Assembly: GCA_054600435.1 (NCBI GenBank)
Contig: BAAIJX010000008.1
Location: 310,001 to 374,000 of the forward strand
Source of the DNA: Neophaeotheca triangularis
Lineage: Eukaryota
Length of the DNA: 64,000 nt
Direction of reading: 5' to 3'
Part shown: piece after piece, positions 1 to 64,000 of the stretch
Numbering within the stretch: the first letter of the stretch is position 1
Layout: the number at the start of each line of letters is the position of its first letter
Notes under the pieces: model-generated
What the model was told of the DNA's origin: nothing
Database searches by the model: none
The model's input: the letters and a program-made list of their open reading frames with translations, nothing else
Made by a program: the position numbers and the translations under genes

Positions 1-2
1 AA

Positions 3-1619
3 GCTGGCGATCACAGTTACACCATGGATCTTTACCATCTCCGTGGCGGGTTCAGGTATCTAACTTTATTCCTCTTGACCAACGACACCACGACCCTAGA
101 TATCAACGACGTGAGCCTGAGCATAGGTTTTGAGCCAACCTGGTCCAATCTGCGGGCATATCAGGGCTACTTCCACAGCAATGATGAGGAACTCAATAAG
201 ATCTGGTACTCCGGAGCCTACACGCTTCAGACCAACAACGTTCCCGTCGGACTAGGCCGCTGGATCCCGGCGCTCGAGTCAGGTTGGGCGAACAATGGAA
301 CCATGGCGAACGGCAGTAGCGTTATTGTTGACGGTGCAAAGAGAGACCGTGCGGTCTGGCCGGGTGATATGGGTATTGCTGTGCCTTCCACTTTCTACTC
401 ACTTGGTGGTCTTGACAGTGTCAGAAATGCACTGCAGACCATGTATGACCATCAAAACAGCGATGGGAGCTTGCCTGAAGCCGGTCCTCCGCTGCTCCAG
501 CAAAATTCTTCAACTTACCACATGTACTCTCTCCTAGGCTCGTACAACTACGTCTTATTCACAAACGACACGGAATGGCTCGCGCAGATCTGGGACCGGT
601 ACAAATTCGCCATGGAGTTCATCTACAACCAAGTCGAAGAGCCTCTTGGTTTGCTGAATCAAACTGGCCTAAGAGATTGGGCGCGCGAGGCGACGGGCGG
701 CTTCAATACTCAAGCCAATATGATTCTGTACCGTACGCTGATGACGGGCGCAGAGCTTGCTACTTGGTCAGGCGACCATGGCCTTGCCGACACGTACAGC
801 TCCCGTGCCTCGTCGCTTGCAATCAGCATAAACAGATACCTGTACGATGACGTTTACGGCGCGTTCAAAGACAACAACACAAATACCACGCTGCATCCAC
901 AAGATGGCAACAGTATGGCATTGCTGTTCAACGTCGTCTCGAACACCTCACCCGAAGCCCAATTAATCTCATCCCGCTTGACGGAGAATTGGACGCCCAT
1001 TGGACCCGAAGCGCCAGAGCTACCCAACAATATATCGCCATTCATCTCATCTTTTGAGATACAGGGTCACCTGGCCATCGGCCAAACCAATCGTGCTCTG
1101 GAACTCATCCGTCGCTCATGGGGCTGGTACTTGAACAATCCAAACGGCACCGAGTCCACCGTCATCGAAGGCTACCTTACCAACGGCTCCTTCGCCTACC
1201 GTAACTACAGAGGTTACAGCTACGATGCTTCCTACGTGTCTCATGCTCATGGCTGGTCTAGTGGCCCTACAAGCGCTCTGACGAATTACATCCTTGGGCT
1301 CGAGATTACTGGACGGGTTGGTAGCACGTGGAGGCTAGCACCGCAGTTCGGGGACCTTACTAGTGTCGAGGGCGGTTTCACGACGAGTTTGGGCCAATTT
1401 CAGGCAAGTTGGAAACTCTCGGATGGCGGCAACGAATATGAGTTATCTTGGAACGTGCCTGTTGGTACCGAGGGCACGGTGGTTCTGCCAGCGCTGCCCG
1501 CAGGTTGCGGTGGGAGTGTTGAGCATGATGGGCAACATCACGGACACCTTGCTGCTCGGCAGGGAATGAGCATGCATGGACATGGAGGGAAGCATCATGT
1601 TAGAGTCAAGAGGTCGTGA
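3..1619 (+). CDS. Alpha-L-rhamnosidase-like glycoside hydrolase family 78 (5'-truncated by window edge)
   Basis: Frame is open from position 3. Motifs DGAKRDRAVWPGD, SHAHGWSSGPT and the C-terminal beta domain (PQFGDLTSVEGGF) are typical of fungal GH78. Many N-glycosylation sequons. Confidence 0.85.
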   Translation, partial: AGDHSYTMDLYHLRGGFRYLTLFLLTNDTTTLDINDVSLSIGFEPTWSNLRAYQGYFHSNDEELNKIWYSGAYTLQTNNVPVGLGRWIPALESGWANNGTMANGSSVIVDGAKRDRAVWPGDMGIAVPSTFYSLGGLDSVRNALQTMYDHQNSDGSLPEAGPPLLQQNSSTYHMYSLLGSYNYVLFTNDTEWLAQIWDRYKFAMEFIYNQVEEPLGLLNQTGLRDWAREATGGFNTQANMILYRTLMTGAELATWSGDHGLADTYSSRASSLAISINRYLYDDVYGAFKDNNTNTTLHPQDGNSMALLFNVVSNTSPEAQLISSRLTENWTPIGPEAPELPNNISPFISSFEIQGHLAIGQTNRALELIRRSWGWYLNNPNGTESTVIEGYLTNGSFAYRNYRGYSYDASYVSHAHGWSSGPTSALTNYILGLEITGRVGSTWRLAPQFGDLTSVEGGFTTSLGQFQASWKLSDGGNEYELSWNVPVGTEGTVVLPALPAGCGGSVEHDGQHHGHLAARQGMSMHGHGGKHHVRVKRS

Positions 1620-1970
1620 TCACTTGCTTGCAACATTCAATCAATCAATTCGGAAAGATATTCGATAAAAATAGTACCGACCATCCTCGGCAACATTTTC
1701 ACCTTAATTCGTTGCATGCCTTAATATCATCAGGCCAGTCTTTGTTCCCCAGCTTGTTACCCCCGCAAATCCAAAGCTCTCCCGCAAAGCAAACAGACCG
1801 AGGCAGTCTAACCCTCGGCTATCACCATAACATCAGGTGAGTTCCGCCTGTTACTCGTCGAGCGTAAACGATTCCCCGTGTCGTACGTAGGTCATTAAAC
1901 ACTCCCATTGCTCTTCTGTTGACTTTCTTTCCTTCTCCCAAAACCACTTCCAAACCAGATCACACCCACA

Positions 1971-3475
1971 ATGTCGGTCCCGTACAACATCAGAGAGCAG
2001 AAGGAGGAGGCGTCCGAGAAGCTCATGATCTCCGCCAGCGGCAACCTGGCGGCGAGCGCTCGGATACCGATGATTGCAAGGCCATTCGTCTCGGACAGGG
2101 CAAAGCAGATGCTGGATGTCGTACGTGATGTAAACTCTTCACGCCTAGCTTGAACCACGCTGACACCCCCACTCAGACCGAGCGCTTCGTCGAAGAAGAA
2201 TGTATCCCCGCCGACCCCATTATGGCTCAACAGATTGGCCAAGGAGTCGAGCAGCGCTTCAGTGCTCACCCGCCGATCATGGAACACCTGAAGAAGCGTG
2301 CGCGAGAGTTGGGTCTGTGGAACATGTTCTTGCCAAAGAATCACTTCAAGGAGGGAGCAGGCTTCAGCAACTTGGAATACGGCTTGATGGCCGAGATCTT
2401 GGGCAAGAGCTCGACGGCCTCCGAGGCCACCAACTGCGCTGCCCCTGATACTGGCAACATGGAGGTCATTGCAAAGTACGGCACACAAGCGCAAAAGGAC
2501 AAGTGGCTCAAGCCTCTGCTCGAGGGCCAGATCCGCTCCGCTTTTCTCATGACTGAGCCGGACATTGCCTCGTCTGATGCCACCAACATTGAGCTCGACA
2601 TCCGCAAGGAAGGCAACGAGTACGTTCTTAACGGGCAGAAATGGTGGTCCTCGGGTGCCGGAGACCCGAGGTGCAAGATCTACATTGTCATGGGCAAGTC
2701 AGACCGCAACAACCCTTCCGTCTACAAGCAACAGTCCGTCCTCCTGGTCCCAGCCGAGACCCCCGGCATTACCATCCACCGCATGCTGTCAGTATACGGC
2801 TTCGACGACGCTCCTCACGGTCACGGCCACATCACTTTCAAGAACGTCCGCGTTCCCGCCTCGGACATGGTCCTCGGCGAGGGTCGCGGTTTCGAGATCA
2901 TCCAAGGCCGTCTCGGCCCTGGCCGCATCCACCACGCTATGCGTTCCATCGGTGCTGCAGAGAAGGCTCTCGAGTACTTCCTCGCCCGCATCAACGACCC
3001 GAAGAAGAAGCCCTTTGGCAAGATGCTTCACGAGCATGGCATTATGCTCGAGCGCGTCGCGAGATCCCGTGTTGAGATCGACGCTGCCAGACTGCAGGTC
3101 CTGAATGCAGCGCTCATGATCGACACCAAGGACGCCAAATTCGCTCTCAAGGAGATTGCAGAGGCGAAGGTGTTTGTGCCCAAGGTGGCGCTCGATGTCA
3201 TCGACCGCGCCATCCAGGCGTACGGTGGTGCCGGTGTCAGCCAGGACACACCTTTGGCGAACATGTGGGCTCACGGCCGGACCATGCGTATCGTCGACGG
3301 GCCTGACGAGGTGCACTTGCTGCAGCTTGGTAGGAACGAGAACAAGAGGGGTCCCAAGTGTCTCGAGAAGATTGAGTGGCAGAAGACCAAGTCGGATGAG
3401 ATTGCCCAGTCATTTGGCATCAAGAGGCGGGATGTGCTGCAGCTGGATCGTGAGCACTCCAAGGCGAAGCTATAG
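1971..3475 (+). CDS. Acyl-CoA dehydrogenase (ACAD10/11-like), peroxisomal
   Basis: Exons 1971-2120 and 2177-3475 (intron GTACGT..CTGAC..CAG, in frame). Motifs NCAAPDTGNMEV, AFLMTEPDIASSDA, GRLGPGRIHH and RIVDGPDEVH. C-terminus AKL is a PTS1. Confidence 0.93.
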
Positions 3476-4088
3476 ATTAGTCGATATTCCCTTTATGTGA
3501 TTTACTGTATTTGTGCAACTTCGCCGTGCGACCATGTTTCCTCACAATCATCATTGTCTTCGACGGGGCGGCGATTTCCAAATGCGGACAGCCCGCGTAC
3601 CGGTAGTGTAGGTAAAGTCAGCATCCCCTCTGCGATGCGGGGGCCGCGGTACACAGGTTATTCGATGCAGTCATCGGAAAGGGTCTACCTAGGTAAGCAT
3701 TGCATTCTGTACACGCCACCCGTATGCTTGTGGCCATCACCGCCAATGGCGGAGAAACCTGTTCGATGTCGGTCGGAAGGCGCAATTCCTTGCCCAACAA
3801 CATATAACAAGGCCGCCTCGACGCCGAGTAGCCCCGTTCGTCGAACGTAGGACAGTTGGGTCCCCAATACCATTCAAGAGCACAAGCACAGGCACAGAGA
3901 AAGGCCGCGTTGGGAGCCGGTAGCGACACATTCCGATCGTCCAAGGTCATCAACTCTCACCTAACTGGAGGAAACCGGGCAAAGCTACCAAACATCTGGT
4001 CCACGTGTGAAACGCATACCAGTCACCAAAGAGACTATCAGGTCATTGGGAACTCCTTGCCTGGTCAGTCCGGCTACATAAATCCAAG

Positions 4089-4823
4089 ATGACTTCCTTC
4101 CACGGCCTACCACAAGACGTCCCCAATTTCTACAGAACCACCGCCGACACTACTAGTAGTCCTTTCAGAAAAGACACCAACCCCTTCCGCAACCGCACCA
4201 AGTCTTTCCCCGCCGAACACCGCGAAAACAGCAACAGCAACAGCAACAGCATGGACGCAACTCCTCTAGAACCTCGTAGGAAATCCGTCGCCCACGCCGT
4301 CCGCACGCGAAGTCTAGGCGGCCCCAACGGCGGCATCATCTACGAGCGCGCCGAAGTCATACCCCCAACCGACGACGACATCGTCATCGTCAACGTACGG
4401 CTGACCGACAAACTACGCCGCTCCTCCGCGGGAAGTTTCAGCGACGAGTTGATCCCCAGGTAACCACCCTCTCCACCTCTCCGCTTGCCTTCCTCCGCCA
4501 TGGCGACTGACATCCTACCCACCCACTCCAGACCCGCACCCCGTAGTTTCCTCCGCAGAATCAGCACCCGCCTCGGCAGCCCGGGCGCCGAGGACCGCTA
4601 CAAGGCTGTCAAGATGCCTCGCAGCGCTTACAAAGCATATTTCGCCAAAGACAAGGACGGTAATTATGCGGGCAGCGAGCCCGAGCGAGACTGGGACGAA
4701 GCCGACTTGATGCAGCAGTTTGCTGAGTTTCAGGAGATGCCGCTCGAGGGGTTCGTGCACGCTACTATGTGTACGAATCGGAAACCGCTTACCGGGCCTG
4801 GATGGACGATTCAGGAGCCGTGA
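4089..4823 (+). CDS. Hypothetical protein (~220 aa, two exons)
   Basis: The ORFs at 4089 and 4485 join in frame through intron 4460-4531 (GTAACC..ACTGAC..CCAG). The N-terminus is low-complexity and the C-terminus looks globular (YKAVKMPRSAYKAYFAKDKDGNYAGSEPERDW). Confidence 0.7.
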
Positions 4824-5348
4824 AGGGGCTCTTTCCCAGGCGGTGTCTTGCTTTTTGGCTTTTTGCGATTGGGTTGCGTGGAGTAGGTGTTGCATTGGGG
4901 TTGTTTTTGGCTGAGGTTAGATGGGGAGGCCGGTATCATATTTGATATACCAGGTAGTCTCGAACTTCGAATCATTTTAGTTAGCCACAGTACACGAGCT
5001 GTTTTTGGTCAGTTGATCGAGCATCGAGTTGTCGGAGTCTTCGCTGGCTGCGTTATTCGCCACGCGGACTTTGACGGAACACTAGACGTTTGCCAATCAC
5101 CAGATTGGGTCTGCCAACACGAAGTTCTGGTCACAGATCGTGAAAAGAAGCGTCTTCTGCCACGCTGTCCTGCCAGCCTGCACGCCAGCGTGGCAAGCCA
5201 GCGTGGCAGCTTGTGGCAAAATGCAGCATGCCAGAGTGCCAGGCTGAAAGCCCTCAATGGTCTTTGTCATCTCCACCAAATGTTCCAATCGACACATCGA
5301 AACCACGAAACCACCGTGCAACAGCCCCCAAGCAACAATACTACAGCC

Positions 5349-6424
5349 ATGCTCTTCTCAACCCTCTTCCTCAGGCTCCTCCCCATCCTCAACATCCCGA
5401 CACAAACCCAAGCTCTCACACCCCACGAACAATCCCTCGCCGCCCAAGCCTACGCCATCGACCCCCTAGACCCCTCAGACCGCGAGCCGTGGCCCAACAA
5501 CGGCGCCATCTACTGGTGCGAAAACGACAGCAATGACTACCAAACCGCTCACGAGCTCATCGAGTCCGCGTACCAAATCTGGGCTCAAGCAGGTCTCGGA
5601 CCAGCGACCCCGGATAGTCCTAGCTTGCTTTACGCCGGGGAGCCGTGTGAGAGGATCGAGAAACGGGAGCCGTGGCTATTCGCAAACGTCTTGCAGGTCG
5701 AGATTGATTGGGTGGGTGGAGAGATGAGCGCGGATGTGGGGTTTGTGCTTGGGGGGCGGAATAGGTTGGTTCTTGCGGGTGTTGGGCCGGGTGTGAAGGC
5801 TGTGGTGCCGAAGGAGGTCGCTGTTGCCCATGAGGTTTGTTTTCTGTTCTATGGGTATGGTGTGTCGGGAGTTGGTCTGGTGTGCTAATGTTGGTGCAAC
5901 ATAGCTTGGTCATCTCTGGGGTCTGCATCATCAGCGTTAGTCCTGGTCCATCTGTCGGTAGGTGTGAAGCGGTATACTGATCGAACTCAACAGACCAGCG
6001 CCCGGAAATCTGGGACAAGGAGCTCATAGCCCTCAATGCGTCCAACCTCCGCTACTACGACGATTTCAAGAGGCGCGGTCATAATATGAGCCTCATCAGC
6101 CATGAGCGTGGCGCAGCAGTCGAGGCCGGGTACCAAGAGCCCCTTGAGCTTCTACCCTTTGAGCACTGCGACCACGATCCGCCTAGCAATACATCGGTCG
6201 ACTGGAATAGCATCATGCTTTACGGCAGCACGCACTATGGCGGCCACGAAGATCCGGAGTTTGACGCCAATTGGGAAGGTCATTGGGTTTATAAAGAAGC
6301 AGACGTATTGCTTAGGCAGGATCATGGGTATCCGGAGCATATTGATCAGCCTCAAAAGCCTTCCAAGGCGGATGTTGCAAAATTGCGGGAGCTGTATCCG
6401 GGACCTTGGCCTTACGATGGGTGA
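5349..6424 (+). CDS. Secreted astacin-like (metzincin, M12A-type) zinc metalloprotease, ~315 aa
   Basis: Exons 5349-5834, 5905-5935 and 5994-6424. Spliced product contains HELGHLWGLHHQHQRP (HExxHxxGxxH), Met-turn DWNSIMLY and C-terminal PSKADVAKLRELY. The N-terminus is hydrophobic. Confidence 0.82.
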
Positions 6425-7350
6425 TGGAAGATAATAAGATGGAAATGCGGGCAAGGAAATGCGAAATTCAAACAGCGAGAGAATGTAAGCTAGAGGAGAT
6501 GAGCAGGTGTTAGACGGCCGGCGAAAATGGTACGTCCGAAGCGCAGGGTTCACATAAAGTTGCCTGAGGCGTATGCGACCAGTAACGGTTCAGTTGTCCC
6601 AAGTGTATTCCTGTAGCAATGATGAGCATTGACCGCGTGCTGGACGGGACAAATGTTCCCTTCCAGTACCCGTTCGTGGTGCATTATATAGCGTAGCTTT
6701 CCCGGTTGCTGCGAGCATCAATATAAAGGCGACTCTCCTTGGCAGCGGTTCAAAGCTCCATTGTACTTGACCCAGTATCCTCAGTGAAGTTGCCAATTGG
6801 CCACCAGATCAGATTCCCCGGAAAGAGCCATCGAAGTCGATGCGATGTAAAGTGTGGCGCAAAAGAAACCGTCCTATCCATTGAACTGGCTCCTCCGGTC
6901 GGGGCGCGACTGGTATCCGTGACCTACCGTTTTTGATTGTGTATATGCTTGTAGACGGCGTTGGAGACCTGGTGTTGTTGCCAAGTCAATGCTCGGCTGC
7001 GGCGCGGGCACCGAAACAATCCAGTGCGAAGGTGTTGGTTCGAGTTGCTAGCATTGTTCGTCGTGTGGAGGTGCCATTCATGATGGAGAAGTCTCCAATG
7101 CTGTCGAATCGCAAGTGTACTTCACATATTCTTCCATTGTCTCCCCATCAAAGTCCCCATAGACCATACGCATTTCGGATCGGCCTCTCACCTTCAGAAC
7201 AAGGGAAAAGATTGTTGGCGAGAATTGTGTAGTTTGTAGAGAATCTTGCACCACCATAGCTACAGGATGAAGAACGCCTGCCCAGTGCATCCGCCGTGGC
7301 ACTCGATGCAAGCAATCCACAACACTGCCATACCCCCGCTAAGCACCACC

Positions 7351-8032
7351 TTACTTCTTCTTGGCCACCGTCTTGTTCTTCGCAATACCCCGGACGGTCT
7401 TGGCGCGGTTCTTGCGTTGCTTGCCTGAAGTCGCGATATCGTCAGCCAACCGGTCCTTTCCATTGCCAAATGCAGCACGTCGGTATCCCGCGCGATAGGC
7501 AACCATGCCAGATCCACCAGTGTATACGTACGCTGCTGCCTGCTCGCCCTCTCGACCTTCGTCGCCTGCCCGTACCTCACCAGTCTGTAGTGAGGCTCAA
7601 ACTTCTTCATGGCCTCGCCGGAGTCGTAGATGAGGGCGAAACCGGTGCTCTTGCCGCCACCGTATTGAGTGCGGAAACCGAAAGCAGAGACCTGGTCCTT
7701 GTTGGCCTTGTAGAGTTCGGAGAGCTTGGAGCGGAGCTCGTCCTTGGAGACGTTGGGGCGGTTGGGGTGGAGGACGTCACTATCAGACATGCCTCGTTAG
7801 TATGTGTGCCAGTATGGTATCGCGACCACATTCGTTGCCTCCCATATCCCAACGTTCCGACACAACGCTGCCTGGTATGCCCTGTGATGTCCATCCCTTC
7901 ACTGTATCCATCGAAGTCCCTTCCCTCTCGCTTCGGAGTCGGGGGCAAAACTCACACGACCATCTGCTTGCGGCCCAGGAGCGGGTTGCGGATGAACTTG
8001 CGCGTGCGCAGAGTCACTTGGGAGTCCGACAT
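7351..8032 (-). CDS. RPS24: 40S ribosomal protein S24 (eS24)
   Basis: [59 protein letters not shown]. Introns at 7780-7955 and 7425-7531. Confidence 0.97.
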
Positions 8033-8362
8033 GATTGCGGGTTGTTGTCGTTTGTCGAGGTTGGTGGGAAGTGAGCGCTCGCCTATTCGTCGTCGACGTC
8101 TTTCGAAGTTCGCCTGTAGTGCAAGCAAATGGAAGAGGATTTCGCGGCAGTGGGTACTGGATTTCGCCGTCTTGGCATCGAATCGCTTTCGGACTGCTCC
8201 AGGTTGCTACTTTCAAAGGTTCACGTCAAGATTTTATTAGAACATTCTTATTATTACAACAACATATCAAAATCAAGTCTGAGAGACAGGAAATCATCCA
8301 GTAAGACTACTGCGAAGAATCTCACTGAAAGTCTTGGTCTGGGAAGTAATACGGTATCCAAT

Positions 8363-9664
8363 ATGGACCCTCAACTCCTACTCTTCCGTCGACAGTACCT
8401 CCAGCTTTGCGAACCAGAGTTTCTCGCCTGGCCACCATCACAGCTACTCAAAGACCCAGGGGTACAAAAATGGCTCTACAATTACTGTTTCAACGCGGAG
8501 AGGAACGATCGTTTACCTCCTGTGCGATACCAGTATCGAGTCTTGAAGCTTCTCGTTACTAAAATCGAGAAAACCATCGAGGACCCAGAAGAAGATGTAG
8601 GTGCTTTCAATCTCTCTCATTTTCGGCACTCACTCCAAGTCGCCCCGTCTTCTCTTACTCGCTATATCATTCTCCTTACAGCTCCTTCTCTGATCTTTTC
8701 CTCGTCTTCGCAGGAGATTAACGATGATCTTATGAACCTCCTCTCCACCATCATTGCCAACCAACTCCCCTCTGAACTGGCAGCCGCACAACAGCAATCA
8801 TACGTGACATTTTCCTGCATTTCCCGCGACGCGGATCGCAATGACGATCTCGTCGAAGAGCCCACCATCACTTTGCTAGAGCGACGACAGTTGATCTCCG
8901 GCTCACTAACCACCGGATACCGCACCTGGGAAGCAGCGCTGCACCTCGGCCAGTATCTCCTGACAAATGCCGGACGACAGCTTGTCGCAGGCAAGAACGT
9001 ACTCGAACTAGGCGCTGGAACGGGCTTTCTCGCGATCCTTTGTGCGAAGCATTTGGGAGCCAAGCACGTGACGACCACCGACGGCGATGAAGGCGTAGTC
9101 GACACGCTGCGAGACAACCTCTTCCTCAACGGCCTCGACGACGACAGCAAAGTCCTCACCAGCGTACTAAGATGGGGCCAAGGGCTCAAAGGCACATGGG
9201 TGGAGGAAGACTGCGAGGCCCAGCCGTACGACATCGTTCTCGGTGCAGACATCGTAAGCCCCAGCGCAATAAATAGCCCCAACCACTCCAGTGGCCCAGC
9301 CAGACTAACGTCCAACGGCCAGACCTACGACAAGAGAGCCGTCTCAGCACTAGTAGCCACTCTCCGCCTGCTGTTCGACCTCAGACCCAGCTTGCAAGTC
9401 ATCATCACAGGAGCCGTGCGCAACGCCGAGACCTTTGAAACCTTCCGACACGGCTGCCGTTCGTATCAACAAACCCTCGATACCTGCATACGTATGGAGA
9501 GCGGCAAAAGCTGACCAACACAACACGCAGTACGCAACAACTTCACCGTCTCGGAAATCGACTTCCCCGTCCAATCGATCCGAGAGCAAAAAGCCCTCTT
9601 CTACGCCCACACCGCTCCGCTACGAATGCTGCACATTACGAGACGCGAAGACGCAGCCACGTAA
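8363..9664 (+). CDS. EFM3: Protein-lysine N-methyltransferase, EFM3/FAM86 (EEF2KMT)-like
   Basis: N-terminal FRRQYLQL/PPVRYQYRVLK FAM86-like segment. Motifs TTGYRTWEAA, VLELGAGTG and LGADITYD after splicing. Introns at 8597-8713, 9254-9322 and 9459-9530. Confidence 0.8.
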
Positions 9665-10080
9665 AAGACGACGATACAAAGAGCGACTACGCACCATTAA
9701 AAGACAACAGATTTCATTGTCAGCTCGTACAGGCTCTCCCTACCCAAGCTAAAAAAACCCCCACTGTCATCAAAATTAACGGAAGGAATTTCCGCCTCCA
9801 TTGTAGTAGTCCTCCCAAAAATTCTATACCTGATTTGCCCCAAAATCCCCATCGTGAAAACAAAACCCAACCTTCGCGTGAAAAGAACAGAAGCTACCCT
9901 CCCAAGTAAAAGGACCGACTGTGAGCCCGCTCGACCCTGCCATCAGAGCAGTGCTGTATCATCATGAAATCCGCAAAACCACCCAGTGCAAAAACTCCCA
10001 CCATTGAACTCCCTCGCGGGTAGCCAGCGCGGCAGCCCTTAAGGCCTTGCGTGTATTGCCTGCCCACCCGCCCGCCCGCG

Positions 10081-10082
10081 GA

Positions 10083-10113
<31 letters not shown>
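10081..10113 (+). repeat. (GAAA)n microsatellite
   Basis: About 8 tandem GAAA units in the 3' region between convergent genes. Confidence 0.9.
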
Positions 10114-10114
<1 letters not shown>

Positions 10115-10206
10115 ACCCCACCAAAATCGCTAATCGACAAATTCAAAGAACCAAGCAAAGTCCTAGCAAACAAAACCCCAACAGAGCCCCTCCCTGCTCT
10201 CCACCC

Positions 10207-13007
10207 CTAAGAAACAACCCCTTTATCCCTATCCCTCCTCCCGAGCGAAAAGCTAAACCGACTCTTCTTCTTCCCCTGCCCCTCGACCGTAGGCCTCTCG
10301 CCGCCCACGACACTGCTTCGCGCGCTCGCGGCGGGCGTGCTGCTGCTCCTGCTCGCGGTGCGCGAGAGGGGTTCTTCGCGGCCGGAATCCACCACCACCC
10401 GGCCGGCGTGCGTGAAGTAAGTGCGTGGTTTGGAAGCCGAGGCTGTGCTGTAGTTTGTGCGGACCGAGGGCGGGCGGGAGGAGGTGATGTATGAGGTCGC
10501 GGTTGTGCCGTCGTCGGAGGTGGATTTGTCGCTGTCTGGGGGCGTGGTTTCTGGGGGAGGGAGGGGGTTAGTCGGCTGGCTTTTTGGGGATAGGAGGTCC
10601 GGGGGTTCCTGGGGAGCTTACCGTGGCTGCTGAGCGGGCTGCGGACCAGGGGCTGGTTGGTCGAGTACCTGCTCTTTACCGCTGGGCGCGGGATTTGGAC
10701 ACTCTGTTGGGATAGTCTCTGGTGAGCCATTGGAGTTTTCGATCCGAAGTGTACTGGGTTTGAGCCAGGCGTAAAGGCCGGGCCGCGGGATGCTTGGTTG
10801 TCAAGGGAGACGGGGCGTTGGGTTTGGGGTTTGCCGTTGGCGCCGTGGACATTGATGACACCTGGTCCATCTGTTAGGGGGATGTTGCCTTTGTAGGAGA
10901 AGAGCGCCGGGCTCCGGTCTGGGAGACCTTCAGCTGCCGTCAATTCGGGCACAGAATCCATGGTCATCATGCGGCGGGAAGTTGAAGGTTCCCTGGACAT
11001 TGTGGTGAGAGTGTTGTCGCTCATGCTTCGGGTAAGCTGTAGTGCGCTCGACGGACGAGCTCTCCGTGCTGGCCGACTTGGGCCTTTTTGGAGTTGCTCG
11101 TGATGTTCTGCGGTCACGGGAACGTCAAGTTTCCTTCCCTCCGGCTTCTGCGATTGCAGCTCTACTGCCGGAGCCTCGGGTTTCGACTGCTCGACTACAA
11201 AGCTCTCGACAGCTGTTCTTGGGGGCCGTGGCGGTGATTCTCGCTTTGCAGGCTGTAGTGCACCTTCACTAGCATCTTTCTCTGACCCTCTGGGTGAAGA
11301 TTTCGCTTGCTGAAAGTCTGGCAAGAAAATTTCACTGTGATCGAGCACTGGCGGTGCTTGTACAATCTCAGAAGCGTCCAATTCCACCATATTGCGGTAG
11401 TCTGGGATCGCTCTTTGCGGCTCAGGAGCCAGTATGCCGTCGTTGGCATGTCCGTACGCATGGTGCGTTTGACGCCCCGACACAGAAATGTCCGATTCGC
11501 GTCTCCTGGAGATTGCATCCGGAGACCACAGTGCGCCCATAATGTTGTGAGGCTGAAAGTACCCATGGGGCTGATGCATGACGGGTGCAGGCGATGCGCC
11601 TTGTGGAAAGGACGACTCAGCACCACGGGCAAGAGTTACAACGCGCCCAACAACTGCACCGTGCTCGTCCAACACCTCACCATTGGCGTTAGCCTTTTGT
11701 CTTACGCAGTCAACAATATTTCCCTCCACAAGCTCCCCGATTGGATCACCTTCCTCGTCCAGAATCCTACCGCTCTTATTGACCTTGAGGCCCTCGAGAA
11801 TAACAAGAGGTGGCATTGTCATGCGTTGAGAAGAAGACGAAGAATGAATTTGCGGCGACATCGGCCGGGAGAAGTGTGGTGGTTGTTGTGGTTGTTGGAC
11901 CGGTGCTACCGACCCCAGCATCGGCGAGACCATCTGCTCTGACTGCGGTAGTTGGTACGGTTGCTCGGAACGAGGGTCGCTTGATCCCCAGCCATTGGCT
12001 TGATGTTGCATATCTTCAGAAAATACCTCTGGTGCGTGCATATCCCTAGGGTCCGACGTCGGTCGCCATCCATTGGGTTGTGACTCGGCTTCCCGATCCA
12101 CAGGGTGCTGTACTTCCGGAGCATGTTGAGATTGTCTCCTAACGTTTTTAGGACCTTCTGGGAAGTCTTGGTGGGTAGCTGGATCAGAAGCAGGTGCTGG
12201 AGCCGGAAGTGGCTCTCGTACCGAAGCTGGAGCAGGTGGATGCGCTGGAGCAGGCTCGGCAGCGTCCTGGAACCGGGTCTGCTTCCGTGACTTGGAACCC
12301 ATCCTGGACCAAGTCCTAGACCTGCTTGCCCCAGCAACAGCGCCATTTTCACTCCTCGAACTGTATATGTCCTGGCTCTTCTCGGACATTGCAGCTGTGG
12401 TTGTCCCGTAATCACTCATTGCAGCTTCCGAAAACGCGGGCTCTTCCGAAAGATCGTCGCCTAACGACAGCTCCGGTAGGAAACCACTGTTGTTTCGGGG
12501 CAGCCTTCCCTTTGGCTCTTGTGAACTATTCCGCATGCTTGACCTCGCTGGCGCAGGTAGGTCTCTGGAGGAAAAGTAGCCACTGCCGTTTCGAGGCAAT
12601 TTGCCTGGAGTGGCACCGTTTAATAGCGGGGAAGAAGGAAGAGGAGGAGCGTCGGGATCTGTGGTAAAAACCTCGCCCTGTTGGAATCGCTGGGGAGATC
12701 CAAAGGGGCTTCTTTGCTGGCGACCGAATGGCGAGGGAGTTCGAGCAACTGGCGATTGGGGGGAGGATGGATGGGCTAACATCTGGGAGATGCTTGCTGT
12801 GGGCAGTCCTTCGCTCTTTCCGCTGTTCATGCGCATCTCATGTTGAAAGGATATCTGTCTGCGATTTGGCTGATTGGTCCCAAGAACCACAGAGTCCGCG
12901 CCGGCGTGACGAGGCACATGCTTGTAGGGCTCTGATACCGGCTTCTCCTCTTGTTTGGGCGGTGCCTGATTGGCCTGCTTGGACTTGCGTCTGGAGAAGA
13001 AGCCCAT
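10207..13007 (-). CDS. Large low-complexity protein with a DUF3659-like (fungal LEA-domain-type) repeat
   Basis: Starts MGFFSRRK. Contains VNKSGRILDEEGDPIGELVEG..ANANGEVLDEHGAVVGRV. Intron 10551-10621 joins a last exon ending ..KKKSRFSFSLGRRDRDKGVVS*. Confidence 0.7.
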
Positions 13008-13658
13008 TGTGCTGGTCGGCCGAGGCAAGGGAAGAGAGAGGTAAGCGAATGGAAAGTTCCGGTTGGGGGGAGGTATGAATGATTATTCCTATGCTCTGTT
13101 CTAGTGGCCGACCAAAAGGACGTGCGGAGAGGGGAGTAGGAATGCGATGGTTCAGAAAGCACAAGGAAACAAGGAAAGCATCGCAGGAAGTATGCTGAGA
13201 GACAAAAGGGATCCGGGAACAGTCACGGTGCGAGGGAGGGAGGGAGGGAGGGAGGGATGGAGTGAGGGGAGGGGGTGAGGAGAAGTGGTAGTAACCACTA
13301 CTAAGACGGAGCCAGGCCAGGCAGTCGTTGGCAAGCAGCATGAAGCATGCTCACTACTACTGAGTTAACTGTCGAGGCAGTGGAGAGTCCAGAAAGGGCT
13401 ACCCTTCCAAGACAAGGACCCGAGTGGTCGCGCAGGGGAGTGTGACAGTAGGAGGTGGTAGTAGTGCGAAGCCTCCGGGCGATGGCAAAGGTTAATCCAA
13501 CTTTGTCTGCACTGCTCTGCACATGTCTGCAGGCAGCCAGTCAGCCACTACGGTAAGCCCACTAGGAGGTACTTACCTACTACCTAACTTAATAATTACT
13601 GGTAATCATCACCGTGCGTCTGTTTAGGCGGGCGCACTACAATAGTAGTACCTTTGTA

Positions 13659-13682
13659 TTTCCATTTCCATTTCCATTTCCA
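13659..13682 (+). repeat. (ATTTCC)n short tandem repeat; (GGGA)n run at ~13234-13256
   Basis: Directly visible tandem units. Confidence 0.8.
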
Positions 13683-16600
13683 AGTCCTACAATAATACTC
13701 AATAATAATAATGATGGCGAATTACTAATCATGTATTCTTCAAATCTTTAACGAGACACCCCGTTGATTATTGTACCTACAAAACTAGGTAGTATTCCGT
13801 ATTTCAGTACATGTGCTGTACTAGGAGTCACCCCACCTCGGGCACGCTGCCTCTACACTCGATTTATCAACCACTAATTATTGCTTCTGCAAGGTCAGGG
13901 ATGACGAGTCAAGACGGATGTGCGGACATGTGGGCGATGCGAAGAATAGTAACATGTGCGGCGTGTCCTTGTCACCTGGAGGGGAGTAAGGTACTTTTAC
14001 TAGTAGCGGAGTGGAGGAGAGGGGGTCTGCTCGGCCTTGTCGGGTTTCTGTGGCCCGCAGCCCGCTGCCGAGACGGCAAGGTGCTCACTGCTGACTGGCA
14101 TGGCTGCCCTGCCTCCCGTCCTACCTTACTGAATCGCAGTGATGAAATGATCGTCGCGACAAATTAATCCCAATGTTTATCGCATTGTTTATTTGAAGCT
14201 CATCATCTCGTGGTACCTAGGTATATGGTATGTTTTGTTGGACGTGAATAACCTAGCGCACGCCATTGAGGTCAGGGACTCATCAGGATGGACTCAATAA
14301 TGACAACGGGCAAGAAACGTAAACGTGAAGATTCTTGGCAGGCACGCAGAGTTTTGGAATGCAGCTGCTAGCCTACCGTACCTGCCCTTCCTGGGTCATG
14401 TCGTCGTCCTTTTTGGGTAATCCCTTGAAAAAACACGATAACAACAATATTACGACCTCGGGACCCCCTTACCAGCCATGTCGCCACGAGGACTCGATGC
14501 CGACGCAGCGGTTCGTACGCCGTTGGCATGCATCATCGCGTAGAGCACGAGATGCACGGAATGTTCTCTCTTAGCATTTGTTCCCTCTTAGCATTGTGCT
14601 ACGCTACTAAGGCAGTATTATAGTCCAGTATGCCATTCTTAGACCGACTGTAGGTGCACTACTTCCAGTCTCCTATAAAGCAGCGAAGCGAAGAATGCTC
14701 GAGGTGTTGCATTATTACTGACGCACCGCTCGCCTAGCCCGACAAGCTATCGTCTAGATGCTCAAATCATCCAAACTTACACCTACTCATGGTTAAGTGC
14801 GGCACGGCGGGAGTTGATGCTAATCTTCACATCTACCGCACTCCGGCTCGCCATCAGCCGCCACAGGCCACAGCCCGTAGCGACGACAATGATTACGGGC
14901 GAGGTTTATTAAGTATTTGGCAGAAGACTGTGCACTGCCGCTGCCACACCCCGATACTAATCTTCATGGCAGACTGCAGAGCTCGAGCTAAGCGCGCTTG
15001 AAAAGCGTGGCCTGATTATTATTACACAGCAATTGCGCAGTCTTGCATGAGCGGGTGCGGAGTTGTCCATCTTATTGTCATTTGCATTCTAGCTCGTGAG
15101 TCGGGTCAATGGTTCGTGGCTTGGCCATGGCTGATTTTACTTCCAGTCGTTGAACTTGCAGCCCGTGAAATCCGATTCTCCCAAACTAACGGATTGCCTA
15201 GGTTGAAACAACTAAGTACACGCTAATGGATTCCTACGCGATACCCACGTGGAGGGGTAGGGTGACACTGACAGGAGAGAAGATCAAGCCTGATATGAGT
15301 TGATCTCTTGCAAGCTGCGACTTGTAGGCGCCAGTAATAGTATCAACAAGGTGTTGACGTTCTTCGAACAAAATTGAGTTCGTTGCTTGTCCAAACGTTC
15401 GAAACAATTAGATCGGTCGGATCGGGCTACGACCTTCTAGGGTGGACGCCCAATAGTGAGAAATACAGCCATTGCGGCAAACTCAAACGCATCCCCCCTC
15501 CCCCCCTCTCCACAACCAATCCTCCGAAGTCTCTGCCTAAAACCATGGATGCTTTCTCGGCTAGCGAAACAAAACAATATACAGCATGCACAATAACTCA
15601 AGAAGCCACCACTATAGTCTCGCGCGGCCAACGTCAGCGAAGACTTGAAGAACACGCGATTCGAGCATCTCATCAACAATGCCTCCAAGATTCAAAAATT
15701 CCCTGGTTCTGGTAGTCCGGTACCGACCAAAATTGTCTGCAAACTTCAAACGCCTCTTGACTCGGCGCGAGGTACTCCACAACTCTCGCCGACCCGTGGG
15801 CCGTGGCCGAGGACAAATTGCTGGGACTTCTTGTGCAGGCTCACAAGTTACAACTTTCCAAGTTTCTAAACCCGCGTATGTCCGCGCATGTGCGAGACGA
15901 CGGTGATCGATCATCTTGCACATGGCAGACTACCTAGTTGTAGCGATTGATGCAGTATTTCCCGCTGCTCGGGCAGTAGTTATCAATGTGTTGGTCGCAA
16001 GTAAGTGCCGTGTAGGAACTATAGGCCGTAAGACAGGGTGTTCAGTGGGTGTTCAAAAGTAGGTTGATGAACATGTGACCGAAGATGCCCAAACTCTGGC
16101 GTTGCCGCGTTTCCTACCATTTTCTCTAGAACAGGGTGTAGGTTTTGAGGGGCAGAGCCGCATCGTATTGCATCCCCATCGATCGCAATACCCGCAACGA
16201 GAGCCTCGATAAGCAAAGACAGCGGCCAGCCTAAGACGATTTCTGGGAAATCCAAAGAAATAGGTGGATAGCCTCATTGCGATGAGCAAAACAATCGCTC
16301 GAGTCGAGAGCTGTAACACTGTATTCGTTGCTTCAAGCACTACTTCCACTATGCGCTCCTCTTTTGGCTCAAGGAACACGTGCAACGACCTTTCCAAGAG
16401 CCAGCCAAACACCTCCCAGATTGCACGATGGAAGAGCAAACCCGCTTACAATTGCGTCTGGTAGCCACCTCTCTACATATCCGCATCGAAACTCGCCCGA
16501 TAGTTGTTCAGCTGAATACACTGATGCACTCTCGATGTAGCGCTCCTACCGCGACAAGACCCCCTTGCAGCCAACTCTTCCCCTCCCCGCGGCTCTCTCG

Positions 16601-17957
16601 ATCGACTCATGAAGAGTTGCGTTGGTTTATCCTGGGCGCTCACCGCTCTGCTCAATGCAGCACACATGCAATAGTTGGCATCCAGAGCTTGACTGGATGG
16701 GCCTCTTGGAAATAGCTCATGAGTATCTCGCACGAGAGGATAACCTCCTTCACGCGATATCAGACAAACAAAGGCAGGCCCCGACTATAGTAGCTTCTCG
16801 ACCTCGCTCGAGTTATACAGATGAGCACGCTACCTTTGATATGGCGTGTCATTGCGTCGAACCTATGCTCTCGCTACATGCCACGCGCGATTGAGCTCGC
16901 TGAATGATTGATAGGTGGTCGAAGGATACATACAGCCCAGGCGAGGACTTACACGCCGTGCGCCTCTCGATGTGCGTATCTTCAGGGAGCAGCACTGCTT
17001 CCTTGCCATTGGGAGTGAGCGGAGATGAACTTCGTGCTGGTTGAGGCACCCGCGCTACCTCACTGTCTGTGGGCGCATCTACGAGCACTGACTTGAGATG
17101 GACAATGATGTTCTGAGAGTATCCGCTATCAACGGCTTTGGCGACCGACTAGGGGCTGCCGGCTCTGCGACCAGCCATGTTAGGACGGGTCGATGGTCAG
17201 GTATTGGTGTTTTCTGCGTGGTTGTGGTCCGTAGTTCAGAGTCTGGCTGGGCCTGAGATTATCGCGCAAGAGACGAATCGCTCTTCGCGAGGAGGTCCGT
17301 TTGAGTGAGCGCTGGTGTGAAATGACTGCCATCTACCTCGCTGTCGGAAGTGACAGGACATTGCGAGTTATGATGGACATGTTGATATGTTGGCGACCTC
17401 TTTATCTGTGGACCTTCTTGGGTATGCGCCCAAATTTAGCGACTATCCAATGACGCAATGTGCGTCTGGACTCTTCAGCAGAGTGACGTTTCAGCGGCTG
17501 CTCTGCTCATCTCTACATACCCACCTACCCTTCTCTACTTGATCCTTTGCGGTTGACGTGTATCTCCATATCATCCCGGCACGAAACAAGCAAATATCAG
17601 CTTACTCCACGGCTTCGCGACGTGTCTTACTTAGGAAGCCACGCCTCTCCATTTCTCCGTTTGCCGAAGCGGCCCCCGCCAAGCCTTTGCCTTCTCCCGC
17701 CTTGGGAACCTTTCAAGCTTGCGCAATGCGCCGAAGCTAAATCTACCGAAACGCTTCGATCATCTACAACACGCGCACGCGACCTGGATTGTTGACTGCG
17801 ACCGACGACCACCTCTCCCGCTCGCTCCACGCAGGCGCATATCTGATCGTCTCCATCCCTATCGTCACCGTCGGCTAGCCTCGCCGCCCAAGGTCGTCGC
17901 GCGTCTCGGCGCACTACCGCCACAACGAGCGCATTCCGCGCCGAGGCTGCTGAACCC

Positions 17958-20900
17958 ATGGCCGGGGGCGGCGCTCGCCATCTCGCAGCCAAAGGCACCG
18001 CGCTCGAGCCTGACGACACAGAGGGGGACGAAGACCAAGGTGCGATGGCGCTCGCCAGCCAGTCTGTCGGCGGCGGCCAAATGATCAACCAACCCGTCCA
18101 CGACCGCAAGCGCGTCAAAGTCTATGAGCTAAAGAACAACGACTGGTACGACCGCGGCACGGGCTTCTGCACTGGCGAATGGATCGCGCAACCTCCCAAT
18201 GCGGTCGGCGACGTGCCGGACGCGCGCATACGGGTGCAGAGCGAGGATGACCCCAACCGGACGCTGCTGGAGACGCGCATCAACAAGGACGATGGCTACC
18301 AGAAACAGCAGGACACGCTGATTGTGTGGACTGAGGCGAATGGGGTGGACATGGCGCTGAGTTTTCAGGAAGCAGAGGGCTGTTCGGCGATTTGGGAATT
18401 TGTGTCGGATATCCAGACGAGGTTGAATGCGCTTGCGCCGGACGATGGTCTTAGTGATGACCTTCTAGATCCGGTGAATGCGATCATGTTGCCGGACCCG
18501 CAGTTGGGGAAACTGGACGAGATTGAGAATACCATGCGCGCTGCGTCGACGACACCCGCGGCTCGGGATGCATTGGCGAAGTTTGTTATGAGCGGAGAGC
18601 CAAACTACATTTTGAAACTTGCGCCGCTGGTGGAGTTGGCTGAAGAGCAGGAGAATTTGGAAGATCTGCATCGGCTGTGCAATATCATGAAGACGCTGAT
18701 ACTGCTGAACGACACCTCTATAATCGAGCATGTCGTGACAGACGGAGCCATTTACGGCGTGGTTGGCGCACTCGAGTGTGAGTGCACTGCGTGAGTACGA
18801 GTGCTGCGGCGGATTGCTAACAGTTTGCCAGATGATCCTGACTTCCCTTCGCATCGCGCAAACCACCGACAGTACCTCATCGAATCGTCGAAATTCAAAG
18901 AGATTGTTCCCCTCGAAGTCGACGAAATTCGCAACAAGATCCACTACACATACCGATTACTCTACTTGAAAGATGTCGTCCTAGCACGGATACTAGACGA
19001 CCCCACCTTTTCTGTCCTCAACTCGCTCATTTTCTTCCACCAAGTCGACATCATGAACCATCTGCAAGGCAATCACCCATTCATGCAGAAGTTATTCGCA
19101 ATCTTCAGGTCAGAAGACGACGACCATCAGTACCGGAAAAAGGAGGCGGTGTTGTTCATTCAAAACTGCTGCGCGGTTAGTAAGAATATCCAGGCGCAGA
19201 CAAGGGCACAGCTATACCAAAACTTCATTCAGCACGGGCTGTTTGGGGTCATAACGTTTGCTTTGAGGCATCATGATGCGAGTGTGCGCGTGGCTGGTAC
19301 CGACGTCCTCGTGGCACTCATTGATCATGACTCGGGCATGATGCGACAGCACAATTTCCAAGCGATCAAGGAGAAGACTGAGCCACTCACGGACACGCTT
19401 ATTGAACTGCTGCTTGTGGAGGTGGATCTAGGGGTTAAGAGCCAAATGGCCGATGCGATCAAGATATTACTGGATCTGTCTCCGCCACAGGGTACCCATG
19501 AGATGATGCGCGCTGGCGGCGGAATAGGTCCTAAAGCCAGAGGGGGAGGCGATCCAAACGGCCAAGGGATGCATGGTGGAATTGCTGGGCCTCAGACTGA
19601 GCAGTTCATCCAGGAGTTTTACAACCAGAGCGCGAAGCGTCTATTTCAGCCGCTCAAGGAGTTGGAGCACCGCATGTCCATGGCCAACCTTACCGTTCAG
19701 GAGACGAGCCTGTACACTCATCTTGTAGAAGTGCTCTGCTTCTTTGTCCGGCAACACAGCTACCGCAGCAAATTCTTCATCCTCGCCGAAAATCTCCACG
19801 CCAGGATCGCCCAGCTTCTCGCGTGTCCACAGAAACACATGAAACTCACCGCACTCAAATGGTTCCGAACCTGCATCGGCTTGCAAGACGAGTTCCACAA
19901 CCGGCAGCTCATCCAACACAGGCTCTTCGATCCCATCTTGCAAATAGTGTATGAGACGATGCCGCGGGATAATTTGCTCAACAGCGCATGTCTAGAACTG
20001 TTCGAGTACATTAAGCGCGAGGGAGTAAAGCAGCTACTTATTCACTTGGTCGAGCAGCACCGTGATCGTCTGATGGGCATCACCTATGTCAACACATTCC
20101 AGTCGCTAGTGCTGCGGTATGAGCAAATGATGGAACCACAAACGCTGCCCACAAACGGCACCGAAGACAGCTCCTTCACCACGCAAGAAAACACGCCCCA
20201 CAGATTAGCAAACGGGGCGCGCTACATCGGCCTCAAGGAGATGGACCCGCGAGAAGAGGCGTATTTCGACTCCGTCGGCGACGACGACGATGATGATGAC
20301 GACGACGAGCTACCCACACCCTCAAGCGCCAAACTCGGCATCCCGAATGGCGCCTCCCCAGGCCGTCCACTCGTCAGCTACGCCGACGACGATGACGACG
20401 AAGACGACGACGACGACGCCATGGACCTGCTCGCCTCCTCCCCGGACCCGCTCCACAGCAGCAAAAAGAGCAGCAGTGACCCGACCACAGCCGAAACCGA
20501 CCCGGACCCCGACGCCATGGACGAAGACCCAGCAACCGCCCCATCCGACCCCATAACCCCCGGCAGCGCCAGCAAAGACGACTCCCAACCTTCCCCGCCC
20601 GAATCCATCGCCACCAAGCGCCGCCGCGAAGAAGTCGACGACGACGAGATCGGCAAGATGATGGGCGCGGGCAGCAGCAAACGGCGCAATTCCTCCTCTG
20701 CGGCGTCGACGTCCTCGCAACAGTCCATCTCCGGCAAGACTGGCGCGATGCAGCTCGAGGGCGCCGGGGAAAATGGCGACGGAGGCGGTGGTGGTGGCGC
20801 CAGTGCCAACGGCGCTGCCCCGAAACCGAGTCACGGCCACATGCTACGGCGGAAGAGCAGTCTCAAGACCAAGAACGAGAGTGAGGCGAGCGCCAAGGGC

Positions 20901-20993
20901 AAGTTCGGCGTCAAGCCCGTGAGTTTCAAACTCAAGGGCGAGCAAGGGAAGGAAGAGGGTGAGGGTGAGGGCGGTGGTGGGGAGGATGGGTGA
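17958..20993 (+). CDS. PSY2: Serine/threonine protein phosphatase 4 regulatory subunit 3 (Psy2/SMEK, DUF625)
   Basis: EVH1-like N-terminus RKRVKVYELKNNDWYDRGTG..YQKQQDTLIVW..LSFQEAEGC. Intron 18778-18831 restores LEYDPDFP. Also YLKDVVLARILDD, RDNLLNSACLELF and an acidic tail. Start may be 18045. Confidence 0.92.
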
Positions 20994-22112
20994 GAAAAGG
21001 CTGTTTCGTTTCTTGAAAGTTGATTGCTTGATTGTGAGCGAGCGTGTTCTTTCTCATGGGCTTTTGCTTCTGTTCTTCGCCTTTTTCTTTAAACTTCACC
21101 CCCACGAGAACGAGAATGAAGGAATGTCGCAACGGGCGTCTTTGGTGTTGGTTGGGTTGCTTGTCTGAGATGAAGGGCGCTTTGCTGCCGATAGCAGCTG
21201 GGTCTATATTGCATTGCGAAAAAGATGCAGCGGTTGAAGGAGGAGAGAGACGTGGAGCGGCGTGGTGTTGCGTGGCTTTGTTTGTCGTGACAAGCTGCAA
21301 GGGAGCGGGACTGTCACGATGGCTTGGCGTGGTTGGGAGAAGGAGATATGTGTATGGATTGTATCATAGCTTCTGTGTCTATCTATGGACGAAAGAGCTC
21401 AGACGACGGCGGGTAGTTGCCAGTAGGTATGCTTGTACAGGGCGACGATGACCATCAATCAGCATTTGCTTCTTCGCTTGGGATTGTCATGTGTAGTTGA
21501 TCGACAATGCTTATGCTGGTATCACTCTGTTACTACTGGATGTTATACCAATGGAAGGTATTTGTATCGCATATCCTTGAGAGATTGCTACATCCCTGTC
21601 GAGGTCCAGACGCCAGCAGTAGTACATGTATACCTGTAGTACAAGTCAAAGTAAGGTCAACGTCGGCCGGGTGCGGTGCATAACAACATAAATAAGCGAA
21701 ACAAGCTAACTCGTTCTAGCTAAACCCAAGAACGAACGCCGGCCCCGAGCTCGACGACCCCACTAGTCTAGCCCTAGGCCTGCATAACGTTAATAGCATA
21801 GCATACTTTACCTTACCTTACCTTGGCCTTAAGGTTGATCTCAACTGCACAAGAAATTGCCCTCCCGCCGAGCCCCTCGAGGGGGAGGTAAGGTAGTTTC
21901 GTCTTCCAACGTCGTCAGCAAGACAAGATGCTCATCTAGCCACCCAACTCACATACCTACCTACATACATCAACCAACTAATCAACTTATTCTTCCACCT
22001 GCGAGCGACTTTTGGAGTCTTTGCGCTCGCGGTTTGCTCGGAAAGCTCCACGCGGGAATTTACCTCTCTCACTACCTAGGTACTCTCTCTACCTTGGTAA
22101 TAATATCAAAAC

Positions 22113-23387
22113 ATGTCTCAACCCCCTGGAGAAGTCTACACTTCCCGCACGACAGAAGATGCCAGCCCGGAAGAGATCGAGCCCGTCGAATCCTACGAGC
22201 GCATCAGCGTGCGGCCAAAGGGCACCGAAAGCGCTCCCTCGGCCTCGAGCAGCGCCTCCTCAACCGCCCCCGAACATGGCGCCGTCGAAATGACAGACGT
22301 TGCCGACGGCGACGACCCCCCGGGCGATCGCGCGGCCGCAATCGACAATGCCAAAGGCCGCTTCGGCTATCTTAAGACCAAACAATTCTGGCTCGTCCTC
22401 GCTCTATCCCAACTCCTCGCCGTCTCCATCACGGGCACCAACACCCTCTCCGGCCTCCTCGACGCAGAAGGCACCTCGATCCCCGCCTTCCAATCCCTCT
22501 TCAATTACATCCTCCTCACCCTCATCTACACCTCCTACACCTTCTACAAATACGGCGCCAAAGGCTGGGCCGCCATGGTCTACCGCCAAGGCTGGCGCTA
22601 CTTCATCCTCGCCTTCTGCGACGTCATGGGCAACTACTTCACCGTCCTGGCCTACCGCTACACCAACATCATGTCGGCCCAGCTCATCAACTTCTGGGCC
22701 ATCGCCGTCGTCGTCGCAATCTCCCTCATCTTCCTCAAAGTCCGCTACCACGTGGCCCAATACATCGGCATCGTAATCTGCTGCGGCGGGCTGGGGATCC
22801 TCGTCGCCAGCGACCAGCTCACCGGCGACGGCAACGGCCCCGTCCCCGACGAAGTCAAAGGCGACCTCTTCGCCCTGCTGGGCGCGACCTTCTACGGCCT
22901 CGCCAACGTCTCGGAAGAATACCTCGTCTCCAAGAAACCGCTGTACGAGGTCATCGGCCAGCTCTCCTTCTGGGCAATCCCCATCAACGGCGTCACGGCG
23001 GCAATCTTCGACCGCCAGAGTTTCCGCACCGCCACCTGGAACTCCCGCGTCGGCGGCTACCTGACCGGCTACACGCTCATCCTAACCTTCTTCTACAGCG
23101 GCGCGCCCCTCGTCTTCCGCATGGCTTCGGCCGCTTTCTTCAACATTGGCCTGCTGACGGGCAATTTCTGGGGCGTCATCGTGGGCCTGCATGTCTTTGG
23201 TCTGAGCGTGCATTTCATGTATCCCATCGCCTTTGTCTGCATCATACTCGGCTTGGTGGTTTATCACGGGACTGAGGGGGTGCTGGGCGAGGCCAAGAAG
23301 CCCTGGCTTGGTGTTGATCAGGCCGGTGGGAGTGATGGTATTGGCACTGCCAGGAGGCGTGTCGAGAATCCTAATGTTATTGTTTGA
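22113..23387 (+). CDS. SLC35F1/F2-like (DUF914) drug/metabolite transporter
   Basis: About 10 hydrophobic helices with motifs IPAFQSLFNY, AYRYT, GDLFALLGATFYG and SAAFFNIGLLT. Single exon. Confidence 0.85.
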   Translation: MSQPPGEVYTSRTTEDASPEEIEPVESYERISVRPKGTESAPSASSSASSTAPEHGAVEMTDVADGDDPPGDRAAAIDNAKGRFGYLKTKQFWLVLALSQLLAVSITGTNTLSGLLDAEGTSIPAFQSLFNYILLTLIYTSYTFYKYGAKGWAAMVYRQGWRYFILAFCDVMGNYFTVLAYRYTNIMSAQLINFWAIAVVVAISLIFLKVRYHVAQYIGIVICCGGLGILVASDQLTGDGNGPVPDEVKGDLFALLGATFYGLANVSEEYLVSKKPLYEVIGQLSFWAIPINGVTAAIFDRQSFRTATWNSRVGGYLTGYTLILTFFYSGAPLVFRMASAAFFNIGLLTGNFWGVIVGLHVFGLSVHFMYPIAFVCIILGLVVYHGTEGVLGEAKKPWLGVDQAGGSDGIGTARRRVENPNVIV

Positions 23388-23974
23388 AACGGAGGGGGTG
23401 AAGGTCACGAGAAACGGGTCATGTATCTGCTCTCTCTGCTGATGGCATCGCTGAGGTGTAGCTTACGGTTTCAACGATATATTATTACGATGAACGGGCG
23501 TGGCGCATTGCTTTTCAACATCTACACAGCACGCTTCTGTACATAGTGACCGCACTGGCTCCCAGGATTTCCCTAGTAGGGCAGGGCAGAAAACGAAAGC
23601 TTCATTGATTAAAGGTGCCTCCAGATCAATTCCTCCTGCCGCTACTACAGTCTCCGAACAAAACAAACAATCGCACTTTCCCCCGGGTATCCCATCCCAC
23701 ACACCACCGCAGCAGGTCTTCCACCTCATTTCCCCCAAAACACCCCCCCGGGACGTCCAGCCCAGACGACAAAGAAACCCCCTCCAAAAGTCCCAAACAT
23801 ACGAGAAACCAATTGCAAAACTATAAGTCCGCATCGCAAACGGAAAAAAAAGAAAAAGCCCTACCCCCACCCACCACATCCATCCCGCCCACACTAAACC
23901 CCAGATAAAAAGCGCGAGAGAATCCGGCCCTTCACACCCCTCACCTCGTCCTGTCAGCCCTCACCCACCGCGTG

Positions 23975-26900
23975 CTAAGCCCGGGGATGCGCATGTCCCG
24001 GCGCCGCCCCAGTAGCAGCGGGCGCGGGCGTGTGCGAATGCCTGCCGCGGCCGAAATAACTCCCGTGTCTGCCCGTGCGAGCGAGGGAGCTGATGTCGTG
24101 TTTACCTGTCCAAGAATCAAAACCGCGTCAGCTTAACTGGACCAAAAGAAAGAAAAAAAAAACATCAAATGAAAGAGAAGGATAGAGAAAAAGAAGAAGG
24201 AAAACGAGCAAGGTAATAGAGTGTGAGAGGGGAGGGGAGGGTTAGTTAGGACTCACCATCACAACAACTCCGCACGTTCTCCACGCCCAGCCCGGTCCCT
24301 TCTAAGTCCCGCTCCCGCTCCGCTCGCTCCTGACTTTCAATGACCTGCCTAAGATCCTCCGCGCTCTCTCCCACGACACTGGCGTCGTAAATGGCTTCCC
24401 CATCGCCAGGAGTGCGGCCGGAGCGGTTACTCATGGAGCTGCGCGCGCGCCGGGAAGAGAAGGAACCACGGAAACTGCTACCACCCGTGCGGCCGAAGAA
24501 GCTAGAGAAGCGGCCGCCGGCTGTGCTGTTCTCGCGGGATTTAAGGGGCGGGCGGGTGGGGGTTTCTGAAGGTTCGGCGTCGTCGGTGCTGGTGGGGTTG
24601 GAGGTGCGAGAGGGTGCGCGGTTCGCGAGAGTTAGACCGGGGTAAGCTTCGTTGGCTCTGCTACGTTCAGAAGCAGTTGCAGCGGCGGTGGATTGGCGCT
24701 GGGCGAGGCTGTTGGCGGGTTGGGTGTTTTTCGTATTGGTGGCGCGTTGGGGGGAGCTGGTGCGGGTTGTGCGGCTGTTGTAGCTGCTGAGACTTAGCCG
24801 GGAATTACTGCGGCCTGTCATGCGGCTGATGCTGCGTTTGACGCTAGTACCGAAGCCAGGGTGGAATTCGTTGATGTCGTCTTCGGTGTAGCCTTCCTCG
24901 GTGTGCGCGCTTTGGGACGCGTTTTGGCGTTGCTTCTCGGCTTCGGTGCGTAGAAGGAGATAGGAGAGGGCGTTGAACCAAGTTTCGTGACGCTGGCCTG
25001 TTGGTGCGGTGAAGACGATTTCGCGCTCGCTTGTTACCACTACCAGACTCTTACGGTGAAGGCCAGGAGGGAAGGCATTATCGTCGGTAATGACACGGAC
25101 GGACTCGATGTTGACACTCTTCGCTTTCATTGTGCCTTGGCTTGCGCCCTCGTTGGGTGCAGTCTCCGACCAGTAAAGCGTGCGAGTGTACGGATGCACC
25201 CAGAAGAAGCGACGATGTCTGGTGTTGGAGATTTCAGATCGTCCGGTACGTCGGGTGTACTTCCAGAGATACTCGCCAATCATTGTCTGCGTGATGGCTT
25301 GTATCATCCTAGGATCAGTAGCCGGCGTAACGTCATCAGGGTACGCGACTTGACCCTGTTGGTGGATATTGAAGCGCTCGTCGAGTTCGGACGCAAAGGA
25401 CGAAACGGAAGGCTGCCTCGCAACGCCACCAGAAGGTGAAAGAGTATCGCGCTGCACTCGTGGTGGGCGTGGGGTAGTGCCGTCTCTGGACGTCGCCCTC
25501 ACGGTGCCACGCTGTTGCTGCTCGACAGGCGTCTTCGGTCGAGCCTCCTTTTGCTTGTAAGCTGAAGCCGGCATCATAGGGGGTCCCATAGACCCTCGTG
25601 TAGGGCTGGTCGGGGCAGGAGGAGCAGCTACGGGTGGTATCTTTCCACCGGCCGCGGCGATCTTCTGAGTATGGTCGGGAGGGAGTGGTGGCTGCACAGC
25701 CAGTGCACCCTTCCCACGAGAGCTGGCTGGGCGTTCGGCTGATCTTCTCGGACTGCTTGCAGCGGACCGTGTGGGTGAGGGCGGGGCGCTCAATCCAGGT
25801 TCGGTGAAGGAGGTCGCAATCGGCGTCTTGCTCAGCATGCGTTCAATCTGCTCGCCACTGACCGTTGTCTGGCTACCCTCATCCGACATTGGCTTCTTTA
25901 GGGGTTCAGGCTCGGCAGCCTTACCCTGCGGTGGAGCGTAATCATTTTGTACAACATTTGGCGCAATTGACCCAAGTGGCATTCTCGTTGAGACGATGGA
26001 ATCCGCCGGGTCGAAGCTTGGCGGGGCTTCATGGAGAGGGGTCGGCTCCTCTTCACCAAACACCAGAGTAGGAACGCCACCGTCACCTTGACCTCCACCA
26101 AAGACTTTGGGCTCAATAAGAGAGGGCATCGTACCATCGGGCATGACATCTGGTTTCCTTGCCGCGCTAGCAGGCATAGATTTGCTTCTTGTCCTGGCAA
26201 GGACAGGCTTGGGCATCGTGCTCGGTTGCGAGCTCAGAGAGCCGGCATCCGGGGCGACATTCTCTGACTGCATACCCAAGAAACCAGCGCCAGGCACTGC
26301 ATAATCAGTACCGGGGATAGCTTGCTCAGGTGCTGATTCCCGAGCCTCGGAAGCAAGCGATTTGTCTGCCGACTCCTCATCTCCAGCCGCATAAAGAGCA
26401 TCCATCCTCCGTGAACTGCTGCGGTGCAAAAGTGAACCTGGCCTGCCCACCTCGGCTTGAGGAGGGCTTGACGGCTCGAGGTACTGAGCGATGATGGGAG
26501 AGAAGCTGTACTGCTCTTCCTCCTTCGCAGCCGAGGCGGCCGTTGGGGCAGCTTCTTCAATTGGTACTTCGGGCTTAGAAGCGGCGTGGATGATCTTGCC
26601 GAGACCGCTGTAGTGCCTTGCGCTTTCCGGACGCTTTGGGGTGACAGGCTCGGTCTCGAGGGTGGTGATGGTCGAAAAGGTCAGACCTGGGTCGACGGCC
26701 GCCATAGCTGGTCGGCCGGCTTCTTCGACGGCTTTGCTTGCCGAAAGAGGCGAGGACACAGCGGAGCCAAGTACTTTGGGCTCTGGTGTCGCAGGTACGA
26801 CGTCCGCTGTGTCGGTGGATTCAAGGCCCTGCACAGGCGTGCCGCTCCTGACTGGCTCAGGTGTCGCAGACACACTGGCTTCTTCGGCTTCATCGATACC

Positions 26901-29594
26901 ATTAGCGGGTGCCTCATTACCTGCAGGCTCAGCTACAGCAGGAACAGCCGTATGGTCCGCCACTTGGGGGCCTTCGACAGGTTCAACGCGGTCACTTGAC
27001 TCTTGCGTAGCAGGTGCATCAACTTGCTCAGCTTGCTCAGCCTTCTCAACACTCTGCACAGGCGTTTCGCTGCTGAAAGCCCCAGGGATCTCGTCATTTG
27101 GAACATCACGCCCCTCCTCGCCGCCGGCTGTTACCTCGATCCCCTTCTCCTGCTCCCCCTCGCTAGCAGGTGTCCTAGTAACTCTACCCAGACCGAAGCC
27201 AGCCAAAGCACCGCCGACGACCTCGGCCGCATGCTTTGGCAGACTCTGCTTCGCTTCGGGTTCCCAAGGCTCAGTCATCATGCCAGAGTCAACCATGAGA
27301 GGCCTCTGCTTGACTTCATCATGGACAGACACGACAGCGTCGTTTTGAGCCGCAACCATGTGGTCAGAGTCAAGGCTCGCCGCTCTTTGAGACCTGGACG
27401 AAGCAACCGGACTCATCGCGACGATGGGTTCAACGTCTTCGACGCTCTCGCCTCTAGTAGGGGTGCCAGGTTCAATGCCTTCAGGTTCGACACTGCCATG
27501 TCGCTGCGTCTCGGGAGTAGCAGAGACGCTGTCATCGTCCATGTCGTCGAGTTCGTCTCCCAGACTCTGGCCAGCAGGCAGAGGCGTGCCGTTGCTAGAA
27601 GTGATGCTGACTGAAGGGCTGTGATTGCTGACTGGGCTCTCATGGTACAAATCGCTAGCACGCCCGGAGCGGCGGCCATTGCGGTTGAGGCGTAGTCTGT
27701 ACTTCGGCGCTTGGTCGCGGACTGGCGTCTCCACCGAGTCGACCTCATTCTCCTCACCTTCGGAAGCGGAAGTAGAAGCGGTCGACATGTAGCTGCGGCG
27801 GTTGTCTTTCTTGGTGCTACTGCCCACCACCAGCGGTGAAACAGCTCGGCCAACGATGGTGCCACTCCTGTGAACACCGCCAGTGTTTTCGGTCTCGGTA
27901 AGCTCATCGCTGCTGTCGCCAGCTAAGCTCTCAGCACCAGTCTGGAAAGCCTCGGTCGTGGAGTCTCTCTCGTTAGCAGTCTCAAAGGCATCCGTGCCCT
28001 CGGTGGAAGTCTCTCCGCCGGCGAAAGCCTCATGATCGAAAGCCGCACCGGCAACAGCACCAGCGACCGCGCTGCCAGCAGCGATAGCACCAGTGCGAGA
28101 CTTGCTTGGAGTGGTTTGACCGTCATGGGCCTCCCAGTCCTCGTCTTCAAGAATCTCGGTAGTGGAGCTGCGGTTAGCACCAAGCCGGTCGGGGCGTAGG
28201 GGTTTGCGAAATTTCTCATTTGACTCTGAGCGTCGCTTCTTAGCCACATTAGCCATGCCTCCGCTTTCTCTGCGCTTGGTCTCTAGCTCGTCGCGGGCAT
28301 CTTGCAACATCCGTTTCAGCTCCACTTTCTCGGTCTTCTCGCGGTGAATGTTGTTCTTGAGGTTCTGAATCATCCTGTGCGCGTGGTTGAGCGAGGATTT
28401 CAATGTTTCCGACTCAAGCATGCCGTGGCGGGGAGTGCCCTTCATCGGTGAGTACGTATCGCTCATTTCAGGCGTGGACTCCTCAATCTCAAACTCCTGG
28501 TCTGGGGTGGCCACGTTGCGGTCGCTCTGCTGGGGCTGGTGGTTGAAACGATAGGACACCGCTTTTGCGAGCTCAGTGTTCTGCGCAGTCAACTCCTCAA
28601 TTTTCTTCTCGAGAGCAGAGCGCTGGGTGCTGTGGTTGGTGGCGTCTCGGCGGAGGCCATGCAACTCGGACTCTTGCTGCTTCTTGCCAGTAGTCCACTC
28701 TTCGTGCAGCTTGTCATGAGACGCCCTCAGCTCCTCCAACTCGCGTCGCGCAGCTGACTTCTCAGTATGCGCTGCTACGAGCGTTTGTGTGAGCCGCTCA
28801 TGCTTGTGGGTGACATCCCTGTGGCTAGCCTCGAGGTCTTGCAGTCTAGTCTCCAGATTCCAATTCTCGTCCTTGTACCTCTGCTCACTCTCGTCCATGT
28901 GCCGTATCCGCTGGACCATGCCCTGCGCCTCAGCCTCAAGCTGTGCTTTCGAGGCATTGATCTCTCTGAGTGCCTCATCTTTCTCCGCCAGCGCCGCCTG
29001 CAGCTGGCGTACCTGTGCTAGCAAGCTCGTACTAATCTCGGTAGCAAACTCGATATCGTGCACACGGTTGTTCGGCTGGTTGCGTTGTCGTCTGCTGGGC
29101 GCGGAGACCTTACTAGGTGACTCTCGCGAGTTGCTAGACAGGATAGACGCATCGCGGCTTGTCTCGTCTCCCGTTGCACCGATATTCGAGCGAGCCCTTG
29201 GTAGAAAGGCGCGCGCGCTCTCGCGCCCAATGTCGTTATATTCGCGCTCCAGATCCGCGAGTTTCGATCTCAACTCCGCGGGAACCTCTTCGCGATCGTT
29301 CTGCTGCACTAGCTCGACATCTTTCAACCGCGCGGCCAGATCTTTGCGCTGTTGCAGCAACGTGGTGCCCAGTCTCGAGGCGTCCTGGATTCTGCGGTCC
29401 GTGTCCTTGAGATGCGCTTCCAACGCTCTTCGTGCGTGAGAGGGCGAGTTTGTAGAGAACTGGGAGTCGTCGAAAGAGGCATATCGCATTGGAACGTGTG
29501 ATGGTTTGGTAGGCGTGGTTGCATTAGTAGTAAAGGGGTCGCCAGCGCCGTTGGTAGGCCTGGCTCCTTCCGGTGGATTCGCAGTCGTCGCCAT
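23975..29594 (-). CDS. apsA: Nuclear migration cortical anchor ApsA/Num1/Mcp5
   Basis: N-terminal coiled coil (HDIEFATEISTSLLAQVRQLQ, YKDENWNLE). C-terminal PH domain (MIQAITQTMIGEYLWKY..RHRRFFWVHPYTRTLYW). Intron 24106-24256 gives ENVRSCCDGKHD. Confidence 0.92.
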
Positions 29595-30734
29595 GGTGTA
29601 GGGCCCTAGAATCGAGGCATGGATGGTGCGATATCAATGGTGAGGTTTAGAGGTGTTTGTTGTCTCGGCTACTAGGTCCAGCTAGGGGTGACGATAACAG
29701 GGCGGGTGCAGGTGAGACAGCAGTCGCGGTCGTATAGAATAGATAACGTCGGGAGATGGCGGTCCTAATGGTGGTTGCGGTGGTGGTGAAAGGGAATCCG
29801 GGTAGTAGGTGACACGGCGCTCGAGCGCATGCAAAGAGAATAGAAGAGAATGGCGGGAAAGGTAGTGTAGGTAGGTAGTGTCGTGGTGGTACTACTAAAT
29901 TAGGTAGTCGGTGATGATGGGCTTGTTTATGCAGGGCGGCTAGACATCAACAACAAGTCGACGTTCGGGCTCAGGCCGGGCTCCCCTCTCCAACTCTGCG
30001 ACTCGGGCTGCCTGCCTGCACATGCACCTGTAGGTAGCTGGTAGCCTGCAGCTGTGATGATACCCGCCCCACCAAGAATGATAATAGTACTACAGTAGGT
30101 ATTTCTACTGTACCATCGGACAATGCCCGTGGTCATGGGAAAATAACAGTATTGACGACGAAAAGAATTAATGAATAATGAACAAACGAGACGGAAACAT
30201 GACATGGAAAAATAACGACTGTTTCTTTTCTCGAAACAGGAGAATAGGTGGTGATGATGATGATGATGATGTTCAAACACTCTCCCGGGTAACGAAAGTG
30301 TCTGGCTGATGTTTCGAAACACTCGCACTGATCATTGCCATACTAAACGCCTTATCGATATCGCCCTACAATAGACAAACACCTCGAGGCAGCGAAGTAC
30401 ATGCCTATGGTTATTATTTATTATTATACTGTAGATTGTAATAGCTACGCTACCTACCTAATGTAGATGGAAGACGAATACAAGATTGCCGGATGTGCAT
30501 ATCCCATGGCCCTTAGCAACAGCGCCACTTTTATTAACCTTCAACCTTACCGCAGCTACCTACCTATCGTGCAGTAGCCTTTCGGGACTGTTCCCCAGCA
30601 ATCTTATCGTGATTTGTGAAGACATGCAACCAAGTACTAATACTGTCGTCCGAATATCAACCACCATAATCATTTGACCGTCTAATCTACCTTAGCAACC
30701 CCAAACTGGCACACCGCAGCTTCTTATTCATCTC

Positions 30735-32226
30735 TTACATCGTCGCCAACATGACACTAACCCCAGCCAAAACCTCCTCGCAGTTCGGCCTAATCTGCTC
30801 CGGTGGCAGCACAAACCCAAACTCTCCCTCATCCCTCAACTCCCACGTATAAGCATAAGTAGCCCCCTGCACCCCATGTGCATAATCCCGACTACCACCC
30901 GAAACCTGGTAGAGCGTCTCGCAACCGGGTCCCGTTGTGTAATTCGTGCCGTAAACGGCTTCGATGGCCGCCGCGGTCCTGTTGGCGAGCCCGACTTGGG
31001 CGTCGCTGTTGTAGGGCACTTCGTCGCAGGTGTAGCCAAAGGGGGAGATGATTAGCTGGCTGTACGAGTGCCAGTCGATGTAGAGGATGAGGTCTTGCTG
31101 CGAGGTGACGCTTTCCATGTGGGCGACCAGAGCTGTGTTTTCCGGGGTGCTGGCTCCGCCTGTGCCGCCGTAGGTTTGGCTGCATGGGTCTGGTTCACTT
31201 CCGTCTTGGCCCCTGAAAATTTGCAATTAGTATGGACAGTGTGTTTCTTAGATATAGAGCTTGCACTTACCATTGGAAAGGCCAGTTGCGGTTGTTGTCG
31301 ACACCATAACATGTCCCATTACCCACGTCAGTAGGTGGGGGACTGCGGTTCTTGCGCCACAGACGATCGACTTCCTGCGAGTAGACGAAGCCGTCCGGGT
31401 TGACGATTGGGAGGACGTAGAAGTCGTAGCTGTTGAGCATGAACGTCCAGAAAGGGTCCTGGTTGTTGTAACCTTTGATCATGTTGTAGACAATGTACTC
31501 GACTGTCATCGTGGTTATCCATTCTCTAGCGTGGACAGTACCGTGCCAAATGACCGCTGGCTTCGTGCTGTTGCCGCAGACTGAAGAGCTCGTGTAATCG
31601 CCGAACAATTTGTAGCCTATAGTGAACGGTCAGTCGTGATACTGGGTGATTTCGACCGATCGATTAGTTCCGAAGGAAGAAAACTCAAAGACTCACCAAA
31701 GATGTCGCGTCCTTCAACACTTTGTCCAGCTACAAAATACTCCGAGTTCTCCGAGAATGCGGCCGTCAGGTCTTCCCAGTACGAGATGTGATCCTCGTAA
31801 GGATGATAAGTGTCGAACCAATCATCAGACGGCAGATGGCCGTCCTTGTGCGTACCTGATTGTTCGTGTAAGTGTCGTGTCATATGGACAGATCGAAATT
31901 AGTCCCAGCCTACCGTCGTACTGGTCGCACTCCTTCTCTCGAGCAATGTCTTTGCCCAAATCAGTGTGCATTTCGATAAAGTCAAGACCCATCTCCTTGA
32001 TGTGATCCATTTCGAAGCCGGGTACTACTGCATCAATGAAGTCTGCACCCTGCTTCCAGATATCATGGAAGTCGAGGTCCTTGAGCTTGCCCAACACGTC
32101 GTCCACCTTGCCATGCGTGTTGATCTTGAGACACTCATAGCCGTCGTATGAGCCAGGGGAGTGAGAGCTCCGTGGGAGAGAGGCGCTCAATGCCAAAGGC
32201 AGAAAAGAAAGTAGCTTGAACAACAT
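30735..32226 (-). CDS. Secreted zinc carboxypeptidase A-like (peptidase M14A) with propeptide
   Basis: Signal peptide MLFKLLSFLPLALSA. Motifs HAREW, NPDGF, WRKNR, DNNRNW, DWHSYSQ and YTWELR. Three introns (~31856-31913, 31618-31696, 31213-31271). Confidence 0.9.
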
Positions 32227-32936
32227 GATTGCTCGAATGGACTTGGAATGCCTATACTTCCAGGAACAAGAACAGGCTGTCGAGTCTGGTATATATTACT
32301 TGTCGCTCACCACAGTGACGACAAACATTTAACGTTCCACCTACCTTATCAGTGGAGCATTGCTCTGTTGCAGGATGCAAATGCACATTGGCATGTATAC
32401 CAAGACGAGGGGAAACTTGGTAGCCATCGTTTCCATAGCGGGATACCTCCATGATACGGGCGGGCGGTGATGTTTCTCGACATCCCAAAGTCTTGCTGCC
32501 TCCCTCTTCCGGACTGGAGCCTCATGTGCCAAGTGAGGAGGTCGCAAGCTGTTGAGGGTTACTTCGATAAGCTCGACGACGTCGTACCTTGACGCCCTTG
32601 GCTATGCACAATGATGATGTGCTGCTCGACAGGACGCCGATGGTAGCCGGTGCGCCAGTGGGCGATCATTGGTGCGACGTAGAAGAAGAGGCTCAAGGTT
32701 GGTCAGGAAGGTAAGTTAAGGTACTGCAAGTGGCCAGGGAAGTAGAAGCACCCGGTCCATACCTACTTTGCCTACCTAAATACTACCTAGGTAGTCCGGT
32801 ATCGGGGCCGCTACTTCCAATTACTCAGCTTCAAAGTCTTATCGATAAGACCGCCTTTCTGTATGCATCCAACAACCTACCGAGTCCCTTCGCAACATCA
32901 ATACTTCACCAACCTCCAAATCAATCTGCCGCAGCT

Positions 32937-33944
32937 ATGACCGACGTAGCAGCACCTGTATTCAAAAAGCGTGGCAACAAGTCCGCCATCCGTAAACGCC
33001 CGGCAACACCACCCCCAGCCTCGGACTCCGACCAAGATTCATCCTCAAACTCCGACGACGACAACGACAATGAAGACCGAACCCGCATCAAACGCCAAAA
33101 ACGCCAGGGCGCCAACCTAACCACGACCGAAAAGAACGCCAACTCCACTCGTACTGACCGCGACCCAAGCAAAACAAGCACAATCTACACGGCCGACCGC
33201 TCCACCAACCTAGCAACCCAAGACGACGCAACCCGCACCTCCAACTGGAACAACAGCACCTCCACCTCCGTCGAGAGCCTAGAACCCACAACCGCACGCG
33301 CAACCGCTCGCCAACAAACCGAAAATGCCAAAGCCGGCGACGGCATCTACCGCGGCGCAAAAGGGTACTCGAACTTCATCGCCAAGCGCCCGGACCCAAC
33401 GGCACCGCAAGAAGACAGCGCCAGCGGACAGACCAAAACCGTCGGCCCCGTGAAAGCAGCCAGCAACGTCCGCACCATCACGGTCACCGACTTCGCCCCG
33501 GACGTGTGCAAGGACTACAAGCAAACGGGCTTTTGCGGTTTCGGGGACGGTTGCAAGTTTCTACACGCGCGTGAGGATTACAAGCAGGGTTGGCAGCTGG
33601 ATAAGGATTGGGAGAATGTGGCGAAGAAGGGGGCGGGAAAGAAGGGGGATGAGGATAGCGGGAAGACGGAGGAGGAGAAGCTGCTTGAGAGTATCCCTTT
33701 CAAATGTGTGATTTGTAAGGGGGATTATAAGATGCCGATTGTGACGAAGTGTGGGCATTATTTTTGTGAGAAGTGTGCTTTTACTCGCTATGGGAAGGAG
33801 AAGAAGAAGGGGTGCGCGCAGTGTGGGGCGGATACCGGGGGGACTTTTAATGTGGCGAGGAAGTTGAAGGAGTTATTAAAGAAGAAGCAGGTCAGGGAGG
33901 AGGAGAAGGCCGCGGCGGCGGCGGCGGAGGAGGAGGCCGGGTGA
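32937..33944 (+). CDS. CWC24: Pre-mRNA splicing factor Cwc24 (RNF113)
   Basis: CCCH finger PDVCKDYKQTGFCGFGDGCKFLHAREDY plus RING finger IPFKCVIC..TKCGHYFCEKC..CAQC. Confidence 0.95.
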   Translation: MTDVAAPVFKKRGNKSAIRKRPATPPPASDSDQDSSSNSDDDNDNEDRTRIKRQKRQGANLTTTEKNANSTRTDRDPSKTSTIYTADRSTNLATQDDATRTSNWNNSTSTSVESLEPTTARATARQQTENAKAGDGIYRGAKGYSNFIAKRPDPTAPQEDSASGQTKTVGPVKAASNVRTITVTDFAPDVCKDYKQTGFCGFGDGCKFLHAREDYKQGWQLDKDWENVAKKGAGKKGDEDSGKTEEEKLLESIPFKCVICKGDYKMPIVTKCGHYFCEKCAFTRYGKEKKKGCAQCGADTGGTFNVARKLKELLKKKQVREEEKAAAAAAEEEAG

Positions 33945-35044
33945 TCTGAGGGTGTCTGTGGTGAGAAGATCTGCGATAATCACTCAGGGTAAAGTTTGTT
34001 CACGGAGGCGAGGCGACTATATAGAAGGATGATCGTGCGCTTATCACAGCCTTGCGGTAACGGCCGTATAGAGCAGGAAAAGAGATACCCAAACAGGCTT
34101 CGGCCCAAAATGATATAGACCAGAAGAGCTTTGCAATCAACCTCAAGGCTCCGACAAGACGCCATCTCCAGCCCCCACCCAAGGAGCACCCTCTGGGTTA
34201 TTGCGACTCGACACTGAACTTCAGTAGGAATTCCATATCCCAGCAAGTCAGATCCAGCTCCCTTGACCAACTCCATCACGGCGAGGAATCAGCCACGTCC
34301 GCTGCTCGCGCTATACACCCGAGCGATCTTCGGACGCCAGTACCGTTTGCTCGCCAGGATGCAAGAAAACGTCCCTACACTGGGATTCTAGCGTGTCCAG
34401 ACCAATCGAATCATCCTCCCTGGCTGAGTTGTGGGGGCGTACCATAGTTGATAGCTGTGCGTTTTTTGGGGCAGGGGTTGTGATTGAAGTTTCGCAACTT
34501 CTTTTCATCTCAGCTGGGCTGAGGTTATCCGCTGGTTTGAGACTTGACACTATCGATTGCGGCGAGCACGTGGGCGAGCGGGCAAATGCATGGGCAAGAG
34601 TCGTATGCGCTGTGATAACTCGACCCAATGCTGTAGCACACTTCAGATATGGAGCTGGTGACAATCTGGGCGTCGAAGGCCATATCATTTTCCCCGAGGA
34701 TGCACCCAAACTCTGACCCTATGGGATTCACCCTATCGGAAGACAGTCCATGATTTCGTCGAATTGCGAGCTATTACCGATGGCATTTGCTAAAACTAGT
34801 GGAGTCGATTGAGAGGTGAGAAACGGTGGGTTGGAAACAAACGTTGTAAGCGTAGCTATGGTATACAAAAAGCATCATGAACCCACCCCTTTCCCCAGCG
34901 ACTGCGTCCTCTCGTCTCATGTAAAGCCAGAGTTCCGTATATATGTCCACCAACGCCTCGCTCAATTCAACAAGACGACCAGAGCAATTGAAAAAGCAGC
35001 GAAGACCAGGACCAGCAAGAGAGAAAGTTCGAGCACCCATGCCT

Positions 35045-36492
35045 TCAATACCAGCCCCGCCCCTGCATCCCTTGCCCCTCCTCCTCCTCACGATGCGGGA
35101 TCATGGGCTTCCTGATCTCAAAAGCAGTACACAGCTTCCTCCAAGTGGCATAATCCAACGCCAGCACGGCCTGATGCTTGGCGGTATCCTTGCGCCTCTT
35201 ACCATTTGTATCCACCGCGCTTTGGCCCCCAGAAGGCATCAACGTCGGCAGCCCATCCGTGTCCGGCCCGACGCCCACGACACCTTCTTTGATGAGGAAA
35301 CTGACGTAGAAGAGGTTCTCGACGCTCTGGCCGAAAGAGTGCGGGTTGAGGGTGTAGTCGAAGAGGCTGGGTCCGCCCGTGGATGTCAAGCGGAGTTCTT
35401 TCAGTTTCGCGCGGCCGGCTTCTGAGTGGAGTTTCTCGCGCGTGTCGATACCAGACCGGCCGAGGGCCTTTTCCGACGTCCGGCAGTGCGCGAGAAGGTG
35501 CTGGTGGATGCGCTTACAGACGGCCGTGAGCCCGTTCTCGTCGGTTTGCGATAGGTGTTCGCGACTCAGGGCTTCTGGGCGGGATTCTTGGACGTTTCTG
35601 TCTTGAGTTTGGCGCGCGCGGCGTTGGACTTGGGTTCGGACCCTTTTCTCTACGGAGAGGGGTCCGAGGAGGAAGGTAGGCACGCTAGGGCGAGAAGTGT
35701 AGGGCATACAGGCGTGGCGGCCCAGCACTTCCCAGTCCAGGGCTTCGACGGAATCTTCGTCGTCTTCATGGTCGTCATGGTTTTGAGTGCGCCGGCGACG
35801 GGTAGAGGAAGATGTCTCCGCGTCGTTGCGCATGAATGTGATGCATTTGCTCACGAACTCATCGAGATCGAGACCTGTGGTGCCGTCGCTGACAACAAGC
35901 TGGGCTGCCTTTTTCTGTGCAAGATCGGATACTTCTACTAGTAAGCGCGAATCCAGTGTTGCGTCGCTGGTTTGTTTGACCTCTTCGAAAAGAGCGTTGG
36001 CGCGTTTTACTGTATCGTTGAGCTGTTCGCCTGTGCCATGAAGGAGATCGTCGCGGCATTCTGACCAGGACGATATTAGTGTTGGCGATACCGTGCTTGC
36101 TCTACAGCCGGCTTACCTCTGAACTCTCTCTCCAGATCGCGCATTTGTCGCTTGACGTCTCGCCGCTCTTCAGGATCTTGCTTGGGGTCATAGTATCGAT
36201 TGAACTTGTCCTCGTCGTCGCGCAACGCTTCACTCTCCGAACGGATGCCTCCAACAGCAGCAGAGGCGCGTTTTCTCTTCTGGCCGCGTGCATCGCTACC
36301 ATTCGAAGTTGATGTTGGGAGGGAGTTGCGTGGAGGCGGCGGTGCCATGGCGCGCTGCTTGCCTCCGTTTCTAGCGGTGGGTTCTGAAGGATCCCGGTTT
36401 TCTTGATCGGAGGTTAGGTCTCGCGGGGCTGGGGTCTCGGATGGGTAGCGTGAGGAAGCGACAGTTGAAGGGCGCGTGTTAAGACGGGCCAT
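35045..36492 (-). CDS. NSE4: Smc5/6 complex kleisin subunit Nse4
   Basis: Motifs YYDPKQDPEERR, VKQTSDATLDSRLLV, FLLGPLSVEKR and NPHSFGQSVENLFYVSFLIKEG. Intron 36061-36116. Confidence 0.9.
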
Positions 36493-36786
36493 GGCTTAAG
36501 AGGTGTCAGGTGCCGAGATGAAGCCGGTATAACGTCTCGCAATAGTCGATTGCAATGAGGTTGGAATGTGATCACAATGAGGCCGCCGGGTGAAGCAAGC
36601 TGAGCGTTACTATGTAGGTAGTATAAGGCGGAGGCGCGGTGCTGTGCTGCGACTGGCGTCTTTCAAGACGGGCAGGCTGTGCTTGATTGCGCCTTGTCTC
36701 GTAGTGACGGACAAGATGACTCTTTGTCGGCGAACTGGTCTGCGACAATAGTCAACAGAGATTCGAGGCGTGTTTCTGCTTGCTAA

Positions 36787-36818
36787 CTGTACCTGTACCT
36801 GTACCTGTACCTGTACCT
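36787..36818 (+). repeat. (TGTACC)n tandem repeat in NSE4/VPS34 divergent promoter
   Basis: About 5 tandem units. Confidence 0.85.
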
Positions 36819-36834
36819 GGGGTGTAATATACTC

Positions 36835-36853
36835 ACGACGCGAAGCGACGCGT
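36835..36853. promoter_or_regulatory. Putative MCB (ACGCGT) cell-cycle box cluster upstream of NSE4
   Basis: ACGCGA followed by ACGCGT at 36848-36853. MBF-type boxes commonly precede DNA repair and SMC genes in yeasts. Function here is inferred. Confidence 0.4.
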
Positions 36854-37172
36854 CCAGACAAAGAGGGACGAACGAGTGGAGAAGACGGGAACTTCAGATT
36901 CTACTAAGTTAGTACCTATCAATAAGATTGGTGTTGATAGCTGCCTGAGGCATGAAACATCGCGTATTCACTTCTGGTGAACCTCACCTGCTATCGATTT
37001 GATGGACAATCAGAAAATATCAACACTTTAGTCAATCGTACCTTAAGACTCACTCTTTTGAGATCGCTTAAATTCCTTGTGGAACAATCATGGAGCCGAC
37101 AAAAAGTCATCGACGACGTTGAGGCGATAGAAATCTCCTAAGCATACAGGTGTAAACTACCACTAACACGCC

Positions 37173-39971
37173 ATGGATCCTTACACCTTCGCCAGCTCTT
37201 CAGAGGTGCATGTCCCGGTAGGAGTCAAGATCAACCGTCTCGAAGGCTTCGAGAGGCCGCTCCCATACTCGACTCTCCTCAAACGGCCAGACCTGCGACA
37301 TAGAGGCAGCAACCTCTCGCCACACTCTGAGCTATACGTCACTGTACAACCGTTTGCAGACTCGAAACCCTTGACAGTTCACTCGCAGACTCCATACAAG
37401 CACTTTAAGAATGGCCGAACATGGAACCAGTGGCTTTCGTTACCCGTCGAATACAGCACGCTGCCTGTGAATACTCAGCTGGCAATCACTCTATGGGATC
37501 TAAGTCCAGTTGATCCAAAAGGCGTTGGTCAAAGCCACCACGTACCTTTTGGTGGCACCACCATCCCGCTTTTCGGCGATGATGCCACTCTGCGGACTGG
37601 CCGTCATAAATGCAGAATTTGGAGGCACAAGGCTGCAGACGGCTTCTCCGACACTGCGACTCCGTTCCAGGAGCCGAAGAAGCGTGGTAGAAGAGGCACT
37701 CACGATGAGACTGTAGTTGTCAGCGAGAAGCATAGACGGAGGGATGCCGAGCTGGAGAGGCTGGTGGCTTTGATGAAGCAGCATGAAATGGGTGAGATTG
37801 AGACCAGTAAATGGCTTGATCCCATGGTCTTTCGACAGATTGAGAAGTTGGAGAGGCAGCGGATCAAAGAGACTTCTCCATTGCAGAGAGATAGGCCTCA
37901 TCAGGAAGGCCTTGCAAATGGCGAGGCTGGGTCTTTATGTGCGGAAGGTGACCCCGACCATGTTGACGGGACTTTCTTCCTCTACATTGAGTTTCCGCGT
38001 TTCGACCACCCCATTGTCTTTACCGATCACGAGTACCCACCGCCCCCAGTCTCATCAATTAAAACGCCTTACTCGCAGAACCCCAACTCTGTCAGCTTCA
38101 AGCCGCCGCCAGAGGTTCAGCTCGGGCCCGGTATTTACGGCGACGACACCAGCCGCCCTCTAATCACCATCTACGACCCCGAAGTTGGCTTCGCAGAAAA
38201 CCCTGCTGAGACCAAACACCGCAAGCTCAGTCGCAGTCAACGCGATGGGTTCGACCGCGACCTGAGACCAAATCCACGAATGCGTGACACCCTGAAGCGA
38301 ATCGTGGCATACGGCCCGACGGTCGAGCTGAATGCCAAGGAGAAGGACGACATCTGGAAATATCGTCACTACCTCAGCAGAGACAAGCGCGCACTCACCA
38401 AGTTGGTCAAGTCGGTCAACTGGAACGAGTCGAAAGAGTACAGCCAGGTAACAGCGCTGCTGTCGAAGTGGGTAGAAATCGACGTTGACGATGCTTTGGA
38501 GCTTCTTGGACCGGGTGTCCAAAATCCCACAGTACGCACGTACGCAGTCGATCGACTGAGAAAGGCAGACGACGAAGAGCTTCTCCTGTACTTGCTCCAG
38601 CTCGTCCAGGCTCTGAAATTCGAACCGCAAAACGACTCGACTAAGGAAGACGACACCGACTCTTCTCTGGCCTCCTTCCTTGTCGCTCGCTCAGCTGCCA
38701 ATCTCAAACTCGGGAACTTCCTCCACTGGTACATAATGGTTGAACTCGATAATGACACATCAAAGCGACACAAACAGCTCTTTGCTCGCGTCAGCTACGA
38801 CTTCATGAAAGAGCTCGAATCCTCTCCGGAAGGCCAAGAACGCCGAAAAGTACTTCAACGTCAAGGGGAGTTCGTTCAAATTCTCACAAGCCTCACGCAG
38901 GGGGTCCAAAACACACAAGGTGATCGCCCAAGCAAAATCGACAAGCTCAAAAAGACCCTCTCAGACCCAAAACACCACCTGGCCAACCTCCAACCACCCC
39001 TCCCGCTCCCCCTGAACCCAGACATTCACGTCACAAGCATCATACCAGAAGAACTCAACATCTTCAAATCCTCCCTCCTTCCCCTCCTCCTCAACTTCTC
39101 CACCACCACCAACGAACAATACCCCTTCATCTTCAAAACCGGCGACGACCTCCGTCAAGACCAACTCGTAGTCCAAATCATCGCCCTCATGAACCGACTC
39201 CTCCTCTCCGAAAACCTCGACCTCAAACTAACTCCCTATTCCATCCTGGCCACCTCGACAACCGCCGGCGCAGTACAATACATTCCGTCCACCTCCCTCT
39301 CCACCATCCTCTCCACCTCCCACAAAAACGCCCACCACTACACATCCATCCTCAGCTACCTGCGCCACCACAACCCAGCCAACATCCACGCCGTCAACAA
39401 CCCCAACCCTACCCACAACTCCCTCCTCGGCGTCCGCCGCGACGCAATGGAAACTTACGTAAAATCCCTCGCCGGCTACAGCGTCATAACCTACCTGCTA
39501 GGCGTCGGGGACCGCCACCTGGACAACCTGCTCCTCGCCCCCGACGGCCGCTTCTTCCACATCGACTTCGGCTACATCCTCGGCCGCGACCCGAAACCCA
39601 TGGCCCCGCTGATGAAACTCAGCCGCGAGATGATCGACGGCCTCGGCGGTGTAGGTGGCTCCGAATCGCAATTCGCCAATTTCAAGCGCTATGCTTTTAC
39701 TTGCTACACCACGCTGCGCAGGAGCTCGGGGTTGATTTTGAATTTGTTTGCTCTGATGGAGGAGGCGGGGATCCAGGGGTTGAGTGTTGTGGGCGGTGTT
39801 GGGGGAGGGGCGGGCGATGCCGTTAGGAGGGTTGAGGAGCGGTTTAAGCTTGATGTTAGTGAGGAGGAGGCTGTGGCGTTTTTGGATGGCTTGATTGAGC
39901 GCGAGATGGGGGCTTGGGGGCCGAGGGTGATTGATCGTCTGCATGGGATTGCGCAGACTTGGAGGGCGTAG
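37173..39971 (+). CDS. VPS34: Phosphatidylinositol 3-kinase Vps34 (class III)
   Basis: C2, helical (LYLLQLVQALKFE) and kinase domains (FKTGDDLRQDQL, GVGDRHLDN, HIDFGYILGRDPKP). Single exon. Confidence 0.97.
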   Translation: MDPYTFASSSEVHVPVGVKINRLEGFERPLPYSTLLKRPDLRHRGSNLSPHSELYVTVQPFADSKPLTVHSQTPYKHFKNGRTWNQWLSLPVEYSTLPVNTQLAITLWDLSPVDPKGVGQSHHVPFGGTTIPLFGDDATLRTGRHKCRIWRHKAADGFSDTATPFQEPKKRGRRGTHDETVVVSEKHRRRDAELERLVALMKQHEMGEIETSKWLDPMVFRQIEKLERQRIKETSPLQRDRPHQEGLANGEAGSLCAEGDPDHVDGTFFLYIEFPRFDHPIVFTDHEYPPPPVSSIKTPYSQNPNSVSFKPPPEVQLGPGIYGDDTSRPLITIYDPEVGFAENPAETKHRKLSRSQRDGFDRDLRPNPRMRDTLKRIVAYGPTVELNAKEKDDIWKYRHYLSRDKRALTKLVKSVNWNESKEYSQVTALLSKWVEIDVDDALELLGPGVQNPTVRTYAVDRLRKADDEELLLYLLQLVQALKFEPQNDSTKEDDTDSSLASFLVARSAANLKLGNFLHWYIMVELDNDTSKRHKQLFARVSYDFMKELESSPEGQERRKVLQRQGEFVQILTSLTQGVQNTQGDRPSKIDKLKKTLSDPKHHLANLQPPLPLPLNPDIHVTSIIPEELNIFKSSLLPLLLNFSTTTNEQYPFIFKTGDDLRQDQLVVQIIALMNRLLLSENLDLKLTPYSILATSTTAGAVQYIPSTSLSTILSTSHKNAHHYTSILSYLRHHNPANIHAVNNPNPTHNSLLGVRRDAMETYVKSLAGYSVITYLLGVGDRHLDNLLLAPDGRFFHIDFGYILGRDPKPMAPLMKLSREMIDGLGGVGGSESQFANFKRYAFTCYTTLRRSSGLILNLFALMEEAGIQGLSVVGGVGGGAGDAVRRVEERFKLDVSEEEAVAFLDGLIEREMGAWGPRVIDRLHGIAQTWRA

Positions 39972-40421
39972 GTTGAGAAGTTGTGGGGAAGGAGTTGTTG
40001 CATGAAGATCTGGGATTTGAGCGCAGCTTTAGATTCTTGATGATGTAGAAGCGTCTATAATGTTACAAGCCAGATGTCTTACCAAAGTCTGAGATTGGAT
40101 GGATGAAGAAGAGACAGGTAAAAGTAATGAAGCATTGCATTGTCGATTAGATGAGGCTGACTTGCGGCCAGCGCAGTCTGCCATGCTCCACCGAGCTGAA
40201 GCTACTAGTACTGCAAGCAGACAAGTCCTCCGCCACGACGCCTGCACTTTGGCAAACACCCCTACGCGCCATGAAACACCTTTGCTTGCCGCTCGACCAT
40301 CAACATGTCCCATTGTCCTCGTCCATATCGTCAATCGTTTTGTTTCTCATCAACAAAGTGTGCCCAGCGCAAAGCGCTAGGCTTGCCGTGGGGCAGTGTG
40401 CTTCCTGTCGAGCCGTGAGGC

Positions 40422-41375
40422 TTAGAGAGGGAAGCCCATGCCACGCCTAATCTCCCACATCTGCGTCTTGCTCGGGAAAGGGAGGTCCTGGACCTTGGTT
40501 TCGTAGGCGGCGATGAGCCTCTTCATCGAGTTCCACACCACAGCAAACTCCATCATGACGTCGGTGTAGGCCGGATCCTGCGCAAGCTCCGTCTGCAACT
40601 GGTGGATGCGTTTACCGGCACCGTTGAAGCGTCCATAGCAGGTGATCTTGACGTCCTCCAACTCGACACGGTAGGAGTTGAGGTAACGCTCCCAAGCGTT
40701 CTCATCGAAGCCTGGAGATCCAAGTGGTGTTAGCGAGTCCTTGCGTCGGCTTATGTATTCAGGCGGCGGCGAGCTGCTGAGCTGCTTGTTGATGCGCTGC
40801 AGATCAGGCGGTGTAGCTTTGGTGCCGTTCGCAGGAATGACGGGGGTTGGGGAAGCGCCACTATCGACGGGAGTGAAGGGGGGAGTGTCCATGCCGTTCG
40901 TTGGGGGGAGCTGTTCACCACGCCAAGCCGGCTTCGGGATGGGCATGAAGGACTCGGGCAGCTCCGTAGGCGAAACAGCCTCGGAGCCGGTGCTGTCAGA
41001 GCCGACGGCGGAAGAAGATCTGACGTTGGAAGGAGTGCGGGCCAAGTGACCGTGCTTCTTCTCGGGATAACCACGATAGGCCTGATCATCGAACGTCTTG
41101 TAGAGACGCTCGATGGCAGAGTCAAGAGCAGCACCGGCGCATTGCCAATCCTCGATGGGTTCCTTGATGTCGTTCGGCAGACGAAGCACGAGATTCTTGT
41201 CGATGGCGAATTTGACGAGATGTTCGGGGTAATAGGAGAAGTTGTCGGACCCAAAATCAGTGCCGGGAGGGGAGCGATTGGCGCTGGCAGCGTTGTTGCG
41301 CATGATGCAACGGTAGGCCGTCTCGGTCTGGGCGTACGAGGGACGACGGTGCTTGGGCTGGTTGATGGAGGACAT
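40422..41375 (-). CDS. Hypothetical protein, 317 aa
   Basis: Long ATG-initiated ORF with coding-like codon usage. Two helical regions flank an S/P-rich linker. No family recognised. Confidence 0.75.
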   Translation of the reverse strand: MSSINQPKHRRPSYAQTETAYRCIMRNNAASANRSPPGTDFGSDNFSYYPEHLVKFAIDKNLVLRLPNDIKEPIEDWQCAGAALDSAIERLYKTFDDQAYRGYPEKKHGHLARTPSNVRSSSAVGSDSTGSEAVSPTELPESFMPIPKPAWRGEQLPPTNGMDTPPFTPVDSGASPTPVIPANGTKATPPDLQRINKQLSSSPPPEYISRRKDSLTPLGSPGFDENAWERYLNSYRVELEDVKITCYGRFNGAGKRIHQLQTELAQDPAYTDVMMEFAVVWNSMKRLIAAYETKVQDLPFPSKTQMWEIRRGMGFPL

Positions 41376-41738
41376 CTTGCCGTCTTCACGTGGCTTAGGT
41401 GTGGTGAAGTCGTGGGAGTGGGCGGATCGCGAGTGGAAATGAACGAGGTATCGGGGGTGCTCCGGTAAATCTGGTGGCGGTACTAGGAGGCCGTAGTCGT
41501 AGGAGGACTTGCTGCTAGCCGACGTCTTTGCAGGTTGTTAGGATATGGTGGTGGCCCAATGACAAGGCCAGAGCGCTCAAAGAGTGTGAGGTGAAGGCCA
41601 CGTTTGTTGCTACGCTACCTTCAGGTTGGCAATGGAGTAAGTGGTGGAAGGGTGGAGTAAAGAACGTGGGTGCGGCGGGTGTGGGCGTGGCGTCCTTGTT
41701 AAGGAAGGCCAGGGCAGGTGAGGCTGCTTGCTTCTTGT

Positions 41739-41776
41739 CGTTGTTGTTGTTGTTGTTGGAAGAAGAAGAAGAAGAA
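41739..41776 (+). repeat. (GTT)n(GAA)n compound microsatellite
   Basis: Directly visible upstream of the 317-aa gene. Confidence 0.8.
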
Positions 41777-42610
41777 AGGAAGGGCAGGTGAGCTTGGAGG
41801 TCGAAAGGGACAGAAGGTGTGGTGATGTGACGGACGGCAAGAGCTTCAACTTTTCTTGTCGGAAATTGCCGTGCGTCTGGTTTGTGGCAGGTACGAGGGC
41901 GTGCCTTCCCTTCTCGATAGCTCGGCTAGCAATGCCGAGGAATGCCAAGGCCCAGGACAGGAAAGGGGCACAAGTAACGTGATCTTCAGGCCTCTCGTGG
42001 TGAATGAGTGCGGTAGTGAGGTGAATGGGAGGCGGTGGTGAGGAAACAATGGAATCTGGCGACTTCTCGCGGAGAGGTTCAGGTGGTAGCCGTTGCTGCT
42101 TTTGAGCTTGGAGGTCGTGGTACAGACTCGACCTGTCACATCAAGCAATTTGATATCAATATCTTCCAGCGCACAATAAATCCCCTTTCCAGCGCAACAG
42201 TGAGTACTGCGCGGCTCGGCGCTTCACGATCCATGTCTCGACGAGGTGTAGCTGCAGCTTTCCAAGAGTGACTGCCGAGCGTGCGGTATAGGTAGAGCGG
42301 TACGCTGAGCGCAACCGAGCTGCCCCAAATTTGAGTTGAATTTTTCGTGCTGGATGCGTGTCTCTTGCCAAGCCGTAGTAAAGATTTTTAAATACTACAG
42401 TATGCTGAATCGTTTGCCAACCTCACGATGACGCCCCGTGACCAGTCTCTCTCCACTTCCGGTCGACGAAGTGCTAATATCATGTACAAAGATGCAAGAT
42501 CATGTACTCCATGCCGACCCTCAGCCTGCTTTTCGCCATGCAACACAACATTCCCAGGCGCCTCCGCTCTGGCTTTCCAATCGTTTCTTGTGCCCGTCCG
42601 TATCCGATTG

Positions 42611-43602
42611 CTAATCAAGCCTGGTCGGCGAAGAAAACGTCAGTGCCGAGTTATGACGGGCGCCTGCACGAAGAACGCGCACAAAAGAATCGATTTCGGC
42701 AGCGAGGGAAACGGGAAACGAGACGCGGGTTGCAGCCGCAGCCACCCGTTTGGTGCTACATCGAAACGTGTTATCGGATCTGCACATACCTTTCGATCAA
42801 GTGGAGGCCAGATGCTGTCTCGATGATGCCTGAGATCTCGCCGGGCTGTAGTGCGAAAGATGCTTCCTCAAACTCCTTTTGCATATCGCCTTTGCCGAAA
42901 AAGCCCCTGTGGGACTGTGTAAGCTTTGGTCGTCGTCGACAGGTTTCTCGGTGGCACTCAAGGCACAGTGTTTGAAACAGCTGCGTGCTCTCCGCGGGGT
43001 GGTTTAGTACTTACAGGTCGCCGCGCTTCCTCGCCGAGCTGCAATCGCTCTCTGTCGTGGCAAGATCACCAAGGCTGGTGCTACCACTCCTGATGCGATC
43101 CTCGTACTGGGTAATGATGCCCCTCGCCTCTTCTTTGGAGCGGGTGATTTGTGCTTCTCGCCACGAGGAGGGGCGCCGGGAGTCACGGTGCTTCACGAGA
43201 AGATGGGCGGTGCGAATTTTTCCTTCGAGGTTCTGTTGAGCTCCCGCGGCACCATCACGCCCAAGGGTCGCAGTGTGGTACTGGCCCATGTACTGCTTGA
43301 GAGTCTCACCATCTGTGTTGGTAGGCGGCTCCCAACTGGACGGGTCAGTTGAGTATGAACAAGAGGGGGTCCGCATGTGTCACCAACCGGCTTTCTTTGG
43401 TGCTAGCATTGAAGTAGTAGGGGAGATTTTTGCTGTTGCTGTGGCGGACCTCCTGGTTTGTAGGTTAGATCAAACATGGATGACAAATGGTTCTGCAGAC
43501 GCTGAGTTTGGCATACCCAGCCAGGAGGGAGACCAGTGGCCTGTAGATGGATATACGTTAGCATTCGCAACATTATAGGAGGATTGAGGGAATACTTGCC
43601 AT
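42611..43602 (-). CDS. ESS1: Parvulin-type peptidyl-prolyl isomerase Ess1/Pin1 (WW + PPIase)
   Basis: Spliced product [85 protein letters not shown]. Five introns; the first is GC-AG. Confidence 0.93.
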
Positions 43603-43625
43603 GATGACTTTTTTGGTATCTGCTG

Positions 43626-43665
43626 GTAGGGTAGGGTAGGGTAGGGTAGGGTAGGGTAGGGTAGG
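43626..43665 (+). repeat. (GTAGG)8 microsatellite just upstream of ESS1 ATG
   Basis: Tandem GTAGG units. Confidence 0.9.
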
Positions 43666-44457
43666 GGAGGGGTGTGTAAATGGTGTATGCACTGTATAGG
43701 CGGCGTGGTACGCTTCTAGAGGACGGGAAAGAGCTCGCTCGTCCAAGTGCAGGTGGTCGTACTTCCAGAATGGAAGCTAATGATTGCGACACTTCAGGCT
43801 GGGCTGTACAGTACTACCAGTAGACGGGCAAAAAGGTAAGGAATGGAAGGTATACCAAAGTTGGAAGAGGCTCGTTGGCACGAGGAAGGACAGACACGGG
43901 CAGACAGGCGCGGGGTTTGTCTAGTGTCTGTCAGTCTGTCTACCTAAGGTAACTAACCTTACCTAACCTTACCTATAGTAGGTAGCGACCCCACAGCAAC
44001 GATGGAAAGGTTCGTGACTGGCTCGTGCCTGGCAGGTGGACCCTGACTTCAGTAGCACTAGTAGTAGTAGTGTACTAGTGACTTGAGTCGACCGCAGTAG
44101 TGACTAGCGCCGTGCATTGATCATGTGCGCGCCGTGCCGTGCCGCGCCGCCTGTTGCCTGCCTGACATGAAGCGCTCCGACTTGGGCCTCTTCCTTTCAC
44201 TGCTCCCTTCCTGGTCTCTGCTCTCTACAACACCTACCCACAACTTCCGAGAGCAGACACGTCGCCCTTCACAAAGGTCAGTCAATTTGCAGCATTATCT
44301 ACTTCACTAGAGCAATAAACTTACACTCCCTCAAAGGCGCGTTGACGCTTCCAGACTCCCTTGCGCAGAAGCTTCCGAAAGCGGCGCTACCTTCACTCCA
44401 AACACCTCCCATTTTACGAATACCATCTTCACGCGCCAGTTCAGCAAGGTCGTCATC

Positions 44458-45359
44458 ATGGACGCCATGGACTCTCCTGGCCGCTCGCCCGACCCCGAGT
44501 CGCAAGAGGACGCGAACAAAGTCAGCTTCCGCTTCTGCCAGGAATGGTATGTCTTCAGATCCTCACGTAAAACACGACGCCTCACGCACATCACTAACAC
44601 CCTGGCCAGCTCCAACATGCTTTACCCGAAGGAGGACAAGCTCAACACCAAGTTGATGTACTCTTGTCGTTCCTGCCAGTACTCCGAGGAGGCGGGCCCC
44701 AAAGCCAGCGACAACTGCATCTACCGCAACGAACTCGCCCAGCAAGTCTTCGAGACGGCCGGCAATGTGGAGGATGTCGCCGACGACCCAACGGTTAGTG
44801 AAGATCCCGCGAATATGTCGCAGCAGATGGATGAGGGCGGGGCTGGGTATGAGACTGTGCCAGACATGTGCACGCTTTGTGGGCAGGAGATAACTTGCCC
44901 CATATGTGGCGGCGCAAGCGACAACGGCATGGCCTTGGAAGTGGATGACCCGGCGGGCGCAGTTGGCATGTCCGGGCAACAGAGCGCGGTGGAGGCCGAA
45001 AAGCGAGAGCGGGCACTGTCTGGCGCAGGGATTTCAGGTTCAACATGAACGTGGGACAAGAGCAAGGGCCCTCCGAATCCATCTGCTGCGACCCTTGGTG
45101 CCACACGTCACCTGTCCGGCATTTGCTGACTCTGGTATGTCATAGCTCCCCCACTCCGCCGACTACGAGTGCAAGAGGTGCGGCCAACGCGACCACGTCT
45201 ACTTCCAGTCTGTGCAGCGCACCGCCGAGACTGGCATGGTACGCATCAGGCTTACAAATTACCCACTTCGGTCTACCATGCTAATCCTACCTCTAGGCTC
45301 TCTTCTACGTCTGCACCAAGTGCACGAACGTTTGGTCGACCATCGAGGGACAGAAGTAG
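44458..45359 (+). CDS. RPB9: RNA polymerase II subunit Rpb9 (142 aa canonical isoform)
   Basis: Exons 44458-44546, 44610-44793, 45146-45238 and 45297-45359 give FRFCQECSNMLYPKED..CRSC..DPTLPHS..ECKRCG..YFQSVQRTAETGMALFYVCTKC. Confidence 0.95.
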
Positions 45360-45970
45360 TAGGACTCGAAGCTCTTTTGATGGCACATCACTCATATTAT
45401 GGATCACAGTCAGCAAGGCATCGCGCTTTTCCCCGTGCGCCAGCACTCGGTTGTTTCTCAGGCCGACACCACGAATGGCATGTCTGGGCTTACTCCCGCC
45501 ACTGATCAACGTATCGCGAGCTCGTCCCCATGTCGCATGCGTTACAACGGTCGCAACCACGCTACTGAGCTACCGGAGGACCCGAACAAAGATATCCACA
45601 CCCTTGAGGTACCCAAAAGCGAAACGCGACATACGGCCCACACCCTCACACCATTTCACAAGCTAATCCAAAACCATCACGATGTAGTAAGCACAAGTCT
45701 GCCTTCGGGAGATCAGCTTGATTGCTCATTTGGTAGTGGAGGATTTCAAGGGTTGATGTACAGTAGTGTACAACACAGCAGTTCGCTGCAGCAAATGTCA
45801 TTCAAATGCAAATCATTCCTCAAAGACCCGTTCAAACACCCTTAAACTCCCATCTCCTCCCAGTGCCAACGCCGTGCTAATGCTTGGTCGACGTGTCCCT
45901 CCTTACACTCAATCAGCCCTCCAAATCTTTCTCAATCGTACACACCTTCCACTACCCATCCCAACACCCC

Positions 45971-46553
45971 CTACAAATGCATCGGCGCCAAACTCAAAAT
46001 CTTACTCCACCGCCCCTGCCTCAACTCCTTCCCAACAACCCCGTTCAACCGACTCCCTATAGGATCTCCCCCCTTATTCACCAACACACAAGCGTTGTCA
46101 TCGAACCCCACAACACTGCCATCCTCCCTCTGATACTTGTACTTCGTCCTCACAACCACGGCGTGCCGGATATCGCCTCGTCGGACCTTGTTGGCGGCGC
46201 TGACCGAGACGGAACCCCCGCCAGACTCTGGGCCGAAGTTGCGCTGTTTTTGTACGACTACTATTATGCGGTCACCTGGAAGAGGGATGGGGGGGTTAGC
46301 GGGCTGGTGGGTTGGTGGCAGAAGGGGGCCTTGTGTGTACCGATCTGCGCGTGTCGTTTGGAGCGAAGGACTTTGACGCATTCGGCTACGGCTGCGCCGG
46401 AGTTGTCGATTACGTTGACCATGGTCTGCAAAGGGGAGGGAGTGGGTTAGTTCCGTCTTGATGTAGAGACTCTGTGGTCTGGATTTGCACTGGTGATGGG
46501 CGTTCGCGGTCCGGGGGATTTTGATGGAGATGGCGTACCTTGAGTTGGATCAT
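45971..46553 (-). CDS. MRPL38: Mitochondrial large ribosomal protein uL14m
   Basis: MIQLKTMVNVIDNSGA..IGDRIIVVVQK..HAVVVRTK..FDDNACVLVNKGGDPIGSR. Two introns. Confidence 0.9.
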
Positions 46554-47264
46554 CTTGACGATTGGTGGTGACCTGTGGTCGGTCAGTGGGCTGGGATAAT
46601 GCTGCTCGTGGTGGGATGTCGAGGATTGTCGTCGCCTGCTGTCTGAAGATGTATCGCTCGAAGCGGAAGGCAAGCCGCAAGCCTAGAAAGTCAGCTGTTG
46701 GCCTCAGGCATCAAAATATGGGCCAATCTTGACTGAGTTGCAATGCGATTGAGCTCAATCGAGTTCGGATGAAACAAGATGGTGACATGTTTCAGACCGG
46801 GTGTCAAGCCGGACAGCCGCCTGAGCTTATGTACTAGGAGGTATATCCAACGTACATGTCGTCGATACTCGATTAGGAGCGAGGCTTGGCACATCGTCGT
46901 TCCTGCATAGCGCAAACCCCCCAGCCACTAGAGTCGAGCCAATGAGCGGCGGTGTTTGACGGAATGCGACTCGAAAGTCCCAAGGCGCAAGCCCCGGACG
47001 GCTACGAACAACATTCACGGCTGCCCTGCCCGTGTTACTTGCGCGACAATAGCAACATCGTCCTCTTTACCGCCCTCCTCCCCTATTGACAGCGCCCCGC
47101 TCCACCCCATCCCATAACTCGACTCTTTCAAACCGTCGCCATTGACAGCTTCTACCACCCTCTCGACGCACTCGCTCTTTGTCATTCTTTGCGCGCCTCT
47201 TCACCAAAGATGATATAGCTCTTCGCATCGCTTCAATCACCACACGCGTCAGCCTCCGCACAAG

Positions 47265-49784
47265 ATGGCGCCAAAGGCTAAACCTCCCGCCGCAGACCTA
47301 GCGGATGCCCTGAAGAAAAAGGGAGGACTCACTCTGACCCAACTCGCCGACTATGACGACCTCATCACCGACGCCCTGGTAGATAGGGTGTACTACTGGG
47401 CCAAGATCCGCAAACTCAGAGCCGCCTACCATCCCTCGCGTCGCATCAAGGAGCCCGACGTGTGCGAAATCTTGCGCGAGCAGGTCATCGTTCGCAAGGA
47501 TGCCGCGAAGGCGCAAGCCTTACTCTTGGCGCTGCCGGGTATTGCGCAGTACCACCAGTCGCGAAGCACCGCCGACGAAAAGGAGCACTTTGCGCGCCAT
47601 TTGCGCAAGTACGTCGACATCTACCTCCCGGACTGTCCTTTTGAAGTCGGGACCGTAAACCGGTACACCATCACTACACAAGAAGCCAGCATCATCGCCC
47701 GCAAACCGATCAAGAAGGGCCAGCCGATCAAATACTTGACTGGCATCCAAGTCAGCATGACCAAAGATGAGGAGAAGATTCTCGGCGACAACGACTTCTC
47801 CGTCATTCGCTCGAGTCGTAAGAAGCAGTCAAGTCTGTTTCTCGGGCCCGCGCGTTTCGCCAACCACGATTGCGATGCGAATGCCGATTTGCAGACCACG
47901 GGGAAGCATGGCATGTACATCAAGGCTGTCAAGGATATTGCCGTCGGCGAAGAGATCACGGTGCTTTATGGTGTGGATTACTTCGGGGCTGACAATTGCG
48001 AATGCTTGTGCGGGACTTGTGAGAATCTGAGGAGGAATGGGTGGGATCCTAGGGGACCCGTCATTTTCCCGGATACGGACGATGAGGAGGAAGAGGAGGA
48101 GGACATCAAGCCAAAATCGAATGCGAAGCAGATGAGTGGGAGGGCACGTAGTGAGACGCAGAAGAAGGGGCGCGAGGACTCGGAAGTCATCTCAAAAGCT
48201 ACACCTCCGAGCAAGAAGCGTAAAACGGAGCCACCGCCTGCGCGGGAAACGAAAGACACGCCAACCGCAGACTCAACTCAAGCTGCCTCCGGGGAGGAAA
48301 CAGTTCCAGCCAGGAGAGGAAGGGGACGACCAAAGAAGATACGATCCGAGGAGGAAGTGGCTCAAAAAACTCCAGAGCCAACGGTTCCAGAACCTGTAGG
48401 CCAGCATAGCGCATTTTCGAGCGCCAACGTTCTCACTGACATCGTCGAGATCTTGTATAGAGTGCATGATCGGATGAAGCAGGAACCCAAGGACGACGAA
48501 ACGCGAATGTCTGCTATTCCTGAAGCTAAACTTGCTTCCAAGCCAGCGGGCGAAGCTTCGACAGCAAACGCGCCATCGACTCGTGAGGAAAGCAAGGATA
48601 ACAAGCGCGCTCTGCCCAATCCCCCACACAGCGACCGACGCCGTAGCAGCAAGAGAATTAGAGGCGAAAACGTAGCTGAAGAAGCTTCCCGTCCTCTGAA
48701 GAAGTCTAAGCTTCAGCATATCAGCAAGACAAGCATCCAATCGCCTTTACGCAAAGTTACCAACGCAAAAGATGAAGCAGCAATCTACGACCAGATTGAG
48801 ACACCAGAGCCCGAGCCGGCTAAGAAACGAACGCTACCAATGCCATCTTTGCGCAAGAACGCCCGCTCTCGAGACGAGAGCTCCTCTACACCTCCATCAA
48901 CTCGCTCGAGCGATTCTCGACAGTCAGACGCATCCTCCGCAACCTCTCTAGATGATCGTCCCAACATCGCCCAGGGTATAGTAGCGCAATTGACCGGCAG
49001 CGTCGGTGAAGGCCCCGACCACTTCGACCCTTCAGAAATGCGCCGCCGACGCAACGCCATCAGCAGTGCTCGCCCTAGTGCCTCTCCCTCCGAAGAGGAA
49101 AGCAAAGACATCTTCGAGTTCGACGAAACCAACCAAGTCATCTCTCACCGACACCGCGCCGCCACCTCCGCCACTACAGCCACCACCCGAAGCACCACCA
49201 AAATCGCTACCGAAAACTCTTCCAAACCCACAGCGCCCACACCACCAATCCCCGAACCCGCGAAAAAGCGACACCTAACCCGCTCAAGCTCCGCCCGCGA
49301 CTCCCTCCAACCCGCCACCACGGCCATCAACACGATCGAACTGCCTACCGACCCTGACTCCGACGACGAAAACATCATCCGCGGCACCCCGCGTATCCCT
49401 GGCGACTACCTAGAATTCATCCCCACGCTATACAACAAATGGACCGACTGCCAAAACTGCGAGCAACTGTTCCTGCAAGGCGAGAAATTCCAAACGCGTA
49501 TCTTGTGTCAGGGCTGCGAGAGGCATGGCAAGCTGTATGGCTATGAGTGGCCGCGGACGGAGGAGCGCTGGGTGGGGGAGGAGCGGAAGTGGGATGCGAG
49601 GGGTTGGTGTCCTTTCAGGAGGCCGGAAGAGGTTCGAAGGGAGAAGAGAGATGGTAGTCGGAGAGAGAGTCGGAGTGGAGGCGGGAGTGATAGTGTTGTT
49701 GCGCCCACGCCGGGGGTGGAGAGTGAGGAGGTGGAGAGGGGAGGCCGGAGGTTACGGAGGGGAAGGAGTGGCGTAGGGCTGTAG
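47265..49784 (+). CDS. SET9: Histone H4K20 methyltransferase Set9 (Suv4-20 family)
   Basis: LADYDDLITDALVD, YLPDCPFE, LGPARFANHDC, GEEITVLYG..FG..NCECLCGTCE post-SET, and C-terminal CERHGKLYGYEWP. Confidence 0.92.
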   Translation: MAPKAKPPAADLADALKKKGGLTLTQLADYDDLITDALVDRVYYWAKIRKLRAAYHPSRRIKEPDVCEILREQVIVRKDAAKAQALLLALPGIAQYHQSRSTADEKEHFARHLRKYVDIYLPDCPFEVGTVNRYTITTQEASIIARKPIKKGQPIKYLTGIQVSMTKDEEKILGDNDFSVIRSSRKKQSSLFLGPARFANHDCDANADLQTTGKHGMYIKAVKDIAVGEEITVLYGVDYFGADNCECLCGTCENLRRNGWDPRGPVIFPDTDDEEEEEEDIKPKSNAKQMSGRARSETQKKGREDSEVISKATPPSKKRKTEPPPARETKDTPTADSTQAASGEETVPARRGRGRPKKIRSEEEVAQKTPEPTVPEPVGQHSAFSSANVLTDIVEILYRVHDRMKQEPKDDETRMSAIPEAKLASKPAGEASTANAPSTREESKDNKRALPNPPHSDRRRSSKRIRGENVAEEASRPLKKSKLQHISKTSIQSPLRKVTNAKDEAAIYDQIETPEPEPAKKRTLPMPSLRKNARSRDESSSTPPSTRSSDSRQSDASSATSLDDRPNIAQGIVAQLTGSVGEGPDHFDPSEMRRRRNAISSARPSASPSEEESKDIFEFDETNQVISHRHRAATSATTATTRSTTKIATENSSKPTAPTPPIPEPAKKRHLTRSSSARDSLQPATTAINTIELPTDPDSDDENIIRGTPRIPGDYLEFIPTLYNKWTDCQNCEQLFLQGEKFQTRILCQGCERHGKLYGYEWPRTEERWVGEERKWDARGWCPFRRPEEVRREKRDGSRRESRSGGGSDSVVAPTPGVESEEVERGGRRLRRGRSGVGL

Positions 49785-50475
49785 AGATACTTCTGAAGGG
49801 GCCCTGGCGATACGGGAGCTCTCGAGGCAAAGACCTCCGACGCTGGCGAGTCTTTGCGGAAAGCCGTTGTATCCTTTCAGCTGTAGCGCACGCGTCTCAA
49901 AGGCGTTCCCGCTCGGGAAATGCTCGTATTGGTACCCATCACAGCCATGACGCATATCTAAACAATTGCCATCAAACTTGAACGATTCGTCTCCGGTCCC
50001 CCTGAAATAGACTCTCAACCACAACCAGTCGTCCACGCTCTCTTCGCTCGAAACAATGATCTTACTCTTCCACAAGACTCGTTCGTCTTTTTGTGAGAAT
50101 GGAGCCAGCATAATTTGTCTTCGGCTAACTACGATTCTCAAGTTCTAATCGCTCGTCACGATATATGGCTGCTAGACGTGACCAGTTGAAAACGAGATCA
50201 TCGACAACAGGAGCAGAAGAGCAGCGCCCTCAACTTCCACTGAGCTAATATCGCCTAGCGAAAAGGGATGCTGTTGTGACATCCAGTCCACAGTAGAAAG
50301 GCCCCCATACACCAAGGCGCCTCCGTTTCTGTAGCATGTGGTGTAGAAAACCCCGGAACGCCGCAGTGATAGTAGCATAATACTGTTGTCAGCGGTCTTG
50401 ACTCTGACCGTCCTGCTATTCGAACAAAACAGCAGCACAGCAAAGCAAAAGTGCAAAGACCAGCTCTTCACCCGG

Positions 50476-50750
50476 AAAAAGTTCGAGAAAGGGTCAGCGC
50501 CAGCGAAAAGAGCAAAACCTGAGTCTCTTCACCCGTATCTAAGCCCTAGAATATGGGAGTGAAGAGCCAGTAAACACGTTTAGCCCACCTAGCCAAGCAT
50601 TAAGGGCGGGCACCTTCTTTTACTCTAGCATTTAGAATCAAGAAGGCCGGTTTCTACCAGGACGGGAATCGAACGAACGACCCCCGCCTAGTAGGGGAAA
50701 GGGGAGGGGGGACACACTCGCCCCACTAGACCATAAGTCTTCCGGGTGCA
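50476..50750 (-). ncRNA. Candidate Pol III-transcribed structured ncRNA or tRNA-derived SINE-like unit (not a canonical tRNA)
   Basis: Minus strand: TATA at ~50779-50788, A box TGGTCTAGTGG (50733-50723), B box GTTCGATTC (50674-50666), several stem-loops and a T5 run at 50480-50476. Boundaries are approximate. Confidence 0.5.
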
Positions 50751-51589
50751 AGTGTGATGGGGGAATTGCGGTGCTTGTTAAATATATAGCTTTATTTTTG
50801 AATGACTTACTCCTGGCATTGCAGAGTGAAGTCTACCCAGAGACAGCTTGCAACTGGCAAAGTTAGCCGGTCTTGCTGACGGCTGACCTGCCCTTTTCTG
50901 GCCCTTCTGGTGGCTTGTCTTTCTCTACGGAAGTGAAGAGGGAAGCTCTTTTGTTACCCATCACACTGGACGTATTTACGAGCCTCGTAATCCGCTAAGG
51001 GAATGGAAATCGGCCAGACAACCGCATGCTTCTCTTCACAGCTCGTAGGCGCTGCTCGCTTCTGCACATCGAGGTGCAGAGGATAGGTCGAAGATGCCGA
51101 CCCGGGAGGGGAAAGCGTCGACGGGATTGGGGCTTGCATCAAGTCTGCCGCTGCGGCTTTGAGAGCTGACGGTAGGCTGGTAACGATCTTGGGTAGGACG
51201 CTTTCGACTAGTGTGCTGATAATGGACTTACTGTAGCGAGTATTGAGGTTCTTGCGCCTAGAGTTTGTGGTGCACACTGATCTGTGCTACTGCCTGCCTC
51301 GATAAAGACCTGCGAGCGAGGTCTACAGGGAGGTAATTTTCGAGCTGGTCTTCGGACATGTGATCGAGTTGGTGATGTGACCTTGTGATGTTACAGCGAA
51401 CAAAGGGAGATTGTGCTACTACCTACCGCCGCATAGTAACTAGTTCAGTGCAGTCCGCAAGGGGCGCTAGGATATACAATTGGTAGCCTGAGCCCACGAG
51501 ATTACCGCAAGCTACAATGTGCGCTGTTCAAGACCACCCCGCAAAACCCTCTCCCGCTAAGCAAGACCGGGTGCCTATGGTAACCAATC

Positions 51590-52777
51590 ACTGAGCGTAG
51601 TAATCAACGAATTCGGGCCCATATCATCTCAGAACCGTCTCTATAACTTCGGATTCACTCGCGCAGCTGGCTTTTACCCAGACTAACCTACCGAGGGTAA
51701 AGAAAGCTTGAGACCTCGCTGTCACTTGTACACCTTCTCGCTCTGTCCTTAGCGCCCGCACATGCTCTGGTATGTAGTTCCTTGTCTACGAAACTGTCAT
51801 ATTCAGCGGCAAGCTCTGAAAGAAGGGTATGGAGTACCTGACACTGCTGTCAGGGCCGGGCGCTATCACGCGGTGGGTTGTCGCTTTGACAGCGCCCTCT
51901 GTCGCGGCTTCGAAAGCGTTGCCAAAGTTAACGACGAAGGTGCCGGGTACGGGCGGTGCTCTTAGCCATGTAACGTCCGAGCCCAGGACTTCTAGCCCTT
52001 CTTCTTCACCTACTCCTACTTGATACAGAAACGTGAGCCAGCCGGTGGAGTCTTTGTGCGCTCCAACGCCTTGGGAGCGGCTAGATGCGCTTGTAGGTGG
52101 GTACCGTAGGAGCTTGATGCGGTGCTGTGGCAATAGTGTTGCCGAAACAGTGGAAGAATATCTACCCTTGGGGTCACGAGATGTTGCTTCCTGAAAAAGT
52201 GATCGAAAGTGCCAACGGGTATATCAAAAGCTTCTTTGATAAGATGGACGAAGCGGTGGGATAGCGCCTGGACCTCGTCATGGTACCTGGTCAGCGCCTC
52301 TCTGAAGCCCGGGAGGACGGAAGGCTTCGGCCACTGGTTCGGGCCTCGAAGGCCAAAATAGGGTGGAGTCCCTCCGAACCCGATGTCTGAGCCAATTTCC
52401 CCGCCTACAGCTTCTAGCCTCTTGCCATCAGGACAGATAATCTCACGTACTGCGGGGAGTTCCGTGGCAAAATCAAACTGTTCTCTCAAGTCTTGCTTGC
52501 CAAGCGTGGTCTCTTCGGCGTAACCAGAGTAACCGAGAAAGTGACAGCTGTTCAGCTTGCTCATTGCCTTTTTCTCCTCAGTAGAGAGGTCGAAGAGCGA
52601 CGGTAGCACCGACACCAGATCGTCTATGGCATCTTGTTAGACGCCATGATTCTTGATGTCCAAAAAGCCAATGTCGAAGAGGGCAGTGTGAAGCTGCCCC
52701 AGAAGCTCCCAGTTTTTACTCGAGCCTTGTGACAATGAGAGATCTAGAAGTGTGATTGTGTTTTGGTCCGATGTCAT
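51590..52777 (-). pseudogene. Disrupted 2-oxoglutarate/Fe(II) dioxygenase (IPNS/DIOX_N family)
   Basis: ALFDIGFLDIKNHG, FLGYSGYAEETT..DLREQFDF, GPNQWP, HKDSTGWLTFL, VVNFGNAFE..ATTHRV..RYSIPFF. In-frame stops at 52637, 51786, 51688 and 51655 plus frameshifts. Confidence 0.85.
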
Positions 52778-53715
52778 GGAAGCCGTTTGTTTCTCAATGC
52801 GGATGATCAGCCGACCTATAATCTCGTACTCCGTGGGGCTAGATTCCACTCTCGAATCGCAAAGTCAGGGTCCGCAACGATTAACCCCCAGTTATTTGAG
52901 TAGTAGCAAACCCCCGTCAAATGTCTGATTTTCTGTCAAGGCGAGTCGCTGTATTGGAATTAGCTTAGCCAGGGCGATAGCGATGTAGTAGTAAGCAGTT
53001 CGAAGAGCCGGTTCGTAGGTCGCCTGAAGGCAATCTACGTCACTCAGGGGCGTTGTTGTCCGATCGACCAAAGTAAGGCTCAATGATACTACATTCTGAG
53101 ATATTGCTGATAAGCAATCGCATGTCTCCGGCTACCACCAATCGCGCAAAGGTGGGTGGTAAGAGAGAAAGGACGGGTTGGGGAGGTGAGGTTAAAATAA
53201 AAGCGGGTACGTTAAGCCACTTTGAGCGGGCTTGGCATCCATGGATTAGAAGGAGGCCGTTCTCGCTGCTCTGGCTTGTCAGGTATTCTGGACTCTATGA
53301 CCCCGACCACTAGCATGGATGCAATCATGAGAGAAGATACCTTGTAGAAGGTTGTCCCCTATACCTCTGTAATAAGGTTGCCACTCCGCTCTTCAGGCAT
53401 ACTTCCTCACGTCTCCCGGCGCACAAAGGGAAATGTAAGTACTGCGCCCATCCCCATCTTCTTGCCCCAATGTCCATCTCTCTTGCCTCTACTTATCCGT
53501 ACGTATACCTTCGTTCGATGAAAGTTGCCCAGTGCGGTTGTGAAGCCAACTTTTAGACTCTTGTGCATTGTTCCCAGCAGCGTAAAGCAAAGCACCTTCC
53601 TCCATACCACCTCACGTGAGCTCCCAACCGTTGCCATCACAACAGCTACACCAACACCGACCGGGCTCCTTCTCAAATTCGTGACATCGGCCAAGAAAAC
53701 ATCAACCCTGCCAAA

Positions 53716-55690
53716 ATGACTCTCTCTTGGTTGATCCCGGCCATTTTCAGGACGCCTAACCAACACGACTACACCAACGCAACTATACCACTGCACCAGA
53801 GGCACGACGATGGAGCAGACTCGGCTGCCTGGAGCGACGAGGAGAGTGCGCCAGGGAGGAGTATGAGCGGCTCGTCAATCGGTAGCGTCAGAGCACTAAA
53901 GACTCTGAACGATGAAGTTGACGTGAAGATCGCCGACTCGGGTAAAGGTAGCAGTGTTTTAGGGCGCCAGACCGCCGCACTAGAGCTCGCGATCGATGAT
54001 GTTGGCATGGGGAGATACCAAAGGCATCTCTTCATAATGTGTGGATGCGGCTGGGGAGCTGATAAGTAAGTGTTCATACTCCTAAAGGTTTTGTACTGGG
54101 TTAGTCGCTAATCCAATGACCACAGCCTCTGGCTGAATGTGAGTCGACCACCAATAAGAGACTGCGACTAGATAACCGTGTTCCTTTGTCAAAGCTAACG
54201 GTGTTTGCCAGGGACTTGCGCTTTGCCTACCTTCCATGGCTACATCGTTCGGTGTCGACAGCACCGAGGTCAAGTTCGCGACTCTAGCTTTAACAGCCGG
54301 GCTGTGTCTAGGAGCCTTGTGTTGGGGCGCCTTGTCGGATATGCAGGGCCGCAAGTGGGCATTCAACGGCACGCTGCTAATGGTCGCAGTCTTCGGTGGC
54401 TTTGCTGGACTCGCCGAGAGCCTGGTTACTGCGTGCCTGCTATTCGGATTCCTCGGATTTGGCTTGGGAGGCAATCTTGTAGTTGATGGTACGCTGCTTC
54501 TGGAATTCTTGCCCGCGCGGAAGAAGAGCCTCCTGGTGAGTTTTTCTCTTTTCCATGATTTTTTCTTTTTTCGTCTCTCGGCACGATCTCAGCTAATGGC
54601 TCTCTAGACGTGGCTGTCTATCTCCTGGGCCATTGGAGCTGTGCTGGCCGCCTCTGTGGCATGGGTGATCATGCCTGATGATTCCTGCACCACCGAGACC
54701 ATGACGAGCGAGAGCCTTTGTGTAGAGGGAAGTAACGAAGGGTGGCGGTGGCTCCTTTACGCTTTGAGCGGGCTTACGTTTTTCATGTGGGCATGGCGAT
54801 TCTTCGTATTCCACGGGTTCGAATCACCCGCTTTCCTCCTCTCGAAAGGTCGCACGGCCGAGGCGGCCGGCGTCGTACGAGGACTCGCAGATCAGAACTC
54901 ACGCTTGACCTGGCTGACGGTGGGAATCTTGACGGAAGTTGGCGACGCACACGAAGTGATCCCCGAGACTACCCCTGGTCGCTGGTCGAGCAAGATCAAA
55001 CCTCTTGCGCAGCTTCTCGGCGGCAGCAAAAAGCTACGCCAAAACACCATCCTGCTTTGGACAGCCTGGGCACTGATCGGTCTGGCATTTCCTTTGTACA
55101 ACTCCTTCCTCCCGCAATACCTCGCCAGCGCCAAGAGTAGCGATTCGACACACCTTGAACAGACCTACGAAGATTACGCCATCATTTGCTTTGTCGGCCT
55201 ACCGGGTGCTGTGGCCGCGGCAGGGTTGCTGAAAGTGCCCCGTCTCCGACGTAAAGTCACCATGGGAATCGCCGCCGCCATTACGGGAGCTCTTACCTTC
55301 GTCCTCACCGCATCGCCAGACTCAAAATACCACCTAGGCGTTGCATCAGTGCAGGCATTCTTCCAGAACATCATGTACGGCACTCTTTACGCCTACACCC
55401 CGGAAGCCTTCGGACCAGCCAATAGAGCATCTGGCGTGGGTATTGGCAGCTCAATCAACCGGTTGTTCGGTATTGCGGCACCGATAATTGCCATCTTTGC
55501 AAGCGAGTCAAATCCGAAGATCTCCATGTATGTCTCAGGAGGCCTTTTCATCGTCTCATGCGGCGTGATGCTCGCACTGCCCTTCGACGCAAAGGTTAGC
55601 AGGCCAATCGAAGCAGCACAGCGCTCGGAGCAGTCAGAGGTGGAGAGCCAAGTGGAAGTGGAAGTAGTGTCTGCGGTGGAGGTAAAGTAG
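53716..55690 (+). CDS. MFS transporter (SV2/sugar-transporter-like)
   Basis: DVGMGRYQRHLFIMCGCGWGADNLW, WGALSDMQGRKWAFN, GGNLVVDGTLLLEFLP, GWRW, ESPAFLLSKG and YGTLYAYTPEAF. Introns at 54066-54125, 54139-54211 and 54536-54607. Confidence 0.9.
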
Positions 55691-56039
55691 GAAGAGGTTT
55701 GATTAGATGCCTTGGTTGTTGAAATGCGAGATACCCGCGGCGGCCTGGCGTTTCTGCTATTCCAGCGTAGTGTAGCAATAAGTAATTGTACATCTACCTT
55801 TCGATTTCGATATCCGTGGGACTGTGACACTGTGTGTCCTGCATGCTGTCTGTTTTCTGCACTGTTCACTGAAAGAGGGGCCAAATCCATCAGGGGGCCC
55901 CGCCAAGCCAAGGCATCGGCGGGGCATCGGCGGGGCAAACCCAGTGTTTTGAGGTGTACTTTTTCACGCCCACCCTCGACTTCAAACTTCTTCTACAAAA
56001 TGGCTCGCTCAATTGACAGATCACTAATCAACCGCCAAC

Positions 56040-57377
56040 ATGGCCACCGTAGTTTTGGGTTCGCAGTGGGGTGACGAAGGCAAAGGCAAAATCGTAGACG
56101 TCCTGTGCGAGAATGTAAAGCTAGTCGCGAGAGCGCAGGGAGGCCGTGAGTACCATGGTCCCTATCAAAGACCGCACTAGAACGCTGCTAATTCGAATGC
56201 GCTGATAGACAATGCCGGCCACACTATTGTCAAGAATGTCGCTGGCAAGAAGGAGACGTTTGACGTCCACATTCTCCCCTCCGGCGTGCTCACCGACGGC
56301 TGCGTTAACCTCATCGGTACCGGATGTGTCATCTACGTTCCAGGCTTCTTCAAAGAGATCGATACCGTCGAGGCAAAGGGCATCAACACAAAGGATCGTG
56401 TCTTGATCAGCGACCGCTGCCACGTGGATCTCGACCTGCACTCCAAAGTCGACGGGTTGGAGGAGGTGGAACTCGGAACGAGCAAAGTGGGCACAACAGG
56501 CAAAGGCATTGGCCCGACATACTCGACCAAGGCCTCGCGCTCCGGCATCCGCATGTCGGAAATCTTCGACAAACCACGCTTCGACGCCAAATTGCGGCAC
56601 CTGGCCCAAGGCTACCAGAAACGATACGGTTCGCTGCTCTCCTACGACCCGGAAGAGGAAATCGCCCGCTTCGACAGCTACCGCTCGCGCCTGGCCGAGT
56701 ACGTCATCGACCAGGTGCAGCTGATCGAGAACGCCGTCAAGACCAACACGCCCATGCTGGTCGAAGGCGCCAACGCTCTCATGCTCGACATTGACAACGG
56801 CACTTACCCCTTCGTCACCTCGTCCAACACGGGAATCGGCGGCATCTTCACCGGTCTGCACCTCAGCCCGCGCTACATCAAGGAAACCATTGGCGTTGTC
56901 AAAGCCTACACGACCCGCGTCGGCAGCGGCCCCTTCCCGTCAGAACAACTCAACCCCATCGGCGAGAAACTGCAAGAAATCGGCAAAGAGTTTGGAGTCA
57001 CGACTGGGCGTCGCCGGCGCTGCGGCTGGCTCGACCTCGTGCTAGTCAAGTACTCGCACGCCATCAACTGGTACGACAGCTTCAACCTCACCAAGCTAGA
57101 CATCCTGGACGATTTTGAAGAAGTAAAAGTCGCGACGAGCTACGTGCACAACGGCGTCGAGATGACGTCTTTCCCCGCCGATTTGGCCGTGCTCGAGCAG
57201 ATGGAGGTCAAGTACACGACGCTGCCCGGGTGGAAAGCGAACACGATGAATTTGACAAAGTGGGAGGATTTGCCCGAGAATGCGCGCAAGTATGTTGAGT
57301 TTATTGAGGGGTTTGTTGGTGTCAGGGTCAAGTACATCGGTACTGGGCCGGCGCAGGATGCTATGATTGTGAGGTAG
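56040..57377 (+). CDS. ADE12: Adenylosuccinate synthetase
   Basis: [19 protein letters not shown] (across intron 56146-56208), [31 protein letters not shown] and [16 protein letters not shown]. Confidence 0.98.
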
Positions 57378-57857
57378 TGGACTAGGTCTGGGGGCTTGAT
57401 GTGTGGTCGAAAGCTCGTGCGCAAACGATAAGACGTTTTATAGATTTTCATAGATCGATTCAAGTTGCTTTTATGACTGAAGGATCACCCGTACTTGTAT
57501 GTAATGCTTACCGAGCATAGCAGCACCGACATGACTTCATGAAACGTAAGATTCGGGAAATTCTGGTGATGTCTCTGTTTCCCGTGAGACATCTCAGTCG
57601 TTGCAGAGAAACATGTGGAGCGTACGAAGACGAGGCAAGATACTGAGAGAGAAGTTTAAACCTCCGTACCAGCTATCTGTAAGGAAAGGGTACAACAGAG
57701 CAAAAATACGCAGCACGCTTGACCATCCCGCACAACGCTCGCTATACACCCCATCAAAAGCCCCGCCCCTCAACACGCCCCAACACCGAAAGAACAAACG
57801 CCGATTTTTTTTTCTCTCGCAATGATGTGATTAAGGCTTAGCTCTGGGCAGCATTTG

Positions 57858-57886
57858 CTTTGGGTCTGTTTGGGTCTGTTTGGGTC
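57858..57886 (+). repeat. (TTTGGGTCTG)~3 tandem repeat
   Basis: Directly visible between the convergent ADE12 and NAP1 3' ends. Confidence 0.75.
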
Positions 57887-58134
57887 GTAGTGGGTCGGTC
57901 GGGGAAGTCGTGGGGCGGACATCTTTAAAAAGTGTGGTGTGATGTGTGTGATAGAAACGCCGTCAATGCATTAGTCTCGTCAAGGAGCGTGAAAGCCCGC
58001 CTAGCTGAGTAGTGGTAGCCGGCGGGCATGTGCAAAATGGGGAGGGTGTGAAATGGTCGTCGGATGGGGATTGTCGTATGAAGAGCGGGGGAGTTCATCG
58101 AAAGGTGGGAGAATGCTCAGCAAAAGATGGGTAT

Positions 58135-59794
58135 CTAGCTTTGCTTGCACTCAGCGGCCTCCTGTTTAGGTTTTGAGCCATCCTCCTGCACGAATTAGCA
58201 TGTTTGACTTGGCCCAGCTGGAGGGAGTGCCGTCGCCACTTACCGCATCCTCGTCCTCGTCTTCGTCATCCTCGTCACGGTCCTCGTCCTCGTCATCTTC
58301 GTCGTCCTCGTCCTCAAACTCGTCCTCCTCGAAGTCGTCGAGGTCTTGCTCGAACCTGAGCGCCTCGCCAGTGAACCAGTCGATGGCGCGCGGGATAAGC
58401 TTCTCCTTGATGTCCTCGCCGAGCTGGTAGTCGAGTTCGAGCTTGGCTTCGATGTCCTCGTCAACCTCGTCGTCCTCGTCCTGCGGTGGGGAGGCTGGGT
58501 TGAAAAAGTCGAAGAAAGATGGGGTGGGAATGGACTTCCTGACGATGCGGGTCTGCTTGGTGTCTGCAGAACGGGTTAGTATTTGGGACCACCAAGTTTC
58601 TGAGCGCGTCAAGACTCACTCTTATTCCTCTGCTTCTTGCTCTCGACCCTGGTGGTGAGGTCCTTGTCGGCCTTCCACTCGATCTTGTCACCCTCGGCGT
58701 GGTCGTAAATGAAGTCGCCACCGTAGCCGTTCTCCTCCTGGTAGTAGTATGTCTTCTTGAGTTCCTTGTTGGTGAAGAAGTCGTTGTCCTCAAACTGGAA
58801 AATGAGCCTGAAGCCAGGACGGTCGAGGTACTCCATGCGGATGTCTGTAAGATGCTTGAGGGCCTCTTCGTCGCGCTCGGTGATGGTCTCAGCAAGCGAA
58901 GAGTTCTTCATGGCGCTGAGCCAGAACTCTGGGATACCCTTGAGGTCGGTGGCAGCCTGCTCCTCCTTTTGCTCTGGCTTCTTCTCAGCCTCTTCCTCCT
59001 CGTCATCCTCCTCGTCTTCCTCGCCAGCCTCAATTTCCTGTTCGCTGGGATCGGCGTGGCCGTTGACGATCTTGGAGCGCTTCTCGTATAGCGGGGTGAA
59101 CTTCTTGAAGAATTGCTTCTCAAGGTCCAACACAGCCTCCTGGAACTCGGCCTCGAGCTTGGCATGCTCCTTTTGCACACCTTTGAGACCTGCGACACGC
59201 TTCCTGACCTGAGGTGGGAGGTTCTCGACGTAGCCCGATGACTTGCCGACAAGACCTTGGAGTTTGTTCTGCATCATGGAGACGAGCTTGGGGTTTTGCG
59301 CGAAGATGGAAGCGGCGGCGGCGCGGTCCATGTCCTCTGTTGTACGGTACTTAGCATCCGAAGTTGGAGGAGAGTCTTTGGCATCTGCGGTCGCATCATT
59401 ACCTTCTTTGATAGAGCTCACGGCCGGAGCCTGGGCGCGCGAAGAGATTGGCGCATTGTTTGCGGGCGTGTTTTGGGGGGTTCTAAGATCCATGACGTTA
59501 GAGACAAAGAGGGAGTGAAGGGGCAGACAGATGTGGTGAGTATGAAAGGGTAGAAAGAGTAAAAGAGTAGAGGTGAAGTGGAAGTAGGTAGTAGTGAAAC
59601 GAGGATGTGTGCAGTGTGTGTAGTGTAGTGTAGTGTAGGTGAGGGTGGGGTTTTGCGTGGCAGATAAAATTTCACTTGTCCGCGTTGCAGAGCAGCAGAG
59701 GGGCGGGCGGGTACTTGTGGATGGGGGGGGTTTGACGGGTAAGGTATCTGACTTACGGTGCAGGCTGCGCGGCGCTGCCCTTTTTGAAGTCCAT
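58135..59794 (-). CDS. NAP1: Nucleosome assembly protein Nap1
   Basis: [67 protein letters not shown], acidic tail and C-terminal CKQS. Introns 59483-59756, 59337-59402, ~58565-58619 and ~58188-58243. Confidence 0.95.
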
Positions 59795-60109
59795 GGCTGC
59801 TGGCGACGGACGGACGGAGGGGCGGAGGGATGAGGGTGAGGGAGGTCAGGGTATTCGAGGGTGAGTAGGCGGATATTAAAAATTGGCGTGCAGAAGATAA
59901 AGGTGGTTATGTGAGGTGTGGTGGCGTCTGTGGTGAGAAGAGGACAGTAGTAGTGGCGGCAGCAGCAGCAGCAGCAGCGGGAGCAGTAGTTTGTGAGTGG
60001 AGGGTTGTCGTGTTGAGAGCTGGTTGGGGCTGGCGATGGATGCTTGCTTGCGAATGGGATTTGCTTGCGAGCCTGATTTCCGTGCTAGCACTCTACGGTA
60101 CGGTACGGT

Positions 60110-60267
60110 ACTACTACTACTACTACTACTACTACTGCTACTACTACCACCTAGCCTCACGAGAGAGTCATGACCCCCTCGGCGCTTACTTTGCCGATGC
60201 CAAGCTCTCTAATATGAGGCAGAGATGAGGCATCAATAGTCCATACTACTACTACTACTACTACTAC
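60110..60267 (+). repeat. Two (TAC)n microsatellite tracts in NAP1/TIM8 divergent promoter
   Basis: Tracts at ~60110-60146 and ~60245-60267. Confidence 0.9.
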
Positions 60268-60369
60268 CACCCAACATACAGTGGACATAGAGACTGCGGT
60301 GATACACATCGATCACCATATACCCGCATTCCGACACCCATCGCATTCCTACACATATCTCAGCACATC

Positions 60370-60793
60370 ATGGACCAACTCAATATGGACCCACAAGCCC
60401 AAGAAGGTCTCAAGAACATGTCTCAAAAAGACAAGTGCGCCACACCACCACCACCATCATCTCGCGCAAAACAACCACAGCAAATGCTAACCATATCCCC
60501 CACCTCTGCAGGCAAGAACTGAACCAGTTCATCATCAACGAGTCGCAAAAGTCGCAGATCCAGTCCAGTATGTTCGCACAGCTCGCGCCATCACCATCCA
60601 ACCCTTGTTAACGCTTTCTTCACCAGCCGTACACAGCTTGACAGACGTTTGCTTCCGCAAATGCATCACCTCGAAGATTTCCGCCGGAGCTCTTGACAAG
60701 AACGAGCAGCCCTGTATGCAGAATTGTGTCGACCGTTTTATGGATGCCAACAACACTGTGCTTCAGCACTTGGAAGAGATGAGGGGGATATGA
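60370..60793 (+). CDS. TIM8: Mitochondrial intermembrane-space chaperone Tim8
   Basis: Three exons: ..DKQELNQFIINESQKSQIQSTVHSLTDVCFRKC..CMQNCVDRFMD (twin CX3C). Confidence 0.9.
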
Positions 60794-61153
60794 TTTCGTT
60801 TCATAAGAAACATCACTGTATAGTAGGCCCGTGTACAATAGGCAGATGATATGGACGAAGCTCAATTACAAGGCGCTGTTTATAACCTTAAGAGGAGCAC
60901 GATGAGGATACGGTACGGCTTCACCGGAGACGAAGCTTGCTTGAAAGGCCAAAATGTTTGAGCAGCGCCCAAGGCGGACTGTTTTATCTTTGCATAGCTA
61001 TTATACTCTACGCTTGGTATATCGGAGAGGGCGAGATGCTTGACGCATTCGTCATGCCATATCAAGATCTTCCACTGCTTGTCAATTCGTATCACCTCCC
61101 CTGGTGGTCCACCCCGGTCGTGCCCAATGCCCATCATCTTAGCTAAAAGTAGC

Positions 61154-61883
61154 TTAGACAATGGCAAGCTTGGTAGCCGCAATGTCGAGAGCATCGACAT
61201 CGGGTGTCAGCCTGGCGAAGGCCTTCTTGGAGCCGTCGGGCCTGAAACATTGTCAGCTTGCTACCCGGTTTCCGAATCACAACTTTTTCCCATACCTGAC
61301 GAGGGTGTTGAGCTTAACGCAGTCAATGTCGTAAAGCTTCTTGAGCGCCTGCCTAATTTGCCTCTTGTTCGCCTTGGTGTTGACAATAAAGACGAGGGTG
61401 TTGTTCTCCTCAATCTTCTTCATGGCAGATTCGGTGTTGAGCGGGTGGATGACAATCTTGCTCATGTCCAGCATGGGCTGGCTGGGGATCGACTTGCGCG
61501 GGTACTTGGGCGAGCGCGAGAGCGTGAGGGTCTTCGGCAGGTGGAAGGAAGTCGACTTGCGGACTTTGTGGGCCTTGTGCGAGTTGACCTGTAGTAATTA
61601 CAGGCCGTCAGATGATGGGAGCTCTGACACGCCTCATGGCTGGGGATACGGAAGAAGGCTTACACCGCGCAGAGTCGCTTTCGCGGCCTGGTTGGCTTTG
61701 GCAGAAGGCTTGCTGGGCTTCTTCGCGCCTGTTGAATAGTGTCAGCTGGACAGTCCAATCCGCAGAGGGAGTCGTTCATCGCTGATGCTGCGCAAACGCT
61801 TCGATTTCGATTTCGGTTTCGATTTCGATATCGGGTGGTGGACTCATACCCTTGACAGGGGCGGTGGTGTTCTTGGGAGCCAT
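61154..61883 (-). CDS. RPL25: 60S ribosomal protein L25 (uL23)
   Basis: [60 protein letters not shown]. Four introns. Confidence 0.96.
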
Positions 61884-62215
61884 GGCGGTTGACGGTGGCT
61901 TGTCTTTTGTCGGCGTAAATTGAAGCTGATGTCGCTCGTGGTGAGGTCGCAAAGTCGCAAAGTCGGCGTGTGAAATTCGATACTTCGCTTGCCTGACTAG
62001 CGTGCCAAGATTTGTGAGCTCAGAATGCCTAAGGCATCCACATACATCAAGCAGGCGCGGTCACCGGCTCCTTCACCATATGAACACGCATGTCAACACG
62101 TTTTCTAGCTTCACAAAAAGATTTCATTGACGATACTACGAAGAACATTATTCTCTAGCAATCAGCCTTAGCATGACTTTCTGCAGTACAAAGCATCGCA
62201 AAACCAAAGATCCCC

Positions 62216-63607
62216 ATGGATGAACCACTCCTTTGCCCCTTTGCCTGCGGGTATAAGGGCCACGACGCATATGGAATGCAAGAACACATCGAGGTTCATC
62301 ACACTGAGGACTCTCCATTCGCTGTGACCGATCCAGCACCGTTACGACCCTCAGAAACCACCGATTACGAAGGAGACTTCACCATGCAAAGAGGTCACCA
62401 CAAGGACGAGCCCTGCTTCACCAAGTGTACCCGGCCTGGTTGCGGTGAACACGTTCAACTGTTCGAAATCGATGAGCACCTTGAGATGCATGAAGCCATG
62501 CATATGTCTGCGACAGATGAATCGGAACCTTTGTTGCAAGAATCCCGTGCAAGCAGCGCCAAGCGTTCACCGTACCCTCAAGACCAGGCCAGGAAATCAA
62601 GCAGGTCGGGACCGATCGCAGGGACTTCTCAGACTCCTGGCTCATTGCTGGATTACTTCAAACGGGGGTCGGACCTGACCAGCATGGCGAACAGAGCCCG
62701 CAGTGCAGGTCAAAGTTTGCTTGACAAACAGAAGACGGCTCGTGCTGGCAAGGGTGACTTGGGCCCCTACGCGTACGAAGCAGAAATGCCTGCCAAAGTC
62801 ATGACAACGTTACTTGAAGAGTCAAAGCCACGTCCCAAAAACCGCATCGGAAACGGAATGCTTCTGGAGACTTTCCTGCACGTGCCCAACCAGACCCCCG
62901 ATCTCATCCCACTCCTCGCAAACCTCTTCTCATCCTCCGAAAACGCCACCGTCACCTACTTGTGCTCACCAGCCGTCTGCCATATCTCACGGATCAAATG
63001 CGAAGGCGAATTCTGCGGCTACTGGAACATCCAAATGGTATGCTCGGGCCTGCGCACCCAACGCCCCGCCAACAACATCGCCGACGTCCCCAACGTCTTC
63101 CAGATCCAAGACGTCGTCGAAGAAGCCTGGAAGCATGGCATCTGCGCCATCGGCAAAACGCAAACCGGCGGTATCCGCAACACGCGAAAGTGGATCGGCT
63201 CGCTCGAAGCCGTCGCTTTCTTCCGCAACACCAACACCCAGGTCGACGCCCTGTCCTTCAAATCCGTCAAAGCCCTGCTCGATCACGTCGAGGCCTACTT
63301 CATGAGCGGTCTCAGCTGTTCCAAGGCAGTCGGCTCTTCCCGTATGACGAAGCTGCCGGCCGTCTACTTCCAGCGTCGTGGCCACTCGATGACGTGCGTA
63401 GGTCTGGAGAGAAAGGTCGACGGCTCGAGGAATTTACTGGTCTTTGATCCTTCGTGGTCGACGACGGAACCGATGAGGAGAATGTTGGCCGGTGGCAACG
63501 TTAGGGTGAAGTCGGAGATCATGCTGAAGCCGTATCGCAAGAGTGAGGAGTCGTTGGGGAAGTGGGCGGAGTTTGAGCTCGTCACGCCTGTTAATCCGAC
63601 GAAGTGA
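62216..63607 (+). CDS. Peptidase C78 family (ZUFSP/Mug105-like deubiquitinase, DUF1671) with N-terminal zinc fingers
   Basis: CPFAC..HIEVHH and CTRPGC..EHLEMH fingers, catalytic FCGYWNIQM, TRKWIGS, YFQRRGHSMTCVG and LLVFDP. Confidence 0.85.
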   Translation: MDEPLLCPFACGYKGHDAYGMQEHIEVHHTEDSPFAVTDPAPLRPSETTDYEGDFTMQRGHHKDEPCFTKCTRPGCGEHVQLFEIDEHLEMHEAMHMSATDESEPLLQESRASSAKRSPYPQDQARKSSRSGPIAGTSQTPGSLLDYFKRGSDLTSMANRARSAGQSLLDKQKTARAGKGDLGPYAYEAEMPAKVMTTLLEESKPRPKNRIGNGMLLETFLHVPNQTPDLIPLLANLFSSSENATVTYLCSPAVCHISRIKCEGEFCGYWNIQMVCSGLRTQRPANNIADVPNVFQIQDVVEEAWKHGICAIGKTQTGGIRNTRKWIGSLEAVAFFRNTNTQVDALSFKSVKALLDHVEAYFMSGLSCSKAVGSSRMTKLPAVYFQRRGHSMTCVGLERKVDGSRNLLVFDPSWSTTEPMRRMLAGGNVRVKSEIMLKPYRKSEESLGKWAEFELVTPVNPTK

Positions 63608-64000
63608 TCTTGCTGGGATCGCGTTGAAAGGGGGAGGGCCGACAAGCAGCGCTAAGCTGGTAGCAGGGACTGCGGTTTCGTGTCCCTGCGTCGATCTCCG
63701 TTGGTCAATTGGGAGAGGCTAGGGTACTGCAAGCCATGCTTTCGTGAAGTACTCTTTCGCGAATTGCGTCGCAGGCCCGAGATGAAGCGCGCCTTTAAGT
63801 CGGACAGATTAGCGCTTAATGAGGATATGACGATAGATCTTTTCAAATTGTACCTCTGCATGCAATGGTCAATGATAGTTCCCTCCAATTGGCTGTTTCC
63901 ATCTCCGCTTAGGTTGATTTCGCGTCTCGATTACAGCTACGAGTAGCATGGAGTAGGCAAATCACCTGCGGCACCACCATGTCTTCGGGGGGTCTAAAGA

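Follow-up and report, generated by a model that had tools for sequence, protein, structure and literature searches.

In RNA polymerase II (Pol II), the subunit Rpb9 tunes the choice of start site as well as fidelity, backtracking and transcription-coupled repair, and, as far as we know, it is treated as a single protein with two zinc ribbons in all eukaryotes. Rpa12 (A12.2), Rpc11 (C11) and TFIIS share with Rpb9 either the two-ribbon plan or the fold of the C-terminal ribbon (C-ribbon). These proteins are encoded by separate genes and carry a catalytic acidic hairpin in the C-ribbon, and we know of none among them that swaps this ribbon by means of an intron. In yeast, Rpb9 residues 1–52, comprising the N-terminal ribbon (Zn1) and the linker, are enough for ATG1 activation and autophagy, with Zn2 being dispensable, according to the consulted part of PMC9638876. 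Intron retention is described as the most common form of alternative splicing in fungi, and as often coupled to decay, in the consulted parts of PMC9118705 and PMC5006051.

The locus described here lies in a 64,000-nucleotide stretch of Neophaeotheca triangularis DNA, referred to as the window. RPB9 appears to be a two-product gene in this fungus and in much of the class Dothideomycetes, and probably also elsewhere in the Pezizomycotina, with retention of its second intron leading to a 175-aa isoform; the probability of this reading is put at about 0.72. If intron 2 is removed, ..DPT would be joined to LPH.. and canonical Rpb9, with its N-terminal ribbon (N-ribbon) and TFIIS-type C-ribbon, would be produced. 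If intron 2 is kept, translation would continue past exon 2 for 84 codons to a TGA at 45046–45048. The resulting isoform would keep the N-ribbon (Zn1) and the entire linker. In place of the C-ribbon it would carry an acidic spacer that varies in length, then a compact Cys4 knuckle and lastly a charged helix that ends in ..EKRERALSGAG.

Compared with canonical Rpb9/POLR2I (PF02150 + PF01096), the spliced product is alike in its N-ribbon, DPT-LP junction and TFIIS-type C-ribbon, whereas the retained product would differ in having the spacer, knuckle and helix in place of a C-ribbon. The N-terminal 91 aa of the predicted isoform equal the engineered yeast truncations (residues 1–52) in domain content. 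However, the latter are laboratory constructs to which nothing was added, as the consulted part of PMC9638876 presents them, whereas the truncation predicted here would be natural, conserved, and furnished with a new C-terminal module. Similarly, the fungal retention cases in the consulted parts of PMC9118705 and PMC5006051 concern regulation at the transcript level, whereas here the retained sequence is under protein-level selection and belongs to a core subunit of Pol II. No report of an Rpb9 isoform of this kind was found in the literature searched.

Structure of the RPB9 gene

The open frame, both sets of splice signals and the C-ribbon exons are all present in the window (Table 1). Intron 2 is roughly six times as long as intron 1 (63 nt) or intron 3 (58 nt), and the tail peptide read from it begins VSEDPANMSQQMDEGGAGYETVPDMCTLCGQEITCPICGG... 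The original prediction, which placed a phase-0 intron directly after ..DVADDPT and described a read-through carrying a CxxC-x5-CxxC motif, was correct in its coordinates, lengths and motif. The exon arithmetic likewise agrees, as exons 1 and 2 (89 + 184 nt) amount to 91 codons, to which the tail adds 84. Joining position 44793 to 45146 produces DPT-LPH, the universal linker junction of Rpb9.

Table 1. Features of the RPB9 locus in the window, with positions numbered from its first nucleotide.
Feature	Position	Strand	Description	Evidence
RPB9 exon 1	44458..44546	+	Start codon and first CxxC of the N-terminal zinc ribbon; 89 nt	Sequence; X1 RNA contig starts at 44458
Intron 1	44547..44609	+	63 nt, GT..AG	Absent from X1 RNA contig (joins 44545/46 to 44609/10)
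RPB9 exon 2	44610..44793	+	Remaining N-ribbon and linker, ends ..DVADDPT; 184 nt	PF02150; X1 RNA contig to 44787
Intron 2, also the alternative coding extension	44794..45145	+	352 nt, phase 0, GTTAGT..CTGAC..TAG	Sequence, junction DPT-LPH
Read-through tail ORF (P0002)	44794..45048	+	84 codons and TGA at 45046-45048	Translation, homologues
Cys4 motif CTLCGQEITCPIC (C-x2-C-x5-C-x2-C)	44869..44907	+	Four Cys invariant in relatives	
Second conserved tail motif VEAEKRERALSGAG	44989..45030	+	Inside AF2-predicted helix	
Weak internal donor GTGGAG	44989..44994	+	Used by public gene model P0079	
Purine-rich stretch GTGGGACAAGAGCAAGGG	45051..45068	+	Just 3' of tail stop; diverged counterpart of the relatives' conserved 16-mer	Alignment
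Branch-point consensus CTGAC	45126..45130	+	14 nt upstream of acceptor AG	
Intron 2 acceptor TAG	45143-45145	+		Sequence
RPB9 exon 3	45146..45238	+	First half of TFIIS-type C-ribbon, LPHSADYECKRCGQ..YFQSVQRTAETGM	PF01096; X1 RNA contig covers 45192-45237, joins exon 4
Intron 3	45239..45296	+	58 nt	Absent from X1 RNA contig
RPB9 exon 4 (ALFYVCTKCTNVWSTIEGQK, TAG 45357-45359)	45297..45359	+	Supplies second CxxC of C-ribbon	Sequence; X1 RNA contig

Both ribbons are recognized by Pfam. The N-ribbon family PF02150 is matched by exon 2 plus the tail (P0001) with an E-value of 4.4e-8 (33.3 bits; cutoff, 25.2), and the C-ribbon family PF01096 by exon 3 alone (E 9.3e-5; 22.6 bits; cutoff, 21). The TFIIS-type C-ribbon is absent from the read-through isoform and belongs to the spliced product.

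When intron 2 was shuffled, 4.3% of mononucleotide and 7.7% of dinucleotide shuffles had a frame open for 84 codons or more. By itself, then, the open frame is within chance, and it is conservation that gives it significance.

Conservation of the tail and selection on its sequence

A protein search with the tail returned 20 matches with E-values from 7.6e-44 to 3.7e-9, a search among 1.84 billion representatives returned 21, and a profile search returned 83. The matches are ORFs and gene models in which the tail is fused to an Rpb9 N-ribbon, and they include an N. triangularis gene model (P0079) with 98% identity to the window’s tail. Many of the database entries that match the tail are plain ORF calls. 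Named matches are mostly from Dothideomycetes, with weaker ones from Lecanoromycetes and Sordariomycetes; no names from Pleosporales, Eurotiales or Leotiomycetes occurred among the matches to the tail profile or among the N-ribbon relatives. The original prediction also mentioned Rpb9 gene models with a Cys-rich end in some Pezizomycotina, and such models do occur among the protein-database matches.

Among the 51 protein-database entries most closely related in the N-ribbon, 46 have the frame and its four cysteines, a count that gives no frequency, since database ORFs of the tail arise only where the frame is open and tail-less lineages are invisible. Orthologous introns without the frame and the CxxC..CxxC pattern had been named as the refuting outcome, and the opposite was seen: 32/32 metagenomic loci have the open frame with its four cysteines, with the qualification that these loci were picked by a tail-derived peptide pattern, so that loci without a tail are invisible to the count. 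These results support the original proposal of a conserved alternative C-terminus that is read in frame and carries a Cys4 motif. In all of these loci, and in the window, exon 2 and the tail share one reading frame although the length of the spacer varies. It is terminated by a stop in all 28 loci whose contig reaches the end of the tail.

The tail contains two conserved motifs. Across 32 aligned proteins, P, C, T, C, G, C, C and E are invariant (32/32), and invariant columns are more numerous in the tail than in the N-ribbon part. The knuckle follows the consensus P-x-[MFL]-C-T-[LM]-C-G-Q-E-I-x-C-x-x-C-G, in which the Gly after the second Cys is invariant and the Gly after the fourth nearly so. 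At the second motif, VEAEKRERALSGAG, the Dothideomycete subset shares the consensus VExExRERxLSGAG.

The substitution pattern is that of a coding sequence. For instance, nucleotide diversity at the three codon positions is 0.26/0.19/0.57 in the Cys4 core versus 0.33/0.26/0.51 in the N-ribbon exon (26 unique sequences), and the third bases of the codons for the invariant cysteines vary. With the eight codons used for finding the loci left out, pN/pS is 0.42 versus 0.535 in the N-ribbon; a dN/dS below 1 had been put forward as the signature to look for. Nine close loci show 182 synonymous versus 20 non-synonymous pair differences, and pN/pS in the close group is 0.03. Gaps in the tail of eight close loci occur in runs of 3, 12 or 15 columns, all multiples of three. 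In this close group, the diversity of the Cys4 core is 0.07 versus 0.44 for intron 1 and 0.38 for intron 3, both of which are unalignable. Judging from these patterns of substitution and gaps, the amino-acid sequence of the tail is under purifying selection.

Set against these data, a chance open frame in a G+C-rich intron, spread by gene-prediction software and without meaning, is barely conceivable. An 84-codon frame does arise in 4–8% of shuffles, and plain ORF calls are frequent among the database entries. Nevertheless, the idea is refuted by homologues conserved as protein across species (E 1e-17 and better), by the invariant Cys4, by a frame kept in 32/32 loci despite the variable spacer, and by the coding substitution pattern.

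It is also very improbable that the conservation is owed to another lodger of the intron, such as a snoRNA, another small RNA, or an antisense gene. SnoRNAs are commonly housed in the long introns of housekeeping genes, and the window does contain long antisense ORFs of 156, 128 and 114 aa. However, the conserved peptide continues directly from exon 2, and the sense frame alone is open in 29/29 unique loci. For antisense frames, the number of open loci is between 12 and 20, each being closed in at least nine of the 29, and an antisense gene was rejected on this basis. An Rfam search of positions 44300–45500, with E-values up to 10, found nothing inside intron 2. Its sole match was a chance-level CD-box at 44422–44463 on the minus strand, outside the intron, scoring 11.5 bits against a gathering threshold of 41.

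Splicing and probable retention of intron 2

The signals for removal of intron 2 are maintained alongside the tail. A donor lies directly after DPT in 32/32 loci, as GTNNGT in 28 and as the classic GC-donor GCAAGT in four; GT donors at this site have G at +5 and T at +6 in 29/29 cases. In 19 loci and the window, a branch point (CTGAC or CTAAC), a YAG acceptor and the C-ribbon exon follow 64–124 nt 3' of the stop. Inspection by eye revealed the same order of stop, branch point, acceptor and C-ribbon exon in two further loci, L014 and L017; some contigs among the remaining loci end before this region is reached. The branch-point region is kept as TTTGCTGAC or TGTGCTGA(C/T) in eight aligned sequences.

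Removal of intron 2 is real in relatives. Two fully spliced sequences, P0119 (Logan, 1022-nt contig) and P0120 (ENA, 779-nt contig), read DPT-LPH, and a DPT-LP[RH] junction is also found in the fully spliced P0109 and P0113. For the window itself, six metatranscriptome runs share 7–21% of sampled words with it. RNA contigs from four of these runs were compared with the window, and those of X1 have introns 1 and 3 spliced; they stop at 44787 and resume at 45192, with intron 2 neither covered nor bridged.

Candidates for retained transcripts come from other species. Eight ORFs found only in Logan (P0048, P0060, P0067, P0070, P0107, P0114, P0146 and P0147) have intron 1 removed and intron 2 kept, and one of them, P0114, represents 53 member sequences. 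An intron occupies the intron-1 site in 31/31 related genomic loci that reach far enough upstream, and other Logan ORFs begin inside intron 1, which is the mark of a plain ORF call. On these grounds, the eight ORFs are most simply read as candidate cDNA contigs of retained transcripts. Of the two ways in which the tail could be expressed, intronic polyadenylation looks less likely than plain retention, because only 97 G+C-rich bases (58% GC) are left after the tail stop and no A-rich signal was seen by eye among them. A retained mRNA might undergo nonsense-mediated decay, given that the tail stop lies upstream of the intron-3 junction.

The latter point bears on a different account of the locus, in which intron 2 is kept solely to switch RPB9 output off through unproductive splicing and decay, possibly with autoregulation, and the retained transcript yields no working protein. 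This account draws on the position of the tail stop before the last exon junction and on a GC3 that is lower in the tail than in the exons (0.63 versus 0.83–0.90 in the window, and lower in 26/30 loci). Constraint on the RNA is also evident around the stop. In the close group, third-position diversity is 0.098 in the 3' part of the tail versus 0.18 in exon 2; diversity is 0.08 over the first 21 nt past the stop and 0.16 over the rest of intron 2, versus 0.38–0.44 in introns 1 and 3. Moreover, an exact 16-mer, GGGAGGCAAGAGGAGG, follows the stop in 9/32 loci, at an offset from the stop that varies. No ungapped match to this 16-mer within three mismatches was found after the stop in the window. 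The 3' third of the tail therefore shows conservation at synonymous sites that continues past the stop, and part of the signal there is at the level of RNA.

Even so, the switch-off account is unlikely. An RNA element leaves unexplained the three-base periodicity, the 182:20 ratio and indels that preserve the frame in the Cys4 core and spacer, as well as cysteines that are invariant while the third bases of their codons vary. In addition, RNAalifold predicted 13 pairs from eight sequences, with zero showing covariation; in this prediction, CUCCC at the beginning of exon 3 pairs with GGGAG after the stop, and a hairpin covers the branch point. A coding tail and a regulatory element can coexist. 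The low GC3 of the tail suggests that it is less translated than the exons, or that the isoform is a minor product.

A further possibility is that a single three-module Rpb9 is made, with the Cys4 motif as an insertion in the linker and an internal donor near the end of the tail producing N-ribbon, Cys4 and C-ribbon in one chain. Four NCBI gene models are built in this way: P0079 joins ..GQQSA to LPHS, P0062 and P0066 join ..SGAGL to LPRT, and P0068 joins ..STAGL to KIEEC. In P0027, the tail continues into the C-ribbon as a single open frame. However, among phase-0 GT donors paired with the normal acceptor in the 32 loci and the window, none located after the fourth Cys fits all three positions of the GT[AG]NGT consensus. 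The GTGGAG donor of the window fits one of the three, and the loci share no conserved donor of this kind. Its use would also delete VEAEKRERALSGAG, which is conserved as protein. The four models, for their part, use three different junctions, as would gene finders bridging two coding-like blocks. A three-module protein is accordingly quite unlikely.

The predicted isoform

Under the two-product reading, the tail would be made by retention of intron 2, and the balance between spliced and retained RNA may be set by the conserved stretch around and after the tail stop. The product would act as an Rpb9 variant without a C-ribbon, which could sit on Pol II by way of Zn1 or compete with the canonical subunit. 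Such a natural form could work, since Zn1 plus the linker suffices in yeast according to the consulted part of PMC9638876. The domain swap envisaged in the original prediction could in this manner give rise to a variant Pol II subunit.

The tail has no meaningful match to a known family or fold in searches of Pfam, PDB, Foldseek and VIA-align. The best Pfam hit was DUF4796_N (E 0.039; 14 bits; cutoff, 27), with a rubredoxin-like domain at E 0.34. A sequence-profile search of the PDB gave a best E-value of 0.46 (eS27, rubredoxin). Structure comparisons, which for a small module and an uncertain tail model are to be read with caution, gave a best Foldseek match in the PDB of E 3.7 and a best VIA-align Z of 2.9 over 48,161 chains; the best ESM Atlas score, 0.84, is under the lead level of 0.9. 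The AF2 model of the tail has a mean pLDDT of 69, with block means of 78–80 for residues 21–40, which include the Cys4 motif, and a predicted helix over residues 53–76. For the full read-through protein of Pseudocercospora fijiensis (P0021), the model, with a pLDDT of 52, is too poor to judge docking of the knuckle on the N-ribbon. The four cysteines may bind zinc, as suggested by the invariant C-x2-C-x5-C-x2-C pattern and the Gly that follows the second Cys and nearly always the fourth.

A second form of Rpb9 with a new zinc module in place of the C-ribbon would mean that splicing controls the composition of Pol II in one of the major groups of fungi. Selection has kept the tail in many genera of Dothideomycetes, and two further classes have weaker matches. 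Among the Dothideomycetes are numerous pathogens of plants as well as extremotolerant black yeasts. A more ambitious proposal is that regulated retention of the phase-0 intron maintains two Rpb9 isoforms in many lineages of filamentous ascomycetes. Either a further type of Pol II or an unbound Rpb9-like factor would result, differing in start-site choice, fidelity or repair, and the purine-rich element would control the switch. This extension is tentative and somewhat doubtful as a whole.

On a practical level, public annotations of RPB9 in close relatives disagree, such that read-through, hybrid and canonical models coexist. Two products from one locus would explain this inconsistency.

The RPB9 gene and its second intron

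RPB9 in the window consists of four exons, of which exon 2 matches PF02150 (Rpb9 N-ribbon) and exon 3 matches PF01096 (TFIIS-type ribbon). In a pair of RNA contigs from the metatranscriptome run X1, introns 1 and 3 are removed at exactly the assigned borders. Intron 2 is in phase 0, with a GTTAGT donor directly behind ..DVADDPT, a CTGAC placed 14 nt 5′ of the acceptor AG, and a 3′ end of TAG|CTC. Splicing of this intron produces DPT|LPH, the general Rpb9 junction. With about six times the length of its neighbors and a G+C content of 62%, above that of the flanking exons (intron 1, 52%; intron 3, 46%), the intron has features that look odd for such a sequence.

Read-through of intron 2 yields 84 open codons before a TGA, an extension referred to here as the tail, which carries a Cys4 motif (C-x2-C-x5-C-x2-C). 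The original prediction was that the intron encodes an in-frame alternative C-terminus and hence a second, 175-aa Rpb9 isoform, and its coordinates and protein size all proved correct when re-read on the sequence. The open frame alone is not beyond chance, as at least 84 open codons occur in 4.3% of mononucleotide and 7.7% of dinucleotide shuffles of intron 2. Intron 1 is likewise open in the exon frame, which gives one frame of 245 codons that begins upstream of the ATG, crosses intron 1 and exon 2, and ends with the tail, so plain ORF callers will give misleading long ORFs here. A 192-codon stop-to-stop frame is also found nearby on the minus strand; its peptide presumably resembles a uL14-type ribosomal protein.

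Features of the RPB9 region (window positions)
Feature	Position	Strand	Remarks
RPB9 coding region	44458-45359	+	four exons
Exon 1	44458-44546	+	start codon, first CxxC
Intron 1	44547-44609	+	63 nt
Exon 2	44610-44793	+	..DVADDPT at its end
Intron 2	44794-45145	+	352 nt
Cys4 motif of the tail	44869-44907	+	CTLCGQEITCPIC
Stop of the tail	45046-45048	+	TGA
Exon 3	45146-45238	+	C-ribbon, first half
Intron 3	45239-45296	+	58 nt
Exon 4	45297-45359	+	TAG 45357-45359
245-codon frame	44311-45048		ends with the tail
192-codon frame	45971-46549	-	stop to stop

Conservation of the tail

A word-seeded search with scoring confined to the tail returned 20 proteins (E 7.6e-44 to 3.7e-9), each of which consists of an Rpb9 N-ribbon followed by the tail, and an exhaustive phmmer search of 1.84 billion representatives gave 21 matches at E ≤1e-3. 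A profile built from 20 tails matched 83 longer proteins. The named matches are Dothideomycete gene models from Cladosporium, Friedmanniomyces, Meristemomyces, Recurvomyces, Saxophila, Elasticomyces, Oleoguttula, Acrodontium, Lecanosticta, Pseudocercospora, Cercospora, Septoria, Venturia, Verruconis, Microthyrium, Trichodelitschia, Macrophomina, Lasiodiplodia, and Phyllosticta, with a weaker match in the lichen fungus Ikaeria (Lecanoromycetes). Cytospora models (Sordariomycetes) possess LCGCCGQVIMCSDCG at the equivalent site, directly behind DPT|V, and match the profile modestly (hhalign probability 58%, E 1e-4, 19 columns). The tail in P0079, the database model of Neophaeotheca triangularis itself, shows 98% identity to that of the window. 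In a 32-protein alignment, eight residues of the tail are invariant (P, C, T, C, G, C, C, E), as are two in the N-ribbon part. When the search was instead seeded on the N-ribbon, which removes the bias toward the tail, read-through plus Cys4 appeared in 46 of the 51 nearest relatives; this count includes P0123, added by eye, whose motif CTLCGKAILCPFC was missed by the pattern. The other five comprise four proteins joined canonically at DPT|LP and a fragment (P0111) that stops at DPT.

Scanning metagenome contigs with the tail profile identified 32 loci, a sample ascertained through the tail, so that the counts cover tail-bearing loci. Intron 1 is present in 31/31 loci that extend far enough upstream, and all 32 are therefore genomic. 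In every locus exon 2 and the Cys4 ORF share one reading frame, with the motif ~5 to ~40 codons from DPT, and the intron 2 donor is directly behind DPT. The donor is GTTAGT, GTCAGT, GTGGGT or GTTGGT in 28 loci and GCAAGT, the standard GC-donor form (GC-AG intron), in a single lineage, L016-L019 (position 1031 in L017), where the first tail codon changes from Val to Ala and the splice consensus is retained. Intron 1 of L012, L013, and L029 also seems to begin with GC (TG|GCACGT or GCAAGT). A stop closes the tail in 28/28 loci whose tail end is on the contig. A branch point, an acceptor, and a C-ribbon exon, LP[HR]..C..C..FFQSQQRTAETGM, follow 64-124 nt past the stop in 19 loci and the window, and were also recognized by eye in L014 and L017; eight contigs end before this region. 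The last exon of L016, L018, and L019 is the same as in other loci. Since donor, frame, and downstream acceptor with C-ribbon are all kept, both splicing and reading on are structurally preserved.

The tail also evolves in the manner of coding sequence. Across 26 unique sequences, codon positions 1, 2, and 3 have diversities of 0.26, 0.19, and 0.57 in the 30-codon Cys4 core and of 0.33, 0.26, and 0.51 in the final 30 codons of the N-ribbon exon. The corresponding pN/pS is 0.42 versus 0.535, a measure that omits the eight codons used as search pattern and is taken with synonymous sites near saturation. Nine close loci show 182 synonymous versus 20 non-synonymous pair differences in the core minus pattern codons, and all gap runs within the tail, in an alignment of eight of them, are 3, 12 or 15 columns long. 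Overall diversity in the eight-locus alignment is 0.44 in intron 1 and 0.38 in intron 3, neither with third-position periodicity, 0.067 in exon 2 (third position 0.18), and 0.071 in the Cys4 core (third position 0.195). Exons 3 and 4, which encode the C-ribbon, are conserved less in this close group than the intron-borne tail (0.21 and 0.16 versus 0.07). The sense frame is the sole frame open in 29/29 unique loci; each antisense frame is open in 12 to 20 of them. Judged by substitution and frame, the tail bears the signature of translation that carries on from exon 2. The coding pattern and the frame kept in 32/32 loci thus support the proposed in-frame Cys4 C-terminus at the level of sequence evolution, and a probability of about 0.7 is assigned to the tail being a translated alternative C-terminus produced by intron retention. 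As a separate observation, the first Cys pair of the canonical C-ribbon in exon 3 of L001-L009 (e.g., L001:1649-1750) is spaced from C-x2-C to C-x6-C.

Possible routes to the tail and sequence beyond its stop

Plain retention of intron 2 is the route that fits best, since just 97 G+C-rich bases (58% GC) separate the tail's stop from the acceptor and no A-rich poly(A) signal was seen in them by eye. A three-module protein, in which an internal donor connects the Cys4 part with the C-ribbon, is assumed by four public models (P0079, P0062, P0066, and P0068) but seems doubtful: the four use three different junctions, no phase-0 GT 3′ of the fourth Cys fully matches GT[AG]NGT at any locus, and the window's GTGGAG at 44989 agrees at one of three consensus positions, with its use removing a protein-conserved motif. 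The single exception is P0027, where the open frame is continuous from the tail into the C-ribbon, so that retention itself may give a three-module protein in some lineage. P0079 (MBLNU230_g7965t1, 284 aa, window 44161-45359) looks wrong at both ends, with an upstream ATG (~44161) and a leader intron that place 77 extra residues ahead of the conserved Met at 44458, and a Cys4 part bridged to the C-ribbon via the weak GTGGAG donor. Friedmanniomyces endolithicus alone has RPB9 models of 176, 215, and 274 aa.

RNA contigs of the window's own gene favor neither splicing nor retention of intron 2, and two indications come from relatives. Fully spliced ORFs on short contigs (P0119 from Logan, 1022 nt; P0120 from ENA, 779 nt) indicate that intron 2 is truly spliced in relatives; P0120 and the Cladosporium allicinum read-through model P0056 have the same N-terminus across the 45 residues displayed. 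Eight Logan-only ORFs (P0048, P0060, P0067, P0070, P0107, P0114, P0146, and P0147) have exon 1 joined to exon 2 but read through intron 2. Because every genomic locus has intron 1, these circumstantially, and most simply, represent contigs of relatives' mRNA with intron 1 out and intron 2 kept. Other Logan ORFs begin within intron 1 (e.g., P0003, P0004, and P0023) and are thus plain ORF calls. P0114 represents 53 member sequences, and its first 86 residues are identical to P0111, a Hortaea werneckii entry.

A further level of constraint is seen in the close group, where third-position diversity is just 0.098 in the 3′ third of the tail (..EEELVKAEQRERAVSSVAS), and diversity is 0.08 over the 21 nt past the stop and 0.16 in the remaining intron 2. 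A 16-mer, GGGAGGCAAGAGGAGG, is identical in 9/32 loci at 0, 1 or 4 nt past the stop, a varying offset that marks it as non-coding. It is shared exactly by the divergent L010 (2700-2715) and L015 (2682-2697), as well as L001 (1562-1577) and six more loci, including between lineages with saturated synonymous sites; the window has only a diverged, gapped counterpart (45051-45068). In the RNAalifold prediction, GGGAG of this element pairs with CUCCC where exon 3 begins, and a small hairpin covers the branch point, with covariation in none of the pairs. The 16-mer is an unproven candidate element that may regulate splicing from within the intron or pair with the 3′ splice site (GGGAG:CUCCC). A separate lineage has its own conserved post-stop stretch, TGAT.TT..TTTTGGCAGTCTT..TAGCACA.CATGGC (L012:1313-1345, L014:1242-1290, and L017:1388-1440), so that post-stop conservation of intron 2 is general and its sequence lineage-specific.

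Nature and possible role of the tail

No Pfam family matches the tail, PDB sequences gave no match (best E 0.46), and the ESM Atlas gave no meaningful neighbor. An AF2 model from a 20-sequence alignment (mean pLDDT 69) has a small knuckle, covered by blocks of pLDDT 78-80 (residues 21-40), and a helix (residues 53-76); fold searches with this model found nothing above noise. The full read-through protein folded poorly (pLDDT 52). From the invariant C-x2-C-G..C-x2-C-G, the tail is predicted to bind zinc. Introns retained as protein-coding sequence are known, and full-text searches brought up no account of either an Rpb9 isoform or such a tail. As far as can be told, a conserved alternative module of this predicted zinc type in a core Pol II subunit is new.

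The isoform would retain the N-ribbon (Zn1) and the whole linker. In yeast, ATG1 transcription and autophagy are restored by Rpb9 residues 1-52, and cysteine mutation of the C-ribbon (Zn2) is without effect (PMC9638876). A natural form lacking the C-ribbon could, by that token, keep some Rpb9 function, alter whatever needs the C-ribbon, and perhaps compete with the canonical subunit. The tail's stop lies upstream of the last exon junction and might expose the retained mRNA to decay, in which case dosage control and a functional peptide would be compatible. GC3 in the window is 0.63 in the tail versus 0.83-0.90 in the exons, and it is below exon GC3 in 26/30 loci, which is consistent with translation of the tail from a minority of transcripts.

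Follow-up and report, generated by a model that had tools for sequence, protein, structure and literature searches.

We examined a 64-kb window (the whole stretch of DNA analysed) of fungal, gene-dense DNA with a G+C content of ~54%. The element described here lies in an intergenic gap of ~1.9 kb, flanked by a SET-domain gene on the plus strand (stop at 49784) and a 2-oxoglutarate dioxygenase gene on the minus strand. The latter gene (51700–52780, minus strand; DIOX_N, 2-oxoglutarate/Fe(II) dioxygenase) is interrupted by an in-frame stop codon close to its start, by a frameshift and by a further stop, and looks like a pseudogene. Elsewhere, a pentamer microsatellite lies in the gap that precedes an RPB9-like gene (43615–43679), and a similar microsatellite is found at 59619–59653. 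The adenylosuccinate synthetase of the window was 78–80% identical to proteins of Cladosporium, Oleoguttula, Acrodontium, and Cryoendolithus, the best named matches, and 92% identical to one further protein. Judged by these identities, we place the host among Capnodiales-type Dothideomycetes, without a close relative among the named matches.

The gap carries, on the minus strand, the TATA element, A box and B box that an earlier note on this DNA had reported, at the spacings it gave (Table 1). We searched both strands of the window for A- and B-box consensus patterns and estimated chance expectation from 60 simulated windows. One A+B pair was found against a mean of 0.1 expected, and its spacing of 48 nt, as read from these patterns, is workable for a Pol III type 2 gene. 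TATAWAW sites were scarce, with only five on both strands of the window, one being the TATA of the element. The sole other B-box-like site of the window (54817, plus strand) falls within the reading frame of an MFS transporter and has no A box at a workable distance.

A tRNA gene was considered and rejected: there is no cloverleaf, as had been noticed before, ARAGORN returned 0 genes, no tRNA model matched at E ≤ 10, and the B box lies in a register unlike that of a tRNA T arm. Rfam gave 0 matches to the element at the gathering threshold; at E ≤ 10 it gave only four chance matches (CRISPR-DR41, STnc320, mir-301, and mir-204; E 3.7–4.4), far below gathering. A search of the element for hallmark motifs was negative for the C box, the Sm site, RNase P/MRP, SRP, U6, and the telomere template, in line with the earlier reader, who by eye had not found hallmarks of RNase P, SRP, U6, or C/D-box RNAs; what there was amounted to a single CTGA plus two ANANNA within H1. 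The description of a structured, Pol III-type, non-tRNA element holds on its boxes, its fold and the Rfam and ARAGORN negatives, and the element, though no tRNA, would work in the manner of a Pol III type 2 gene.

Table 1. Features of the element and its surroundings (p, pairing probability in the predicted fold).
Feature	Position	Strand	Remarks
Unit shared with other copies	50500..50807	-	upstream promoter region, transcribed part and ~14 nt past first T4
TATA element	50779..50789	-	~33 to 23 nt upstream of inferred start (~50758-50756)
Hairpin HA	50713..50756	-	5' end of predicted RNA; A box in 3' arm; p 0.81-1.0
A box	50723..50733	-	45 nt past TATA; consensus pattern match
C/U-rich unpaired linker	50695..50712	-	indels at 50697 and 50710 among copies
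Hairpin H0	50654..50694	-	17 pairs; loop and 3' arm contain the B box; p ≥ 0.98
B box	50666..50674	-	48 nt past A box; free position 50668
Hairpin H1	50612..50647	-	basal stem without listed change; inner stem varies among copies
Hairpin H2	50583..50611	-	listed changes in loop (50604, 50597); loose end at 50598
Hairpin H3	50519..50570	-	directly 5' of first T4; most repeated part; candidate small-RNA precursor
Alternative 3' fold	50502..50578	-	helices 50578-63/50534-47 and 50533-24/50502-11; exclusive with H3
Two T4 runs	50506..50517	-	50517-14 and 50509-06; candidate weak terminators within shared unit
First T5	50476..50480	-	candidate terminator of this copy; single-copy depth 139.5 vs background 132
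Diverged tandem repeat of 50535-50490	50430..50473	-	period 62, 11-nt exact core; locus-specific
Long imperfect hairpin H5	50388..50460	-	downstream of T5, single copy; -31.2 kcal/mol, p ≥ 0.9; uncertain unit member

Predicted fold and 3' end

The segment 50758–50514 (245 nt, minus strand), whose ends were picked post hoc after earlier folds, folded at −102.4 kcal/mol with a z of −5.4, better than all 200 shuffles; its antisense gave a z of −3.6. All 204 control windows of equal length (12 shuffles each) folded more weakly than the element, the lowest at a z of −5.18 and the next at −3.78. The control at −5.18 (35641–35885, minus strand) lies inside an Nse4 reading frame, in a repeat-rich acidic stretch, and its value is probably a codon-repeat effect.

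The predicted RNA consists of five hairpins, HA, H0, H1, H2, and H3. Stems of H1 (50646/50613), H2 (50611/50583), and H3 (50566/50525) had already been recognised and occur exactly there, whereas HA and H0, in which nearly all pairs had p ≥ 0.96, had been overlooked. A further proposed hairpin, H4 (50513/50463), was not predicted: none of its pairs exceeded p 0.3 when that region was folded, and it lies mostly outside the part common to other copies. A motif common to the loops of H1 and H2 was dropped, as it was not kept by the copies.

The fold of the 3' end depends on where the RNA stops. H3 folded alone reached a z of only −2.05; its p was 0.97 and 0.92 if the RNA ends at a T4 run and 0.07–0.15 in longer transcripts. 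Read-through RNA is predicted to adopt the alternative 3' fold (p 0.93 at 263 nt), whose end at 50502 matches the family boundary. Either of these folds could be the real one. Both T4 runs and the T5 described in the earlier note are present, in the order T4, T4, T5, and T4 is shorter than the T5–T6 reported as the minimum of yeast Pol III terminators (PMC5095917). The length of ~270 nt first suggested is about right if termination needs T5 (283 nt); T4, if it suffices, would give 245 nt. Past the first T5, the tandem repeat runs into H5, and the segment 50480–50361 (minus strand) folds at a z of −4.8.

Copies in the genome and their variation

We matched contigs of four sequencing runs to 49600–51399 at 80% likeness; three of the four contained words of the stretch, and no RNA run was listed among those that did. 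Two runs were informative, X1, which may be the source of the window, and X2, a diverged strain from the same study; X3, with one 151-nt contig at depth 2, was left out, and X4 gave 0 contigs. Outside the element, depth was flat and single-copy (132 in X1, ~125 in X2). Inside it, the fold-depth (X1/X2) was 15.0/15.3 at 50500–59 and 9.9/12.3 at 50560–619, and further 5' it was 3.0/2.9, then 4.7/1.7, then 2.1/1.2; it returned to single copy below 50500 and above ~50810. Because overlapping contigs were counted twice, summed contig depth is not copy number: depth at single positions was 2- to 8-fold, and the summed figure of ~15-fold is rough. Distinct 5' flanks indicate at least four loci in X1: besides this locus, these are record 5 (11.6 kb), record 7 (30 kb), and a copy with a loose end at 50741. 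Depths of the listed contig pieces were 110–142 against a background of 132, from which we infer that the listed copies are paralogues of one genome and not alleles or contaminants.

Other loose ends were located at 50500 and 50501 (X1), at 50496 and 50524 (X2), and at 50653 and 50807; the one at 50524 belongs to a copy in which T4 is followed by T5. The locus is present in both strains, which also agree in the loose ends at 50598 and 50741 and have a similar depth profile. Record 5 aligned over 50564–50807; the alignment covers the TATA region and reaches ~50 nt beyond the predicted start on its upstream side, after which the sequence of record 5 was unrelated; it differed from the element by 27 substituted letters and 9 gap letters in 241. 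In another copy, the likeness continued, in a 30-letter loose end, for 12 nt or more past the point where HA starts (compared by hand). Within the 64-kb window there was no second copy, the best BLAST match being 25 nt long (E 0.006) and inside a coding region. The element is therefore a member of a multi-copy set with different flanks that matches no known family. The earlier note had named a structured ncRNA, a milRNA precursor, and a SINE side by side; its structured Pol III-type character and the want of an Rfam family stand, while the multi-copy nature could not be seen from the sequence it had and the three readings had been left unranked.

The B box of the visible copies had three letters at the free position 50668, with the fixed positions intact. 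In H0, one copy had a pair-keeping change at 50668 and another had an equivalent stem with a double change (by hand). Of seven listed stem changes in HA and H0, five were one-sided and pair-keeping, one was double, and one broke a terminal pair; these were read by hand from the listed changes and the loose ends with partner bases mostly assumed, and the structure of the copies rests on this hand reading. Three of the four listed substitutions inside the predicted RNA fell at unpaired places. Against this, 7 of the 12 listed indels were in the inner stem of H1 and the other five in loops or the linker, with none in basal stems. The pair-keeping changes are few, and we regard the one-sided ones as weak evidence for the structure; pseudogenes and misalignment can distort covariation-type counts, as PMC11234323 notes. 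The copies themselves supply variation on which the covariation question would be directly testable from the assembly.

At this locus, X2 had 0 substitutions in the 130 positions of 50443–50572 and 43 in 1,300 outside (p = 0.03, region chosen post hoc), and whole-unit conservation in the worst case gave p = 0.085. These values are weak evidence for conservation of this copy in the strain. In H5, X2 had 10 substitutions within 50390–50442 that broke six pairs of the present register, and five of them gave Watson–Crick pairs in a shifted register (both by hand); either selection for a hairpin or a template-switch mutation could explain these changes. The same strain is without 46 bases at 50308–50355, by which a T4 run downstream of H5 is lost. 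Over 49954–50087, X2 has two contigs with only half the usual depth (59.5 and 65), as might be seen if the strain carried two alleles or the culture were mixed.

We also looked for relatives beyond these runs. A metagenome scan for the exact H3 arms plus the T run returned 18 loci, 0 of which had a BLAST match to the element or an upstream B box, and a stricter exact 3' motif occurred in none of the viral contigs and prokaryote genomes scanned, as expected for a fungal element. These scans say little about homologs because they used exact motifs on mostly non-fungal data. Six of the metagenome loci (L004, L005, L007, L010, L013, and L017) shared clusters of a short inverted motif with many repeats, unrelated to the element, and several of the six were gut-type by name or look. 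A literature search, with supplements and most subscription papers outside its scope (small-RNA or repeat catalogues among these may include the family), found no prior description of such a family in Dothideomycetes. Six 12-letter motifs of the element led to no related paper among those listed, judged by title, and PMC5640933 describes 15 fungal motifs that, as far as title and context tell, are all different from the element.

Explanations for the family

With slightly more than half of our confidence, we interpret the element as belonging to a small, dispersed family of functional Pol III ncRNA genes of a Capnodiales-type fungus, perhaps pri-milRNAs, with a tRNA-type (type 2) promoter inside the gene, a TATA upstream of it and a transcript predicted from the DNA. 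From established Pol III biology, TFIIIC would bind the A and B boxes and TFIIIB the TATA element, recruiting Pol III; transcription would start near 50757 and end at T4 (245–253 nt) or at the first T5 (283 nt). Comparison of the copies suggests that the 5' half (HA, linker, and H0) serves as a promoter carrier that drifts faster. The 3' domain (50653–50500) is the likely working part, because it is kept most alike among copies. The copies probably spread at the DNA level, as sequence upstream of the start is shared.

The product is a matter of guesswork. If it is a pri-milRNA, to which we assign about half of the weight of the gene-family interpretation, H3 would be cut to yield a U-starting RNA of 21–25 nt, taken from the arm that immediately precedes the T run. 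A T run directly follows the milRNA in Neurospora milR-1 to milR-4 (PMC3547838). Most good fungal milRNA loci are described as lineage-specific (PMC9757828), and fox_milRNA_1 of Fusarium is given 7 loci (PMC4139310). H3 is a hairpin with a U-starting 3' arm before a T run only if the predicted RNA ends at T4. The milRNA step is weakened, because T4 is below the yeast minimum given in PMC5095917 and H3 refolds in longer transcripts. About as likely is a stable structured RNA of the RUF70 type, which might be kept whole or be cut down to its 3' domain.

The alternative that survives best, possible though on balance unlikely, is a low-copy tRNA-type SINE, that is, an A/B-headed Pol III transcript retroposed by a LINE, the repeated 3' part being the tail that the LINE recognises. 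The depth drop from 15x at the 3' end to 2–5x at the 5' end is what 5'-truncated retrocopies would also give. Nevertheless, the copy that is unaligned at its 5' end keeps the B box and its stem and is thus diverged, not truncated. Three 3' flanks diverge within 50496–50501, as at the end of a SINE, but there is no A tail or short tandem tail, and the 3' loose ends of the copies are T/G/C-rich and differ from one another. A search for a target-site duplication (TSD) in this copy, comparing each of the two 5' boundary zones with the 3' end of the shared unit, gave no exact repeat of at least 5 nt; one 6-nt match further out is background, since 57 of 300 random zone pairs reach at least 6. This negative concerns this copy alone, and old TSDs can decay. 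An RNA intermediate would not carry the sequence that two copies share upstream of the predicted start, and the presence of the locus in both strains also speaks against a SINE. The A/B head without a cloverleaf, the length of ~250–300 bp and the low, dispersed copy number recall the AfuSINE2 families (PMC5063351), and active SINEs likewise keep boxes and structure. On the sequences compared, the copy data appear to favour the gene family over a SINE.

A more specific version of the gene-family interpretation, which we hold to be decidedly unlikely, posits an undescribed class of functional fungal Pol III RNA genes with boxes in non-tRNA hairpins and a conserved, fold-switching 150-nt domain. 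That domain would switch its fold at the T4 runs, where termination and read-through would yield different RNAs, either a precursor of small RNA or a compact RNA of several helices.

Very unlikely is a non-autonomous DNA element (MITE or Helitron), or a TFIIIC-binding chromatin-boundary repeat that yields no useful RNA. The unit does span both sides of the predicted transcript, and in three copies including this one the shared part ends on a four-letter word (read by hand) that fits the 3' consensus of Helitrons. Helitrons have a 5' TC, a 3' CTRR with a short hairpin, and an insertion site between A and T. However, one copy departs inside the 3' word, the base after it in the present copy differs from the usual T, and the flanks of this copy do not fit (by hand); any terminal inverted repeat is at most 5 nt long. 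The strand-biased folding (z −5.4 vs −3.6) together with exchanges of G.U to A-U, G-C, or C-G suggests pairing at the RNA level.

Strong divergence of a known Pol III RNA (RNase P/MRP, SRP, U6, or an snR52-like snoRNA) behind a promoter-bearing leader is highly improbable, as Rfam gave no match at gathering, the hallmarks searched for are absent, and genes of the RNase P/MRP, SRP, U6, and snoRNA types are not usually many-copy. Boxes at the 5' side and a distinct 3' domain do recall RNase P RNA, from which the promoter elements are cut off (PMC5095917), and the analogy with RPR1 and snR52 leaders drawn in the earlier note goes no further than this layout, hallmarks of RNase P, C/D, Sm, SRP, or U6 type being absent. 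Least probable of all is that the motifs arose by chance in intergenic DNA or that the element is a dead relic: the post hoc ends leave some room for this, but TATA, A box, B box, a strong fold, and multiple copies occur jointly, so that pure chance is largely refuted.

Comparison with known systems

Fungal Pol III genes outside tRNA and 5S form a short list, mostly from yeasts and Neurospora. If the gene-family interpretation is true, this Dothideomycete would extend the set by a structured Pol III family with multiple copies, a kind of gene that would escape Rfam and tRNA scans. It would then show how A/B-box promoters can give rise to new RNA genes, in the borderland of gene families and SINEs. 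Should the element be a SINE instead, it would count as a new but ordinary fungal repeat.

Several described systems share features with the element. The GC-rich ncRNA family of Plasmodium falciparum has ~15 dispersed copies and Pol III promoter elements, a likeness by description only with an unrelated organism in which the family is tied to var gene clusters (PMC9262227). AfuSINE2 of Aspergillus fumigatus is alike in its A/B boxes, described lack of a cloverleaf, low copy number and size (140–493 bp), and unlike in its TSDs of 4–14 bp, degenerate boxes and, in one case, LINE-like tail (PMC5063351). The present element, by comparison, has no TSD, near-consensus boxes, and shared upstream sequence. 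Yeast RPR1 (PMC5095917) and SNR52 carry A/B boxes in a non-tRNA 5' part, whereas our element lacks RNase P and C/D hallmarks and an Rfam match and is multi-copy.

The milR-1 to milR-4 genes of Neurospora crassa resemble the element in being intergenic and short, with a TATA-like element and a hairpin followed by a T run (PMC3547838). The legend of Fig. 2 in that source marks putative A and B boxes on some of them; milR-1 is described as ~170 nt long without A or B box, and milR-4 as tRNA-linked (PMC3547838). The element differs from these genes in its full A+B promoter, five predicted hairpins, and many copies. RUF70 of Yarrowia lipolytica is likewise a lineage-restricted, structured Pol III RNA, with 13 dispersed copies and compensatory changes; unlike the element, it is 70 nt long, lacks its own promoter and is excised from a genuine tRNA-Trp (PMC2566860). 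The boxes of the present element, in contrast, lie in non-tRNA hairpins.
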